DNA of 64,000 nucleotides, taken from assembly GCA_963739455.1 (NCBI GenBank), contig CAVUAK010000003.1:64001-128000 (forward strand), written 5' to 3'. Within the stretch, counting starts at the first letter, position 1. Each line of letters starts with the position of its first letter. The notes beneath the pieces are model-generated. The model was not told the DNA's origin and did not search any database. It worked only from the letters and a program-made list of their open reading frames with translations. A program made the position numbers and the translations under genes. Origin of the DNA: an uncultured Gemmatimonadales bacterium. Its GTDB lineage: Bacteria > Gemmatimonadota > Gemmatimonadetes > Gemmatimonadales > GWC2-71-9. Shown piece after piece: positions 1-64,000 of the stretch.

Positions 1-872
1 GGCAGGTAGCCGCCGGTCAGTCCCTTGGCGAGACAGAGGAAGTCGGGGCTCACACCCTCCTTGTTCGATGCGAACAGTTCCCCCGAGCGCCCGAAGCCCA
101 CCGCCACCTCGTCCAGCACAAGCAGTGTGCCCGCGCGATCGGCCAGCTCCCGCACCCGCCGCGTGAAGGCGGGCGGCTGCGTCAACATCCCGGCCGCGCC
201 CTGCATTCCCGGCTCCAGCACGATGGCCGCGAGTGTGGAACCGTGCGCATTCACCAGCGCCTCGAGCACTTCCTCAGAGCCGGGAACCCCGGGTGACGGT
301 GCCTGGATCGTCTGGAAGAGCAGGGGACGGTACCGCTCGTGGAAGAGGTCGATACCACCGAGCGACACCGAGCCGATCGTGTCGCCATGATAGGCATTGC
401 CGAAGGTGAGGAACGCGGTCCGCTGCTTCTGCGCGCCACCGTCGGCCTGCTGCCAGTACTGCAGCGCCATCTTGAGCGCCACCTCGACCGCGGTGGACCC
501 GTTGTCGGAGTAGAAGACCCGCGAGAGGCCCGCCGGTGCCTTGTCCACCAGCCGCTTCGCCAGCGTCACCGCCGGTGCCGTGGCATTGCCCAGGAAGGTC
601 GCATGCGCGATCCGGTCGAGCTGCGCCCGGATCGCCGCGTCGATCTCCGGCCGCCGGTGCCCGAACAGGTTGCACCACAGGGAACTGACGCCGTCGAAGT
701 ACCGCCGCCCGTCGGCGTCGATGAGGTAGTGCCCCTCACCGGCCACCACCATGAGCGGATCGTCGTCGGCGTACGCACTGTGCGGCGTGAACGGATGCCA
801 CACGTGGAGTGCATCCAGCTCACGGAGCTCGCCGCTGTTACCCGCGCCGCTGTTACCCGCCCTACCCGCCAT
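1..872 (-). CDS. bioA: Adenosylmethionine-8-amino-7-oxononanoate aminotransferase, 3' end runs off the window
   Basis: Manual translation: ...[12 protein letters not shown]... and [11 protein letters not shown]...[15 protein letters not shown] (class III PLP aminotransferase); directly downstream of bioB. Confidence 0.9.
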
Positions 873-893
873 ACCCGCCCTCCCCGCCTTGCC

Positions 894-1878
894 TCACGCA
901 GGAACCAATTCCGCAACACGGAATCCAGCATCGGCAATCATCTTCAAGTCTGCCTCATACCCCGCGCCACCCGTCGTCAGGTACCCGTTCACGAAGATCG
1001 AGTTCGCCGGCCAGAGTGCCAGCGCCTGCAGGTGACGCAGGTTCACCTCCCGACCCCCGGCCACCCGGATATCCCGCGACGGGTTCACGAAACGGAACAT
1101 TGCCAGCAGCCTGAGACAGTCCATCGGCGCCAGCCGCTCGTTGTCACCCATCGGCGTGCCGGGGCGCGGATCGAGGAAGTTGACCGGGATCGATTCCACC
1201 TCGAGCGCCTGCAGCTCGAACGCGAGCGAAATCCGGTCGTCCTCCGTCTCGCCCATGCCCATGATGCCGCCGCAGCACGCCTCGAGACCCGCCGCGCGCG
1301 CGCGCTTCACCGTCGCCACCCGGTCGTCCCACGTGTGGGTACCGCAGAGCTCCGGGTAGAACCGCTTCGATGATTCGAGGTTGTGGTTGAAGCGGGTCAC
1401 CCCCGCCTCCGCGAGCTGCTCCGCCTGGCCGTCCTTGAGCAGGCCGAGCGACGTGCAGACGTTGATGTTCATCTCGGCCTTGATCTGCCGCACCGCCTCG
1501 CAGATCGTGTCCAGGTCGCGCGCCGACGGCCCCCGCGTCGCCGTCACCATGCAGTACTTCACTGCGCCCATGGCGTGCGCGTGCCGGGCGCCCTCCACCA
1601 GTTCGTCCACCGTCTGCATCCGGTACTGAGTCTACGCCCGTGTTGTGGCGCGACGACTGGCTGCAGAAAGCGCAGTCCTCCGGACACTTGCCGCTCTTGG
1701 CGTTCTGCAGCACGTGCAGCCGGACATCCCTGCCGTGAAACTGTTGGCGGATCTGGAACGCTGCCCCGAGCAGGGGAAGCAGGTCGTCGTCGCTCGAGCG
1801 CACGATGCTCCGCGCGTCGTCGGCCGAGATCGGGTTGCCGCCCAGCACCTGCTCGGCGAGCGCACTCCAGTTGCTCAC
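894..1878 (-). CDS. bioB: Biotin synthase (radical SAM), one frameshift near 1625
   Basis: NAKSGKCPEDCAFCSQS motif in ORF 1144..1878; FNHNLESS, CCGGIMGMGE, SIPVNFL, IRVAGGRE in ORF 894..1619. Confidence 0.93.
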
Positions 1879-1945
1879 ATGAACTCCGGGGATATTTGAT
1901 TGGGAGACTACTGGGATGCGGGGCCAGATGGTAGATGGGACGGGG

Positions 1946-2020
1946 AGTCGTCAGTCGTCAGTCGACAGTCGTCAGGCAGGGGACAGCTGACAGCTTTCTG
2001 CCGACTGCCGACCGATGACT
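1946..2020. repeat. Heptamer tandem repeat (AGTCGTC)n with an imperfect inverted arm (hairpin)
   Basis: agtcgtcagtcgtcagtcgacagtcgtcag ... ctgccgactgccgaccgatgact. Confidence 0.7.
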
Positions 2021-2025
2021 GTGGA

Positions 2026-2394
2026 CTAGTTCGGGGGATATTTCTGGAATATTTGTTGGACTGTCCGAATCCGCTCGGCGAAGTCCAGCAACGTCATGTC
2101 GTAGACGATGTCATCGCTCCCGCTCAGCGCGCCGAAGGCCGCTCCGGCAGTCCCCATCTGCATCTCCGACGCCTGGAACAGCCGCATTTCCTTGATCTCG
2201 CCCGCCTTCACCACACCGGTCGAGTCCGCCTGCCGGTAGGTCAGCTTGTCACCCTCCAGGCTGACCAGCCGGATGTCCCACAGCAACTCGTCGTTCTGGA
2301 GCGTGATTTGCCAGCGGTCAGCCTTGGCCTGGGCCGCCGACGGGGCAGGGGCCGCCAGGGCGGCCAGGAGTCCGAGCAGGATGAGCAAGCGCAT
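2026..2394 (-). CDS. Hypothetical secreted protein
   Basis: Signal-peptide-like MRLLILLGLLAALAAPAPSAAQA; coding-like ORF. Confidence 0.65.
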   Translation of the reverse strand: MRLLILLGLLAALAAPAPSAAQAKADRWQITLQNDELLWDIRLVSLEGDKLTYRQADSTGVVKAGEIKEMRLFQASEMQMGTAGAAFGALSGSDDIVYDMTLLDFAERIRTVQQIFQKYPPN

Positions 2395-2491
2395 GGGCCT
2401 CCAGTTGGGCTGCTCCTGCATCTTAGCCGTTTTCTTCCCCGACGGGCCGCTCTTGAGTTTCCCTCGGCCAGCGGGCACGTTTCGCGGATTG

Positions 2492-2564
2492 GGGGGCGTA
2501 GCTCAATTGGTAGAGCACGGGCCTTTTAAGCCCTAGGTTGTGGGTTCGAGTCCCACCGCCCTCA
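2492..2564 (+). tRNA. tRNA-Lys (UUU)
   Basis: GGGGGCG/CGCCCTC acceptor stem, GCTC/GAGC D arm, anticodon loop CTTTTAA, GTGGG-TTCGAGT-CCCAC T arm; CCA not encoded. Confidence 0.93.
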
Positions 2565-2752
2565 TGACAAGGCGGGCAAGGCGGTAGGGCGGGGAGGGCG
2601 GGGTGGCCCCCTCACTCCTCACGCCGTTGCTGTTCCTCCTCACGCTGTTTCGTCCGCCCCTGGTTCCTCCGCTTTTGGCTCCTCCGCGCTTGCTTCTTCC
2701 GCAGTTCCATTTTGCGCCGCATACTATATGTGGCTCCCTCTCCCCGGTTTCC

Positions 2753-3719
2753 ATGAACATCCTGTCTGACCGCCCCGTCTTCGCCGTCGATGGCGAGGTC
2801 TTTCATTGGGGTGATGTGGTGCTGCACGCACAGGCGAGTGGTCGCTGGGACGAGCTTCAGGCCGAGGCTCGCCAGGGCCTCGCCTGTGAGTCGCATTTTG
2901 ATACCATCGACGAGGACGGTGCCGAGGAAGCCATCGACGACGCGGCTGCCGAGTTCCGCTATGACCGCGAGCTCATCACCGCCGAGGAAATGGAGGCCTG
3001 GCTCCAGGCCAGGGGGCTCACGCCAGAGGAGTGGATGGGGTCCATTCGCCGCACCGTCCTCCGTCAGCTTTGGGCCGCCGACCTCGACGAGATCGTGGCG
3101 GAGCACCCCGTCTCCGACACGGAGCTCGATGAGGCCCTCCGCATCGACCTGCTCTGCTCCGGGGCGCCTCGCATCCTGGCCGAGGAACTGGCGGTCGAGG
3201 CCGCCGCGGCGGCCGCGGCGGCCGTGACCTCCCCGCCCTCCCCGCCATCTGACGACCGGCATGCCCTCCTGGCTGCCCTCCGCGCCCGCGCCGTCCGCTT
3301 CCGCCAGGAGGCCCTGGCCCCCGAGACCATCGCCCGCGAGGTCCAGTCCAACCAGATGGAATGGATCAGGGTCGACTGCCAGGCAATCGGCTTTCCCGAG
3401 GAAGGCCCCGCCCGCGAGGCGGCGCTCCTGCTGCGCGAGGACGGGCTCGACATCGAGGAGGTTGCCGGCGAGGCCGACGTGCCTATCGAGGATGTGGTGT
3501 TCTACCTCGATCAGCTCGACCCCGAACAGCACTCCCGCTTCCTCGGCGCGACCGTGGACGACGTCATCGGGCCAGTCCCGGTCGACGATGCGTGGAACGT
3601 CTATCTCGTCGTGGCGAAGGTGATGCCCTCCATCCAGGATCCGGAGATCGTCCGCCGGGCCGAGGAAGGGGTGCTCTCCCGGCTGCTCGCAGGCGAGGTC
3701 AACCGACGTGTACGGTGGC

Positions 3720-3733
<14 letters not shown>
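2753..3733 (+). CDS. Acidic PpiC/SurA-like (parvulin-type foldase-like) protein
   Basis: Helical SurA-like N-region and parvulin-like C-region (DDVIGPVPVDDAWNVYLVV); overlaps the PCAT start, as in cyanobacterial PPIase-HlyB-HlyD operons. Confidence 0.6.
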
Positions 3734-6943
<3,210 letters not shown>

Positions 6944-6947
6944 CAGC

Positions 6948-8183
6948 ATGAGCGGCGACGATACCGCCTTCCTCGAGTCCGATCCGCCGCACTGGGCCGC
7001 CCGCGGCCTCGGTCGACCTCATCATCGTGCTGTTCGTGCTCATGCTGCTCGCCGCGGTCGTGGTGCACGTGCCCGAGACGGTGTCGGGCCGGTTCACCCT
7101 GGTGCCCCTGCGCGGCACCGATCCGGTCCGGACCCCGCGGAAGGCGTCCTCACCGTCGTCGCGGTCCAGGAGGGCGAGCCGTCCCGGCCGGCGCCACCCT
7201 CTTCGTGGTTCGCTCCGCCGTCGGCCAGCCGATCGCACCTCCGACCTGCGCACCCTGCGAGACCCAGCTGCGCGGCCAACACCGAGCGCCTGCTCCGCAT
7301 CGCCGCCAGCCAGTACCGCAGCCCGCGCCGCGTCCGATTCGGCCGAAGGCCCGCCGGCTCCAGAGTCGCGAGACCTTCCTCGAGCGCCTGATCGCGTCCG
7401 AAGAGCCAGCGCCTCGCCGCTGATCCAGGAGCATCGCCGACAGTTCCGTGGCCGGTGCCAAGCGCGGCGCGCTCGGCACCGGCTCGACGTGCAGCCGGCT
7501 CGAGACTCGAGCCCGAGCCGCTCGAGCGAGGAGAGTCCAGACCGCCAACAACGACCTCGCGAGACCCGCGCCGACATCACGCGGCTCAAGCAGGACGAGG
7601 ATTGCCCGCGACCTCGAATACCGGCAGATCCGCGGCGCCTCGAGGAAGCACATGGACCACCGAGCGGATCCGCACCACGTCGCTGCAGCGCGACCCGGCC
7701 ACCATCAGCGACTGCGGCCTGGTCCTCACGTCACCCTGCGCCGGCACCATGCTCCGCCTCCGGGTCAACGCGCCCGGCGCCGTGGTGCAGCGAGGGCGAC
7801 ATCCTCGGCGAGGTGGCCTGCGCAGGGCGACCGGCTGCAGGCCGAGCTGGTGCTGCCCCAGGCCGGCGTGCCGCAGGTCCACGCCGGCCAGGGCGTGAAG
7901 CTCCGCTTCGATGCCTTCCCCTATCAGCGCTTCGGCGTCCAGTTCGGCACCGTGCAGTGGCTGGGGCCCGCCGGCGAGCGCCGGCACGGACCAGGGCGGC
8001 TTCCGCGCGCTCGTCGAGCTCTCGCCGCGACTCAGATCCGGGTGCAGCGGCAAGATGGCGGCCGCCTGCTCCCCGGCATGGGCGGGCGAGGCCGACATCG
8101 TGGTGGGCCGCCGCTCGCTGGTGAGCTACGCCTTCGAGCCGATCCGCGCCCTCAAGGAGATCTTCGCCGAGGTGCCGGCCCAC

Positions 8184-8187
<4 letters not shown>
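6948..8187 (+). CDS. HlyD-family secretion adaptor (frameshifted)
   Basis: N-terminal TM, coiled coil, [22 protein letters not shown]...[17 protein letters not shown]. Confidence 0.85.
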
Positions 8188-9202
<1,015 letters not shown>

Positions 9203-9216
9203 CTGCGAGTATCGCT

Positions 9217-9252
9217 GTCATCGCGAGGCCGCGCAGCGGCTTTGGCGATCCC
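9217..9252. repeat. GTCAT-type REP-like palindrome, copy 1
   Basis: GTCATCGCGAGGCCGC-GCA-GCGGCTTTGGCGATCCC; similar copy at 9633-9668. Confidence 0.65.
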
Positions 9253-9377
9253 GGTGCACCGGCACGGAGCCGCGTTTCGCTACCATGGTCCCATCTCGGT
9301 CCCATCGCAGGGTCTTGTTCTCGGGCCGCCACCTCTCTTCGCGGTGCGAAGTCATTGTGATTGCTGTGCGCACGGTT

Positions 9378-9393
9378 CGGCACAGCGATTGCT
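9378..9393 (+). promoter_or_regulatory. Sigma54 -24/-12 promoter for peptide 1
   Basis: cGG-CACAGCGATT-GCt: GG-N10-GC matching TGGCACN5TTGC; downstream of a sigma54 activator gene. Confidence 0.8.
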
Positions 9394-9449
9394 TTTCAAT
9401 CGGGGGTGACAACGTCGTCGGGACCCGTTTACCACCACTGGAGTACACC

Positions 9450-9563
9450 ATGGCCGCCAAGAAGAGCTCAAAGGTGAAGGATCTGCCCCGCAAGTCGGTC
9501 TCGTCGAAGAAGGCCGCGAACGTGAAGGGTGGTCGGAAGGCCGGCAAGGGTCAGCAGGAGTAG
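9450..9563 (+). CDS. Double-glycine precursor peptide 1 (37 aa) MAAKKSSKVKDLPRKSVSSKKAANVKGG|RKAGKGQQE
   Basis: GGAG RBS 9440-9443, ATG 9450, TAG 9561-9563; paralogous to peptides 2-4. Confidence 0.8.
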   Translation: MAAKKSSKVKDLPRKSVSSKKAANVKGGRKAGKGQQE

Positions 9564-9599
9564 CTGAATGGCGTTGGACAAGTTCCGGCATCGTTTCTC

Positions 9600-9628
9600 G
9601 GCCCGCTGACCTCTCAGGACAGCGGGCC
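9600..9628 (+). terminator. GC-rich hairpin after peptide 1
   Basis: GGCCCGCTG...CAGCGGGCC; no clear U-tract. Confidence 0.5.
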
Positions 9629-9632
9629 ATGT

Positions 9633-9668
9633 GTCATCGCGAGCCCGCGTAGCGGGCGTGGCGATCCC
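9633..9668. repeat. GTCAT-type REP-like palindrome, copy 2
   Basis: GTCATCGCGAGCCCGC-GTA-GCGGGCGTGGCGATCCC. Confidence 0.65.
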
Positions 9669-9814
9669 GTTGCATCGGCACGGAGTCGTTTCACTACCAT
9701 GGCTTCGGATCAGTACCACTGCTCGGCCCCATCATCGAACCATTCTCCAGGTCACCTGCACCGGTTCGTTCGCGAAGTCGTTGTCATTGCATCACATCCG
9801 GATTTGGCGCAGTT

Positions 9815-9830
9815 GGGCACAGCGATTGCC
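9815..9830 (+). promoter_or_regulatory. Sigma54 -24/-12 promoter for peptide 2 (and probably 3)
   Basis: gGG-CACAGCGATT-GCc, core identical to the promoter at 9378. Confidence 0.8.
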
Positions 9831-9889
9831 TTTCTATAGGGCAGGCAGAACTTCGCTGCCGCCTCGTTCACTACCACAGGAGATGCACC

Positions 9890-10000
9890 ATGGCCGCCAA
9901 GAAGAGCTCAAAGGTGAAGGATCTTCCGCGCAAGTCCGTCTCGTCGAAGAAGGCCTCGAACATCAAGGGTGGCGCGAAGGGTCTCAAGCCGAAGGCGTGA
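9890..10000 (+). CDS. Double-glycine precursor peptide 2 (36 aa) MAAKKSSKVKDLPRKSVSSKKASNIKGG|AKGLKPKA
   Basis: AGGAG RBS, ATG 9890, TGA 9998-10000; leader 26/28 identical to peptide 1, with extra synonymous changes. Confidence 0.8.
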   Translation: MAAKKSSKVKDLPRKSVSSKKASNIKGGAKGLKPKA

Positions 10001-10065
10001 GCAGCAGGCAATGATTGCTACGGGCTCGTTCACTGATTCCGTCAACGTTCTCAGGAGTGTTTCCA

Positions 10066-10164
10066 ATGGCTAAGAAGAATGCGCCCGTGCGCGACCTGCC
10101 CGAGAAGAAGCTCCCCGCCGGCAAGGCCGATCAGATCAAGGGTGGACGCAAGGCCCGCGACTGA
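10066..10164 (+). CDS. Double-glycine precursor peptide 3 (32 aa) MAKKNAPVRDLPEKKLPAGKADQIKGG|RKARD
   Basis: AGGAG RBS, ATG 10066, TGA 10162-10164; shares DLPxK...KAxxIKGG. Confidence 0.75.
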   Translation: MAKKNAPVRDLPEKKLPAGKADQIKGGRKARD

Positions 10165-10176
10165 ACTGAACCGCTT

Positions 10177-10209
10177 CGTGACCCGCTGGTCGTTTCACAG
10201 CGGGTTACG
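10177..10209 (+). terminator. Hairpin after peptide 3
   Basis: CGTGACCCGCTG...CAGCGGGTTACG. Confidence 0.5.
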
Positions 10210-10262
10210 GGCTGTCAGGAGCCCGCAGTCAGAGAAGTGAACCGTTCAACCACACGTGGAGT

Positions 10263-10415
10263 ATGGCCCAGAAGAAGCGCCGGAAGCCCGAGGAAAAGGC
10301 TCGCAAGAATGAGGTGGTCCTGCTCAAGGACCTGGCGCCGCGCACGGACGTGAAGGGCGGTGCAAAGCTGCGCTTCGGTGAGGCACCCTCCTCGACCGGC
10401 AAGGGGAAGGACTAG
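10263..10415 (+). CDS. Double-glycine precursor peptide 4 (50 aa) MAQKKRRKPEEKARKNEVVLLKDLAPRTDVKGG|AKLRFGEAPSSTGKGKD
   Basis: ATG 10263, TAG 10413-10415; KDL...VKGG motif; RBS spacing is short. Confidence 0.65.
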   Translation: MAQKKRRKPEEKARKNEVVLLKDLAPRTDVKGGAKLRFGEAPSSTGKGKD

Positions 10416-10506
10416 GCGGCAGAAACCTCCCCGCCCTCCCCGCCCTCCCCGCCTTGTGAGTAACTTCAAGCCAGACCAACAAGCTCCCTTTCGTCGGATC
10501 AAGTAC

Positions 10507-11415
10507 ATGGCCACCCCGTCAACTGCTCCCGCGCCCTCCAGGAATGCGCCCCGCGCGGGCCAGACCACCATCTGGCTCGACGGCGAATGGCACACCCGCG
10601 ATACGGCCAAGGTCTCGGTCTTCGATCACGGCCTGCTCTATGGCGACGGCGTCTTTGAGGGGATCCGCGTCTACGGCGGCAAGATCTTCCGGCTTGAGGA
10701 GCACATCGACCGGCTCTATGACTCGGCCCAGGCTATCTGGCTCACCGTCCCGATGCCGAAGGCCGAGATGATCGCCGTCACCGAAGAGGCCGTGCGCCGC
10801 TCCGGGATCACCGAGGCCTACATCCGCCACATCGTAACCCGCGGTGTCGGCGACCTCGGCCTGAGCCCGAAAAATTGCCCGCGCGCCACGGTCATCATCA
10901 TCGTCGACACCATCGCGCTTTGGCCTGCGGCCACGTACGACACGGGGCTTCGCGTCATCACCGCCGGCACCCCGATCCCGCATCGCGAGGCGCTGTCGCC
11001 GCGCGTGAAGTCGCTCAACTACCTGCCGCACATCATGGCCAAGAGCGAGGGCATCGTCGCCGGCATGGATGACGTGCTCATGCTCGACAGCGCCGGCTTC
11101 GTGGCTGAGGCGTCTGGCTGCAACATCTTCGTGGTGAAGGGGAAGTCCATTCGCACCCCGCCGGCGTTCGCCGGGATCCTCAAGGGGGTCACGCGCGACC
11201 TGGTCATCGACCTCGCGCGCGAGGCCGGCTACACCATGAGCGAGGAACAGCTCAACCGCTACGACATCTACACCGCGGACGAGGTCTTCTTCACCGGCAC
11301 CGCGGCCGAGGTGGTCGGCATCCGCGAGGTCGATGGCCGCCGCATCGGCGCCGGCAAGCCCGGCCCCGTGACGCACGACATTGCTGCCCGCTTCCGGGCC
11401 CTCACCCGCGGCTGA
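10507..11415 (+). CDS. ilvE: Branched-chain amino acid aminotransferase
   Basis: VSVFDHGLLYGDGVFEGIR, KSLNYL, ILKGVTR, EVFFTGTAAEV. Confidence 0.93.
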   Translation: MATPSTAPAPSRNAPRAGQTTIWLDGEWHTRDTAKVSVFDHGLLYGDGVFEGIRVYGGKIFRLEEHIDRLYDSAQAIWLTVPMPKAEMIAVTEEAVRRSGITEAYIRHIVTRGVGDLGLSPKNCPRATVIIIVDTIALWPAATYDTGLRVITAGTPIPHREALSPRVKSLNYLPHIMAKSEGIVAGMDDVLMLDSAGFVAEASGCNIFVVKGKSIRTPPAFAGILKGVTRDLVIDLAREAGYTMSEEQLNRYDIYTADEVFFTGTAAEVVGIREVDGRRIGAGKPGPVTHDIAARFRALTRG

Positions 11416-11440
11416 CAGGACCGGGTCCCGCTCGGTCGCG

Positions 11441-12017
11441 GTGCTGCTCGACGCACCGCGGCCGGAGTTTGTGCCACGCGGCCTCGCCCTGGCCGTCGGT
11501 GAGAAGTACGCTGTCCGTCTCCTCCGGGTCATCGCCCGCCGCACCATCGAGAGCATAGAGTCGCTGGGATGGGAACCGGTCGTCTGGTTTGCGCCGGCTG
11601 AGGCCCTTCCCGAGATGCGGCGCTGGCTCGGCGACACCATCGCGCTCTATCCCCGTCCGTCAGGTGACATGGGAAGTACCCTCGCCACCATCGCCCAGCA
11701 GGCGGCTCCCGAGGGCGGGTGGCTCGCGGTGCGGCCCGCCGGTGCCGGGATCACGGTCGAGCTCCTCGAACGGGCGCAGCAGGCGGTCGACGACGGTGGC
11801 CTCGTGTTCGGCGCCACCACGCGTGAGGATGTCTACCTCCTCGGTGGACCTGCTGCGTATGGCGACTTCGTGCGCGACCTGCCTTGGGGCGAGCCCGATC
11901 TCGCACCTGCCATTCGCAGCTCGCCTTCGAGACATGGGCTCCGGCTGGGCCGAGTTGCCCCGGCTGGTTGAAGTGGCGAATGAGGACGACCTCCGTGCCG
12001 CCGGACTCTTGACCTGA
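11441..12017 (+). CDS. DUF2064/glycosyltransferase-like protein (frameshift near 11920)
   Basis: GDMG, LVFGATTREDVYLLG, LPW and LVEVANEDDL resemble the TIGR04282-like pattern; start uncertain. Confidence 0.5.
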
Positions 12018-12071
12018 TCTCGGCCGCGAACGCACTTTCCCCGACCTGACTGGACCAGACCTGGGGGGTAC

Positions 12072-12311
12072 ATGGCGTGGCGTGTGGTGGAGTACGCGGA
12101 GCGGCAGTGGAGCGTCTCGGTGGCCGCGGAACGGCGGGCCAATTCGCAGCGCTGGAACCTCGTGCTCGCCTTTCGGGCCCGCGATGGTGACAAGCGCCTG
12201 CTCTGGACCGAATACCCCATGGCCTCCACGTCACGCTCCTCGCTGCTCCAGCAGGCGGAGCGCATTCCGGACGCCAAGCTCGCTGAACTTCTCGCCTCCC
12301 AACTCCGGTAA
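12072..12311 (+). CDS. Small hypothetical protein
   Basis: ORF with GGGGG RBS-like run and coding-like codon use. Confidence 0.6.
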   Translation: MAWRVVEYAERQWSVSVAAERRANSQRWNLVLAFRARDGDKRLLWTEYPMASTSRSSLLQQAERIPDAKLAELLASQLR

Positions 12312-12374
12312 TCCCTCCATGGCATCGATTTCGCTTGATGGCCTCCCGCAGGAAGTCCGTTTCGAGAACGCTTG

Positions 12375-12815
12375 ATGCCGAGGACCGACGCGGAACCGAT
12401 GTCGCCACCAGCCCCACATGATCGTCTTCGCTTTGCCGAGTTTTCACTCGAGCGGCTGCCCAATGGGCGGTGCCGCTCCCGCGTGCTGCTCACCTGGCTG
12501 GAGACCGAGCGCTTCACCGGTGAGTCCGAGGGCCTTGCGTCCCAGGCCGGTGAGCTCCGCTGCGCCGCCCAGGCCTGTGTCAACGCGCTCACCCAGGCAG
12601 TGCAGGACGGCATGGGCTTCGACCTTCTCGGCGTGAAGGCCGTCCGGGCCTTCGACGCCAATGTGGTCATCGTCTCACTCGCGCTCCGCGGAGAGGGCAG
12701 GGGACAGCGGGTCGTCGGCAGCTTCCTGTCGGACACTGACGCCCCCCGCGGTGCTGCCCTCGCCGTCCTGAACGCCACCAACCGGGTGCTCGGCAACAAG
12801 TTCTTCATGCGGTAG
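12375..12815 (+). CDS. Hypothetical protein (C-terminal AALAVLNATNR motif)
   Basis: Clean ORF, RLRFAEF...LLGVKAVRAFD... Confidence 0.7.
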   Translation: MPRTDAEPMSPPAPHDRLRFAEFSLERLPNGRCRSRVLLTWLETERFTGESEGLASQAGELRCAAQACVNALTQAVQDGMGFDLLGVKAVRAFDANVVIVSLALRGEGRGQRVVGSFLSDTDAPRGAALAVLNATNRVLGNKFFMR

Positions 12816-12959
12816 TCTCTGGCCCTTTGCCACACTGGGCATGCTTCGTCCGCGTTTGGTTCCTCCGCCCCTGGTTCCTCCGCGGTTGCAGTTCCCCGTC
12901 ACGCAGTCGCGGTTCCGAGTTGTCACAACCCCATACGCCCCAACGTGATCCTGTCTGTA

Positions 12960-12975
12960 TGGCACGGTTGTCGCT
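12960..12975 (+). promoter_or_regulatory. Candidate sigma54 promoter of the MltD-like gene
   Basis: TGG-CACGGTTGTC-GCT (GG-N10-GC) about 45 nt before ATG 13021. Confidence 0.55.
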
Positions 12976-13020
12976 AGATTATTTGCCGGTCTGCATACGT
13001 AGGTTCCACAGGAGGTCTTG

Positions 13021-14801
13021 ATGCGTCGCCAAACACTGATCCTGCTGCTGGCGGGGGCGGTCGGCTGTGCCGGGAAGGCCACGGTACAACCCACGGCCCA
13101 GCCGTCGACGCAGGTCTCTGCTGCGACGCCCGGCAAGGTTCCGGTCAGTCCGGCTCCCGCCCCCGCCTCGATCGGCCCCCTCGACAGCAGCCAGGTTTCC
13201 AGCATCGCCCACAGACGTCAGCCTCTCGGCCGACTCCGCCGCCGACGAGGCGGTGCTCGACCAGCTGGCGGTGGCCCAGCCGGTCGACGTCGCCACCGAT
13301 GACGAACTGCCCCCGGTTCCCGTCTCCTGGGACATCGACGTCACCACCTGGGGCGATCACGAGCGGGTCCAGTTCTACCTGAGCCTTCTTCGAGGAGCAG
13401 GCGCATCCCCGCTTCCAGATCTGGATCGAGCGGATGCCGGTGTACGAGCCGATGATCCGCCAGAAGCTCCAGGCGGCCAACATGCCGACCGACCTGGTGT
13501 ACCTGGCCCTCATCGAGAGCGGTTTCTCCAACTCCGCCATCAGCCGCACCCGCGCCGTCGGCATGTGGCAGTTCATGCCCCGCACCGGCAAGGAGTACGG
13601 CCTCCGCATCGACAGCTGGGTGGATGAACGGCGCGACCCGGTGAAGGCCACCGACGCCGCCCTCGAGTTCCTTTCCGATCTCTATCAGCGCTTTGGTTCC
13701 TACTACCTCGCCGCGGCGGCGTACAACGCCGGCGGCGGCAAGATCTCGCGCGGGCTCAAGAAGGTCGGCGCGAAGCCCACCGTCAGCCAGGCCTCGTCGA
13801 CGGCACCGGTGGACGGCGAGGAAGCGCTCACGGAGGACGAGGACGAGGGCTTCTCCGACGCCGACTTCTTCAAGCTCTACGACACGAAGCACATCCGGCG
13901 TGAGACCAAGGACTACGTCCCCAAGCTCATCGCAGCGGCACGCATCGCGAAGGAGCCGCAGCGCTACGGCTTCCAGCCGGCGCCCCCCACCAGCCAGTTC
14001 CCGCTCGATTCGCTCATCGTGAGCGGCATGACCGGGCTCGATGTGGTCGCCCAGCTGGCCGACACGTCGCTGGAGCACATCCGCGATCTCAACCCGCAGT
14101 TCCTCCGCTACGCCACGCCGCCCGGCACCACGTCGATCGTGCGCGTGCCGCATGGCCGCCAGGCGTCGACCCAGGCTGCATACGACGTGCTGCCCGCGGC
14201 TGAGCGCGTCACCTTCGCCTACTACACTGCGAAGAAGGGTGACACCCCCGCCAAGGTCGCCCAGCACTACGGCGTGCCGGTGGGCGTGTTGTATGAGGCG
14301 AACCCGTGGATGCGCTCCGGCAGCGCGGTGAAGGCCGGCCGGCAGGTGGTGGTGCCCACGGGTGGCAGCGCCAGCGTGGTCGTGGCGCGGCAGGTGTCGA
14401 CGGTGCATGAGTCCCCCGACCGGGGCAGCAGCCGCGGCGGCTACCACACCGTCCGGAAGGGCGAGACCCTGGGCGGCATTGCCAGGAGCTACCACATGAG
14501 CACCGCGCAGCTCAAGTCCATGAATGGCATGCAGGGCAACACCATTCGTGTCGGCCAGAAGCTTCGCGTCTCCGGCAGCGCCAAGCGTCCCCCGGCGCAG
14601 GTTGCCTCCCGCGACCATGCCAAGGGTGGCGGCGCGGCCAGCGGTGGCAGCTCCACCGTCAAGTACAAGGTCCGGAGCGGCGACACGCTGACGGGCATCG
14701 CGAAGCAGCACGGCGTCACCGTCGCCTCCATCAAGCAGGTCAACAATCTCAGCGGTGGGCTCAAGGCCGGCACGACGATAAGGATTCCGAAGAAGGCGTA
14801 G
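13021..14801 (+). CDS. MltD-like lytic transglycosylase lipoprotein with LysM repeats (5' frameshifts)
   Basis: Lipobox AVGC, LALIESG, AVGMWQFM, AAYNAG, ETKDYVPK, LysM domains (HTVRKGETL, YKVRSGDTL). Confidence 0.88.
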
Positions 14802-14840
14802 GGACATGGCGGGGAGGGCGGGGAAGACGCGAGGAAAACA

Positions 14841-14872
14841 AGCGGCGGCCGGGATTCTCCCCGACCGCCGCT
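14841..14872. terminator. Hairpin between convergent transglycosylase genes
   Basis: AGCGGCGGCCGGGA...TCCCGACCGCCGCT. Confidence 0.5.
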
Positions 14873-14899
14873 CCGTATTCCTCCCCGCCCTCCCCGCCC

Positions 14900-15613
14900 T
14901 TACGTCCCCAGCTCCTTCGCGCGCTGCTGCATGGCGGGAGTGACTCGCTTCGGTTGATACCCCCTCAGCACCGCGTTCTCATACCCGTTCGACGGATCGC
15001 CACCCTCGGCCACGATCTGGTTCACCCGGCCCGGGCCACGGTTGTACGCCAGCAGTGCCAGCTCATAGTCGTGCCGGTACTGCTTCAACAGGTCGTTCAG
15101 GAACCGGAACCCGATGCGCAGGTTCACGTCCCGCTCATACAGTGCCTTCTCGTCCAGCGCGCTGTTGTAGAACTTCGCCGTCGCCAGCTGCACCTGGGTG
15201 AAGCCGATGGCGTTCATGTTGCTCCGCGCCGCCGGCTTGAAGTTGCTCTCCACCTTCACCAGGCGGAACGCCAGCTGCGGGTCGATCCCTTCCTGCAGCG
15301 CGATATCGTAGATCGCCGAGGCCAGGTCGGCCGGGATCTGGTAGCGCGCCGAGTAGCCGAGAATGGCTTCAGCGCGATCGAGCTTGAGCGTAAGCAGGGC
15401 CGCGGTGCCGTCGAACGACGGTGCCGTCGTGGCCGCTGCGGGAACAATCGTCGTCACCGCGGAATCGGGTGACGGCGGCGCCACCTCAATCTGCGACCGG
15501 CGTGACCAACCGCTGATGGCGCTGATGAGGAGTGCACCGGCCAGCAGCGCACCTGCGCGTGCAAGCGGTCCTTTGCGCCAATTCGGGCGCGGCAGGCTGG
15601 TCGGGAACTTCAT
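14900..15613 (-). CDS. SLT-domain lytic transglycosylase
   Basis: LVKVESNF, AIGFTQV, LALLAYNRGPG. Confidence 0.85.
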   Translation of the reverse strand: MKFPTSLPRPNWRKGPLARAGALLAGALLISAISGWSRRSQIEVAPPSPDSAVTTIVPAAATTAPSFDGTAALLTLKLDRAEAILGYSARYQIPADLASAIYDIALQEGIDPQLAFRLVKVESNFKPAARSNMNAIGFTQVQLATAKFYNSALDEKALYERDVNLRIGFRFLNDLLKQYRHDYELALLAYNRGPGRVNQIVAEGGDPSNGYENAVLRGYQPKRVTPAMQQRAKELGT

Positions 15614-15652
15614 GTCATACCTCCTTGCTGTCGTTGAACGGCAGCGGACTGG

Positions 15653-16150
15653 TCAGGGCCCCTCGCGGTGCCAATCGCCCCGGGTTCCCCCGGTCTTGCT
15701 GACCAGCCGGATCTCGTCGATGACCATGCTCCGGTCGACCGACTTGACCATGTCATAGACGGTAAGGCACGCCACCGAGACCGCCGTGAGCGCCTCCATC
15801 TCGACACCGGTGCGGCCGGTGAGGCTGGCGGAGGCAGTAATGCGCACCCCCGGCAGTGACTCATCCAGCCGCGCCTCGACCGTGACCACATCCAGCGCCA
15901 GTGGATGGCAGAGGGGGATCAACTCCCCGGTCTTCTTCGCTGCCATCACCCCAGCCAACTCGGCCACGGCAAGTACATCACCCTTCTCAACGGCCCGCTC
16001 CAAGACGAGCCGGAATGCATCTGCTGACATCTGTACCGCACCCTCAGCCACTGCGGTGCGCTGCGAGGATGGCTTGCCGCCAACATCTACCATCCGTGCC
16101 CGCCCCTCATCGTCCAGGTGCGTTAGCGCCGAATCATTCTGTCGACTCAC
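15653..16150 (-). CDS. moaC: Cyclic pyranopterin monophosphate synthase
   Basis: LTHLD...[29 protein letters not shown]. Confidence 0.95.
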
Positions 16151-16201
16151 TGACGACTCACGACTGACGACTCACGACTCCCAAGGCACATCGCCAGGTC
16201 C

Positions 16202-17266
16202 TCAGCAAGCACCGCCACCAGCAGCTGCGGATTCACGTTGCCCTGTGCCGCCTCCTTCGCTGCCGCCACATGTCGCTGCGCCTCGAGCAATCGCGACACC
16301 GGTCGCGGGGTCCTGAGCGCGGCGAGGCAGTGCGCGGCGCGGCGTCATGCCGCTGGCGGCGCGTGCGGCATCGCCCAATGACTGCTCCAGCGCATCGAGC
16401 ATCGCGCTGAATTCTCCGCGGGCCGACCAGGTTCCCTGCTTCAGCACTCGCTCGGCCCGCGACACCGAACCTTGAAGTGCCACGTCCACCAGGTCGGCCG
16501 CTGCGGCATGCGCCTTGGCGCCCGCATCACTCGCGCTGATCGCAGCGCCGATCGACCCCTCGGCGGTGCGCACCCGCTCCTCCAGCGCCGCCGGTGACAG
16601 GGCCGGCTTCAACTCCGCCTCGAGGAACGCCCGCACCTCCGCATCCGTCAGTCGCCCCAGTCGTACCGGCACCACCCGCGAGCGAATGGTCGGCAACAGG
16701 CGACCCGCGTCCGTCGCGGTGAGGACGAACCAGGTATTCGCCGGCGGCTCCTCCAGCAACTTCAGGAGCGCGTTGGCGGCTTCCTGACTCGACTCCTGCG
16801 GCACCAGCCGCTCCGCATGCCCGATGATGAAGACCGTCGGGCCACCCTCGACTGACTTGAGCGCCGCCCGCCGCTGGATCAGGCGAACGGTGGCGAGCGG
16901 GTGACTCGCCATCCCATCGAGCGCACCATACAGCGGGCTCTTCCGCCGTTCGGCGATGATCTCGCCAATCAGTTCGGCCGCCTCATCCACCTGCTTGTCG
17001 GCATCGGTGGCCTTGGGCCTGAGGATCGGCACGATCCAGTGCAAGTCCGCATGTCCCAGATCCGTTACCAGGCGACATCCTCTACACTTGCCACATGGCC
17101 CCTGCTGCTCGCACAGCAACAGTTGGCCGAGCCACAGGGCGAGTCGCTGCCTGCCTACACCCTCAGTGCCCTCGAACAGGAGCACCTGGGGCATCCGTCC
17201 GCCCCGTACAGCATCCCCAAGCCGTTGCCGGACTGCCTTATGACCAATCAGGGGTGCCAGAGCCAT
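16202..17266 (-). CDS. holB: DNA polymerase III delta' subunit (C-terminal frameshift)
   Basis: CEQQGPCGKCRGC zinc motif, AANALLKLLEEPP, LLPTIRSR. Confidence 0.88.
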   Translation of the reverse strand: MALAPLIGHKAVRQRLGDAVRGGRMPQVLLFEGTEGVGRQRLALWLGQLLLCEQQGPCGKCRGCRLVTDLGHADLHWIVPILRPKATDADKQVDEAAELIGEIIAERRKSPLYGALDGMASHPLATVRLIQRRAALKSVEGGPTVFIIGHAERLVPQESSQEAANALLKLLEEPPANTWFVLTATDAGRLLPTIRSRVVPVRLGRLTDAEVRAFLEAELKPALSPAALEERVRTAEGSIGAAISASDAGAKAHAAAADLVDVALQGSVSRAERVLKQGTWSARGEFSAMLDALEQSLGDAARAASGMTPRRALPRRAQDPATGVAIARGAATCGGSEGGGTGQRESAAAGGGAC

Positions 17267-17564
17267 GAAGGAATATCGCTTGTTTCGGGCCAGAACGGAA
17301 GGGGCGAGAAATCGCGTAACCCATTGTTTGTCAACATGTTACAGTGACATTATGGCAAGCTTTGCTTGGAAAAGTCATGGTGCAAAGGTGCATGTTACGA
17401 TAGTGAATACTCGCATGCTTAGCAGTGGTCGGAACTGAGTTACCTGAGGCTCAAACCGCTTGTCGGAGAACCATTTGGGAGGGGGGTCAAAATGGCGCAG
17501 GTCCAGGCCGACAGACGGCGCATGGAAGCTCGCCCCGAGTGAACTATGCGAGCAAGCGCTCACA

Positions 17565-17580
17565 TGTGATAAAAGTCACA
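17565..17580. promoter_or_regulatory. CRP/FNR-family-like palindrome
   Basis: TGTGA-TAAAAG-TCACA, perfect TGTGA-N6-TCACA, in an AT-rich intergenic region. Confidence 0.5.
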
Positions 17581-17690
17581 AAACGGTCGGTCGAATTGTC
17601 GCGCTGAAACAGTAAGTGTCGCGACAGCACCTCGCGCAAAGGATGCGACCTTGCCCCCCTCTCCTGCGCTACTTAGGATTGGCTCCGCTT

Positions 17691-17763
17691 TCCCGAGTAG
17701 CTCAGTTGGTAGAGCAGCTGACTGTTAATCAGCGGGTCGCAGGTTCGAGTCCTGCCTCGGGAG
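17691..17763 (+). tRNA. tRNA-Asn (GUU)
   Basis: TCCCGAG/CTCGGGA acceptor, GCTGA-CTGTTAA-TCAGC anticodon arm, GCAGG-TTCGAGT-CCTGC T arm. Confidence 0.96.
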
Positions 17764-17782
17764 CTTCGATCTCGCACACAAC

Positions 17783-17808
17783 AAGAGGCCCGCTTTCGCG
17801 GGCCTCTT
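17783..17808. terminator. Intrinsic terminator, probably bidirectional
   Basis: AAGAGGCCCGC-TTTC-GCGGGCCTCTT followed by T-rich bases. Confidence 0.75.
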
Positions 17809-17836
17809 CGCTTTTCCTGCAGGTGCTTCGCCGTCG

Positions 17837-18211
17837 CTACTTGAGCCACAGGTAGAGACCGATCAATCCCATCACCAGTCCACCCACAGCGATTGCGGTT
17901 CCCGCACTGTCACCGATAAGCAGGCCGCCGATGAATGCGGCGCCACCCACGATCGCCAGCACCGGGCCAGTGCCACCCTTCGCGCGTCGCTGATCATTCC
18001 AGGTCATCTCCGTCGACGCATCGGCGACACTGCTGTATCCCACGGTCAGGCTCGCAATCGTGGGTCCGGCCGTCGGCGCTGCCGGCGCCACCGCCGGAAC
18101 GACATCGGCGAGTGCTGCATCGGGCGTGGCCATCTGCGCTGCGAGCGGCGATGCTACTGCACATGCGACGAGCGACAACAACTGCACACGAAGGCTGGAG
18201 CGCGTTGGCAT
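17837..18211 (-). CDS. Hypothetical protein with signal peptide and two C-terminal Gly-rich TM helices
   Basis: MPTRSSLRVQLLSLVACAVASPLAAQ...VLAIVGGAAFIGGLLIG. Confidence 0.6.
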   Translation of the reverse strand: MPTRSSLRVQLLSLVACAVASPLAAQMATPDAALADVVPAVAPAAPTAGPTIASLTVGYSSVADASTEMTWNDQRRAKGGTGPVLAIVGGAAFIGGLLIGDSAGTAIAVGGLVMGLIGLYLWLK

Positions 18212-18327
18212 AGGGGTCCGGTGTTTGATGTTGAACTGGGGTGCACTCGGTATACCGGCCAGGTCCCCAATCGTCTCGGAACCCTGTTCCCTGTTCCCTG
18301 TTCCCTCTTCTCCCTCACGTCCGCTTC

Positions 18328-18546
18328 TCAATCGAATCCGAGCGCGACGATCACCACGCCGAGCAGCGCTACCGCCAGGATCGTTGTCACCGTCACGATC
18401 GTCTTGAACAGGAAGCGATACTTCTCCGCGCGCCGTCGAAGATCGGCGAGTTCCACGGACGAGATCTGCTCCATGGGGACAGGTACCGCGGGCTGGATGA
18501 TCGCGGGCTCCACCACCGCGATGACGGCAGGTACGGTTTCGGGCAT
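18328..18546 (-). CDS. Small hypothetical membrane protein
   Basis: MPETVPAV...; C-terminal TM; follows the GNAT gene. Confidence 0.45.
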   Translation of the reverse strand: MPETVPAVIAVVEPAIIQPAVPVPMEQISSVELADLRRRAEKYRFLFKTIVTVTTILAVALLGVVIVALGFD

Positions 18547-18548
18547 GG

Positions 18549-19022
18549 TCAGAGATCCTTGAGGTAGTGCATCGTCTCCGGCGTGTAGCCGAGGTGCTCG
18601 TACAGCCCGCGGGCGCGCTCGTTCTGTGCCCAGACATTGAGCGAGATGCGGGAGAAGCCCCGGCCCCGGGCCCACGATTCCGCGGCGTCCATCAGCGCGC
18701 GCGCCACGCCACGTCCCCGCGCGGCCGGATCTACCGCGAGCACCTCGACGTGCGCCAGCGGCTCGTGCGTGAAATAGTCTACCTGCGTTGTCAGGCATGC
18801 GACTCCATCGAGGCCGCCCGGCCCGTCGGCGACGAAAGCGACGGTGCCCGGCGACTCGCCATGAAGCGCCTCGCGAATGATGCCATCGTCGGCTCGCTGG
18901 ATCTCGCGCGCCGTGCGCCAGGGCGGTACCGGAAACGCCGAGAGCTGGTCGGCTAGCGACAGTGCTGCCGCCTCGTCGGCCCGAACCCCACGTCGCACGA
19001 CCACCACCGCGCGTTCCGTCAA
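18549..19022 (-). CDS. GNAT N-acetyltransferase
   Basis: LAVDPAARGRGVARALM, NERARGLYEHLGY. Confidence 0.85.
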   Translation of the reverse strand: MTERAVVVVRRGVRADEAAALSLADQLSAFPVPPWRTAREIQRADDGIIREALHGESPGTVAFVADGPGGLDGVACLTTQVDYFTHEPLAHVEVLAVDPAARGRGVARALMDAAESWARGRGFSRISLNVWAQNERARGLYEHLGYTPETMHYLKDL

Positions 19023-19564
19023 ATTGCCCGTCCCATCCGCACGCACGGTATCAGCACTCCGTCAGGCAACGGCACCACCATCTGCTCGATCTCCTCGAAG
19101 CCGTAGGCGCGGTAGAGCGGCTCCCCAGGCAGGGTGGCAACCAGCATCAGTCGGGTGAACCCGGCCGCGCGTGCCGCCTCGACGCACGCGTCCAGCAGCA
19201 TCCGCCCGATACCGCGACGCGCCCAGTCCGGGTGCACGAAGAACGCCCTGATGCGTGCCGGGTCCGTCGCGGCGTCGATGAGGGCATCGGCATCGTGCTT
19301 GGCGTGATCCCCGCCATAGTGCGTCTGCCGCATGCTCCACCCGCCGCAACCAACGATCACGTCACCCGCCTCGACACAGAAGTAGGTGCCGTCCCGCACC
19401 AGGGCAGTATCCACCCCGAAGACGTACTTGATGGAGCTCTCGATCTGCACCCTGGAGTAGTAGCCCGGGCCCAGGCCGCGCACAGAGGCCTGGATGAGTT
19501 CATTCATCGCCGCCTCATCTTCCAGCCTGGCCCGGCGCAAGGTGAACGCCGCGGTCGCCGCCAT
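19019..19564 (-). CDS. GNAT N-acetyltransferase
   Basis: RAFFVHPDWARRGIG, ATLPGEPLY. Confidence 0.88.
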   Translation of the reverse strand: MAATAAFTLRRARLEDEAAMNELIQASVRGLGPGYYSRVQIESSIKYVFGVDTALVRDGTYFCVEAGDVIVGCGGWSMRQTHYGGDHAKHDADALIDAATDPARIRAFFVHPDWARRGIGRMLLDACVEAARAAGFTRLMLVATLPGEPLYRAYGFEEIEQMVVPLPDGVLIPCVRMGRAI

Positions 19565-19977
19565 CAGGCGAACGCGGCCAGCGCGGCGGCCGCGATCTCC
19601 CCATCCTGTGCCGACGTCATGCCGCTGATCCCGATCGCACCAATGATGGCGCCGTCATGCGTCACCGGCACGCCGCCCTCCAGCATCAGGGCAAAACGGC
19701 TCACCGACAGCAGGCTCATGCGCCCGCCCGCGATACCGTCTTCCATCGCCTTGGTCGGGCGCTTGAAGCGGGCGGCCGTTCTCGCCTTCTCGATCGCGAT
19801 GTCCTGGCTCGCCGGCTGGGTGCCGTCCAGCACGTGAACGAGCACGAGACCCCCCGTTGGATCGACGACCGCAATCGCAACAGCCCAACCCCGCTTGAGT
19901 GCCTCGGCTTCCCCCGCTGCCGCCAGCGCTTTCGCGCCTTCCAGCGTGATGAACGAAACCGAACGACTTGACGCCAT
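19564..19977 (-). CDS. GlcG/HbpS heme-binding family protein
   Basis: IAVVDPTG, AIEKARTAA, GGVPV...IGAIGISG...DGEIA. Confidence 0.88.
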   Translation of the reverse strand: MASSRSVSFITLEGAKALAAAGEAEALKRGWAVAIAVVDPTGGLVLVHVLDGTQPASQDIAIEKARTAARFKRPTKAMEDGIAGGRMSLLSVSRFALMLEGGVPVTHDGAIIGAIGISGMTSAQDGEIAAAALAAFA

Positions 19978-20000
19978 GAAGAACTCCCAAATGAATGGTC

Positions 20001-20060
20001 CCCTCACCCCTCACCCCTCACCCCTCACCCCTCACCCTTCACCCCTCACCCCTCACCCCT
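20001..20060. repeat. Heptamer tandem repeat (CCCTCAC) x~8
   Basis: Directly visible in the sequence. Confidence 0.9.
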
Positions 20061-20066
20061 TCCCTG

Positions 20067-20681
20067 TTACCGCTTTTTCTCCACAGCGGCTCGCACCGCG
20101 CACCCCTCCAGATGGTCATTGACCAGCCCCATCGCCTGCATGAACGCATACACCGTCGTGGGACCCACGAACGACCAGCCCCGCTTCTTCAGGTCCTTGG
20201 ACAGCGCCTGCGACGCCTCCGACTGGCCCAGCGTGCGCAGCACCGCGAGCGTCATCTTCTTCGGTCGGGCCGCCGGCGCCGGCTCGTAGCGCCACACATA
20301 GTCGGCGAGCGAGCCGAACTCGTCCACCAGGTCGGCGACCCGCCCGGCATTGTTGATGGTCGCCAGGATCTTGCCCCGGTGCCGCACGATCCCCGCGTCC
20401 TGCAGCAGCTGCTCAACTTTCTTCGGCGTGAATCGCGCGACCTTGTCGGCCTCGAAGTTCGCGAACGCCTTCCGGAACGCCTCGCGCTTCCGGAGAATCG
20501 TGAGCCAGCTCAGCCCCGATTGGAATCCCTCCAGCGACAGCTTCTCGAACAGCCGCCGGTCGTCCCGCACCGGGAACCCCCATTCCTCATCGTGATAGGC
20601 GATGTACTCCGGTGTCGCGGCACACCACGCGCAACGAGCGACACCATCTGCCGCACGGAAGACCCCGCTGTCAAGAGTCAT
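20067..20681 (-). CDS. tag: DNA-3-methyladenine glycosylase I
   Basis: RCAW, YHDEEWG, LEGFQSGLSW, FVGPTTVYAFMQAMGLVNDH. Confidence 0.93.
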   Translation of the reverse strand: MTLDSGVFRAADGVARCAWCAATPEYIAYHDEEWGFPVRDDRRLFEKLSLEGFQSGLSWLTILRKREAFRKAFANFEADKVARFTPKKVEQLLQDAGIVRHRGKILATINNAGRVADLVDEFGSLADYVWRYEPAPAARPKKMTLAVLRTLGQSEASQALSKDLKKRGWSFVGPTTVYAFMQAMGLVNDHLEGCAVRAAVEKKR

Positions 20682-20872
20682 CGAGCACCGTCAAGTCTTG
20701 TTGTCACAATAACTTGTAAACCTTTTCTCGAACGAAAAAACCGTTGGACAGATCACGTACCGCGCTGTATATGGGTGATGCCTACGTAAGTGATCCACCG
20801 TGCCGTCACCGCTTGCCAGCAAGGCGCGTCCGCGTCGCTGCCTGGTCGAGCCTCGAAAGAGGATTCCTGAAA

Positions 20873-21385
20873 ATGACTCCACTGGTCGCACTGGCGTTGA
20901 GCATTGGGGCGCTCGGAGGCATCGCCACCGCCATCTACCTGAAGGTGGGGCTGGCCATCTGGGCGGGATTCATCGCCTGGGCTTGCTTCTTTCACACCGG
21001 GGGCGATACCGAGGCCCTCAAGAAGACGATCATCGGTAACCTCTTCGGCATCTTCTGCGCGGCCGTTGCCGCCGGATTCCTGCTCTCCTCGATCGGCGCC
21101 GCGCTTGGTGGCGCAGCCGCTCCGGTCATCGTTGGCCTGACGGTGTTCGCCATGGTGCTCGGCGCCCACCTCAAGCCGTTCTCCACCATCCCGGCCAGCG
21201 TCTACGGGTATGCGGCGACCTTCGCCTACCTCCTGCAGACCGCGAACGCCATGGTGATCGGGAACTTCACGATCGTCAGCTTCACCGGGAACCCGCTGCT
21301 CGTCGTTTCCGTCTCGATGGTGCTCGGGGCCATTTTTGGTCTGGTCTCGGCGAAGGTGGCAGGAGCGCTTACCAAGAAGGCCTGA
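20873..21385 (+). CDS. DUF1097-family membrane protein
   Basis: WAGFIAWACFFHTGG, IPASVYGYAATF. Confidence 0.8.
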   Translation: MTPLVALALSIGALGGIATAIYLKVGLAIWAGFIAWACFFHTGGDTEALKKTIIGNLFGIFCAAVAAGFLLSSIGAALGGAAAPVIVGLTVFAMVLGAHLKPFSTIPASVYGYAATFAYLLQTANAMVIGNFTIVSFTGNPLLVVSVSMVLGAIFGLVSAKVAGALTKKA

Positions 21386-21419
21386 CATTTCGCCGGGCAC
21401 GGTTTACGAGGGCACACCT

Positions 21420-21445
21420 GGGCCCCGGGAGAAATCCCGGGGCCC
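21420..21445. terminator. Hairpin between convergent genes
   Basis: GGGCCCCGGGA-GAAA-TCCCGGGGCCC. Confidence 0.6.
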
Positions 21446-21499
21446 TCGCGTACCCAACCCCCTCCCCCTCACGCTGTCGCAGTTCCTCCTCACGCTGTT

Positions 21500-23085
21500 T
21501 CAGTTCCCCTTGACCGGCTTCAGGTCGAGGTCCTGGAAGTCAAAGCTGAAGTCCACCTCCGGCGACGCCGGCAGCATCTTGATGCTCGCAATGTTGCCGT
21601 CGGGATCCAGCGTGAACGTGACATACGCATCCGCCCGCACCTCGCGATCCGTCCAGCGCGCCACGAACGTGTCGTACTGCCAGTGCTCCAGCTTGCCCAC
21701 CAGCACCGGCGAATGGGTGAACCGGATCATCAGCTGGCCGTTCTCGTCGGTAATCGCGACGTCGCCATACCAGGGATCGCGATAGGTACCGGCGTACTTG
21801 GCGAGGGGAAGGGACGGCTTGGAGTCGGCATTCCGCGCGCTCGCCGATGCCTTCATCTCGGCGGCGTTCGCCGAGTCGTTGCGTGCCTGTACCCACTTCC
21901 ATGCACCGAGCCAGTCGAACTTCGCCCCCATGTAATAGTCGAGCACATGCAGCGTGATCGCCCGGAACGCCGGGCCCGACTCGGCGTTGGTGAACACCGC
22001 CACGCCCAGGCGCAGGTCCGGTACGGTGCTCACCTCCGACACGAATCCCGGGCAGCCCGCCGGTGTGCTCCGCCACCTTGTAGCCCCGGTAGTCGCTCAT
22101 GTTGAGGCCCAGCGCGTAGCCCCGGAAGTTGGCCCGGAGCGGCGCGAGCTCTGGTGGCGGCGGGTTGTTGCCGAGGATGGTCACCGGCATCCACAGGGCC
22201 CGGGCGGTGCGCGTGGTGTAGAGGGACGTGCCGTCGGACTTCCGGCCGGAGTCGGCCATGATCATGAGCCACTTCGCTTCGTCGGTGGCGTTGGTCATGA
22301 TGCCACCCGCCGGGTTCGTCGCGGCGCTGGTGTCTGGCCACACCGGCTTGAGTGTGCCCTCCACCACCGCATGGGGCGACGCGAGGTTGCTGCGCTGGTC
22401 GGGCGTCGGGTAGTGCGAGAAGCTCGTCGTCATCCCCGCCGGCACCAGGATGTTGCTCGCGCACGAACTCTTCCCATGGCTGTCCCGACACCGCCTCGAT
22501 CAGCTCGCCCGCGACCACGTACAGCACGTTGTCATAGGCATAGCTGTAGCGGAAACTGGTGGCCGGCTTGATGTACTTGAGCTGCCTGGCGATCTGCGCC
22601 CGGGTGTAGTCGGACGCCGGCCACCACAGGAGGTCACCCGCGCCCAGGCCCAGTCCGCTGCGATGCACCAGCAGGTCGCGCACGGTGATTTCGCGCGTCA
22701 CCCACGAGTCGTACATCTGGAACCATGGCAGGTAGTTCGTCACCGGGGCGTCCCACTCGATCTTGCCCCGTTCCACCAGCAGGCCGAGCGCGAGCGAGGT
22801 GAACACCTTCGTGTTGGAGGCAATGCCGAACAGCGTGCCGGCGTCCACGGGCGTCGGGTCGCCGAGGCGCCGGACGCCATATCCCTTCGCGACGATCACC
22901 TTGCCATCCTTCACGATCGTCAGCGAGATGCCGGGGACCCCGAATGCCTTCATCACCGAGTCGACATACTGGTCGAGTCCGGGTGGCACCCCGGCGGGCG
23001 CCGTGGCCGGCTTGGACTTCTGGGCGTGCAGGGACACAGGGAGCGCGAGCAGTGCGATGGCGAGAAGCCGGGCGATCCGGGTCAT
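21500..23085 (-). CDS. Beta-lactamase-family serine hydrolase with DUF3471 (frameshifted)
   Basis: IASNTK (SxxK), YAYDN, HTGG, YAGTYRDPWYG, LEHWQYDTF. Confidence 0.88.
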
Positions 23086-23092
23086 GTCGAGC

Positions 23093-23839
23093 TCAGTTCT
23101 CCAGTGAGAAGGTGACGCGCATGACGGCGGTGATGTCCTTGTCCACCGCAGACACGTCGTTCATGCCGTAGTCTGAAATTTCGGTGCTGTTGCGCGGGGT
23201 GATCTGGAAGACACCCTGCCGGACACTCTTGATCCGGCCGATCGTGCCCCCGGTGCGCTCCGCGATCTGCTTCGCCCGGGTACGGGCATCCTCGGTGGCA
23301 TCGCCAAGCATCTGGATCCGCATCTCGCCCAGGCGGGTGAAGAGATACTGCGGCGGCTCGGGACTGAGCGGCACCCCCTCGGCGAGCAGCGCCCCCGCTT
23401 CGCGACTCAGCGCCGTGACCCGGGCAATGTCCGGCGACGTCACCGCGATGGTCTGGAACAGGCGGTACCCGATGACCCGGTTGGTCTCCTCGCCGCCGAT
23501 GCGCTCGCGCACCGCATTGCTGTTGATGGAGGAGATCTCGACCGTGGAATCGGCGAAGCCTCGCTGCACGATGAACGCCTTCACCCGGGCGGTGATCCGG
23601 GCCAGTTCGTCGGAGGCCTCGGGCAGCGTCGCCCGCTGCACCGAGACCGAGCCGCGCCACATCGCCAGGTCGCTGGTGATCGGCTTGCGCGACGATCCCG
23701 TCACCGTGATCTCGTCGCCGGCGCGCCGCAGCCGCTCGACCGCCACGCCGCCGATGAGTGCCGCCACCACCAGCCCGGCGGCGAGGACCACCGCTCCCCA
23801 GAAAGTGGGCGCGCCCAGCACGCCCCGATCAGTTGTCAT
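23093..23839 (-). CDS. SIMPL (DUF541) domain protein
   Basis: ITVTGSS, ATEDARTRA, QGVFQIT. Confidence 0.85.
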   Translation of the reverse strand: MTTDRGVLGAPTFWGAVVLAAGLVVAALIGGVAVERLRRAGDEITVTGSSRKPITSDLAMWRGSVSVQRATLPEASDELARITARVKAFIVQRGFADSTVEISSINSNAVRERIGGEETNRVIGYRLFQTIAVTSPDIARVTALSREAGALLAEGVPLSPEPPQYLFTRLGEMRIQMLGDATEDARTRAKQIAERTGGTIGRIKSVRQGVFQITPRNSTEISDYGMNDVSAVDKDITAVMRVTFSLEN

Positions 23840-23918
23840 CAGTAGTGGTGCTCCGGCGAGTGTTACGGGGGTATCATCCGGCGCTGCGTCGTCAAGATAA
23901 AGGGTATATCATCTGGCC

Positions 23919-26028
23919 ATGAGTTTGCGCGACCAGCCCCGCTCCCTGGCGCTCCTCGTCCTCTCGCTCGTCGGCTTGGCGGCCGTGGGCACGTGGACCC
24001 ATGGCATCGTGCGTCGCTCCATACGCGACCGCACCGAGGACCGGTTGCGGCTGGTCATGAACTCGATGTACCAGGGTCTCAACGCCTGGGTGTCCGGTGA
24101 GCAGGCGCTCGTGCGCTGGATCGCTGCCGCACCCGTGGTGCGGACAGACCTGCTGGAGATCGCCGCGCGGGCGCCGCGCCTCGATGACGCTGCGCTGAGG
24201 CGCCTGCCCGCCCGGGCGCGCCTCATGGAGCGCCTCAGGCCGGTGCTGGAGAGCCACGGATACCAGAACTTCGCGTTTATCGGGCCCGATAGCCGGATCC
24301 TCACCTCAAACGACTCTGCCCTCGTCGGGAAGCCCACCACGGCCTACCCCGCAAACCTCGTGAGCCGCCTGCGCCGGGGTGAGTCGGTCACCATCCCCAT
24401 TCGCGTTCAGGCGGTGGACAGCGCCGGTCGGCCGCTCGACTTTACCCGGCCCGCGATCCTCACCGCATCGCCCGTCTTTGCCGATCCATCCGGCGCCGGC
24501 GAATTCGTCGGGTGGTTTGACCTGCGCGCCGATCCAGCCACCGGGTTCGATCCCATCATCGAGGCCGGTCGCCCCGGCCTGACCGGCGAGACCTACTTCA
24601 TCAACGCCGACGGCACCATGCTCTCGGGCAGCCGCTTCGACGCCGACCTGCGCAGGACCGGGCTCCTGCCGCGCGATACGCTCGTCGGCTCGACGCTGAA
24701 CGTGCGTGTCGGCGATCCTGGCGGCAACCTGCTGCGTGGCTTCGACCCCGGCAGCCCGCCGAGCGCCTGGCCGCTCACCCACATGGGCCAGCACGCCACC
24801 ATCGGTGAGGACGGGCTCGATCTCGACGGTTATCGCAATTATCTCGGCCAGCAGGTCGTGGGCACTTGGCGCTGGTTTCCCAGGGCGGCGGTGGGTATCG
24901 CCGTGGAGCAGGGCTACCAGGAAAGCTACGGCGGCATGCGCATTCTCTGGCGTGCTTTCGGAACCCTGTTCGGCATCATCGTGGTTGGGACGGCCCTCAT
25001 CTGGTTCATCTGTCGGCATGCTCGAGCGCGCCCGGGCGCGGGCGCGTCGCGCGGAACAACTCGGCCAGTACACGCTCGAGCGCATCATCGGGGAGGGCGC
25101 CATGGGCACCGTCTACCGGGCTCGGCACGCCTTCCTCCGGCGGCCCACGGCGGTGAAGCTGCTGCGCGCCGAGCGCAGCACCCCGCAGGCCGTGCGGCGG
25201 TTCGAGAAGGAAGTCCAGGCCACGAGCCAGCTGGTGCACCCCAACACCATCACGGTGTTCGACTACGGCCGGACACCCGTCGGCACTTTCTACTATGCCA
25301 TGGAATACCTCCGCGGTCTCACGCTCGATGTGGTGGTGCAGCGCTTCGGGCCGCTGCCCGAGCGCCGGGTCGCCCACATCCTGCGACAGGCGTGCGGCTC
25401 GCTCGCCGAGGCACACGACGCGGGGCTGATCCACCGCGACGTGAAGCCGCAGAACATCATGCTGTGCCACCGCGGTGGTGTGCCCGACCTGGTGAAGGTG
25501 CTGGACTTTGGCCTGGTCAAGGAAAGCGAAGTGCCCGAACCCGACCTCACGCGCGACGGCGCTGCAGTCGGGACGCCACTCTACATGGCCCCCGAGGCGG
25601 CGTCGGCATCCGGCGAAATCGATGCCCGGGCCGACCTCTACTCGCTCGGCGTTGTCGCGTACTTCCTGCTCAGCGGTGTGCAGCCCTTCTTCGGTGTCAA
25701 TGCGCGCGAGGTCATGCGGCGCCACATGGAAGAGCGCCCCAAGTCGCCATCGGAGCGGCTGGGTCAGCCGCTCAACCACGAACTCGAGGCGCTGGTTCTC
25801 CTGTTGCTGGCCAAGGATCCCGGCAGTCGCCCGCCGTCGGCGCGAGCCGTGGAGGAAATGCTCGACCAGGTCATCGAGCCGATGCTCGGGCGCTGGACCG
25901 ACGAGGAGGGCGATGCCTGGTGGCGCGCCAACGCGCCACAGCTCATTGGCATGGGCCATGACGACGAGCCGGAAGCGGCACCGCTCAAGCTCGACGTGGA
26001 CGTCGCGAGCCGGGCCGGCCGGCTCTGA
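23919..26028 (+). CDS. Membrane Ser/Thr kinase with extracytoplasmic Cache-like domain (frameshift near 25010)
   Basis: TM, GLTGETY...GYRNYLG, TM, then IGEGAMGTVY, HRDVKPQN, DFG, GTPLYMAPE. Confidence 0.87.
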
Positions 26029-26051
26029 GTTCACGCGCGGCTGGACCCCTC

Positions 26052-26741
26052 TTGGTCTTCCTGTGTGCGCTGGCCGCCCCGCCGGCGCGCGCGCAGGTGC
26101 CCGCCACCGCCGGCCAGGTCTGGACCATCGGGAACGTCTGGCTGCCGCTTCCCTCGAAGTTCCGCGTGCTCGCCACCGGCGAAGTGAATGCCGGTACCGA
26201 CTACAACTACCAGCAGTGGATCGGCGGGGTCGGGATCGGCTACCAGTGGAAGCGGGTCAGCGAGCTGGCGCACATGGTCAACATCAACAGCGACAAGGAG
26301 AGTCGCCTGGTGGTGGGGGCAGGATACGAATACCTGTGGACCGAGCAGGAAGGTGCGGCGACGACGGAAGACCGGGTCGTGATCGATGCCACGCCACGCT
26401 ATCGCCCCAAGAGTCACTGGCTGCTCGACTGGCGCAACCGCGCCGAATTGCGATGGGTGGATGGCAAGTACTCCACCCGGTTCCGCACCAGGATCACGGT
26501 CGAGCGCGATATCCCCGTGCGCAAGAACGGCCGGCTCACCCCATACGCATCGGCCGAGTTCTTCTACAATTTTGCATCGGACAGTTGGGACAAGCAGCAG
26601 TATGCCATCGGAATGGAACTGCCGTATCGACGAGTCTTCATGGTGCAGGCCTACTACCTCTTCCAGCACAACAGTTCCGCACCCGACAACGTGAACGTGC
26701 TCGGCATCACCCTGAACTTCTTCCTCCGCAACGGCCTATAG
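26052..26741 (+). CDS. DUF2490-like outer-membrane beta-barrel
   Basis: Signal peptide, RNRAELR...RFRTR, PYASAEFFY. Confidence 0.7.
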   Translation: MVFLCALAAPPARAQVPATAGQVWTIGNVWLPLPSKFRVLATGEVNAGTDYNYQQWIGGVGIGYQWKRVSELAHMVNINSDKESRLVVGAGYEYLWTEQEGAATTEDRVVIDATPRYRPKSHWLLDWRNRAELRWVDGKYSTRFRTRITVERDIPVRKNGRLTPYASAEFFYNFASDSWDKQQYAIGMELPYRRVFMVQAYYLFQHNSSAPDNVNVLGITLNFFLRNGL

Positions 26742-26743
26742 CT

Positions 26744-26793
26744 TCCTTCAAGTCCTCAAGTCCTCAAGTCCTCAAGCCTTCAAGCCTTCAAGC
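26744..26793. repeat. Octamer tandem repeat (TCCTCAAG/CCTTCAAG)
   Basis: Directly visible between convergent genes. Confidence 0.8.
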
Positions 26794-27408
26794 CTGTTCC
26801 AACGCCCTCCACATATACCAGCTCGCCAGTGAGCGGTACGGTCGCCACCGTTCGGCGTGCGCCGTGAGTTCCTCCACCGTCGGCAGGTCCTTCCTCCGGT
26901 ACGTCAGCGCGAACCCCTTCTTCACGCCGTAGTCGGCCACCGGCAGCACGTCGGGTCGCCCCAGCCGGAACATCAGGAACATGTGCACCGTCCACGGCCC
27001 GATGCCGCGAACCACGGTGAGGCGTTCCACCACTTCGTCGTCACTGAGGCGGCGGATCTGCGCCAGCGTCGGCAGTTCGCCGCTCGCGGTGCGGTGCGCC
27101 AGGTCGATCATTGCCGCGGTCTTCGCGTTGGACAGGCCGGCCGACCTGAGCCGGTGGGGCGGGGTAGCGGCGAGCTGGGCCGGTGTTGGGAAGGTCTTCG
27201 GGGCGTAGAGGGCGCGCACGCGCCCGAAGATGGTGGATGCCGCCTTGCCCGACAGTTGCTGGTACACGATCGACCGCGCCAGCGCATGGAACAGCGTCGT
27301 GGTGGGCGATAGCTCGAACCGATCGTCCGGGCACTGGTCCATCAGCCGCGCCAGGCGCTTGTCCCGGCTCCGCAGGTGTGCCTCGGCGACATCCAGGTCA
27401 TACGTCAT
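26788..27408 (-). CDS. DNA-3-methyladenine glycosylase II (AlkA-like HhH-GPD)
   Basis: SIVYQQLSGKAA, VRGIGPWT, DVLPVADYG, WRPYRS. Confidence 0.9.
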   Translation of the reverse strand: MTYDLDVAEAHLRSRDKRLARLMDQCPDDRFELSPTTTLFHALARSIVYQQLSGKAASTIFGRVRALYAPKTFPTPAQLAATPPHRLRSAGLSNAKTAAMIDLAHRTASGELPTLAQIRRLSDDEVVERLTVVRGIGPWTVHMFLMFRLGRPDVLPVADYGVKKGFALTYRRKDLPTVEELTAHAERWRPYRSLASWYMWRALEQA

Positions 27409-27483
27409 TGCGAGGCGGCAGCGTAGCTGCCGAATCCAGTGTCATTCGAGGGAGCTCGTAGAGCGAGCTCCCTGGAAAATCCC
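27404..27483. repeat. Two tandem GTCAT-type REP-like palindromes
   Basis: GTCATTGCGAGG-CGGCAGC-GTA-GCTGCCG-AATCC and GTCATTCG-AGGGAGCTCG-TAGAG-CGAGCTCCCT. Confidence 0.6.
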
Positions 27484-27500
27484 GGTGCATCTGCACGGAG

Positions 27501-27707
27501 CTACGCCCCGGTCGGCTTGAACATCGCCGCATCCAGGATCGACCAGAGGTGAATGATCCAGCCCATCCAGATCAGCCACAGCGCGCCGGCAAGGACGAAC
27601 ATGATCGCACCCTTGATCGGGCGCCCCTGGATCAGCTGTCCCAGCCCCGGAATGAAGAAGCTCGCCAGCGCGGCGATCACGTTGCCTGAAGAACCCTGGC
27701 CTGCCAT
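27501..27707 (-). CDS. Small membrane protein (SFFIPGLGQ motif)
   Basis: AGGAGG RBS; AALASFFIPGLGQLIQGR. Confidence 0.75.
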   Translation of the reverse strand: MAGQGSSGNVIAALASFFIPGLGQLIQGRPIKGAIMFVLAGALWLIWMGWIIHLWSILDAAMFKPTGA

Positions 27708-27735
27708 CCCAACCTCCTGAGGGTGTCCGGAAAAG

Positions 27736-28638
27736 CTAATCGGCGTGTGCCGCCGCCTGCGCCGATCGCGCGAGCAGCAGCCCCGCCGCGATGATGGCGA
27801 GTGCCCCCAGCGCCTGCGGCAGCGAGGGACGCTCGCCGAATACCGGGATGGCGAGCACCACCGTGAAAAGGATGCCGAGATAGGTCAGCGCCGACACCCG
27901 GGCGGCGCTGTCCAGCGAGTATGCCCGCGTCATCGCCAGTTGAGCGCCCCCGCCCGCCATCCCGGTGCCCAGCAGGAACAGCGCGGCCCGCGGCGACGGG
28001 GTGCGCCACACCGGGATCGACAGCGCCACCGTGGTTACCAGCGCCACGAGCGAGAAGTGCAGCACCACCGCCTCGCCGCTCTCGCCGGCTCCCCAGGCGC
28101 CGGAGCAGCATCATCGCGAAGGCAGTAGAGCAGGGCGCCGAGCGTGGCGATCGCCGCCACGCCGATGGCGCTCTGGAAGCGCGGCTGCAGGACGAGGGCC
28201 ACGCCGGCGAACGCGATGACCACCGCCAGTCCCACCGAGCGCGACCGCGGCTCGCCCAGGAAGGCGGGGGCCAGCAGTGCCACGAAGATGGGCGCGGTGG
28301 CACCGAGCGTCACCGCATCGGCGAGGTGGATGCGGGGCGACGTGAGCGCGTAGAATGTGCAGAGGGCCGAGAGCGTGCCGAAGATGGCCCGCCCCCAGGA
28401 TGCGCGCTGGTCGGTGATCCGGAGCGACACGCCGCGCAGCGCGCGCGAGCCCGACGGCCAGCAGCACGCCAACCAGGAATCGCGCCGCGGCAACCTCGGG
28501 CCACGGAAGATCGCCGCCAGCCAGTCGGGCGCTTACGTTCATCACCGCGAAGCACACCTGGGCGAGTAGCATCCATCCGAGGCCGGCCAGGTGATGGCTG
28601 GCCGCCTCGGGCTCGCTCGCGGAATCAATCACGGTCAT
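27736..28638 (-). CDS. DMT/EamA transporter (frameshifted)
   Basis: TAPIFVALLAPAFLGE, AQLAMTRAY, PVFGERP. Confidence 0.85.
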
Positions 28639-28673
28639 GGCGGGGGAAGTTACATGCACAGGCGCTCGACCCG

Positions 28674-30735
28674 GTGAGTCCCCACCTGTTCCTGCAGGAC
28701 CTGGCCCTGGTGCTGTGCGCGGCCGCGCTCACCACCATCGCCTGCCAGCGGCTGCGCCTGCCGGTGGTCCTCGGGCTACCTGCTTGCCGGGATCATCGTC
28801 GGCCCGCACACCCCCATCCCGTTCTTCGCGCACGACGAAACTGTTCGCACTCTCGCCGAGCTCGGCGTCATCCTCCTGATGTTCTCGCTTGGCCTCGAGT
28901 TCAGCCTCCGCGCGCTGGGCCGCATCATCCCCACGGCCGGTGTCGTTGCCCTGATCGAGGTGGGGCTCACCTTCGGCCTCGGTTTCCAGGTGGCCGCCCT
29001 CTTCGGGCTCGGCACGCGCGCCAGCCTGCTCGCCGGTGCCCTGGTGTCGATTTCGTCGACGATGATCGTGTCGCACGCCTTCCAGGACCTCCGCGTCGAG
29101 AAGCGCACGCGCGAGTTCGTCTTCGGGATCCTGATCGCCGAGGACCTGGTGGCGATCATGATGCTCGCCACGCTGTCGGCGATCGCCTCGGGTACCGGCG
29201 ACACCGAGCATGTCCTGATGGCAACCGGGGGTCGCCTCGTGCTGGTGGTGGCGGCACTGCTCGGACTCGGCCTGCTGGTGGTGCCGTGGGTCTTCCGGAA
29301 CATCGTGGCCCTGCGACGCAAGGAGACGCTGCTTGTCACCAGTGTCGGGTTCTGCTTTGCCCTGGCGCTCTTCGCCCAGTCCCAGGGCCTCTCCGTGGCA
29401 CTCGGTGCCTTCCTGGCCGGTGCATTGATCTCGGAGGCCGGGGTCTCGCGTCACGTGGAGCCGCTGGTGGAGCCGCTGCGGGACATGTTCACCGGCATCT
29501 TCTTCGTGTCGATCGGCATGCTCTTCGACCCCGCAGGCGCGCTGCGCGACTGGCCGCTCATCCTCGCGCTGACGGTGGTGGTGGTGGTGGGCAAGTCGGT
29601 CGGCGTCACGGTCGGCGCATTCCTTTCCGGGCAACCGGTGCGCACGGCAGTGCAGGCCGGCATGAGCCTTACCCAGATCGGCGAGTTTTCCTTCGTCATC
29701 GCGACGATCGGTGCCGGGCTCGGCACGGGTGCCGGGCGCCTGTTCAGCGTGGCCGTGGCCGTCGCAATGCTCACGGCCTTCACCACGCCGCTGCTGATGG
29801 GCCGGTCCGAGCGCTTTGCCCTCTACGTCGATGCCCGGCTGCCGCGCGCGCTGCAGACATTCGTGTCGCTCTACGGCTCGTGGCTCGAACTGTTGCGGCA
29901 GCCGCGGGCCGTGTCGGCCTGGTCCCTGGTCCGGCGCGGGCTGGCGATGCTCGTGCTCTATGCCACCGCACTTGCCGGGATCGTCATCGCCGCTGCCATC
30001 AATTTCCCGACCCTCGAAGCGTACCTGCTGGGCCGGTTCGAGCTCGAGCCCGCCGGGGCGTCGGCACTGGTCATCATCGGCACCGCGATTGTCTCGCTGC
30101 CGTTCGCTGTCCTGATGGTTCGCGCCGGGCGCAACATCGCCGAGAAGCTGGCGGCGCGCGCGCTCCCGCCTCCCTCACGGGGTGTCGACCAGGGCAGGGC
30201 ACCGAGGCGGACCCTGGTGCTGGCGCTGCAGGTCGGCGCGCTGCTCTCGGTTGGTCTGCTGATCGTGGCCGTCACCCAGCCATTCCTGCCACGCTTGAGC
30301 GCACCGGCCCTGATCGCCCTCGTGCTGGCATTCCTCGGCGTGGCGTTCTGGCGCGCGGCGAAGGACCTGCAGGGGCACATGCGCGCCGGCGCCGAGGTCG
30401 CGGCCCACATGCTGACGGCGGAGCATCGTCGGTTCGACAGCGCCGATGGGGCGCTCCTCCAGGTTGAGAAGCTCCTTCCCGGCATCGGCAGCCTCTCGGC
30501 GGTGACGGTGCAAGCCGGGGGGCCTGCCGACAAGCGCACTCTGGCCGAGCTCAACTTGCGCGGACTCACCGGTGCGACCGTGGTGGCGGTGAGCCGCGGC
30601 GACCGCCCGCTCATCTATCCGTCGGGTCGCGTGCAGCTGGAGGCTGGGGACGTGCTGGCGCTGAGTGGTACAACGGAGGCCGTCGCGGCCGCGAGCGAGC
30701 GGTTGTCGGGGCCCGGACCCGATGGGAGGACGTGA
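28674..30735 (+). CDS. CPA2 cation:proton antiporter with TrkA-C domain (5' frameshift)
   Basis: LMFSLGLEFS, ISSTMI, LGAFLAG, QIGEFSF, TGATVVAV. Confidence 0.88.
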
Positions 30736-32147
30736 TGGAGATCAGTGAATTCCGCCGCGCAGGCCATGATCTCGTCGACTGGATGGCCGACTACCTGAAG
30801 GATGTCGAGCGCCTGCCGATTACCCCCGACGTGAAGCCGGGCGACATCCGTCGCTCGCTTCCGCCGTCACCACCGCAGGTCGCCGAGCCCACCGAGCAGC
30901 TGATGAATGACTTCGGCCGGTTGATCCTGCCTGGCATGACGCACTGGGGTCATCCCGGCTTCTTCGCCTATTTCCCCTCCAATGCGAGCCCGCCGTCCAT
31001 GCTCGCCGAGATGCTGACGGCAGCCCTCGGCGCGCAGTGCATGTCATGGCAGACGTCGCCCGCGGCCACTGAGCTGGAGCAGGTGACGATGGAATGGCTG
31101 CGCCAGATGCTCGCGCTGCCCGAGGGGTTCACCGGCGTCATCCAGGACACCTCGTCCACCGCGACGCTGGTGGCACTGCTGACCGCGCGCGAGCGCGCCA
31201 CCGGGTTTGCCGCCGCCATTCACGGCCTGCAGGACGTGGAGCGCAAGCTGGTCGTCTACACGTCGCGCGAGCGGCATTCGTCGGTGGACAAGGCGGTGCG
31301 CCTGGCCGGCTACGGCATCGAGTCGTTGCGACTCATCGACCTCGATGACGCGTATGCCATGCGCCCGGACGTGCTGGAGCAGGCCATCCTGGCCGATCTC
31401 GCGCAGGGACTCGTTCCCGCCGCCGTGGTGGCCACCACCGGCACCACCGGTTCCACCGCCATCGATCCGCTCCGCCCCATCGGCGAGATCTGCCGCCGGC
31501 ACGGCATCTGGTTCCACATCGATGCATCGTACGCCGGCACGGCGGCAATCCTGCCCGAAAAGCGGTGGATCCTCGACGGGGTGGAGTACGCCGACAGCTT
31601 CGTGTTCAACCCGCACAAGTGGATGCTGGTCAACTTCGACTGCTCCGCCTACTTCGTGAAGGATGTCGACGCATTGCTTCGCACCTTCTCGGCGAGCCCC
31701 GAGTACCTGCGCACTGCGCACGATGCCGAAGTGGCGAACTTCCGCGACTGGGGCATCCAGCTCGGTCGCCGCTTCCGCGCGCTCAAGCTCTGGTGGGTCA
31801 TCAAGAGCTACGGGGTCGAGGGATTGCAGGCGATCATCAGGAAAAACTGCGAGTGGGCCACCTCGGTCGCCGAGTGGGTGAGGGCGGACAACCGGTTCGA
31901 GCTGATGGCTCCCGTGCCGCTCGGGCTCGTCTGCTTTCGCCTGCGCCCACGCGAGGGCGAGGACGAGGCGGCATGCAACGAGCGCAACCGGGAGCTCCTG
32001 GCCCGCGTGAACGCGACGCGCCAGGTGTACTTCTCACACACGGCGCTCGATGGTCGCTACACCATCCGCATGGCGATCGGTGCCCGCGCCACGGAACTGC
32101 GCCACGTGCGGGAGGCGTGGGCCCTCATCGCAGCGAGTGCGGGCTAG
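30735..32147 (+). CDS. PLP-dependent aromatic amino acid decarboxylase
   Basis: THWGHPGFFAYF, SPAATELE, NPHKW, LGRRFRALKLW. Confidence 0.9.
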   Translation: MEISEFRRAGHDLVDWMADYLKDVERLPITPDVKPGDIRRSLPPSPPQVAEPTEQLMNDFGRLILPGMTHWGHPGFFAYFPSNASPPSMLAEMLTAALGAQCMSWQTSPAATELEQVTMEWLRQMLALPEGFTGVIQDTSSTATLVALLTARERATGFAAAIHGLQDVERKLVVYTSRERHSSVDKAVRLAGYGIESLRLIDLDDAYAMRPDVLEQAILADLAQGLVPAAVVATTGTTGSTAIDPLRPIGEICRRHGIWFHIDASYAGTAAILPEKRWILDGVEYADSFVFNPHKWMLVNFDCSAYFVKDVDALLRTFSASPEYLRTAHDAEVANFRDWGIQLGRRFRALKLWWVIKSYGVEGLQAIIRKNCEWATSVAEWVRADNRFELMAPVPLGLVCFRLRPREGEDEAACNERNRELLARVNATRQVYFSHTALDGRYTIRMAIGARATELRHVREAWALIAASAG

Positions 32148-32240
32148 CTGGCGTCCGATGCTCGGTTGGCCCCGCGCAAGCGCGAGCGCGAGGGGTTGGG
32201 CAGGGTAGGGAGGAAGGGCGTCGAGAGCGCTGGAGCGGGG

Positions 32241-35051
32241 TCAGCCGAGCAAGGGCGCCAAAGCAGGGGCCGACTCGTCGAGCACCTCGCGCAGGTACCT
32301 GCCCGTGTGCGATATCTCGACTTCGGCCACCGCCTCCGGCGTCCCCTGTGCCACCACCCGCCCTCCTTCATCTCCTGCCTCCGGGCCGAGGTCGATAACC
32401 CAGTCCGCCCGCTTGATCACGTCCATGTGATGCTCGATGACCAGCACCGTGTGCCCCGCGTCCACCAGCCGGTCGAGCACGCTGATCAGCACCCGCACGT
32501 CGTCGAGATGCAGCCCGGTGGTCGGTTCGTCGAGGATGTACAGCTTGCGCCCCGCCTTCTTGCCCGCCTGCGCCAGTTCCCGCGCAATCTTGAGCCGCTG
32601 CGCCTCGCCGCCCGATAGCGTCGTCGCCGGCTGCCCCAGCCGCAGGTAGCCCAGTCCCACCTGCTGCAGGTGCCAGAGCGCCACGCCCAGCCTTGGCTGG
32701 TGCCGGAACCGCGATACCGCCTCTTCCACCGTCCACTGCAGCACGTCGTGGATCGACTGCCCGTGGATTTTCACGTCGAGCACTTCACGCTTGAAGCGCG
32801 ATCCCCCGCAGGTCTCGCATGGCACATACACATCGGCCAGGAACACCATCTCCACCTGCACATGCCCCGCACCCTCACACGTTTCACAGCGGCCGCCCGG
32901 CAGGTTGAACGAGAACGTCGCCGGCGTGTACTTCCGCTGCCGCGATAGCGGCTGGTTCGCGAACAACTCGCGGATCTCGTCGAAGGCCTTGATGTAGGTC
33001 ACCGGGTTGGAGCGGGGGCTCCGTCCAATGGGTGACTGGTCCACCAGCAGTACGTCCTGCAGCCATTCGGCGCCCGACACCACCCCTTCACCCACCGCTT
33101 CGCCAAGGTGGGACTTCGCCGAGTGGCCGCCATGCAGCCGTGCCTCGAGCTGCCGGTAGAGCACGTCGTGGATCAGTGTGCTCTTGCCCGAGCCCGAGAC
33201 ACCCGTCACCGCGGTGAGCGTGCCCAGCGGAATGTCGCAGTCGGCGCCGTGCAGGTTATGCAGTCGTGCCCCGCGCAGCTTGAGCCATCGCGGTCCAGCC
33301 ACGCGGCGAACGCTGGGCACACCGATCCGCTTCTCGCCGGTGAGGTACTGTCCCGTGAGGGATTGCAGTGGTCCCGTGATCGGGCCCGCATGCACCACCC
33401 GCCCGCCATGCTCGCCGGCGCCCGGGCCCAGCTCGAGCATGAAGTCCGCCTGGCGGATCGCCGCGATGTCATGCTCCACCACCACCACGGTGTTTCCCCC
33501 GTCGCGCAGCCGGTGCAGGAGGGCGAGCAGCCGGTCGGTGTCCCGCGGGTGCAGGCCTATCGAGGGCTCGTCCAGGACGTATAGCGTGTCGACCAGGCGC
33601 GACCCGAGTGCATTCGAGAGCGCGATGCGCTGCGCCTCGCCACCCGACAGCGTGCGGGTCTGCCGGTCCATCGTCAGGTAGCCAAGGCCCACGTCACGCA
33701 GGTACTCGACCCGCGGCGACAGTTCCTCGACTACCGATCCACCGATCTCCCGCTCGTGTGCCGTGAGCGGCAGCGTGGCGAGCCAGGCGTGGAGGCCGTC
33801 GATCGACAGCGCCGACACGTCGGAGATCATCCGCCCCGCCAGCCGCACCGCGCGCGCATGTTCGTTGAGGCGCGTGCCCCCGCACGACGGACAGGTCTCC
33901 GCCAGCTGGTACTGCCGCAGGAACACGCGGATGTACTGCTTGTAGCGCTTTTCCTCGAGTCCCTTGAGGAAGGGGAAGATCCCGAGGTAGCCCTTGCTCT
34001 TTCCGTGGAGCAGTTCCCGTCGCACCGTCGCCTTGAGCTTCTTCCACGGCGCGTTCACGTCGGCGCCGAGCTCGCGTGCCTTCTTGTCCAGCGCCCGCCG
34101 CCGTGACTCGTAGCGTGGCTTGGTCCACGGGTCGATCGCGCCATCCGAAATCGCCAGCGACGGGTCGGGCACGATCAGTGACTCGGCGTACTCCAGCACC
34201 GCCCCGAAGCCGTTGCACGCCTCGCACGCACCGCGCGGATTGTTGAACGAGAAAAGGTTGGGCGTGAGCGGCACGGATGGCGTGTCGCAGGCGCTGCAGG
34301 TGGGGAACACGGTGAAGCGCATGCGCCCGCCATCGTGCAGCACGAGCGCGACCCCCTCGCCCTCGCCGAAGGCCGTGCCCAGCGCCTCACCGAGCCGGGG
34401 CGGGGCATTGCCCGTCGACGCGATCGCGAGACGGTCCACCACCACGAGCAGTTCCTTCGCCTTTGCGAGATCGCGCTTCGGGGGCAGCTCGTCGAGGTGC
34501 AGCAGGTCGCCATCGGCCAGTACCCGCAGGAAGCCCAGTGCCCGCAGGTTCTCCACGATCAATTCATGGCTCGCGCGCGCCGAGGCCGGCAGCGGGAACG
34601 CCACCTGGAAGCGCCCGGTCACGGAGGCCGCCACCGCATCGGTGGCCGACTGCACGGTGTCGCGCCGCACCGGCGCACCGCACTTCCGGCAATACGGCGT
34701 GCCAAGGCGGGCCCAGAGCAGCCGGAGGAAGTCGTACACCTCGGTGGCGGTGCCGACGGTCGAGCGGCTGGAGACGGTGGGATTGCGCTGCTCGATCGCC
34801 ACGGCCGGCGCGAGGCCCTCGAGGCGGTCCACCAGCGGCTTCGGCATCCGCTCGAGAAACTGCTTTGCGTACGTGGAGAGCGACTCGATGTACCGCCGCT
34901 GGCCCTCGGCGTAGAGGGTGTCGAACGCAAGGCTCGACTTCCCCGACCCTGAAGGGCCGGTGATCACGATGAGGGCCCGGTGGGGCAGGTCCACCGTGAC
35001 GCCCTTGAGGTTGTGCTGGCGCGCGTTGACGATGCGAATGACGTCCGGCAT
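32241..35051 (-). CDS. uvrA: Excinuclease ABC subunit A
   Basis: [30 protein letters not shown], second [12 protein letters not shown], zinc fingers. Confidence 0.93.
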
Positions 35052-35148
35052 GGCGGTGCGAAGAATAGTGACCAGCGGGCTTTCGGGATAGCTTCGGGTT
35101 CTCGCACCTGTCGGTGGGTGGGCGTGCTCCGCTACGTTTCTGCGCCGC

Positions 35149-36231
35149 ATGGCCGCAAAACTCTTCACACCGCAACTGATCCGACGCGGGCTCGAGATCT
35201 TCCTCCTGATCTCGCTGGCCGGCTTCGTTTTCACGTTTATCTACGGCAAGAACCCGCAGGCCGTCCTCGACAAGGCGCTGCACCTCCACTGGCAGTGGCT
35301 CCTGGTGGGCCTGGTGCTGGCGTCGATGGACTGGATCGGGGGCGGGTTGCGCCTCTGGGTCGTCGCCCGCGTGGTGCACCCCAACCCGCCCATCGGCGGG
35401 ATGATGCTCGCCGGGGGCATGAGCGCCTGGGCGGCCTACCTCACCCCGCTGCAGTCGGGCGCAGCGCCGATGATGATCTTCACCATGCGGCGTTTCGGCA
35501 TTCCAGTGCCGGTGGCCCTGACGTCCACCCTGATGACGTTCATCGCCACCATTCTCTTCTTCGGCATCGCAGGGCCCCTCGCCATCTTCCTGGGCGCGGG
35601 AAAGTCGCTGGGGGCGAAGGACGCGGTGCTCGGCTTCTCACTGTACGACCTCTACCTCGGCACCTTGAGCGTGTTCGTGGTGCTTGGCGTGGTGCTGCTC
35701 GCCGTCATCATCTTCCCGAAGCACATGAGTGCGCTGGTGCACCGGCTGGCCGAGTGGGCGGGCCGTCGCAGCCGCCGCATCGCCGACCGGCTCGAGGGAC
35801 TCCGCAAGGGCATCGACCAGGCCCACGAGTCGGTGCTGGAGTTCAACACGCCGCGGGGCTGGCTCGCGCTGCTCTGGGCCACCCTCCTGTCGGCGCCGTC
35901 ACACGCGAACAAGCTGCTCGCCGGGTACGTCGCCATGCGCACGCTGGGCATTCACGCCAACTTCGTGGATATCCTGCTGCTGCAGACGCTGATCACCTTC
36001 CTGCTTTACTTCGCGCCCACGCCCGGCGCCTCCGGCATCGCCGAGGTGCTTTCCGCGCTCATCATGGCGTCGTACGTGCCCAAGGAACTGACCCCGCTCT
36101 ACATCCTGATCTGGCGCCTCATCCTGAGCTACTTCACCATCGGCTTCGGCTTCTTCGTCTTCACCACCTGGGTGCGGAAGGGACTGACGGGCATCTCGAC
36201 CGACGGTGACGAGGGAGTGGAAGGAACTTGA
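35149..36231 (+). CDS. Lysylphosphatidylglycerol synthase TM / flippase-like protein
   Basis: TPLQSG, PTPGASGIAE, LIWRLILSY. Confidence 0.8.
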   Translation: MAAKLFTPQLIRRGLEIFLLISLAGFVFTFIYGKNPQAVLDKALHLHWQWLLVGLVLASMDWIGGGLRLWVVARVVHPNPPIGGMMLAGGMSAWAAYLTPLQSGAAPMMIFTMRRFGIPVPVALTSTLMTFIATILFFGIAGPLAIFLGAGKSLGAKDAVLGFSLYDLYLGTLSVFVVLGVVLLAVIIFPKHMSALVHRLAEWAGRRSRRIADRLEGLRKGIDQAHESVLEFNTPRGWLALLWATLLSAPSHANKLLAGYVAMRTLGIHANFVDILLLQTLITFLLYFAPTPGASGIAEVLSALIMASYVPKELTPLYILIWRLILSYFTIGFGFFVFTTWVRKGLTGISTDGDEGVEGT

Positions 36232-36276
36232 GCCCCTGTTCCCTGTTCCCTGTTCCCTGTTCCCGCAGTTGGCTGG

Positions 36277-38064
36277 ATGGCTGAACTCTCCGAGGACCAG
36301 GGCACCGCGGCCTACGACTCCGCCTTGCTGCGGCGATTGGTGCGGTACCTCCGCCCCTATCGCTGGCAGGCGACGCTGGCACTGCTGTGTCTCATGGCAT
36401 CGGCCGGCCTGGCGCTGGTCAACCCGCTGCTGACCCAGCGCGCCCTCGACGTCGCCGTGCCCCAGCGCGACTTCGGCATGCTGCGCACCCTGGCGCTCAT
36501 TGCGCTCGGTGCCCTCATCCTCGAGTTCGTGCTCGAGTATGTGCAGTCCCTGGTCACCACGTACATCGGCCAGCGCGTCATGCGCGACCTTCGCCTTGAG
36601 ATCTTCGAGCACCTCCAGCGGCTCAGCATCCCGTATTTCGACCGCAATCCGGTGGGACGGCTGATGACGCGCGTCACCTCCGACGTCGAGACGCTGAACG
36701 AGCTCTTTTCATCGGGCGTCGTCACCGTTTTCGGCGACCTCTTCACGCTCGCCGCCATCATGGCGCTGATGCTGTACGCCGACTGGCGCCTCGCCCTGGT
36801 CGCGTTCTCGGTAATTCCGTTCGTCTACTTGCTCGCCCGGGTATTCCGCCGCCGCGTGCGCGACGCGTTCCGGGACATACGCCTCCTCCTCGCGCGGCTC
36901 AACAGCTATCTCCAGGAGCACCTGTCCGGCATGCGCGTGGTGCAACTCTTCGCTCGCGAGCCGGCCTCGGCGCGCGAGTTCGGTCACATCAACGAGGAGC
37001 ACCTGCAGGCGCACCTCCGCTCGGTGACCATCTACGCGCTGTTCTTTCCCGCCATCGAGATCCTCACGGCGGTCGCGCTGGCGCTGGTGCTCTGGTACGG
37101 CGGCCTCCGGACCCTGGGCGGCACCCTCACCATCGGCGTCCTGGCCGCATTCATCCAGCTCACCCGGCGTTTCTTCCAGCCGCTGCAGGACCTCTCCGAG
37201 AAGTTCAACCTCCTGCAGGCCGCCATGGCGTCGTCGGAGCGGATCTTCCGTCTCCTGAATGAGCCGGTCACGATTGGGGAGACCACCGCTCCACGCGCGC
37301 TGCCAACGCCGGTCCGTGGCGAGGTGCACTTCGAGTCGGTCTGGTTCCGCTACAACGACAACGGGCCCTGGGTGCTCTCCGATGTCTCGTTCGTGGCTCG
37401 GCCAGGGGAGACGGTGGCACTCGTGGGGCACACCGGGGCGGGGAAGACCACCATCATCAGCCTGCTGCTTCGATTCTACGAGCCGACCCGCGGGCGGATC
37501 ACGGTGGATGGCGTGGACATTCGCGAACTCTCATTCGGCGAGCTGCGTGGCCTCGTGGGCTACGTCCAGCAGGATCTCTTCCTGTTCACGGGGGACATCC
37601 TGCACAACCTGGCGCTTGACGCGCCGCGCACGGAAGCCGAGATCCGCCTCGCCGCCGAGCGGGTCGGAGCCGATCGCTTTGTGCGGCGCCTGCCCGATGG
37701 CTACCGCCACGTGCTTGGGGAGCGGGGCCGTTCGCTCAGCGTCGGCGAGCGGCAACTGCTGAGCTTTGCCCGGGCCCTGGCCCTCGATCCGCGTATCCTG
37801 ATCCTGGACGAGGCGACCAGTTCTGTGGACGCCGAGGCGGAGGCGCAGATCCAGCAGGCCGTCGCCCAGTTGATGTCAGGGCGCACCAGTCTGGTCGTGG
37901 CCCATCGCTTGAGCACCATCCTGCACGCCGACCAGATCCTGGTCCTGCACCATGGGGAAATCCGGGAGCGCGGCACGCACCGTGCCCTGCTGGAAGCGGA
38001 TGGGCTCTATGCACGGTTGCACCGGTTGCAGTTCGGCACGGAAACGGTCCGGCGCACGGCATGA
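36277..38064 (+). CDS. ABC exporter (TMD+NBD)
   Basis: GHTGAGKTT, LSVGERQ, LDEATS. Confidence 0.92.
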   Translation: MAELSEDQGTAAYDSALLRRLVRYLRPYRWQATLALLCLMASAGLALVNPLLTQRALDVAVPQRDFGMLRTLALIALGALILEFVLEYVQSLVTTYIGQRVMRDLRLEIFEHLQRLSIPYFDRNPVGRLMTRVTSDVETLNELFSSGVVTVFGDLFTLAAIMALMLYADWRLALVAFSVIPFVYLLARVFRRRVRDAFRDIRLLLARLNSYLQEHLSGMRVVQLFAREPASAREFGHINEEHLQAHLRSVTIYALFFPAIEILTAVALALVLWYGGLRTLGGTLTIGVLAAFIQLTRRFFQPLQDLSEKFNLLQAAMASSERIFRLLNEPVTIGETTAPRALPTPVRGEVHFESVWFRYNDNGPWVLSDVSFVARPGETVALVGHTGAGKTTIISLLLRFYEPTRGRITVDGVDIRELSFGELRGLVGYVQQDLFLFTGDILHNLALDAPRTEAEIRLAAERVGADRFVRRLPDGYRHVLGERGRSLSVGERQLLSFARALALDPRILILDEATSSVDAEAEAQIQQAVAQLMSGRTSLVVAHRLSTILHADQILVLHHGEIRERGTHRALLEADGLYARLHRLQFGTETVRRTA

Positions 38065-38161
38065 GCGGTTCCTGGGCACCTGCAGCTAACCCCAACTTGC
38101 TTGCTCGCTTATGGCACGTGGGATACAATTGTCGAACTCACATGACACATCTACACCCGGC

Positions 38162-39575
38162 ATGATCCAGATTGAGGTAGGCGGCCGGCGTCATTCCGTC
38201 TCCGCGGGAGAGTTCGTGCTTGGATCAGATCCCGGCTCGGGGATTCTCCTCGAGGGCCCGGATGTCCTGACACGTCATGCGATTGTGGAGTTGCTCGGCA
38301 CCGGCGAGGCGGCCATTCGGGTTGCGTCGCCGGTCGCTGAAGTGCGCGTAAATGGCGTGCGGCTGGGCGCGGAGCCGACCCCGTTGCTGCATGGCGACAA
38401 GATCACGCTGGCTGGCCACGAGCTGCGGGTCGTCGACGAGGCGCGTTCCGGAAGCACCCAGATGATGGCGGCATTCGCCTTCCCGGAATCGAGCAGCACG
38501 CCGGTGCCCGGTGCGTCCGGTCCCACGGCGGCGGGGCGCCTCGTCAGCCTGACCGACGGACGGGAGTACGCCATCACCGCCGCCGGGGTTGTCTTCGGCC
38601 GCGATGCCGGCTGCGAAGTTGTCATCGTGAGCACCGAGGTCTCGCGGCGGCATGCCGAGATCCGTCCCGGCCCCAACGGCTACGTCATCACCGATTCGAG
38701 CGCCAACGGCACGATCGTCAACGGCCAGCGTATTCCCGGCTCGCGGGTCCTGGCGCGCGGTGACGTGATCCGCATCGGCGGCGAGGAGTTCCGCTTCTAT
38801 GCCCAGCCGGTGGCCGGCATCGCGGCGCCCATCCTGAGCGGGCCCGCGCTCGGCGCGTCGCAGCGCTTGAACGACACGTTTCATGGGGTGCCCACCACGC
38901 CGGCCGCGCTCCCGTCGGTGCCGGCCCTCACCGATACGCTCCACGGCATCCCGCCGTTCCCGACGCCGATACCGCCCCCAGCCACGCCGACGCCGGCGCC
39001 GGCCGCCGTGGTGATGGCACCGCTCGCCTCGCTGCTCATCCGTGGTGGTGCGCTCAAGGGGAAGCGTCTGCCGGTGCGTGCCCCGGTGGTGAACATCGGC
39101 CGCGCCGACTACAACGACATCGTCCTCCCCGAGGCCAGCGTCAGCACCGCGCATGCGAAGCTGCAGCGCCGCGAGGGAGTGTGGGTCATTTCCGATCTCG
39201 ATTCCACCAACGGCACCACCGTCGACGGCGAACCGGTGAAGGGTGAGTTTCCCCTCTCGCCGGGCGCCACGATCCGCTTCGGCGAGGTCGCGGTGCTGTT
39301 CGAGCCCATGGATGCGTCCGCCGACGCACACGCCTCGGGTACCCGGGTCATGCCGCGCATCGACGTGCCGACTCCGCCGCCGGCCGTCGCACCCGCACCA
39401 GAGGCGCCCGCGCCGGCGGCCGCCGATGCCACGGCGGCCCGTACGCCCCGACCGGCGGCGAAGCCACGCACGGTCGTCAGCTCCCCACCCAAAAAGTCAT
39501 CGGTCTCGACATGGGCGCTCGCTGCTGTTCGTGATCCTCGCCGCGGTGGCGGCCGCGCTGGTCTTCCTGAGGTAG
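38162..39575 (+). CDS. Triple-FHA domain protein with C-terminal TM (frameshift near 39525)
   Basis: FVLGSD..RHA..NG; FGR..SRRH..NGT; IGR..STAH..NGT; Pro/Ala linkers. Confidence 0.85.
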
Positions 39576-39580
39576 CGTCC

Positions 39581-40376
39581 GTGCGCTTCACCTGTGCGGC
39601 CCGCACCGACGTCGGCATCGTCCGCTCCGGCAATGAGGACAACTACCTCATGCTGTCCGATCGCGGCCTGTTCATCGTCGCCGACGGCATGGGCGGCCAT
39701 GCCGCCGGCGAGGTGGCGAGTGAAATGGCGGTGCGCCTCATCGCCCGCGAAGTCGGGAGCCTCAAGGGACTCGACAACGGCGGCGCCTCGAACCGGCTGT
39801 CCCAGGCCATCCGCACCGCGAATGACGCCATCTTTTCCCGCACCCTGGCCGAGCATGACAAGCGCGGCATGGGCACCACCGCCACCGTCATGGTGCTGCT
39901 GCCCGGTCGCTACCTCATCGGTCAGGTGGGCGACAGCCGCGCGTACCTGCTGCGCAACGGCGCCCTGCTCCAGCTGACGAAGGATCACAGCTACGTGCAG
40001 GAACAGGTGGACGCCGGGCCTGCTCACGCCGGAGCAGGCCCGCGTCCACCCGTACGCCAACGTCATTACCCGGTGTGTGGGTGCCAGCGTCGACGTGGTG
40101 CCCGACATCTACTTCGGCCACCTGCAGCCCGGCGACGTGGTGCTGCTCGCGTCCGATGGCCTCACCGGCATGCTGGAAGACGAGCAGCTCGAGCGCATCC
40201 TCCGGGTGGAGGGCGGGCCCGAGCGCTGGGTCGACCGGATGATCACCGAGGCCAATCGCCGCGGCGGCCTCGACAACATCACCGCCATTGCCGTCAAGAT
40301 CGAGACGGTGGACGGCCCCACCGGCGAGTATCACGTCAGCAGCAGCAGCGGCGACGGGATGGCCCGCCAGGCCTAG
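39581..40376 (+). CDS. PP2C/Stp1 Ser/Thr phosphatase (frameshift near 40020)
   Basis: RSGNED, VADGMGGH, GMGTT, VGDSR, ASDGLT, GGLDNIT. Confidence 0.9.
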
Positions 40377-40381
40377 CAGCG

Positions 40382-40955
40382 TCAGGGAGGCCCGGCCTCC
40401 CGGGCCGCCCGGTCGTCCTCCCGGCGGCGGCATCAGTTCCTTCTGTTCTTCCTCCAGCGCCTTCCGCCGTTCCTTCTCGTCCTTCTCGTACTTCTTCCAC
40501 TGGTCCTTCGGCAGGAACTTCTTCACCTGCTCGTCGAAGGCCTTGAGCTGCGTGTCCAGCGTCTTGCCCGTCTCGTTGAGCGTCGCGAACAGCGGCGGCA
40601 GCGCCTCGCGCCGGCCATGATCGATCGCGGCGCGGATGTTCAGTTGCGCCAGCTGCGCGCTGTCGCGAGTCGCCTTCGTTTCCTTCCGGTAGCCATCGTA
40701 GTGCATGCTATACTGCGCCTGCTGCTCCGTCGTGGCACCGGTCACCTTGGCGAAGTCCGCCGGGGTGGGCGGACCCTCGAGGGCCAGCAGGTCGAACTGG
40801 GGACCCCTGCGGCCTCCCGGCGGTCCGCCTCCGGGAGGTCCGCCCGAGGGTGAGCCGCCGGGACCATTCCCGGGGCCCTGGGCTGTGGCGGGCGTTGTGG
40901 CGAGGATGATGAGGAGGGAAGCGATGGCCAGCGTGATTTTCTGCGACACGGACAT
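40382..40955 (-). CDS. Secreted Spy/CpxP-like helical protein (frameshifted)
   Basis: Signal peptide, Gly/Pro-rich segment, ...FLPKDQWKKY. Confidence 0.5.
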
Positions 40956-41138
40956 CGTGCATCCTGTGATTCGGTTGTTGATAGGTACGCCCCACATCGC
41001 CGGGGCGTTGGGCGCTGGCGGCCGGCCCCGGGAAGGCCAACGGTTTGGCCCCGGGCGGCGTAGGTAGCGGTAATGCCAGCCCCCATCGCATGTCCGCAGC
41101 GCGCGCACTGACCGCCGGTCCCGGCTTTCCCGTGACCA

Positions 41139-41712
41139 GTGCCGGTCGCCCCCTCCGCCAGCGAGTCATCGCTCGTGCGGCGCGCCCAGGCCGGCGACCT
41201 CTCGGCGTTCGACGAGCTCGTGCGCGCGCCACATCGGTCGCGCGCTGCGCATCGCGCGCCGCCTGGTGCCGACGCACGAGGACGCCGAGGATGTGGTGCA
41301 GGATGCCTTCCTCTCGGCCATGCGGGCCATCAACTCCTTCGACATCACCCGTCCGTTCGGCCCCTGGCTCACCCGCATCGTGGTGAACCAGGGCATCACC
41401 TTCCGCCGCGCCCGTGCGCGGCGGCAGGACGAGTCCATTTCCACCGAGCTGCCGTCCGCGGGTCCGTCGCCGGCCCAGGTGACGGAGCGCAACGAAATCA
41501 CCGATCGATTCCGCGCGGCACTCGAGCTCCTGCCCGAGCAGCAGCGCCTCATGGTCCAGCTGTTCGAGGTGGACGGGCTGTCGAGCCCGGAGATCGCCAG
41601 GCTCACCGGACTGAGTGACGGCACGGTGCGCTGGCACATCCATGCGGCGCGCAAGGTGTTGCGGAGGGCGCTCGCGCCCCTGATGCACGACGGAGACAAC
41701 GATGACGATTGA
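41139..41712 (+). CDS. ECF sigma factor (5' frameshift)
   Basis: DAEDVVQDAF, FGPWLTRI, EIARLTGLSDGTVRWHI. Confidence 0.85.
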
Positions 41713-42103
41713 CGACGAGGGACTGGAGCGCGACCCGCGAGCTCGGCGCGTGGCTCGCCCGGGTCGAGGCACCTGCCGAGGCCGATGTGGAACGGCTGGC
41801 GCGGCGCGTGTCGGCGGTGGTCCGCGCGGCAGTGGCCGCGAGCCCATGCCGCGCACCTGGCGTACCGAGGCCGCCGCCTGGTCTCGCATGCTGGTGCCGC
41901 TGGCGGCGGCGGCCGGGATCGCCGCCGCGATCGTGGTCAACCGCATTGGCGTTCCGGTGTCATCGGTCGCCACCGTGACGCAGGACAGCACCCAACTGCT
42001 CGACGTGCTGCGGCGTACTGATGGCGAGAGCTATCTCGTCACCGTGGCGGTGACCAACTATCGGGATGACTGGGCCAGCAGCCTGGTTGGGAGTGCACAA
42101 TGA
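41702..42103 (+). CDS. Putative anti-sigma membrane protein (frameshifted)
   Basis: Overlaps the sigma gene stop; single TM (LVPLAAAAGIAAAIVV). Confidence 0.55.
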   Translation: MTIDDEGLERDPRARRVARPGRGTCRGRCGTAGAARVGGGPRGSGREPMPRTWRTEAAAWSRMLVPLAAAAGIAAAIVVNRIGVPVSSVATVTQDSTQLLDVLRRTDGESYLVTVAVTNYRDDWASSLVGSAQ

Positions 42104-42630
42104 CGGACGACTTTTCATTGAAGGCAGGGGCGCCCGTGCAGGCCGCGAAGCGACAGGCGGTGCTGGTGCTGAGCCTCGTGCTGCTGGCAGGATTCCTGAT
42201 CGGCATGGCGGCCGATCGTCTCTGGCTCACGCGGCACTGGGGTGGCAGGCCACCACGCGATTTCGCGGAGGGACGCGGCGGGCCAGGTGGCCCCCGTGGG
42301 CCCGGTGGCCCGGGAATGATGCGTGGAGGCTTCCCCGGCGAGATGTCACCCGAGCGCGCTGCTGAGCGGCGGCGCGGCATGGTGCAGCGCCTCACCCGCG
42401 AACTCGACCTGACCGCGACGCAGCAGCAGGCTATCGACTCGATCATGGCGGGCAACGAGGCGGAGTTCGCCGCCATGGAGAAGGAAATGCGCCCGCGCAT
42501 GAAGGCGTTCTTCGAGCGCAGCCGCGGCCAGATCGACTCCGTGCTCACGCCGGCCCAGCGCGAGAAGTTCCACCGCTTCGGCCCGCCTGATGGTCCGCCC
42601 GGGCCGCCACCACCTGAACCGGGTCGCTGA
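42100..42630 (+). CDS. Spy/CpxP-like periplasmic protein
   Basis: TM, LDLTATQQ and VLTPAQREKF LTxxQ motifs. Confidence 0.75.
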   Translation: MTDDFSLKAGAPVQAAKRQAVLVLSLVLLAGFLIGMAADRLWLTRHWGGRPPRDFAEGRGGPGGPRGPGGPGMMRGGFPGEMSPERAAERRRGMVQRLTRELDLTATQQQAIDSIMAGNEAEFAAMEKEMRPRMKAFFERSRGQIDSVLTPAQREKFHRFGPPDGPPGPPPPEPGR

Positions 42631-42767
42631 GCCGACTTCACATCCAGGCAGAGACACAGGCCGCGCGCTGCGCGGCCTGACCCGCCGTACGGGCCTACCC
42701 GCCTTGGTCGCTTGTGCCCCGTTTCGCATCGGTCCATACTGACTCCATACCTCCAACAGGGATGGCT

Positions 42768-43367
42768 ATGCGGACCGCGACGCTCGTGCTGATCGGGTCA
42801 CTGCTGCTCGGCGGCCAGGTATCGGCGCAAATGAAGCCGGTGCAGACCCACCAGGGGTTGTGGGGTGGTTTCGGTGCCGGCGCCGGCCTCAACCTCACGG
42901 ACCTGGACAACGCCGGCAGCCTCTGGGGCTTCGCTGGTTACGGCCGGATCGGCGGAACGCTCAACCAGCGCGTGATGCTCGCCGGTGAGTCCGCCATCTG
43001 GGTCGGGTCGCGCGACGGCGTGAGCCACACGAGCGGCAATCTCTCCGCGATCATCATGTTCTATCCCAGCCCGAAGGGCGGCCTCTTCCTCCGCGGCGGA
43101 ATCGGGATCGCGTACGTCATGACCTCCATCGACCAGTCCGCCACGGTGGGCGGCATCTACTACCAGACGAGCGTGTCGCAGACCAAGGGTGGGTTCGGTG
43201 CCACCGCGAGCGTGGGCTACGATGTTCGCCTAGGGCGGAACATCTACCTCGTGCCTGAGGTGGGGTACTACCTGCAGGCCGTCGGTTCGCAGACCAGTAC
43301 GACCTTCGGCACCACCCCCGGCACCAACAACCTCCTCACATTCAGCCTCGGCCTCGTCTGGCACTGA
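42768..43367 (+). CDS. Outer-membrane beta-barrel protein, paralog A
   Basis: Signal peptide, Gly-rich alternating strands, C-terminal LGLVWH. Confidence 0.75.
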   Translation: MRTATLVLIGSLLLGGQVSAQMKPVQTHQGLWGGFGAGAGLNLTDLDNAGSLWGFAGYGRIGGTLNQRVMLAGESAIWVGSRDGVSHTSGNLSAIIMFYPSPKGGLFLRGGIGIAYVMTSIDQSATVGGIYYQTSVSQTKGGFGATASVGYDVRLGRNIYLVPEVGYYLQAVGSQTSTTFGTTPGTNNLLTFSLGLVWH

Positions 43368-43390
43368 CGCGGCTCCCAGCGGAGAATTCA

Positions 43391-43972
43391 ATGCGGCTTC
43401 CCACGATGGTCCTCCTTGGCGCATTCACTTTTTGCACTTCCGTCGCTGCGCAGGAAAAGCCGGCGCAGGTGCACCAGGGGCTGTGGGGCGGCTTCGGGCT
43501 TGGCGGCGGCGTGAATGTCAGTGAGGGAGATCGGTGGGGAGTCGACGTCTACGGAAGGATTGGCGGCACGCTGAGCCAGCGCGTGCTGCTGGGCGGCGAG
43601 TCGTCGGGATGGGCCGGGTCGCACCAGGGTGTCGACATGGCCCGCGGCAACCTCACCGCGATCATCCTCTACTACCCGAGCCTTCGCGGCGGGCTCTTCC
43701 TGCGCGGTGGGCTCGGCTTCTCATACATCCAGACCTCGATCAGTGACGGCACCACCGTCAACGGCGTCTTCTACCAGACCACGGTGTCGCAGACGAGTGG
43801 CGGGTTTGGCGCGACTGCCAGCGTCGGCTACGACGTCAGGCTGGGACGCAACATCTTCCTCGTTCCCGAGTTCGGCTGGGCACTGCAGTCGGTGGGGAGC
43901 GAGAGCACCTTCTTCGGTGTTCCCAGCACCGTCAACATCCTCTCGTTCACGCTCGGCCTGGTCTGGCACTGA
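43391..43972 (+). CDS. Outer-membrane beta-barrel protein, paralog B
   Basis: Shares HQGLWGGFG, GRIGGTL, GGFGATASVGYDVRLGRNI, LGLVWH with paralog A. Confidence 0.75.
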   Translation: MRLPTMVLLGAFTFCTSVAAQEKPAQVHQGLWGGFGLGGGVNVSEGDRWGVDVYGRIGGTLSQRVLLGGESSGWAGSHQGVDMARGNLTAIILYYPSLRGGLFLRGGLGFSYIQTSISDGTTVNGVFYQTTVSQTSGGFGATASVGYDVRLGRNIFLVPEFGWALQSVGSESTFFGVPSTVNILSFTLGLVWH

Positions 43973-43994
43973 CCAAGCGCCATCGCGGCGACGC

Positions 43995-45400
43995 TCAGAG
44001 CAGCGTGCCGCGCAGCACCACCACCGCCACGCTGAAGTAGATCACCAGCCCGGTCACGTCCACCAGCGTCGCCACGAACGGCGCCGATGCACTCGCCGGG
44101 TCGAACCCGAGCCGCTTGAGCGCGAAGGGCAGCATCGATCCGGCCAGCGAGCCGAAGGTCACCACGCCCACCAGGGCGAATCCCACCGTCAGCGCCACCA
44201 GGTGCCAGTGCGGACCGTAGTCGTAGAGGTGGAGGTACTGCCACAGCGTAATGCGCACGATGCCGATCACGCCGAGGATCGCGCCGAGCACCAGGCCGGA
44301 AGGAAGTTCGCGCACCGCCACCCGCCACCAGTCCTTGACCGCGATCTCCCGGATCGCCAGCGCGCGGATGATGAGTGAGGTGGCCTGGCTGCCGGAGTTG
44401 CCGCCCGAGCTCATGATCAGCGGAATGAACAGCGTCAGCACCACCGCCCGCGCCAGCTCTCCCTCGAAGTGCTGCATCGCCGTGGCGGTGAGCATCTCGC
44501 TCAGGAAGAGCACGCAGAGCCAGCCGGCGCGCTTCCGGATCATCCCGCCGAAGCTCATCTCGGTGTACGGCTCGTCGAACGCCGCCACGCCGCCGAACTT
44601 CTGGACGTCCTCCGTGCCCTCGCGCACCAGCGCGTCGATGACGTCGTCCACGGTCACGATGCCCAGGATCTTCCGGTCGCGGTCCACCACCGGTGCCGCG
44701 AGCAGGTTGTACTTGCTGATGAGCCGGGCCACATCCTCGCGATCGGTGTGCGGGCGGACGCTCAGCACCGTGCGCGCCGTCCCGACCTTGCCCATCAGCG
44801 GTCCCGGGGTCCGCCAGCACCAGTTCGCGCAGCGACACGACGTGCATCAGGGCCTGCGTGGCCGGATCGGTGACGTAGATCGCGTACACCGTCTCCTTGT
44901 TGCCGCTCACCCGCCGGATGAGCTCCATGGTGCTCGCGGCGGTCGTGTCGGCCGCGACGCTCAGGAACTCCGTCGTCATCATGCCGCCTGCCGTGTCGGG
45001 CTCGTACTGCAGCAGCAGTGTCAGCCCGCGCCGCGTGTGCGGGTTGAGCAGCGGGAGGAGCCGCTCGCGGTCGTCCGGTCGGCAGGTCGCGGAAGAGGTC
45101 GGCCTGCTGGTCGGCCGACATCGCGTCGATGAGCCGGCTTGCCGCCGGCAGGTCGAGCTTGCAGACGATGCCCGCGCGATCGTACTCCAGTTCCGGCTCG
45201 TCGAGCACCCGCACGGCCACATCGAACGGCAGCGCCGCCAGCACCTTGGCCGCGGGTTCGGGTGGCAGTTGTCGCAGCGCGTCGGCGATGTCGGCCGGCG
45301 GCAGGGCACCCGCCACGTCCGCGAATTCGTCGGGATCGGCGGAGAGCAGGTAGAGGAGCTCGGGCGTGGTCTCGGTGGTCGGCGCCGCGGGCAGCGTCAT
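43995..45400 (-). CDS. mgtE: Magnesium transporter (frameshifted)
   Basis: TAGGMMT, CBS pair, SGGNSGSQ, DPASASAPFVATLVD. Confidence 0.92.
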
Positions 45401-45565
45401 GGGGAACTCCTGACGGAAGACGCGGGAAGTATAGGAGGGTAGACTGGCCCCGAACTGCCCCGGATTCCGGGTGGCTGGGGGCCGGGTGTATCTTGTCGGG
45501 TGATCCGGGCACCGGGCAGGGGTGCCTGGCTGTAACTCAATTCAGTGCGGGAGGATAGCAGCTTC

Positions 45566-46343
45566 ATGAACACGACCGCGACGATGGAAACGGCCGGTGA
45601 AGTCACGAACGCATCGCAGCGCGCCGCGGATGCCGGTTCGAAGGCTGTCCCCGAACGCCGCTTCGTCAACAACGCGGACGAGTCGTGCCGCATGTTCAAG
45701 GCGGACTGGATGGAGGCGCTGAGCCATGTGCGGCCATGGGTGCCGCACGTGCTTTACGTCCCGGTCATCGTGGCGACACTGTGGCTGTCGTTCCGTGCGC
45801 TGGCCCCGCTCCAGGTCGGCCGGCTGGTTCGCCGTGGGTCTGCTGGTGTGGACGGTCCTCGAGTACGTCATTCACCGCTGGCTGTTCCATCCGCCGCAGT
45901 GGATCGAGGACGATACCCGGCGCATCTGCAGCACGCTCAAGGTGACCGACCCGGTCATGCCCGCCATGCCGACGTTCCGGCACAAGTTCTACTTCATGGT
46001 GCACGGCGTGCACCACGACTATCCCAACGACTCGACCCGGCTCGTCATGCCGCCGTCGGTGAGCATTCCGCTGGCCATCGTGTTCTGGTACGCATTCCGT
46101 GCCGCCTTCGGTGTCGCGTCGCCCGCGGTGTTCGCCGGGCTCATCGTCGGCTACCTCGCGTACGACACGATCCATCACGGGACGCATCACGCGAGCGCCA
46201 GCTCGCCCCTGGCCCGTATCTGGAAGAAGCGCCACTTCCGTCACCACTACGCCAATTCCGAGCGCGACTTCGGCGTCAGCAACCCGCTCTGGGACGTGGT
46301 GTTCGGTACGATGTCGTCTGGCAAGCCGGGCCGCGACGAGTAG
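45566..46343 (+). CDS. Fatty acid hydroxylase/sterol desaturase (frameshift near 45825)
   Basis: His boxes HRWLFH, HGVHH, HHGTH, HFRHH; RLVMPP. Confidence 0.87.
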
Positions 46344-46364
46344 TCGACCGCCCGCCCCGCGCGA

Positions 46365-46392
46365 GCCGGCCCCTGCATGCGCAGGGGCCGGC
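46365..46392 (+). terminator. GC hairpin
   Basis: GCCGGCCCCTGC-ATGC-GCAGGGGCCGGC; no U-tract. Confidence 0.45.
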
Positions 46393-46537
46393 GTCATCTT
46401 CCGGAAAAGCTCCCGATAGGCGCCGACGTCGCGCCTGTTTCCATTCGCAGGAACATCGCAGGACATCCTCTCGTGCCGACTCAGCCACCGTTGTCGCGCG
46501 CGTGGCCAGGCGGCGCGCCAATCATCCGGGACAACGT

Positions 46538-47630
46538 ATGAGCCTGAATACGTGGGCCATCGCGCGCCTCGCCGCCCTGTGCGCCGGCGCCTCACTGCTC
46601 GTCACGGCCCCGCTCCACGCCGGCGAGAAAACCGACATCCTCTACATGCGGAACGGTGACCGGCTCACCTGCGAGATCAAGACCCTCGAGGGCGGTTCAC
46701 TGCAGGTGAGCCTGGACTACGTGGATGGCACGATCTCGATCGACTGGCTGGAGATCGAGCGCCTCGACAGCAAGCGCCTCTTCATCGTCAAGCTCGAGGA
46801 CGGGTCGGTGTACACCGGCACGCTGGCCGTCGCCGAGGCGGCACCCGGGGTGCCGGCCAAGCTGCCAGATCTCCTCGGGACCCGGCAGCTTCGTCCTGAT
46901 CGACAAGGAGCAGATCGTGCAGATGGGCGAGACGTCGGCAGACTTCTGGAAGCGCTTCGCCGTGGATGTCGCCGCCGGCATCATCTTCGCCAAGGCCAAT
47001 TCGCAGACCCAGTACAACCTGAGCGCCTCGATCACCTATCCGCGCCCGCGCTGGTCGGCCAGCCTGCTGGCGAACTCCTCGCTGTCGACGACGTCAGGGG
47101 CTCCAGCGGCCACCCGCAACCAGCTGGACCTCGGGGCGTACCACCTCCTTCCCTTCCGGAACTGGTTTTACGCCGGGCAGGCTGCCCTGCTGCAGAGCAC
47201 CGAACAGGGCGTTGACCTGCGGTCGAGCATTGGCGGTGGCGTCGGGCGTTACTTCAAGAACACGGAGACCGTCAGCCTCTCGTTTACCGGCGGGCTGGCA
47301 TACCAGAACACCATTTACGCCCCGTCGGCGCAGCCGGAGGGACCGCCCGATGTGCTCACCGCGCTCCTCGCGGGCAACCTGAGCGTCGTCACCTTCAAGA
47401 AGACGAACCTCACCGTCACGGTCACCGCGCTGCCGGCGCTGAGCCAGCCCGGACGGCTCTTCCTCAACACCAACGGCAGCTTCTTTCTCAAGCTCTTCAG
47501 CAACCTCACCTTCAACATCGCGTTCTATGGCAACTGGGATACGCAACCGCCCTCGAACTACTCCGGCAGCGACTACGGCTTCAGCTCCGGGCTGGGATGG
47601 ACCTTCGGCAACCAGTGGACCACGCGGTAG
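46538..47630 (+). CDS. DUF481 outer-membrane protein (frameshift near 46865)
   Basis: KTDILYMRNGDRLTCEIK; C-terminal SSGLGWTF. Confidence 0.78.
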
Positions 47631-47639
47631 GAGAGCTCC

Positions 47640-48395
47640 ATGAGCGCACACTTCGTTGGGTTGCTGGTCTTTGGCAGCCTGTTCGGGGCCGCACTCCTCG
47701 GCATGCGAATCCGGGCCTGGCTCCCCGGGCATCACCTCTCCCCGGAAGCCAAGGACTCCGTCCGCGTTGCCATGGGAACCGTGGCAACCATGGCAGCACT
47801 GGTGCTCGGCCTGCTGGTCGCCTCGACCAAGGGGTCGTATGACGCCGAGCGGAATGAGTCCATCCAGCTGGCTGCGCGGATTATCTACCTCGACCGGGTG
47901 CTGGCGATGTACGGACCCGAAACCAGCGTGGCGCGGGGCGAACTGAAGCAGGCAACCGCCAGCATGCTGGGCCGCATGTGGCCCGACGAGCCGAAGCAGA
48001 AGGTGGTGCTCGAGCCGAGCGAGAAGTGGAGCGACCAGCTGCCGAAGGCGATCTACGGCCTGGCGCCGAAGGATGACGTACAGCGCGACCTCAAGGACCA
48101 GGCCGTCGAGATGGTCGACGACCTGGGGCAGACGCGCTGGCTCCTGTACGAGCAGGCCGAGACGTCGGTGTCGCGGGCGATGCTGCTGGTGGTGATTCTC
48201 TGGCTTGCGATCCTCTTCCTGTCCATCGGGCTGTTCGCGCCGCCCAACGCCACCGTCATCATGGCGTTGATGCTGTCCGCGGTGTCGGTGTCCGGGGCCA
48301 TCTTCCTGATCCTCGAGCTCGACATGCCCTACGGCGGCTTGATCAGCATCTCGAGCCAGCCGATGCGCGTGGCGCTCGCGCACCTGGGTCAGTGA
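47640..48395 (+). CDS. DUF4239/bestrophin-like membrane protein
   Basis: [23 protein letters not shown]. Confidence 0.75.
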
Positions 48396-49990
48396 CCGTC
48401 GACCTCGACCAGCTCGAGCGGGACTACTACGAGCGTCACCCCGAGCCCGGCAATCCGGCACAGCAGGTCACCTTCGGCACCAGCGGACACCGCGGAACTT
48501 CTCTCAACGGGACCTTCACCGAAGCGCACATCCTGGCCATCACCCAGGCGATCTGTGAGTACCGGCGTGAGATCGGGATCGACGGTCCGCTCCACCTCGG
48601 CAAGGACACCCACGCGCTGTCCGCACCGGCACAGCGCACGGCCCTCGAGGTACTCGCCGCCAACGGGGTGGAGACGATCATCCAGGCCGGCGATGGGGTC
48701 ACCCCGACCCCGGTGATCTCCCGCGCGATCCTGGTGCACAATCGCCATCGCCACGACCACCTCGCCGATGGCATCGTTATCACCCCGTCGCACAACCCGC
48801 CCGAGGACGGCGGCTTCAAGTACAACACGACGAATGGTGGCCCCGCCGATACCGACGTCACGCGCCGGATCCAGGATCGCGCGAACGCCCTGCTGCTGGG
48901 CGGGAATGCCGGCGTAGTTCGTGTGCCGCTCGCCGCGGCGATGCGGGCCCCGACTACGCGCCAGCAGGACTTCGTGCTGCCGTACGTCGCCGACCTCGGA
49001 AGCGTGCTCGACATGGACGCGGTACGGGCGGCAGGGCTGCACCTCGGTGCCGATGCCCTCGGCGGCGCGGCGGGGCCCTACTGGGATCCCATCAGTTCGC
49101 TGTACGGGCTCGACATCACCGTCGTGAACGCGAAGGCCGATCCCACCTTTTCGTTCATGCCGCCGGATCATGACGGCCGGATTCGCATGGATTGCTCCAG
49201 TCCCCAGGCGATGGCGGGTCTCGTGGGCCTGCGGGACCAGTACCGCCTCGCCTTCGCGAACGATCCCGACGCCGATCGCCACGGGATCGTGACGCCTGCC
49301 GGACTGATGAACCCCAACCACTACCTCGCGGTTGCCATCCGCTACCTGCTCGCTCACCGCACCGGATGGCCGGCGAGTGCAGCGGTGGGGAAGACCCTGG
49401 TCAGCAGCAGCCTGATCGATCGCGTCGTGGCCGCGGCCGGTCGCCGGTTGCTGGAGGTGCCAGTGGGCTTCAAGTGGTTTTCTCCCGGCCTGTTCGACGG
49501 ATCCTGCTGCTTCGGCGGCGAGGAGAGTGCGGGGGCGAGTTTCCTGCGGCGCGATGGTACCGTGTGGACGACCGACAAGGATGGAATCGTGCTGGCGCTG
49601 CTCGCCGCCGAGATCACCGCGCGAACCGGCCGGGACCCGGGCGAGCACTACACGGAAATCGCGGCGGTACTCGGAACACCCGCATACACCCGTATCGATG
49701 CGCCGGCATCAGCAGCGGTGCGTGCCGCACTCGGGCGGCTGGCACCGGAGTCGGTGACGGCCTCAACGCTGGCGGGGGAGCCGATCACGGCACGGCTGAC
49801 GCGCGCGCCGGGCAACGGCGCGCCCATCGGAGGACTCAAGGTGGTCGCCGGGAACTGCTGGTTCGCGGCCCGACCATCCGGCACCGAGGACATCTACAAG
49901 ATCTATGCGGAGAGCTTCAACGGAGCGGCACACCTGCAGCAGGTGGTGCTCGAGGCACGCGCCATCGTTGACGCCGCCCTCATGGCGTAG
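48392..49990 (+). CDS. pgm: Phosphoglucomutase
   Basis: [36 protein letters not shown]. Confidence 0.95.
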
Positions 49991-52125
49991 GTTCGACCGA
50001 TGCCGGGTTCTCCGTCACCACGCCATTCAGGCGGCGCACCACGCCCATCAGGTTGCCCACCTTGTAGAAATCGACCGCGATGATGTTGGGAAGGTGGTGT
50101 CGCTCCTTCATGCACTGGTTCGCCCGGCCCCACAGGTAGTCGGTTCGGTTCACGATCGCCGCGTTGCTGGGCTTGGGCGCCGGGGTCGACTCGATCCAGT
50201 GATTGATCTGGAAGAGCAGCGCATGGTTCCCGCCCCGGTTCTCCTTGCAGCTGAACTCTGAAGTTTCGTGGAAGGTATAGGGCGTTTCCATGATGGCGCC
50301 GTCGAAGGCCGGGTACAGCCACGGCACACCCGGACGTTCCCGACTCCAGGAACACGAGGAGCGGCGTGCCGGCCTCGATGAGCGCGCGAAGCGTCGGCAG
50401 GGGCGCGGTCATCGGGCCGCGGTAGGCGAACTTGTCCAGGCCCGCCTTCTCGAAGTCGGCGGCGATGCTCTCCGGCGGCGCGTAGTCCTCGATCACCATG
50501 ATCAGCACTTCCTCGGGATTCGCCCGCAGGAAGTTGCGTACCGCCTCGAGCTCCGGCAGCAGCTCGCGACTGCCGATCTCGCAGAAGCCGTGGCAGAGGT
50601 ACAGTGCCGGCGGACCGCTGGGCCTGCCGGTGAGTCGATTGCGGATCCGCACGGCGACGGCCGTCGCGGAATCGCCGATCGCGTGCGCAATCTTGAGCGC
50701 CGACTGCGCCTCCGCCTCGAGGTCGGTGCGCACCGTCCCCTCGACCGGGACACCGTTGTGCACGTCGATGAGCAGGGCGCGGATGCCTGCCTCCAGCTGT
50801 CGCTTGATGCTCCCGTTCTGCTGCGGGAACATCCAGCCGGCCATGTCCACGTTGGACATCGAGTTGTGGGTGGCGGGAAACACCACCTCGTCCACGCGAC
50901 GGTCGCAGAGCACACTCGATCCGTTGCATTCCATCATTCCGGTGATCGCCTCGCGCTTGCCCGGTCGTGCCAGGGCGACCACCGCGCCACCCAGCCCCAC
51001 GACAAGCAGCGCGATGACGGCGACACGACGGTTGAACCAGCCCAGCCCTTCCTGTGCGACAGCGGCTGCGGCAGGGGCCGTCTCTTCTGGCAGGGCGCCA
51101 AGCACCAGGCGGAAGAGCTCGCGCAGCCCGATGTAGCAGATGCCGAGTCCGCTCAGGAGCGCGATGGTAGCGGCGGCGTCGGTGGGAAACGCCACCACCA
51201 GGCCACCGAGGAGTGTGAGGCCCAGCGACCAGAGAAGGACGAGCCCCGGCGACTTGGGCGGCGTGGCGATCGTCCGGGCCAGCGCCTCCGCCCGGCGGAT
51301 CGGGTCGGCCGCCTCGAGCAGCGAGGTCGCGGCCGCCGTGATCAGCAACCCGATGCCGCCCAGCGTGATGCCCCACGCCAGGAGGCCCGTGAAGTACGCC
51401 CGCCACAGTCCGGCGATCGCGCCGCGCTCGAGTGCCTCCCGGGAAGCGATCGCAGCCACGGCCCGCCCGGCGGGGATGACGCCCGCCAGCAGCACCGCCG
51501 CCAGCAGGAGCCCGATGCCGGCGCGGAGCAGCGCCCGGCGACGATCAGCGGCAAACCCGATTCCCAGTACGATCAGCAGGGGCCCCGCGAGCAGGAACAC
51601 AACCCCGGCACGCGCCAGGAACCCGAGAAGGCGGAGCCCGTCGCGGAGGCGGGCCATCTCCGGGCGCGTATTCAGGTCCGACGCAAATGCCTCGATGCGG
51701 GGCGGGATCTTGTCCGCCGCCTCCGGGCTCATGCCCTGGACCGCCGACTGGACCAGCACGCCCACATCGGGCAGCGAGAGCAGCACCCTTTGGCCCGTCG
51801 TCGAGACCGCCGAGCGGTGTGCCGTGCGCACCGCCGACCGCACGATGGCCCGGAATGGCCCGGTCTGCACGAGGCCACCTGCCGTCGCGGCAATGATCGG
51901 CCGGAAGGCGACCAGGTCGGGCTTCTCGGCCAGGATGGCGTTGGTCAGGCGGTCGGCGACGAAGGCGGAAACGCGGGGATCACTCAGGCTGGCAGCCGTC
52001 CGGTCGGCCATTGCGTCGCCGTTGAGGATGCCGCGGGCGGCGTCCCTGGCAAGGGCGCCCAGGGCAGTCAGGACGACGCCCAGGGCGAGGACCAGTCGAG
52101 CGAACCTGATGGGAGAGCTTCTCAT
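49980..52125 (-). CDS. Multi-TM protein with C-terminal PI-PLC-like phosphodiesterase domain (frameshift near 50335)
   Basis: [39 protein letters not shown]. Confidence 0.75.
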
Positions 52126-52194
52126 GGAAGATGTGCTATGATACATGCCTGTCTGGGCAGGTGGAACGGCAGGCCTACCTACAAAGGAATTCCG

Positions 52195-53073
52195 ATGCGC
52201 GTGCTCTTCGTCCCGGTCCGGTTGCCGGCGGTGGTTGTTGCGCTCCTGCTTGCCAGCTCCGTACCATGCCACCTCATGGCGCAGACCCCGGCGAACCACC
52301 TCTACGACAAGTTCCAGTTCAGCGTGTCCGGCGCCAGCGTGATCCTGGGCACCACGATCAAGATCGACAACGCCAATGGCACTGCCGGAACCGAGATCAA
52401 TTTCAACACCCTTGGGATATCAAAGAACGCTTTCTCGCCTGCGTTTGCCGTAGCGTGGCGGCCCGGGCGGCGTCACCAGCTCGCCCTCAGCTACCTCTAC
52501 ATCAACCGCACCGGAAGCAAGACCCTCACCGAGGATGTGGATTTCGGTGATACCTCGTTCACGGCCGGCGTGAAGATCAACTCGAGCTTTTCCGCTCCCA
52601 CGCTGGGCCTGGATTACCGCTTCGCCATCCTGGCCAAGGAGAAGGTCCAATTGGGCCTTCAGGTTGGCCTGGGAGCCCTCTTCTTCAGCGTGGGGATCGA
52701 CGCGCTCGCGGGTGTCACGGGGGGCGGTGCTGATACACTGGATGTGGGTTACAGCGCCAGCAAGGGCCTCACCGGCCCGACGGCGGCCCTGGGCGCCTAT
52801 GGCGGGTTCCGAGCCGGCGACCACTGGTACTTCCTCGTGAACGGCGGGGCCATCGGGGCCAAGGTCAGCAACATCACCGCATCGAGCTGGGTCCTCGGCG
52901 CCGACGTGCGGTACTTCTTCAACAACCACTGGGGACTCGGTGGCGGGTGGGGCTACAGCGGCGTCAAGGTCAGCAGCGACGCTGGCGCTGATGGGGGCTT
53001 GATCAAGCTGAAGGGCAGCATCAAGTACAACTACAACGTCTTCCGGCTCGGTGTCATGTACGCACTGCCTTGA
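52195..53073 (+). CDS. Outer-membrane beta-barrel protein
   Basis: Signal peptide, alternating strands, aromatic C-terminus. Confidence 0.65.
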   Translation: MRVLFVPVRLPAVVVALLLASSVPCHLMAQTPANHLYDKFQFSVSGASVILGTTIKIDNANGTAGTEINFNTLGISKNAFSPAFAVAWRPGRRHQLALSYLYINRTGSKTLTEDVDFGDTSFTAGVKINSSFSAPTLGLDYRFAILAKEKVQLGLQVGLGALFFSVGIDALAGVTGGGADTLDVGYSASKGLTGPTAALGAYGGFRAGDHWYFLVNGGAIGAKVSNITASSWVLGADVRYFFNNHWGLGGGWGYSGVKVSSDAGADGGLIKLKGSIKYNYNVFRLGVMYALP

Positions 53074-54251
53074 GCCGCGCGTTCCGCACCCTGTTGCTGC
53101 TCGCGCCGTGGTGTGGCGCAGCGGCACTGGCGGCACAGCAACCGGGCAGTGGCGAGTACCTCACCCGCGCGGGTGACTGCATTGCCTGCCATACCGCCCC
53201 AGGTGCCGCGCCTGGGGCTGGCGGGTTCAGGATGGACACTCCCTTCGGCTACCTGCTCTCTCCCAACATCACGCCCGACTCGATCACGGGCATCGGCCGC
53301 TGGACGGCCGATGAGTTCTACCGCGCACTGCACGATGGGGTGAACCGTCGCGGGCAGGACATGTATCCCGCCATGCCCTACACCTTCTACACGAGGGTGA
53401 CGCGCGCCGACAGCGACTCCATCTTCGCCTACCTGCGCTCCATGCCCCCGGTGCGGAACGCGGTCGACGTGAACCAGCTCCGCTTTCCGTTCGACCAGCG
53501 CTGGAGCATGATGGGATGGCGTGAACTTTTCTTCACCGAGGGCACGTTCGTGCCCGACCGCGCGCATACGGCGTCGTGGAACCGGGGAGCGTACCTGGTG
53601 CAGGGGCTGGGTCACTGCGATGCCTGCCACTCGCCCATGAACGCCCTGGGCGCAAACGAAAAGCGCCAGGCCTTCACCGGTGGATCGGTGGATGGCTGGT
53701 TCGCACCGAACCTCACGGACGAGCTGACGACAGGCCTTGGGAGCTGGAGCATCGACCAGGTCGTGGCCTACCTCAAGACCGGCGCGGCCAAGGGCAAGTC
53801 CACCGCGGTTGGCGACATGGCCATGGTGATTCATGGAAGCCTGAGCCACTTGTCGGACGCGGACCTTCGCGCGATGGCGGAATACCTGAAGTCCCTGCCG
53901 CCGAAGTCGGCGCGGGAGCGCCCGCCGCTGCTGGAGCCGGTGCCACCCCAGGCCGCGAGCCTATACATCACCAGCTGCGGGGCGTGTCACCAGGCGAAGG
54001 GGCGCGGTGTGCCAGGGGTGTTCCCGCCACTCGCGGCAAATGGGCTGGTGGTGGCGCCCGATCCGTCAGACGTGATCAACGTGGTGTTGCAGGGAGTGCC
54101 GGCGCAGAACGGATACGTCGCGATGCCGGCGTTCGCGAGTCAGCTGTCCGACCAGCAGGTGGCCGATGTGGTGAACTACGTGCGCAGCAACTGGGGCAAC
54201 ACCGCCCCGGCGAATGCGACGGCGGAAATGGTTGGCCGTCAGCGTCACTAG
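53070..54251 (+). CDS. Triheme cytochrome c (dehydrogenase cytochrome subunit-like)
   Basis: CIACH, CDACH, CGACH; SPNITPD, YPAMPY. Confidence 0.9.
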   Translation: MSRAFRTLLLLAPWCGAAALAAQQPGSGEYLTRAGDCIACHTAPGAAPGAGGFRMDTPFGYLLSPNITPDSITGIGRWTADEFYRALHDGVNRRGQDMYPAMPYTFYTRVTRADSDSIFAYLRSMPPVRNAVDVNQLRFPFDQRWSMMGWRELFFTEGTFVPDRAHTASWNRGAYLVQGLGHCDACHSPMNALGANEKRQAFTGGSVDGWFAPNLTDELTTGLGSWSIDQVVAYLKTGAAKGKSTAVGDMAMVIHGSLSHLSDADLRAMAEYLKSLPPKSARERPPLLEPVPPQAASLYITSCGACHQAKGRGVPGVFPPLAANGLVVAPDPSDVINVVLQGVPAQNGYVAMPAFASQLSDQQVADVVNYVRSNWGNTAPANATAEMVGRQRH

Positions 54252-54507
54252 AGATAGCGCATGAAGTTTTCTCCATGTTGAGGGGCAGTGAATCGTGGTG
54301 ATCGGCATCACACACATGTTTTGTCCCAAGCCTTGCGCATTATCCGATAGCGCGTAGGTTCGTTGCAGCAGGAAGACATAGGCTGTGTAAGCAGCCACCC
54401 TTGATGGGCAAGCGAAGGCGGCTTGTCAGTTGAAGGCGCACCGCGGGTCAGCTCCACGACCCCGTGCGCCTTTTGTGTTTTCTGGAACTTGAACCAAGGA
54501 GTCACGA

Positions 54508-54657
54508 ATGCTGGAAACGATTGCCGTAGTCCTGGTGCTGCTGTGGGCGCTCGGCCTGGTCGGTGGATACGCCCTCGGCGGATTCATCCATGTGCTGCTC
54601 GTGCTGGCGCTGGTGGTGGTGATCGTGCGCGTGATCCAGGGTCGGAAGGTTATTTGA
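54508..54657 (+). CDS. lmo0937-family small membrane protein (49 aa)
   Basis: AAGGAG RBS; MLETIAVVLVLLWALGLVGGYALGGFIHVLLVLALVVVIVRVIQGRKVI. Confidence 0.85.
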   Translation: MLETIAVVLVLLWALGLVGGYALGGFIHVLLVLALVVVIVRVIQGRKVI

Positions 54658-54670
54658 CACGTCGGATAGA

Positions 54671-55282
54671 ATGGAGCGTTCCATGACTGCCATTGCATTG
54701 ACGAGTGAGGCCGTGGAGACGAACGAACTGGTGGCCCGTCACCTGTCTGGTGACGCGCGTGCCTTCGGTGAACTCGTTGGCCGCTACCACGGTCGCCTCC
54801 TGAATTTCACGCATCGCATGATCGGTGACCGCGAGCGGGCGGAGGACCTGGTGCAGGAGGCGTTCATCCGGGTGTCCCGGCACCTGCACCGCTTCGATCC
54901 CAGCCGGAAGTTCTCCACCTGGGTCTACACCATCGCGTCGAACCTCGCGAAGAACGAACTCCGCAGTCATCGCCGCAGCCCGCTGGTGTTCTACCAGTCG
55001 GCACGGGCGCCGGGCGACGAAGACCACAGCCCGCTGCAGTACGAGGATGCGCGGAGCCGGCCCGATGACATGTTTGCCGGGCGGCAACTCAAGGAACTGG
55101 TGGAAGCGACGCTGGCTCGCTTGTCGCCGCAGTACCGGCAGGTGCTCATCCTGCGCGAGTTCGAGGGCAGGAGCTACGACGAGATCGCCGAGATCGTCGG
55201 CTGCAACCTTGGGGCGGTGAAGAGCAGGCTCCATCGAGCGCGTGCCTGCTTTGCCGCACTCATTGCGCCATATCTCGATTGA
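54671..55282 (+). CDS. ECF sigma factor
   Basis: AEDLVQEAF, FSTWVYTIASN, SYDEIA...VKSRLHRAR. Confidence 0.9.
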   Translation: MERSMTAIALTSEAVETNELVARHLSGDARAFGELVGRYHGRLLNFTHRMIGDRERAEDLVQEAFIRVSRHLHRFDPSRKFSTWVYTIASNLAKNELRSHRRSPLVFYQSARAPGDEDHSPLQYEDARSRPDDMFAGRQLKELVEATLARLSPQYRQVLILREFEGRSYDEIAEIVGCNLGAVKSRLHRARACFAALIAPYLD

Positions 55283-55288
55283 CCGGTC

Positions 55289-55702
55289 CTACCACGAGGT
55301 AGTCGAGATCGTGCTGTCTGGCGGCTGGAATGACTGCAGGTAGGTTACCAGCCGCCAGATGCTTTCGGCGGGCAGGGTCCCGCCGAAAGCTGGCATCCCG
55401 CGGGCGCGACCATAGAAGATGGACATGAACAGGGCACCATCCGATCCTCCATAGCGCCAGCGCCCATCCACCAGGCTGGGCCCGACGGCGCCTACCGCAC
55501 CACCCCCATGACATCCATCGCAATTGAAGCCGCCGAACATCGCGGCGCCCTGGGTCGCCACGCCTGTGTCGCCCTTGAAGGGATTCTTGAGCGTGGCCGC
55601 AGGCGGCTGGTTTCCGGCCACGGGCACGTGCTGGTCGTACCGGATCGACGGCGGCGCGGCCTGCTGCGCCACCAGGACCGACGCATGAAAGAGCAGGATC
55701 AT
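55289..55702 (-). CDS. c-type cytochrome (MoxG/XoxG-like)
   Basis: NCDGCHG, GPSLVDGRWRYGG, GMPAFG; downstream of the PQQ dehydrogenase. Confidence 0.85.
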   Translation of the reverse strand: MILLFHASVLVAQQAAPPSIRYDQHVPVAGNQPPAATLKNPFKGDTGVATQGAAMFGGFNCDGCHGGGAVGAVGPSLVDGRWRYGGSDGALFMSIFYGRARGMPAFGGTLPAESIWRLVTYLQSFQPPDSTISTTSW

Positions 55703-55743
55703 GCTGACGACTGACTGACGACCGACGACTGACGACTGCCTGA

Positions 55744-57526
55744 TCAATCCAGGCCAAAGACCCATACAATGCCTCCTTGGCTGGTATGCCGCGCAATGTC
55801 GGGCATGAAGCTCGCCGGTGGCCGGACATCGGCAGGATCATCGGAGCGGACATCACCGGACAGCAGGAACCAGTCGCCGCCGAACCCGGCGTACACCGCG
55901 ACGTACTGCTTTCCGTCTGGCCCGCGAAAGCTGATCGGGTTCCCGATTACGCCCGAGCCCACCTTGAACTTCCACAGCACCGTGCCGTTCTTCGCGTCGA
56001 CTGCCTTGAACCAGCCGTCGAGCGTGCCGTAGAACACCACGCCACCCGCCGTCGCGAGCACGCCGCTCCACACCGGGTACGGTTCCTTGATCTCCCACGC
56101 GCGCGCCGACTTCACCGGATCCCAGGCGATGAACGCGCCGAGGTTGCCGCCCGGGCCGACGTTGTACGGCGCGCCCGCACTCAGGTACGGCGTCCCCGCC
56201 ATGTACGACGCATGGAACGATGTGTAGTCCATGCACATGTTGCTCGTGGAGAGGTAGAACAGCTGCGTCGCCGGTGACCAGGCCGCGGGCTGCTGGTTCT
56301 TGCCGCCCTCGAGAGAGGGACAGATGTCCTTCACGGTGCCACGCGATGCACCGGTGAGCTTGGTCGAGTCCACCTCGGGACGTCCGCTGGCGAGGTCGAT
56401 GCGCCTGGCCCAGTTGGCCGGCACGTACGGCTCCGCCGAGAGCAGCTCGCCGGTGGCGCGGTCGAGCGTGTACGCGAAACCGTTCTTGTCGAAGTGAACC
56501 AGCACCTTCCGCTTCACGCCCTTGAGCGTGAGCTCGGTGAGGATCATCTCCTGCGTCGAGTCGAAGTCCCAGTTGTCGGCCGGCGTGAACTGGTAGGCCC
56601 AGCGGAGTGAGCCGTCGCCCGGGTTGCGCGCGAGTACGCTGGTGGACCAGCGATTGTCACCCGGACGCTGTTCGGTGTTCCAGGGACCGGGATTGCCGGT
56701 GCCGTAGTACACCAGGTCGAGTTCGGGATCGTAAGAGAGCCATCCCCACACCGGGGCGCCGCCGTGCTTCCATCCGTCCGCGGGCCAGCTGGTGAGCGCG
56801 AGTTCCTGGTCCTTCTGGTAGAACGGCTTGAACGTGGCTGGCGATGCCAGCACCTCGGCGTCCGGCCCGATGCTGTATCCCGTCCACACGATCGCCCCGG
56901 TCTTGAGGTCGAGGCCCTTCACCCAGCCACGCACGCCCATCTCCCCGCCGGCGTTGCCTACGATGACCCGGTCCTTCACCACCAGCGGCGCCATCGGCGT
57001 CGTTTCGCCGGCGTCGAGGTCGGCGATCTTCGTCTTCCAGAGCTCACGACCGGTCGCGGTGTCGACCGCAACCGTATGGCCGTCGAGCAGGTTGAACACG
57101 ATCTTGCCGTCCGCGTAGGCCGCGCCGCGGTTCACGATGTCGCAGCAGGAAATGCCGATCGCCTGCGGGTCGACGTAGGGGCGGTACTTCCAGCGGAGCG
57201 GATAGCCCTCCTTCGTCAGGTCGAAGGCGTAGAGCACGTTGGGGTACGGCGTCACCACGTACATGGTGGAGCCCACCACGAGCGGCTGCCCTTCGTGGCC
57301 GCCGAGCACTCCGGTGGAGAAGCTCCAGGTGGGACGGAGGTTCTTCGCGTTGGCAGCGGTGATTTGCGGCAAGGCCACTGTAGCGTGTCGCCGAGTAGTC
57401 CTTGCCCGGCATCGTCCACTGGCCATCGTCCGTGCCGGCGGCGGGCGAGCGGCCACACGCGGCAAGGGCGGTGACGAGCATGGCGAGCGGCACGGCAAGG
57501 CGATAGTGCACGGCACAGGGCGGCAT
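55744..57526 (-). CDS. PQQ-dependent methanol/ethanol-family dehydrogenase, XoxF-like (frameshift near 57375)
   Basis: GHEGQPL, vicinal CC (SCCDIVNRG), GGEMGVRG, GTGNPGPWN, DNWDFD; lipobox LAAC. Confidence 0.88.
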
Positions 57527-57578
57527 CGGGTCTCCTCGGGGATCGACGATCATACGTCAGTCATTCCCGGCTTCACAA

Positions 57579-58055
57579 CTAGAGCCAGCGCCGGACGCGC
57601 CCGCGATACCCCACGTACTCGTCCCCGAAACGGCGCTCCAGGTAGGCCTCCTCCTGGAGGATCACGCCGTAGAGCATCACCAGCAGCACGATCGGGAGCA
57701 GCACGAAGAGCCAGAGGTTGTTGACCCAGCATGCCGCCGCCAGGTACCACAGCGTGAACCCGACGTACATCGGGTTCCGGCTCAGGCCGTAGATGCCCGT
57801 CGTCACCAGTTGGCTCGACGGCCGGTAGGGATTGGGACTTGTGCCGGCACGGCGAAAGGCGAACACGGCGGCGAACCCCCCCAGGCCGAGCAGGAAGAAG
57901 AGCAGGGCGAGTGGGTTGGCCCATGGTGACGGGAGCATTGCTTGCGGGAACCATCGATTGAGCAGGATCCCGACGCCAACCGCCGCCGCGTAGATCGATG
58001 GGGGCGCGATGATCACTCCAGGCACGTCACCCTTCTCCGCATTGCTGCCGGTCAT
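57579..58055 (-). CDS. Isoprenylcysteine carboxyl methyltransferase-family protein
   Basis: LVTTGIYGLSRNPMY, EEAYLERRFG..Y..VRRW. Confidence 0.88.
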   Translation of the reverse strand: MTGSNAEKGDVPGVIIAPPSIYAAAVGVGILLNRWFPQAMLPSPWANPLALLFFLLGLGGFAAVFAFRRAGTSPNPYRPSSQLVTTGIYGLSRNPMYVGFTLWYLAAACWVNNLWLFVLLPIVLLVMLYGVILQEEAYLERRFGDEYVGYRGRVRRWL

Positions 58056-59953
58056 CCTGCCTCGCTTGCAAGTGTTTCGAGTGTTTCCCACCGCTCAGTG
58101 AGTGCTGCAATCTCCGCCAGGACCGCTGCCAGCCGGGACTTGGCCTCTGCCACTGCCGCGCCATCGCGCAGGAAGGCGGGATCGGCCAGCGATGCATAGA
58201 GGCCCTCCCGCTCTCGCTCCCGCGCATCGATGTCGCGCGGAAGCGCCTCCAGTTCCTTCGATTCCTTGAAGCTGAGGCGACGCTTCTTCCCTGCTGGCAC
58301 CGCAGCGGGGGCCGCAATCGGTTTCGCCGTCGGGCGCCCGGGGGCATCGGCGGTGACGGGCCGCTGTCGCACCCAGTCGGTGTAGCCCCCGGCATACTCG
58401 CCCACCCGCCCGTCGCCCTCGAACACCAGCGTGCTGGTGACCACGTTGTCGAGGAACGCGCGGTCGTGGCTCACGACGAGCAGGGTCCCCGAGAATTCGA
58501 GCAGCAGCTCCTCGAGCAGGTCGAGCGTCTCGATATCGAGGTCGTTGGTCGGCTCGTCCAGCACGAGCACGTTGAAGCGGTGGGTGAAGAGCCGCGCCAG
58601 GAGCAGGCGGTTTCGCTCCCCACCCGACAGCGCGCGCACCGGCGTGCGCATCCGCTCCGGCGGAAAGAGGAAGTCCCGCAGGTAGCCGAGGACGTGCTTC
58701 CGCTCACCCCCGATGTCGACGAAGTCGGCGCCGTCCGCGATGCTGTCGAACACCGTCTGGTCGGGATCGAGCTGGTCGCGGAGCTGGTCGAAGTACGCGA
58801 TCTCGAGGCCGGTGCCCTGGCGCATGCTCCCCGTGTCCGGCGGCAGTTCGCCCAGGAGCAGGCGGAGCAGGGTGGTCTTGCCCGAGCCGTTCGGGCCGAT
58901 GAGCCCGACGCGATCACCTCGGGAAATGGTCGTCGTAAGGTTGCGCACGATGGGCCGCTCGCCTCGCGAGAAACTCACGCCGTTCGCTTCGACCACCAGC
59001 CGGCCGGTGCGCTCCGCCTCCTGCGCCTGGAGCCGCACCGTACCCACGCGGTCGCGCCGGCCGGCACGCTCCACCCGTAGCGCCTCGAGCGCCCGCACCC
59101 GCCCTTCGTTGCGCGTGCGCCGGGCCTTGATGCCGGTCCGGATCCAGATCTCTTCCCGCGCGAGCTTCTTGTCGAACAGCGCCCACTCCCGCTCCTCGAC
59201 CGCGAGCGCCGCTTCCTTCCGCTCGAGATAGGTGTCGTAGTCGCCGCCCCAGTCCACCAGCTTGCCCGCGGTCCAGGTCGACGATGCGGGTCGCGACACG
59301 CCGCAGGAAGGCGCGGTCGTGCGTCACGAACAACAGTGTCATGCCGCAGTCGATGAGGAACTCCTCCATCCACTCCACGGCCGCGATGTCGAGGTGGTTC
59401 GTCGGCTCGTCGAGCAGCAGCAGGTCGGGCTGGCTCACGAAGGCTCGGGCCAGGAGCGCCTGTCGCTTCCGCCCGCCGGACGCCGTGGCGAAGGGTGCAT
59501 CGGCGTCGAGTCCGAGGTGCAGCAGCACCGTCTCCACCTGGCTGTTGACGTGCCACGCGCCCGCGGCATCCAGCGCACTGTGCAACCGGTCGAGCTCGCG
59601 CAGCGCGGCCTCGCTCCCCTGCGCCTCCACGCGATGGCTGGCCTCGTGATAGCGCGCAAGCAGCTGGCCCGGCTCGCCCAGCCCCGCCGCGACCACGTCG
59701 AAGATGGTGCCCTCGACGTTCTCCGGAACCTCCTGCTCCAGCCGCGCGACGGTGATACCCGTCTGCCGGGCGATGCTGCCGCCGTCTGGCACCAGGGTGC
59801 CGTCGAGCAGCTTCATCAGGGTGCTCTTGCCCGCGCCGTTCCGCCCGAGGAGGCACACGCGCTCACCGCGCTCGATCGTGAAGGCTGGCGTGATCGAGCA
59901 CCGGGTGGGCCACCGAAGGCAATTGTGACGTCCTGCATTCCCAGCAAGGCCAT
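58052..59953 (-). CDS. uup: ABC-F ATPase Uup (frameshifted)
   Basis: GRNGAGKST, WIRTGIKARRTRNEGRVRAL, GPNGSGKTT, LSGGERNR, C-terminal LSFKE. Confidence 0.88.
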
Positions 59954-60085
59954 GGCCGTTTCAGCTAGTGGTCACGAAGTGTGCATATCTGACACTGTCG
60001 AACTTCTTGGCATTGTCCTCACGAGGGTTAGACTCGATCCTGCATGGGAGCATAGGGCGCCCAAGAGTGTATCACGCAGTAGACG

Positions 60086-60364
60086 ATGAAACGGAGCATG
60101 CGAACCCGGATGACGGAACGGAAGTTCACCGCCGAGGATGGTCGGACATGGGTGGTACATGTTCGGCCTGAGGTGCGACGCAACGAGATTGCGACGCACG
60201 TCACACTCGAGCTGGCCACCCATAACGAGGCGCGGGTCGTCAGTTGCCGCGCCGCCGAATGGTTCGTGCCCGAGCCTGATTTCAGGTTGCTGCTGGCCCA
60301 CTCGGTTGCCGCCGGGGCGTCCCGCAGCATGGCAGCGCGCTCCGCCGACAACAGCGGAGAATAG
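60086..60364 (+). CDS. Small hypothetical protein
   Basis: ORF filling the intergenic gap; start uncertain. Confidence 0.45.
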   Translation: MKRSMRTRMTERKFTAEDGRTWVVHVRPEVRRNEIATHVTLELATHNEARVVSCRAAEWFVPEPDFRLLLAHSVAAGASRSMAARSADNSGE

Positions 60365-60366
60365 CC

Positions 60367-61935
60367 CTACCAGTCGGTCGGCTTGTAGTCCTTCAGGAAC
60401 TGTCCCCACACATGCGTGCCGGTGTTGATCCCGTCGATGATCGGGTCGACGATCCGTGCCGCGCCATCCACGATGTCGAGCGGCGGATGGAACCGGTGTT
60501 CCAGCGTCTTCCGCGCCGCCAGCTCGACCGGGTCCTCGTCCGTCACCCATCCGGTATCCACCGCGTTCATGTGGATGCCGTCGCCCTGGTAGTCGGTCGC
60601 GGCGGTGCGCGTCATCATGTTGAGCGCCGCCTTCGCCATGTTCGTGTGCGGGTGGCGCGTCGTCTTCTGCCGCCGGTAGAACTGGCCCTCCACCGCCGAC
60701 ACGTTCACGATGTGCTTGTCGCGCTCCGGGGTGCGCATCATCAGCGGCTTGAGCCGCGCGTTGATGATGAACGGCGCGATCGCGTTGACCAGCTGCACCT
60801 CCATCAGCTCCACCGACGGCACCTCCGCCATCAGCAGCCGCCAGGAGTTGCGCCCGCGCAGGTCCACCTGCTGCAGGTCCTGGTCGAGCCGCCCCTCCGG
60901 GAAGAGATGATCCTGCAGCGTGTGTTCCTCGGGAAGCAGTGGCACCTGCGAGAGCGCCGCAGCATGGCTCAGCCCCAGGGCACCGGCAATGCGACGATCG
61001 GGGCCCACATTCGCCACGTCGCCCTCCGGTAGCAGGTTGACGCCGCGCCAGCCCTCGTACGCGCCCAGCAGCCGGCGCGCCGGTTCCGGCAGTTGCCCCG
61101 CCGAAGCGGTCTCCAGCGCCATCATGTGTCGGTAGAACTCGGGAGGGCGCCGCACCGTCTGGCAGGCATTGTTGATGATGAAGTCGAGGCGGTCCCGTTC
61201 GGCCAGCAGCTGGCGACAGAACGCCTCGACGCTCGGCGTGTGGCGCAGGTCGAGCCCGAAGATCTCGAGCCGGTCGCCCCACTCCGCGAAGTCGGGCTCG
61301 GCGGCGTAGCGCATCGCCGAGTCGCGCGGGAAGCGCGTGGTGACGAGCAGGTGCGCACCGGCACGCAGCAGCTTGATTCCTGCCTGGTACCCGATCTTCA
61401 CCCGGCCGCCGGTCAGCAGGGCCACTCGACCGCGGAGGTCCGCGGTCTCGGTGCGCTTGAAGAAGTTGAACTCGGCGCAGGTGGGGCAGAGCTGGTCGTA
61501 GAACGGGTGGATCGCCGTGTAGTGCTGCTTGCAGACGTAGCAACACTGCGGCACCACCGCTTCGCGGAAGTCGGGATCCTCCTCCACATCTTCCTGGGAG
61601 AAGCCTGGTGGCGGGAACACGTTCGGCGTGGTGAAGACGGTCTGCTTCCGCAGCTGGCGGATGCCGGTCTCGTTGAGCTCCGACTCGTCCCGCTTCACCC
61701 GCTCCGCCTTCCGGAGGCGGATGGTGGCCTTAACCAGCTTGCGCCGCGCCTTGGCGTCGGGGCTGTACACGTGCGCGGTGGCGTCGAGGAAGCGGCGCCG
61801 GTCGTCAGCGGATACCTCGGCCAGGAGGCCGCGGTTGGCGGCGACCAGCTCCAGGAAATCAGTGGCGGCGCGCAGCCGTTCAGTCAGGTCGGCGCCCTCG
61901 AGGCCGTCCGTGGCTGCGTTCTCTGGGGTCAGCAT
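60367..61935 (-). CDS. SDR oxidoreductase with N-terminal CxxC/CxxC domain
   Basis: CYVC...CPTC, LTGGRVKIG, INNA, HTNMAKAALN. Confidence 0.85.
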   Translation of the reverse strand: MLTPENAATDGLEGADLTERLRAATDFLELVAANRGLLAEVSADDRRRFLDATAHVYSPDAKARRKLVKATIRLRKAERVKRDESELNETGIRQLRKQTVFTTPNVFPPPGFSQEDVEEDPDFREAVVPQCCYVCKQHYTAIHPFYDQLCPTCAEFNFFKRTETADLRGRVALLTGGRVKIGYQAGIKLLRAGAHLLVTTRFPRDSAMRYAAEPDFAEWGDRLEIFGLDLRHTPSVEAFCRQLLAERDRLDFIINNACQTVRRPPEFYRHMMALETASAGQLPEPARRLLGAYEGWRGVNLLPEGDVANVGPDRRIAGALGLSHAAALSQVPLLPEEHTLQDHLFPEGRLDQDLQQVDLRGRNSWRLLMAEVPSVELMEVQLVNAIAPFIINARLKPLMMRTPERDKHIVNVSAVEGQFYRRQKTTRHPHTNMAKAALNMMTRTAATDYQGDGIHMNAVDTGWVTDEDPVELAARKTLEHRFHPPLDIVDGAARIVDPIIDGINTGTHVWGQFLKDYKPTDW

Positions 61936-61996
61936 GGGGCAAGCCTAATGCGGTCCCTCATGCGCGGGAAGCCAGCGCCGCGCCGGCCCCGTCAGG

Positions 61997-62395
61997 TCAG
62001 GTCGAGGTGTCCGATCCCGCCCGCTTCCGCTGTACCAGCCAGTGTACCAGCCCCCCGATGGCGCCGACCAGCACGCCCAGTGGTCCAGTGATGAGGATGC
62101 CGAGAAGTGGTCCCTGGTTGGCGCCGGGGGCGAATACCATCGGCCCGAAGAAACCGCCGACGAATCCAATGGCGCCGATGACCAGCGCCCAGTAACCGAC
62201 ACTCCGTGTCAGGGAGCTGTCGACCGTGGCGGTCCGCGTCCAGGCATACCAGCCTGCAGCCATGGCGGCGGCATACGAGATGACCGCGGCAACGCCCCAC
62301 GGGATGTGGACCAGCGCGAGCGGCACCCAGTAGAAGAAGTAGAAGGTCGCGACGACCACGATCGCTGAGACGACGATCCGGAAAAGAACGGTCAT
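61997..62395 (-). CDS. Membrane protein
   Basis: Four TM; GFFGPM...ANQGPLLGILITGPLG. Confidence 0.75.
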   Translation of the reverse strand: MTVLFRIVVSAIVVVATFYFFYWVPLALVHIPWGVAAVISYAAAMAAGWYAWTRTATVDSSLTRSVGYWALVIGAIGFVGGFFGPMVFAPGANQGPLLGILITGPLGVLVGAIGGLVHWLVQRKRAGSDTST

Positions 62396-62481
62396 GGCTG
62401 TCGTGGCCTCTCGAGGGTAGGGAAGGGCCCAGCAAGTGTACGACCGGCCTTCGCGCTTGGCCAGCTACCTGTGGCCTGGCG

Positions 62482-62874
62482 TCAGGCGCGGTCCAGGTGC
62501 CGCCGCAGCACTGAGCGCAGCACGTTCACCCGCGCGTGCCCCAGCGATGCGTCGGTCAGCATCTGCTGGCGAGGTACCTCCCGCATGAGCACTTCGAGGT
62601 CTTCCCACTGGTGCGTGGCCGGCTGCGCCCCCGCCGTGCTCGACTGCAGCCGGAGCCAGTGGTTCGCCCCATTCCATTCCAGGCGGATGCGTGCCGCCGG
62701 GCGACGGTACTCGGCCCATGCACTGCCTGTCGCCTCGGGCAGGAGCGCCTCCGCGGCCAGCGAGAATCCATGCTCCCGCAGGACCGTCTCGAGCTCCTGC
62801 CTCGCCAGCACGTAGGGCACTGCCCAGGTGCGAGAGAACATGGTCATCTGCAAGCCCCGCCAGCGCGCATGCAA
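62482..62874 (-). CDS. Hypothetical protein
   Basis: ORF only; start uncertain. Confidence 0.45.
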   Translation of the reverse strand: MHARWRGLQMTMFSRTWAVPYVLARQELETVLREHGFSLAAEALLPEATGSAWAEYRRPAARIRLEWNGANHWLRLQSSTAGAQPATHQWEDLEVLMREVPRQQMLTDASLGHARVNVLRSVLRRHLDRA

Positions 62875-62949
62875 CCTCTATTGAGCCACATACGTCTGAT
62901 CTTCGCACGCATCATACCTCACGTATCCGGGCCCCCTGGGCAGGGGGTC

Positions 62950-62987
62950 TTGACGACTTACTACAGTTGTAGTATTACATGTGTAGT
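62950..62987 (+). promoter_or_regulatory. Sigma70-type promoter overlapped by two BlaI/MecI-type operators
   Basis: TTGACG -35; TACTACA-GT-TGTAGTA (62959-62974) and ATTACA-TG-TGTAGT (62974-62987). Confidence 0.8.
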
Positions 62988-63005
62988 CATTAACCGGATC
63001 AATTC

Positions 63006-63407
63006 TTGGCTGACCTGCATCAACTGACCGACCTCCAGCTCGCGATCATGCGGGCGCTCTGGGCGAGGGCCACCACCGTGGCAGACATCACCGCCGCGCT
63101 GGAGCCCGGGCGCCGCCTCGCACCGACCACGGTAGCGACCCTGCTCAGGCGGCTCGAGGCCCGCGGCCTGGTGCGACACCGCACCCGCGGGCGGCAGTTC
63201 GTCTTCGAGGCGACGGTGCCGGAGCACGCGGTGCGCGACTCGATGGTGGGTGACCTGACCGACACGCTCTTTGGCGGCAACACCGCGGCGCTCGTTTCAC
63301 ACCTGCTCACCGAACACGACATTGCGCCGGGCGACCTGGCGCGCGTCAAGCAACTGATCGCGGCGCATGAAGACCGTGCGCGAAAGGGGAAGGACGATGC
63401 GCGCTGA
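63006..63407 (+). CDS. BlaI/MecI/CopY-family repressor
   Basis: LTDLQLAIMRALW, LAPTTVATLLRRL, LFGG. Confidence 0.9.
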   Translation: MADLHQLTDLQLAIMRALWARATTVADITAALEPGRRLAPTTVATLLRRLEARGLVRHRTRGRQFVFEATVPEHAVRDSMVGDLTDTLFGGNTAALVSHLLTEHDIAPGDLARVKQLIAAHEDRARKGKDDAR

Positions 63408-64000
63408 TCTCCTGCCGGCCCTGACCAACTGGTTGCTGACCTACTGGGTCCATGCAACGGTACTGCTCACGGCGGCGGCACTGCTGAGTCGCCTTCGCGT
63501 CATGTCGTTCGCTGCGCGCGACCTGCTCTGGAAGTGCGCGCTGGCCGGCCCACTGTTCACTGCCACCGCGCACTCACTCATCGGGTCGATGCCGGCGCGG
63601 CATCTCGACGTCGCACCTGCCGTGGCGGTCGCGATGGCTCCGGCAACAGCTGCGGCCGCCGCGCCGGCCCTCGAGGGCGGCATGATCCCCCAGGATCGGG
63701 TGGGCAGGACCGCGACCATCCCGGCGCACGATTGGCGCGCAGAATTCCTCATGGCGTGGGCCGTCATCGCAGTGATCCTCCTGCTTGGCCTCCTGGCGCG
63801 ACGCGTCCGCCTGATGCAGCGCATCGGGCGCCGACACCGGGTCACCGATGCACGCCTGCGCGACCTGCTTGAGACGCTCTGCCTGGCATCCGGCTACCCG
63901 CACTATGTGCGACTGACGACGGCACCGGGACTCGCGAGTCCCGTGGCACTTCCCGGCCGGGAGATCTGCCTCCCCGAGGCGGTGGTGACGGATCTCGGTC
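63397..64000 (+). CDS. BlaR1/M56-family metallopeptidase, partial (runs off the window)
   Basis: ATG overlapping the BlaI end; WLLTYWVHATVL..., LASPVALPGREICLP; HExxH not within the window. Confidence 0.75.
   Translation, partial: MRADLLPALTNWLLTYWVHATVLLTAAALLSRLRVMSFAARDLLWKCALAGPLFTATAHSLIGSMPARHLDVAPAVAVAMAPATAAAAAPALEGGMIPQDRVGRTATIPAHDWRAEFLMAWAVIAVILLLGLLARRVRLMQRIGRRHRVTDARLRDLLETLCLASGYPHYVRLTTAPGLASPVALPGREICLPEAVVTDLG

Follow-up and report, generated by a model that had tools for sequence, protein, structure and literature searches.

A putative peptide-export cluster of an uncultured Gemmatimonadales bacterium, with a nine-residue core matching the type VI protein Hcp

What could a bacterium export from four genes of 32 to 50 codons lying between a transcriptional activator and a branched-chain aminotransferase gene? 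We analyzed this question in a stretch of 64,000 nucleotides from an uncultured Gemmatimonadales bacterium (hereafter, the window). An earlier note on this DNA had read the four genes (P1 to P4, Table 1) as paralogous precursors with conserved cationic leaders ending in GG and hypervariable cores. Each gene has an ATG start with GGAG upstream; in P4 the GGAG is only 1 nt from the ATG, which makes a poorly spaced ribosome-binding site. The exact proteins are all present as called genes in a public protein collection. Judged from sequence, the four genes are real, and so is the break at GG in P1, P2 and P3.

Table 1. Features of the cluster and its borders, in positions of the window
Feature	Position	Strand	Description
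tRNA-Lys(TTT)	2492-2564	+	left border of the cluster
SurA/PrsA-like (PpiC-related) acidic chaperone	2753-3733	+	326 aa, net charge -40, intact
Peptidase-containing ABC exporter	3720-6943	+	two cNMP-binding domains, C39 peptidase, ABC membrane and ATPase domains; frameshifted in the assembly
HlyD-type membrane fusion protein	6948-8187	+	orthologue in locus L017 matches HlyD_3 and TIGR01843; frameshifted in the assembly
Sigma-54 enhancer-binding activator	8184-9202	+	without N-terminal sensor domain; 336 aa in kin; GAFTGA intact; frameshifted in the assembly
57-nt palindromic repeat, copy 1	9216-9272	+	left end of the P1 cassette
Sigma-54 -24/-12 box of P1	9378-9392	+	upstream activator-site repeats partly degenerate
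P1	9450-9563	+	37 aa; 28-aa Lys-rich GG leader, 9-aa core RKAGKGQQE (core 9534-9560)
Hairpin past P1	9600-9628	+	probable terminator (function inferred)
57-nt palindromic repeat, copy 2	9632-9688	+	right end of the P1 cassette
Sigma-54 -24/-12 box of the P2-P3-P4 unit	9815-9829	+	three ACCA-type repeats about 85-135 nt upstream
P2	9890-10000	+	36 aa; P1-type leader, variable cationic core AKGLKPKA
P3	10066-10164	+	32 aa; GG leader, 5-aa core RKARD
P4	10263-10415	+	50 aa; contracted GG motif, conserved core start AKLRFGE; single copy
Branched-chain aminotransferase ilvE	10507-11415	+	right border, outside the system

Four small genes of three kinds

The anatomy of the first three genes bears out what had been read from the letters alone. 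The leaders of P1 and P2 are identical at 26 of 28 residues and the two peptides diverge directly past GG, while P1 to P3 have hydrophobic residues at -4 (V or I), -7 (A) and -12 (V or L). The GG pair at the leader ends (G27, G28) is invariant in the leader alignment. The leaders are Lys-rich, with a net charge of +4 to +8, and the cores are polar, net positive and 5-17 aa long; all four lack Cys. In P4, position -4 is V, whereas -7 and -12 hold R and K, and this peptide does not have the pattern of a conserved leader with a break at GG.

A search with P1 returned 26 homologues, P1 and P2 included, which are relatives and not independent observations. Their leaders have a mean identity of 94%, as against 16% for the first six core residues. 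All 26 cores are distinct, 23 of them are 6-9 aa long (the random-frame null is 0.06-0.09 per sequence), and Lys makes up 19% of the core residues versus around 1.3% in random frames. With 26 distinct cores on one leader, the histone-like alternative raised in the earlier note, with the whole peptide conserved and no break at GG, fails. The leader codons differ by 75 synonymous and 24 non-synonymous changes (15 pairs, 6 genes). A profile of 32 leaders retrieved 167 proteins among 1.84 billion representatives (150 of the 167 are listed).

The claim of hypervariable cores stands for P1 and P2 and falls for P4. Orthologues of P2 carry 14 distinct cores in 23 loci. Those of P3 are semi-variable: all 20 cores are 5 aa long and 12 are distinct. 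In the orthologues of P4, the first seven core residues, AKLRFGE, are identical in 17 of 18 related loci. Even where the cores are distinct, the term should not be taken to imply diversifying selection. Codon positions 1-2 of the leader are 98% identical, and the DNA of the P2 core (0.59) is as divergent as the DNA past the stop codon (0.60; shuffled, 0.53). Hence, diversifying selection is not shown, and the cores point to limits on length and charge only.

P1 to P4 are thus not equivalent, but three different kinds of thing. The reading as GG precursors holds for P1 to P3, given their Lys-rich leader, their break at GG and the adjoining C39 exporter. P4 is a conserved peptide tied to the activator, and the ESM Atlas groups it only with unnamed clusters (at 0.92).

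Most cores on the P1-type leader family have no Pfam match at all. Single weak matches of other cores were to DUF1559 (E 0.004, core P0147) and to a PAAR-like domain (E 0.14). Among the proteins with leaders of this family (P0121, P0170, P0097, P0031, P0061, P0088 and P0094), the recurring features are a core motif containing NHN, precursors built of several cassettes in which the leader is repeated, and, at the C-terminus, a LLLPAVQKVREAAAR piece that we take to be DUF1559-like. A likeness of the KTKHDT-type cores of related loci to a type III needle was not confirmed: the best Pfam match was to the HrpA pilin (E 0.6) and no needle was found among the PDB matches.

The cluster, its promoters and its relatives

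Upstream of the small genes lies the probable export machinery. The protein encoded by the first gene matches TIGR04500 weakly (E 5e-5, 22.8 bits against a cut-off of 180 bits; 20.7 bits in kin) and Rotamase_2 also weakly. Its predicted structure (pLDDT 92) has SurA, PEB4 and PrsA as best Foldseek matches, at E 1e-5 to 1e-3 and low TM-scores of 0.2-0.3. The exporter orthologue in locus L017 is intact, with 1068 aa and every domain above cut-off; the catalytic Cys and His motifs are present in kin and readable in the window. The C39 domain of the cluster is the only one found in the genome, just as P1 to P4 are the only GG-leader genes of this kind found there, and the genome carries TolC-family genes and sigma-54. 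We found no tailoring enzyme from tRNA-Lys to ilvE (2492-10507) and no receptor or sensor kinase in the cluster. No immunity gene was seen in the cluster, nor any conserved extra open reading frame from activator to ilvE in kin; an immunity gene may still lie at a distance or be very small. The search for structured RNAs at 2000-11000 gave the tRNA alone, and no sigma-70 promoters were found.

The net charge of the chaperone is -34 to -40 in the closest relatives, which have strongly basic leaders, and -16 in another genus (g8). Several leaders of g8 are more acidic, so that chaperone and leader charge may co-vary.

Three of these genes are frameshifted in the assembly. Relative to a same-genus genome, there are 38 non-triplet indels in the exporter, 43 in the HlyD gene and 11 in the activator, with 0, 1 and 0 in-frame stops, respectively. 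The indels are mostly single-base insertions and the third-position bias is kept in all three. Hence, the frameshifts look like long-read consensus error; the three genes are intact in same-genus genomes. Further genes of the window are apparently split by frameshifts at 894-1878, 13067-14801 and 21500-23085 (presumably biotin synthase, a LysM lytic transglycosylase and a serine hydrolase), which fits patchy assembly error.

The SurA-like gene is present in 9 of 11 same-genus genomes and in 24 of 401 genomes of the phylum, a tally that includes the unpublished genome G181. In the related genome regions examined, the gene order of the cluster is unchanged and the genes are intact. We had considered that the whole cluster might be a recent island at tRNA-Lys, and rejected this because same-genus genomes carry the cluster before ilvE. 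Elsewhere in the window, a tRNA-Asn(GTT) lies at 17691-17764, at a dip in GC content.

Related loci differ in their contents. One of them without the activator (L026) has LanB and LanC genes and a Cys-containing precursor (6485-8513 and 16826-18988, minus strand); LanB and LanC are confined to it among the related loci examined. In genus g8, the interval between chaperone and exporter holds extra GG peptides with helical-looking cores (L032:6826-8093 and L025:13851-14859, both minus strand). Over about 20 aa, one such core shares 80-100% identity with the very C-terminal end of the proteins in a large unannotated family. This family gave 477 matches, with the shared end in 120 of 120 among the matches listed; its N-termini are mutually unrelated and many have apparent signal peptides. 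A protein of about 360 aa with a Cys motif adjoins the peptide arrays on the opposite strand in several related loci (L025:5807-6895, L030:11533-12615, L026:14001-15083), and the L025 copy has no Pfam or NCBIfam match.

The promoters of P1 and of the P2-P3-P4 unit appear to depend on sigma-54. Of 34 distinct upstream regions, 31 contain a -24/-12 box, and ACCA-type motifs, which are probable activator sites, are repeated farther upstream. A genome scan for the box together with the upstream motif gave six sites; apart from the P1 and P2 promoters, none of them looks genuine, and a wider sigma-54 regulon was not supported.

The activator has no sensor domain, since its AAA+ domain begins at residue 24 in the orthologue, and P4 is a candidate for the missing control. 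A P4 profile matched in each of the 15 activator-bearing kin loci that reach far enough. Three further activator-bearing loci end too early; two of these genomes have P4 on another contig and the third lies outside the sample. P4 is absent genome-wide from all four exporter-bearing genomes without an activator orthologue. Across the phylum, 18 of 401 genomes (17 without G181) have a single copy of P4, and all of these are among the 24 with the SurA-like gene. The genomes being kin, this co-occurrence is a lead. Most likely, P4 acts in trans as a regulator of the activator and would be removed or cut by the exporter, which we liken to export-coupled regulators such as FlgM or ExsE. For comparison, the sensor-less activators PspF and HrpR/HrpS are described, in the available part of the source, as controlled in trans by PspA and HrpV (PMC7057263). 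They share with the activator of the cluster an architecture of AAA+ and helix-turn-helix only, with GAFTGA intact, whereas the candidate trans-regulator here, a GG peptide of 50 aa, is itself likely to be a substrate of the exporter.

The P1 cassette and its Hcp-like core

P1 appears to be an addition to the cluster. From the activator stop to the P2 orthologue, 22 of 22 related loci have 204-214 nt and no P1 cassette, whereas the window has 687 nt. Subtracting the 416-nt unit that bears P1 and one 57-nt repeat leaves 214 nt, the spacing of the kin. Hence, P2-P3-P4 are the usual set and P1 an added, separately promoted cassette. The palindromic repeat at its two ends has four copies in the genome, the other two being at C1:124124 and C1:1266739, and may have mediated the insertion. 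We rejected the idea that P1 is a fresh tandem duplicate of P2: their upstream 80 nt are 72% identical, while those of P2 share 80-93% identity with the corresponding DNA of its orthologues from other organisms.

The core of P1 is an exact match to Hcp residues 87-95 (by the commonest numbering) in a clade of soil bacteria, a likeness that the earlier note had missed. Taken alone, this 9-mer is not significant against an independent profile of Gemmatimonadota Hcp (p 0.06), and the link of P1 to Hcp therefore rests on its longer relatives. Two leader-profile proteins, among the matches listed, have P1-like core starts, RKAGKGQQEYLK and RKAGGTQQEYLVIKMNDVIVT; the core of the latter matches positions 81-105 of the Pfam Hcp model (E 0.031) and solved Hcp chains (E 0.02-0.09). 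The P1 core is also the start of longer cores in P0172, P0173, L047 and L060, and versions of the Hcp piece of 21-72 residues follow unrelated GG leaders. A set of 25 full-length Hcp proteins shares 88-96% identity with the 24-aa core of L047; 24 of these contain the exact 9-mer, which is circular as a frequency since the query contained it. At the long end of the series, P0198 has a similar cationic leader and the entire C-terminal half of Hcp, above the Pfam cut-off, and another protein joins a long leader of a different type, which we take to be Nif11-like, to 33 residues from the same Arg of Hcp. At the short end, P0175, from another dataset, has a P1-type leader followed by RKAGKPQQEL. 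Its independent occurrence implies that the short form is not a one-off error. Across several phyla, RKAGxxQQE persists in forms trimmed to 9-15 aa, which would be expected if a short motif were being recognised.

Scanning GTDB genomes with a pattern for the junction of GG and RKAGxxQQE gave 24 matches, 7 of them GG-leader peptides. We discarded the other 17, namely 16 chance matches in one unrelated enzyme-like family (which we take to be carboxymuconolactone decarboxylase-like) and one junk frame. The seven come from Ca. Cybelea, two Alphaproteobacteria, two Actinomycetota, a Gemmatimonadaceae and an Acidobacteriota; one adjoins the same chaperone and exporter and one lies near a C39-type ABC gene. 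The GG-RKAG junction recurs in four phyla. Other parts of Hcp were found as well. With a profile of 30 Gemmatimonadota Hcp, 6 of 135 cores scored at least 5 bits (cores of at least 8 aa from the leader-profile set, leaving out the false peptide L041_2585), as compared with 0.01 per shuffled set. These six tile Hcp positions 11-29, 38-63, 68-86, 87-108 and 125-140. The GG peptide of L026 has a core that matches positions 68-86. The cores of P2, P3 and P4 as Hcp pieces had no support on either profile (P4, p 0.25-0.56). Taken together, the sequence comparisons show that the P1 core is of Hcp origin.

The Hcp piece is not the usual cargo of the system, since an Hcp core occurs in only 2 of 28 P1-leader proteins and the GG-RKAG junction in 1 of 401 genomes of the order. 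We found no match to PF05638 (Hcp) in the genome, which is 84% complete, and none in five same-genus genomes. In the phylum, Hcp is present in 49 of 401 genomes (G181 included), and three GG-peptide genomes of genus g8 carry their own. Counting on the alignment with 1y12, the Gly of RKAG aligns to Gly90 of P. aeruginosa Hcp1. According to the available text of PMC11011275, Gly90 is one of two Hcp1 residues that were changed to cysteine, cross-linking stacked rings into tubes; hence, the copied loop likely lies near the ring-stacking face. Compared with Hcp, P1 retains nine of about 160 residues and has them behind a type I export leader, and its genome yielded no Hcp.

What the cluster may export

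The cluster shares several traits with systems in which a peptidase-containing exporter cuts and secretes GG-leader substrates, such as class II bacteriocins, microcins and the export of streptococcal pheromones: the leader with its hydrophobic positions (in P1-P3), the C39-ABC exporter with its catalytic Cys and His, HlyD, TolC-family genes in the genome, and a conserved leader with a variable core. It differs by its Lys-rich leaders, cores of 5-17 aa, control by sigma-54, one core copied from Hcp, and a cluster with no immunity or sensor-kinase gene seen. Unlike modified RiPPs (lanthipeptides, NHLP or Nif11 products), it has no tailoring enzyme and no Cys in the cores. In its machinery the cluster matches the cyanobacterial bacteriocin groups I, II and VI of Wang, Fewer and Sivonen (2011), as they appear in the available text of PMC3140520. 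They also have a C39 exporter of the long type with a cNMP domain (CAP_ED), HlyD, a SurA/rotamase-like protein and arrays of small precursors. Set against that description, the present cluster has two cNMP domains, a dedicated sensor-less sigma-54 activator and ultra-short cores, and its cationic leaders match neither NHLP nor Nif11 models. HetC of Nostoc PCC 7120 is another C39 exporter; the available text of PMC10986499 states that HetC requires its N-terminal cNMP domain in vivo and that this domain binds ppGpp in vitro, and proposes that HetC exports a signalling peptide. There, no GG substrate is given as known near HetC, whereas four candidates adjoin the exporter here.

A literature search, limited to the main texts of open papers, turned up nothing on GG peptides derived from Hcp or on a cluster of this kind, and a term search of the main text of PMC12219008 gave no mention of Gemmatimonad- or Hcp; the precursor tables in the supplements of PMC3140520 and PMC12219008 could hold related peptides. 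What the analysis adds is the minimal 9-mer Hcp core, the arrival of its cassette in a lineage in which we detected no Hcp, and the link between P4 and the activator.

We favor the reading that the cluster exports unmodified micropeptides as extracellular signals or mimics, with P1 adding an epitope of Hcp, and give it a probability of about 0.5. We infer expression, cleavage, export, chaperone binding, gating, the role of P4 and every target as follows. The sensor-less activator would drive two sigma-54 promoters, for P1 and for P2-P3-P4. The acidic SurA-like protein would probably hold the cationic precursors, and the C39 exporter, gated via its two cNMP-type domains, would cut them past GG. 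The cores would then leave through the exporter, HlyD and a TolC-family channel. P2 and P3 would yield strain-variable cationic 5-9-mers, and the P1 core would be a captured and trimmed Hcp loop (87-95), shown to whichever receptor or partner would ordinarily recognise Hcp. Removal of P4 by the exporter would make transcription follow export. In a wider and more tentative version, for which we would offer clearly less than even odds, a modular system of soil and freshwater bacteria would capture pieces of foreign injection or appendage proteins (Hcp here; PAAR-like and DUF1559 in relatives), trim them to the minimal recognised motif and secrete them, so as to deceive or warn the cells by which such machines are sensed or built. 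Its output would be coupled to export via a GG-peptide regulator of the sigma-54 activator.

The contrast between leader and core can also be read the other way round, with the leader as the product. Cleavage would then free a conserved, strongly cationic 27-28-mer within the cell, and its target would be the activator, the chaperone or nucleic acid; the cores would be expendable short basic tails, and the Hcp piece would be a recombination passenger. Such a role would account for conservation that spans the full 28-aa leader (98% at codon positions 1-2), for core DNA as divergent as DNA past the stop, and for the many cores without a Pfam match. However, the length and Lys content of the cores are far from those of random DNA. 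Moreover, the recurrence of the Hcp junction after unrelated leaders in four phyla, with RKAGxxQQE kept, and of other Hcp pieces too, is unexpected of passengers, and we consider the reading unlikely. A direct attack on the type VI machinery is less likely still: P1 and its longer relatives would be exported inhibitors that bind Hcp rings or their partners and block the stacking of tubes in attacking neighbours. In its favor, the copied loop holds the glycine aligned to Gly90 of P. aeruginosa Hcp1, a ring cross-linking position in the available text of PMC11011275. Also in its favor, no Hcp was found in the producer (84% complete) or in five same-genus genomes. Yet type VI tubes are assembled in the cytoplasm of the attacker, and a 9-mer is short for a stable interface. 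The three GG-peptide genomes of g8 have their own Hcp, and most cores on the P1-type leader are not Hcp-like.

An ordinary cluster of the class II microcin or bacteriocin type, with short cationic cores that are antibacterial, would have the net positive cores seen here and an architecture like that of GG-leader bacteriocin exporters in the available text of PMC3140520. But cores of 5-17 polar residues, together with a cluster in which no immunity or tailoring gene was seen, suit it poorly. P1-P4 have no curated precursor match, with none in Pfam and no bacteriocin family near its cut-off in NCBIfam (best bactofencin A, E 0.24, 11.7 versus 35 bits), and we give this explanation little credence. 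Least probable of all, in our view, is a decaying cluster in which the exporter, HlyD and activator genes are pseudogenes, with P1 as the truncated remnant of a longer Hcp piece. The 92 non-triplet indels over the three genes suggest as much, as do the degenerate activator repeats upstream of P1 and its TAG stop, which falls where relatives have Tyr or Phe and is followed by a Leu codon as in Hcp. This is countered by the consensus-error pattern of the indels (mostly single-base insertions, 0-1 in-frame stops, third-position bias kept), by the intact genes of same-genus genomes and by equally short forms elsewhere (P0175, L044, L064).

The cores behind GG leaders are usually treated as free to evolve, and that of P1 is instead an exact piece of a type VI protein that was not found in the producer. 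The recurrence of the Hcp junction across phyla, graded from half of Hcp to nine residues, points to a receptor or target for this loop of Hcp. The cluster also supplies neighbouring candidate substrates for a presumably cNMP-gated exporter, which are lacking at HetC, and offers a candidate export-coupled regulator of sigma-54 transcription.
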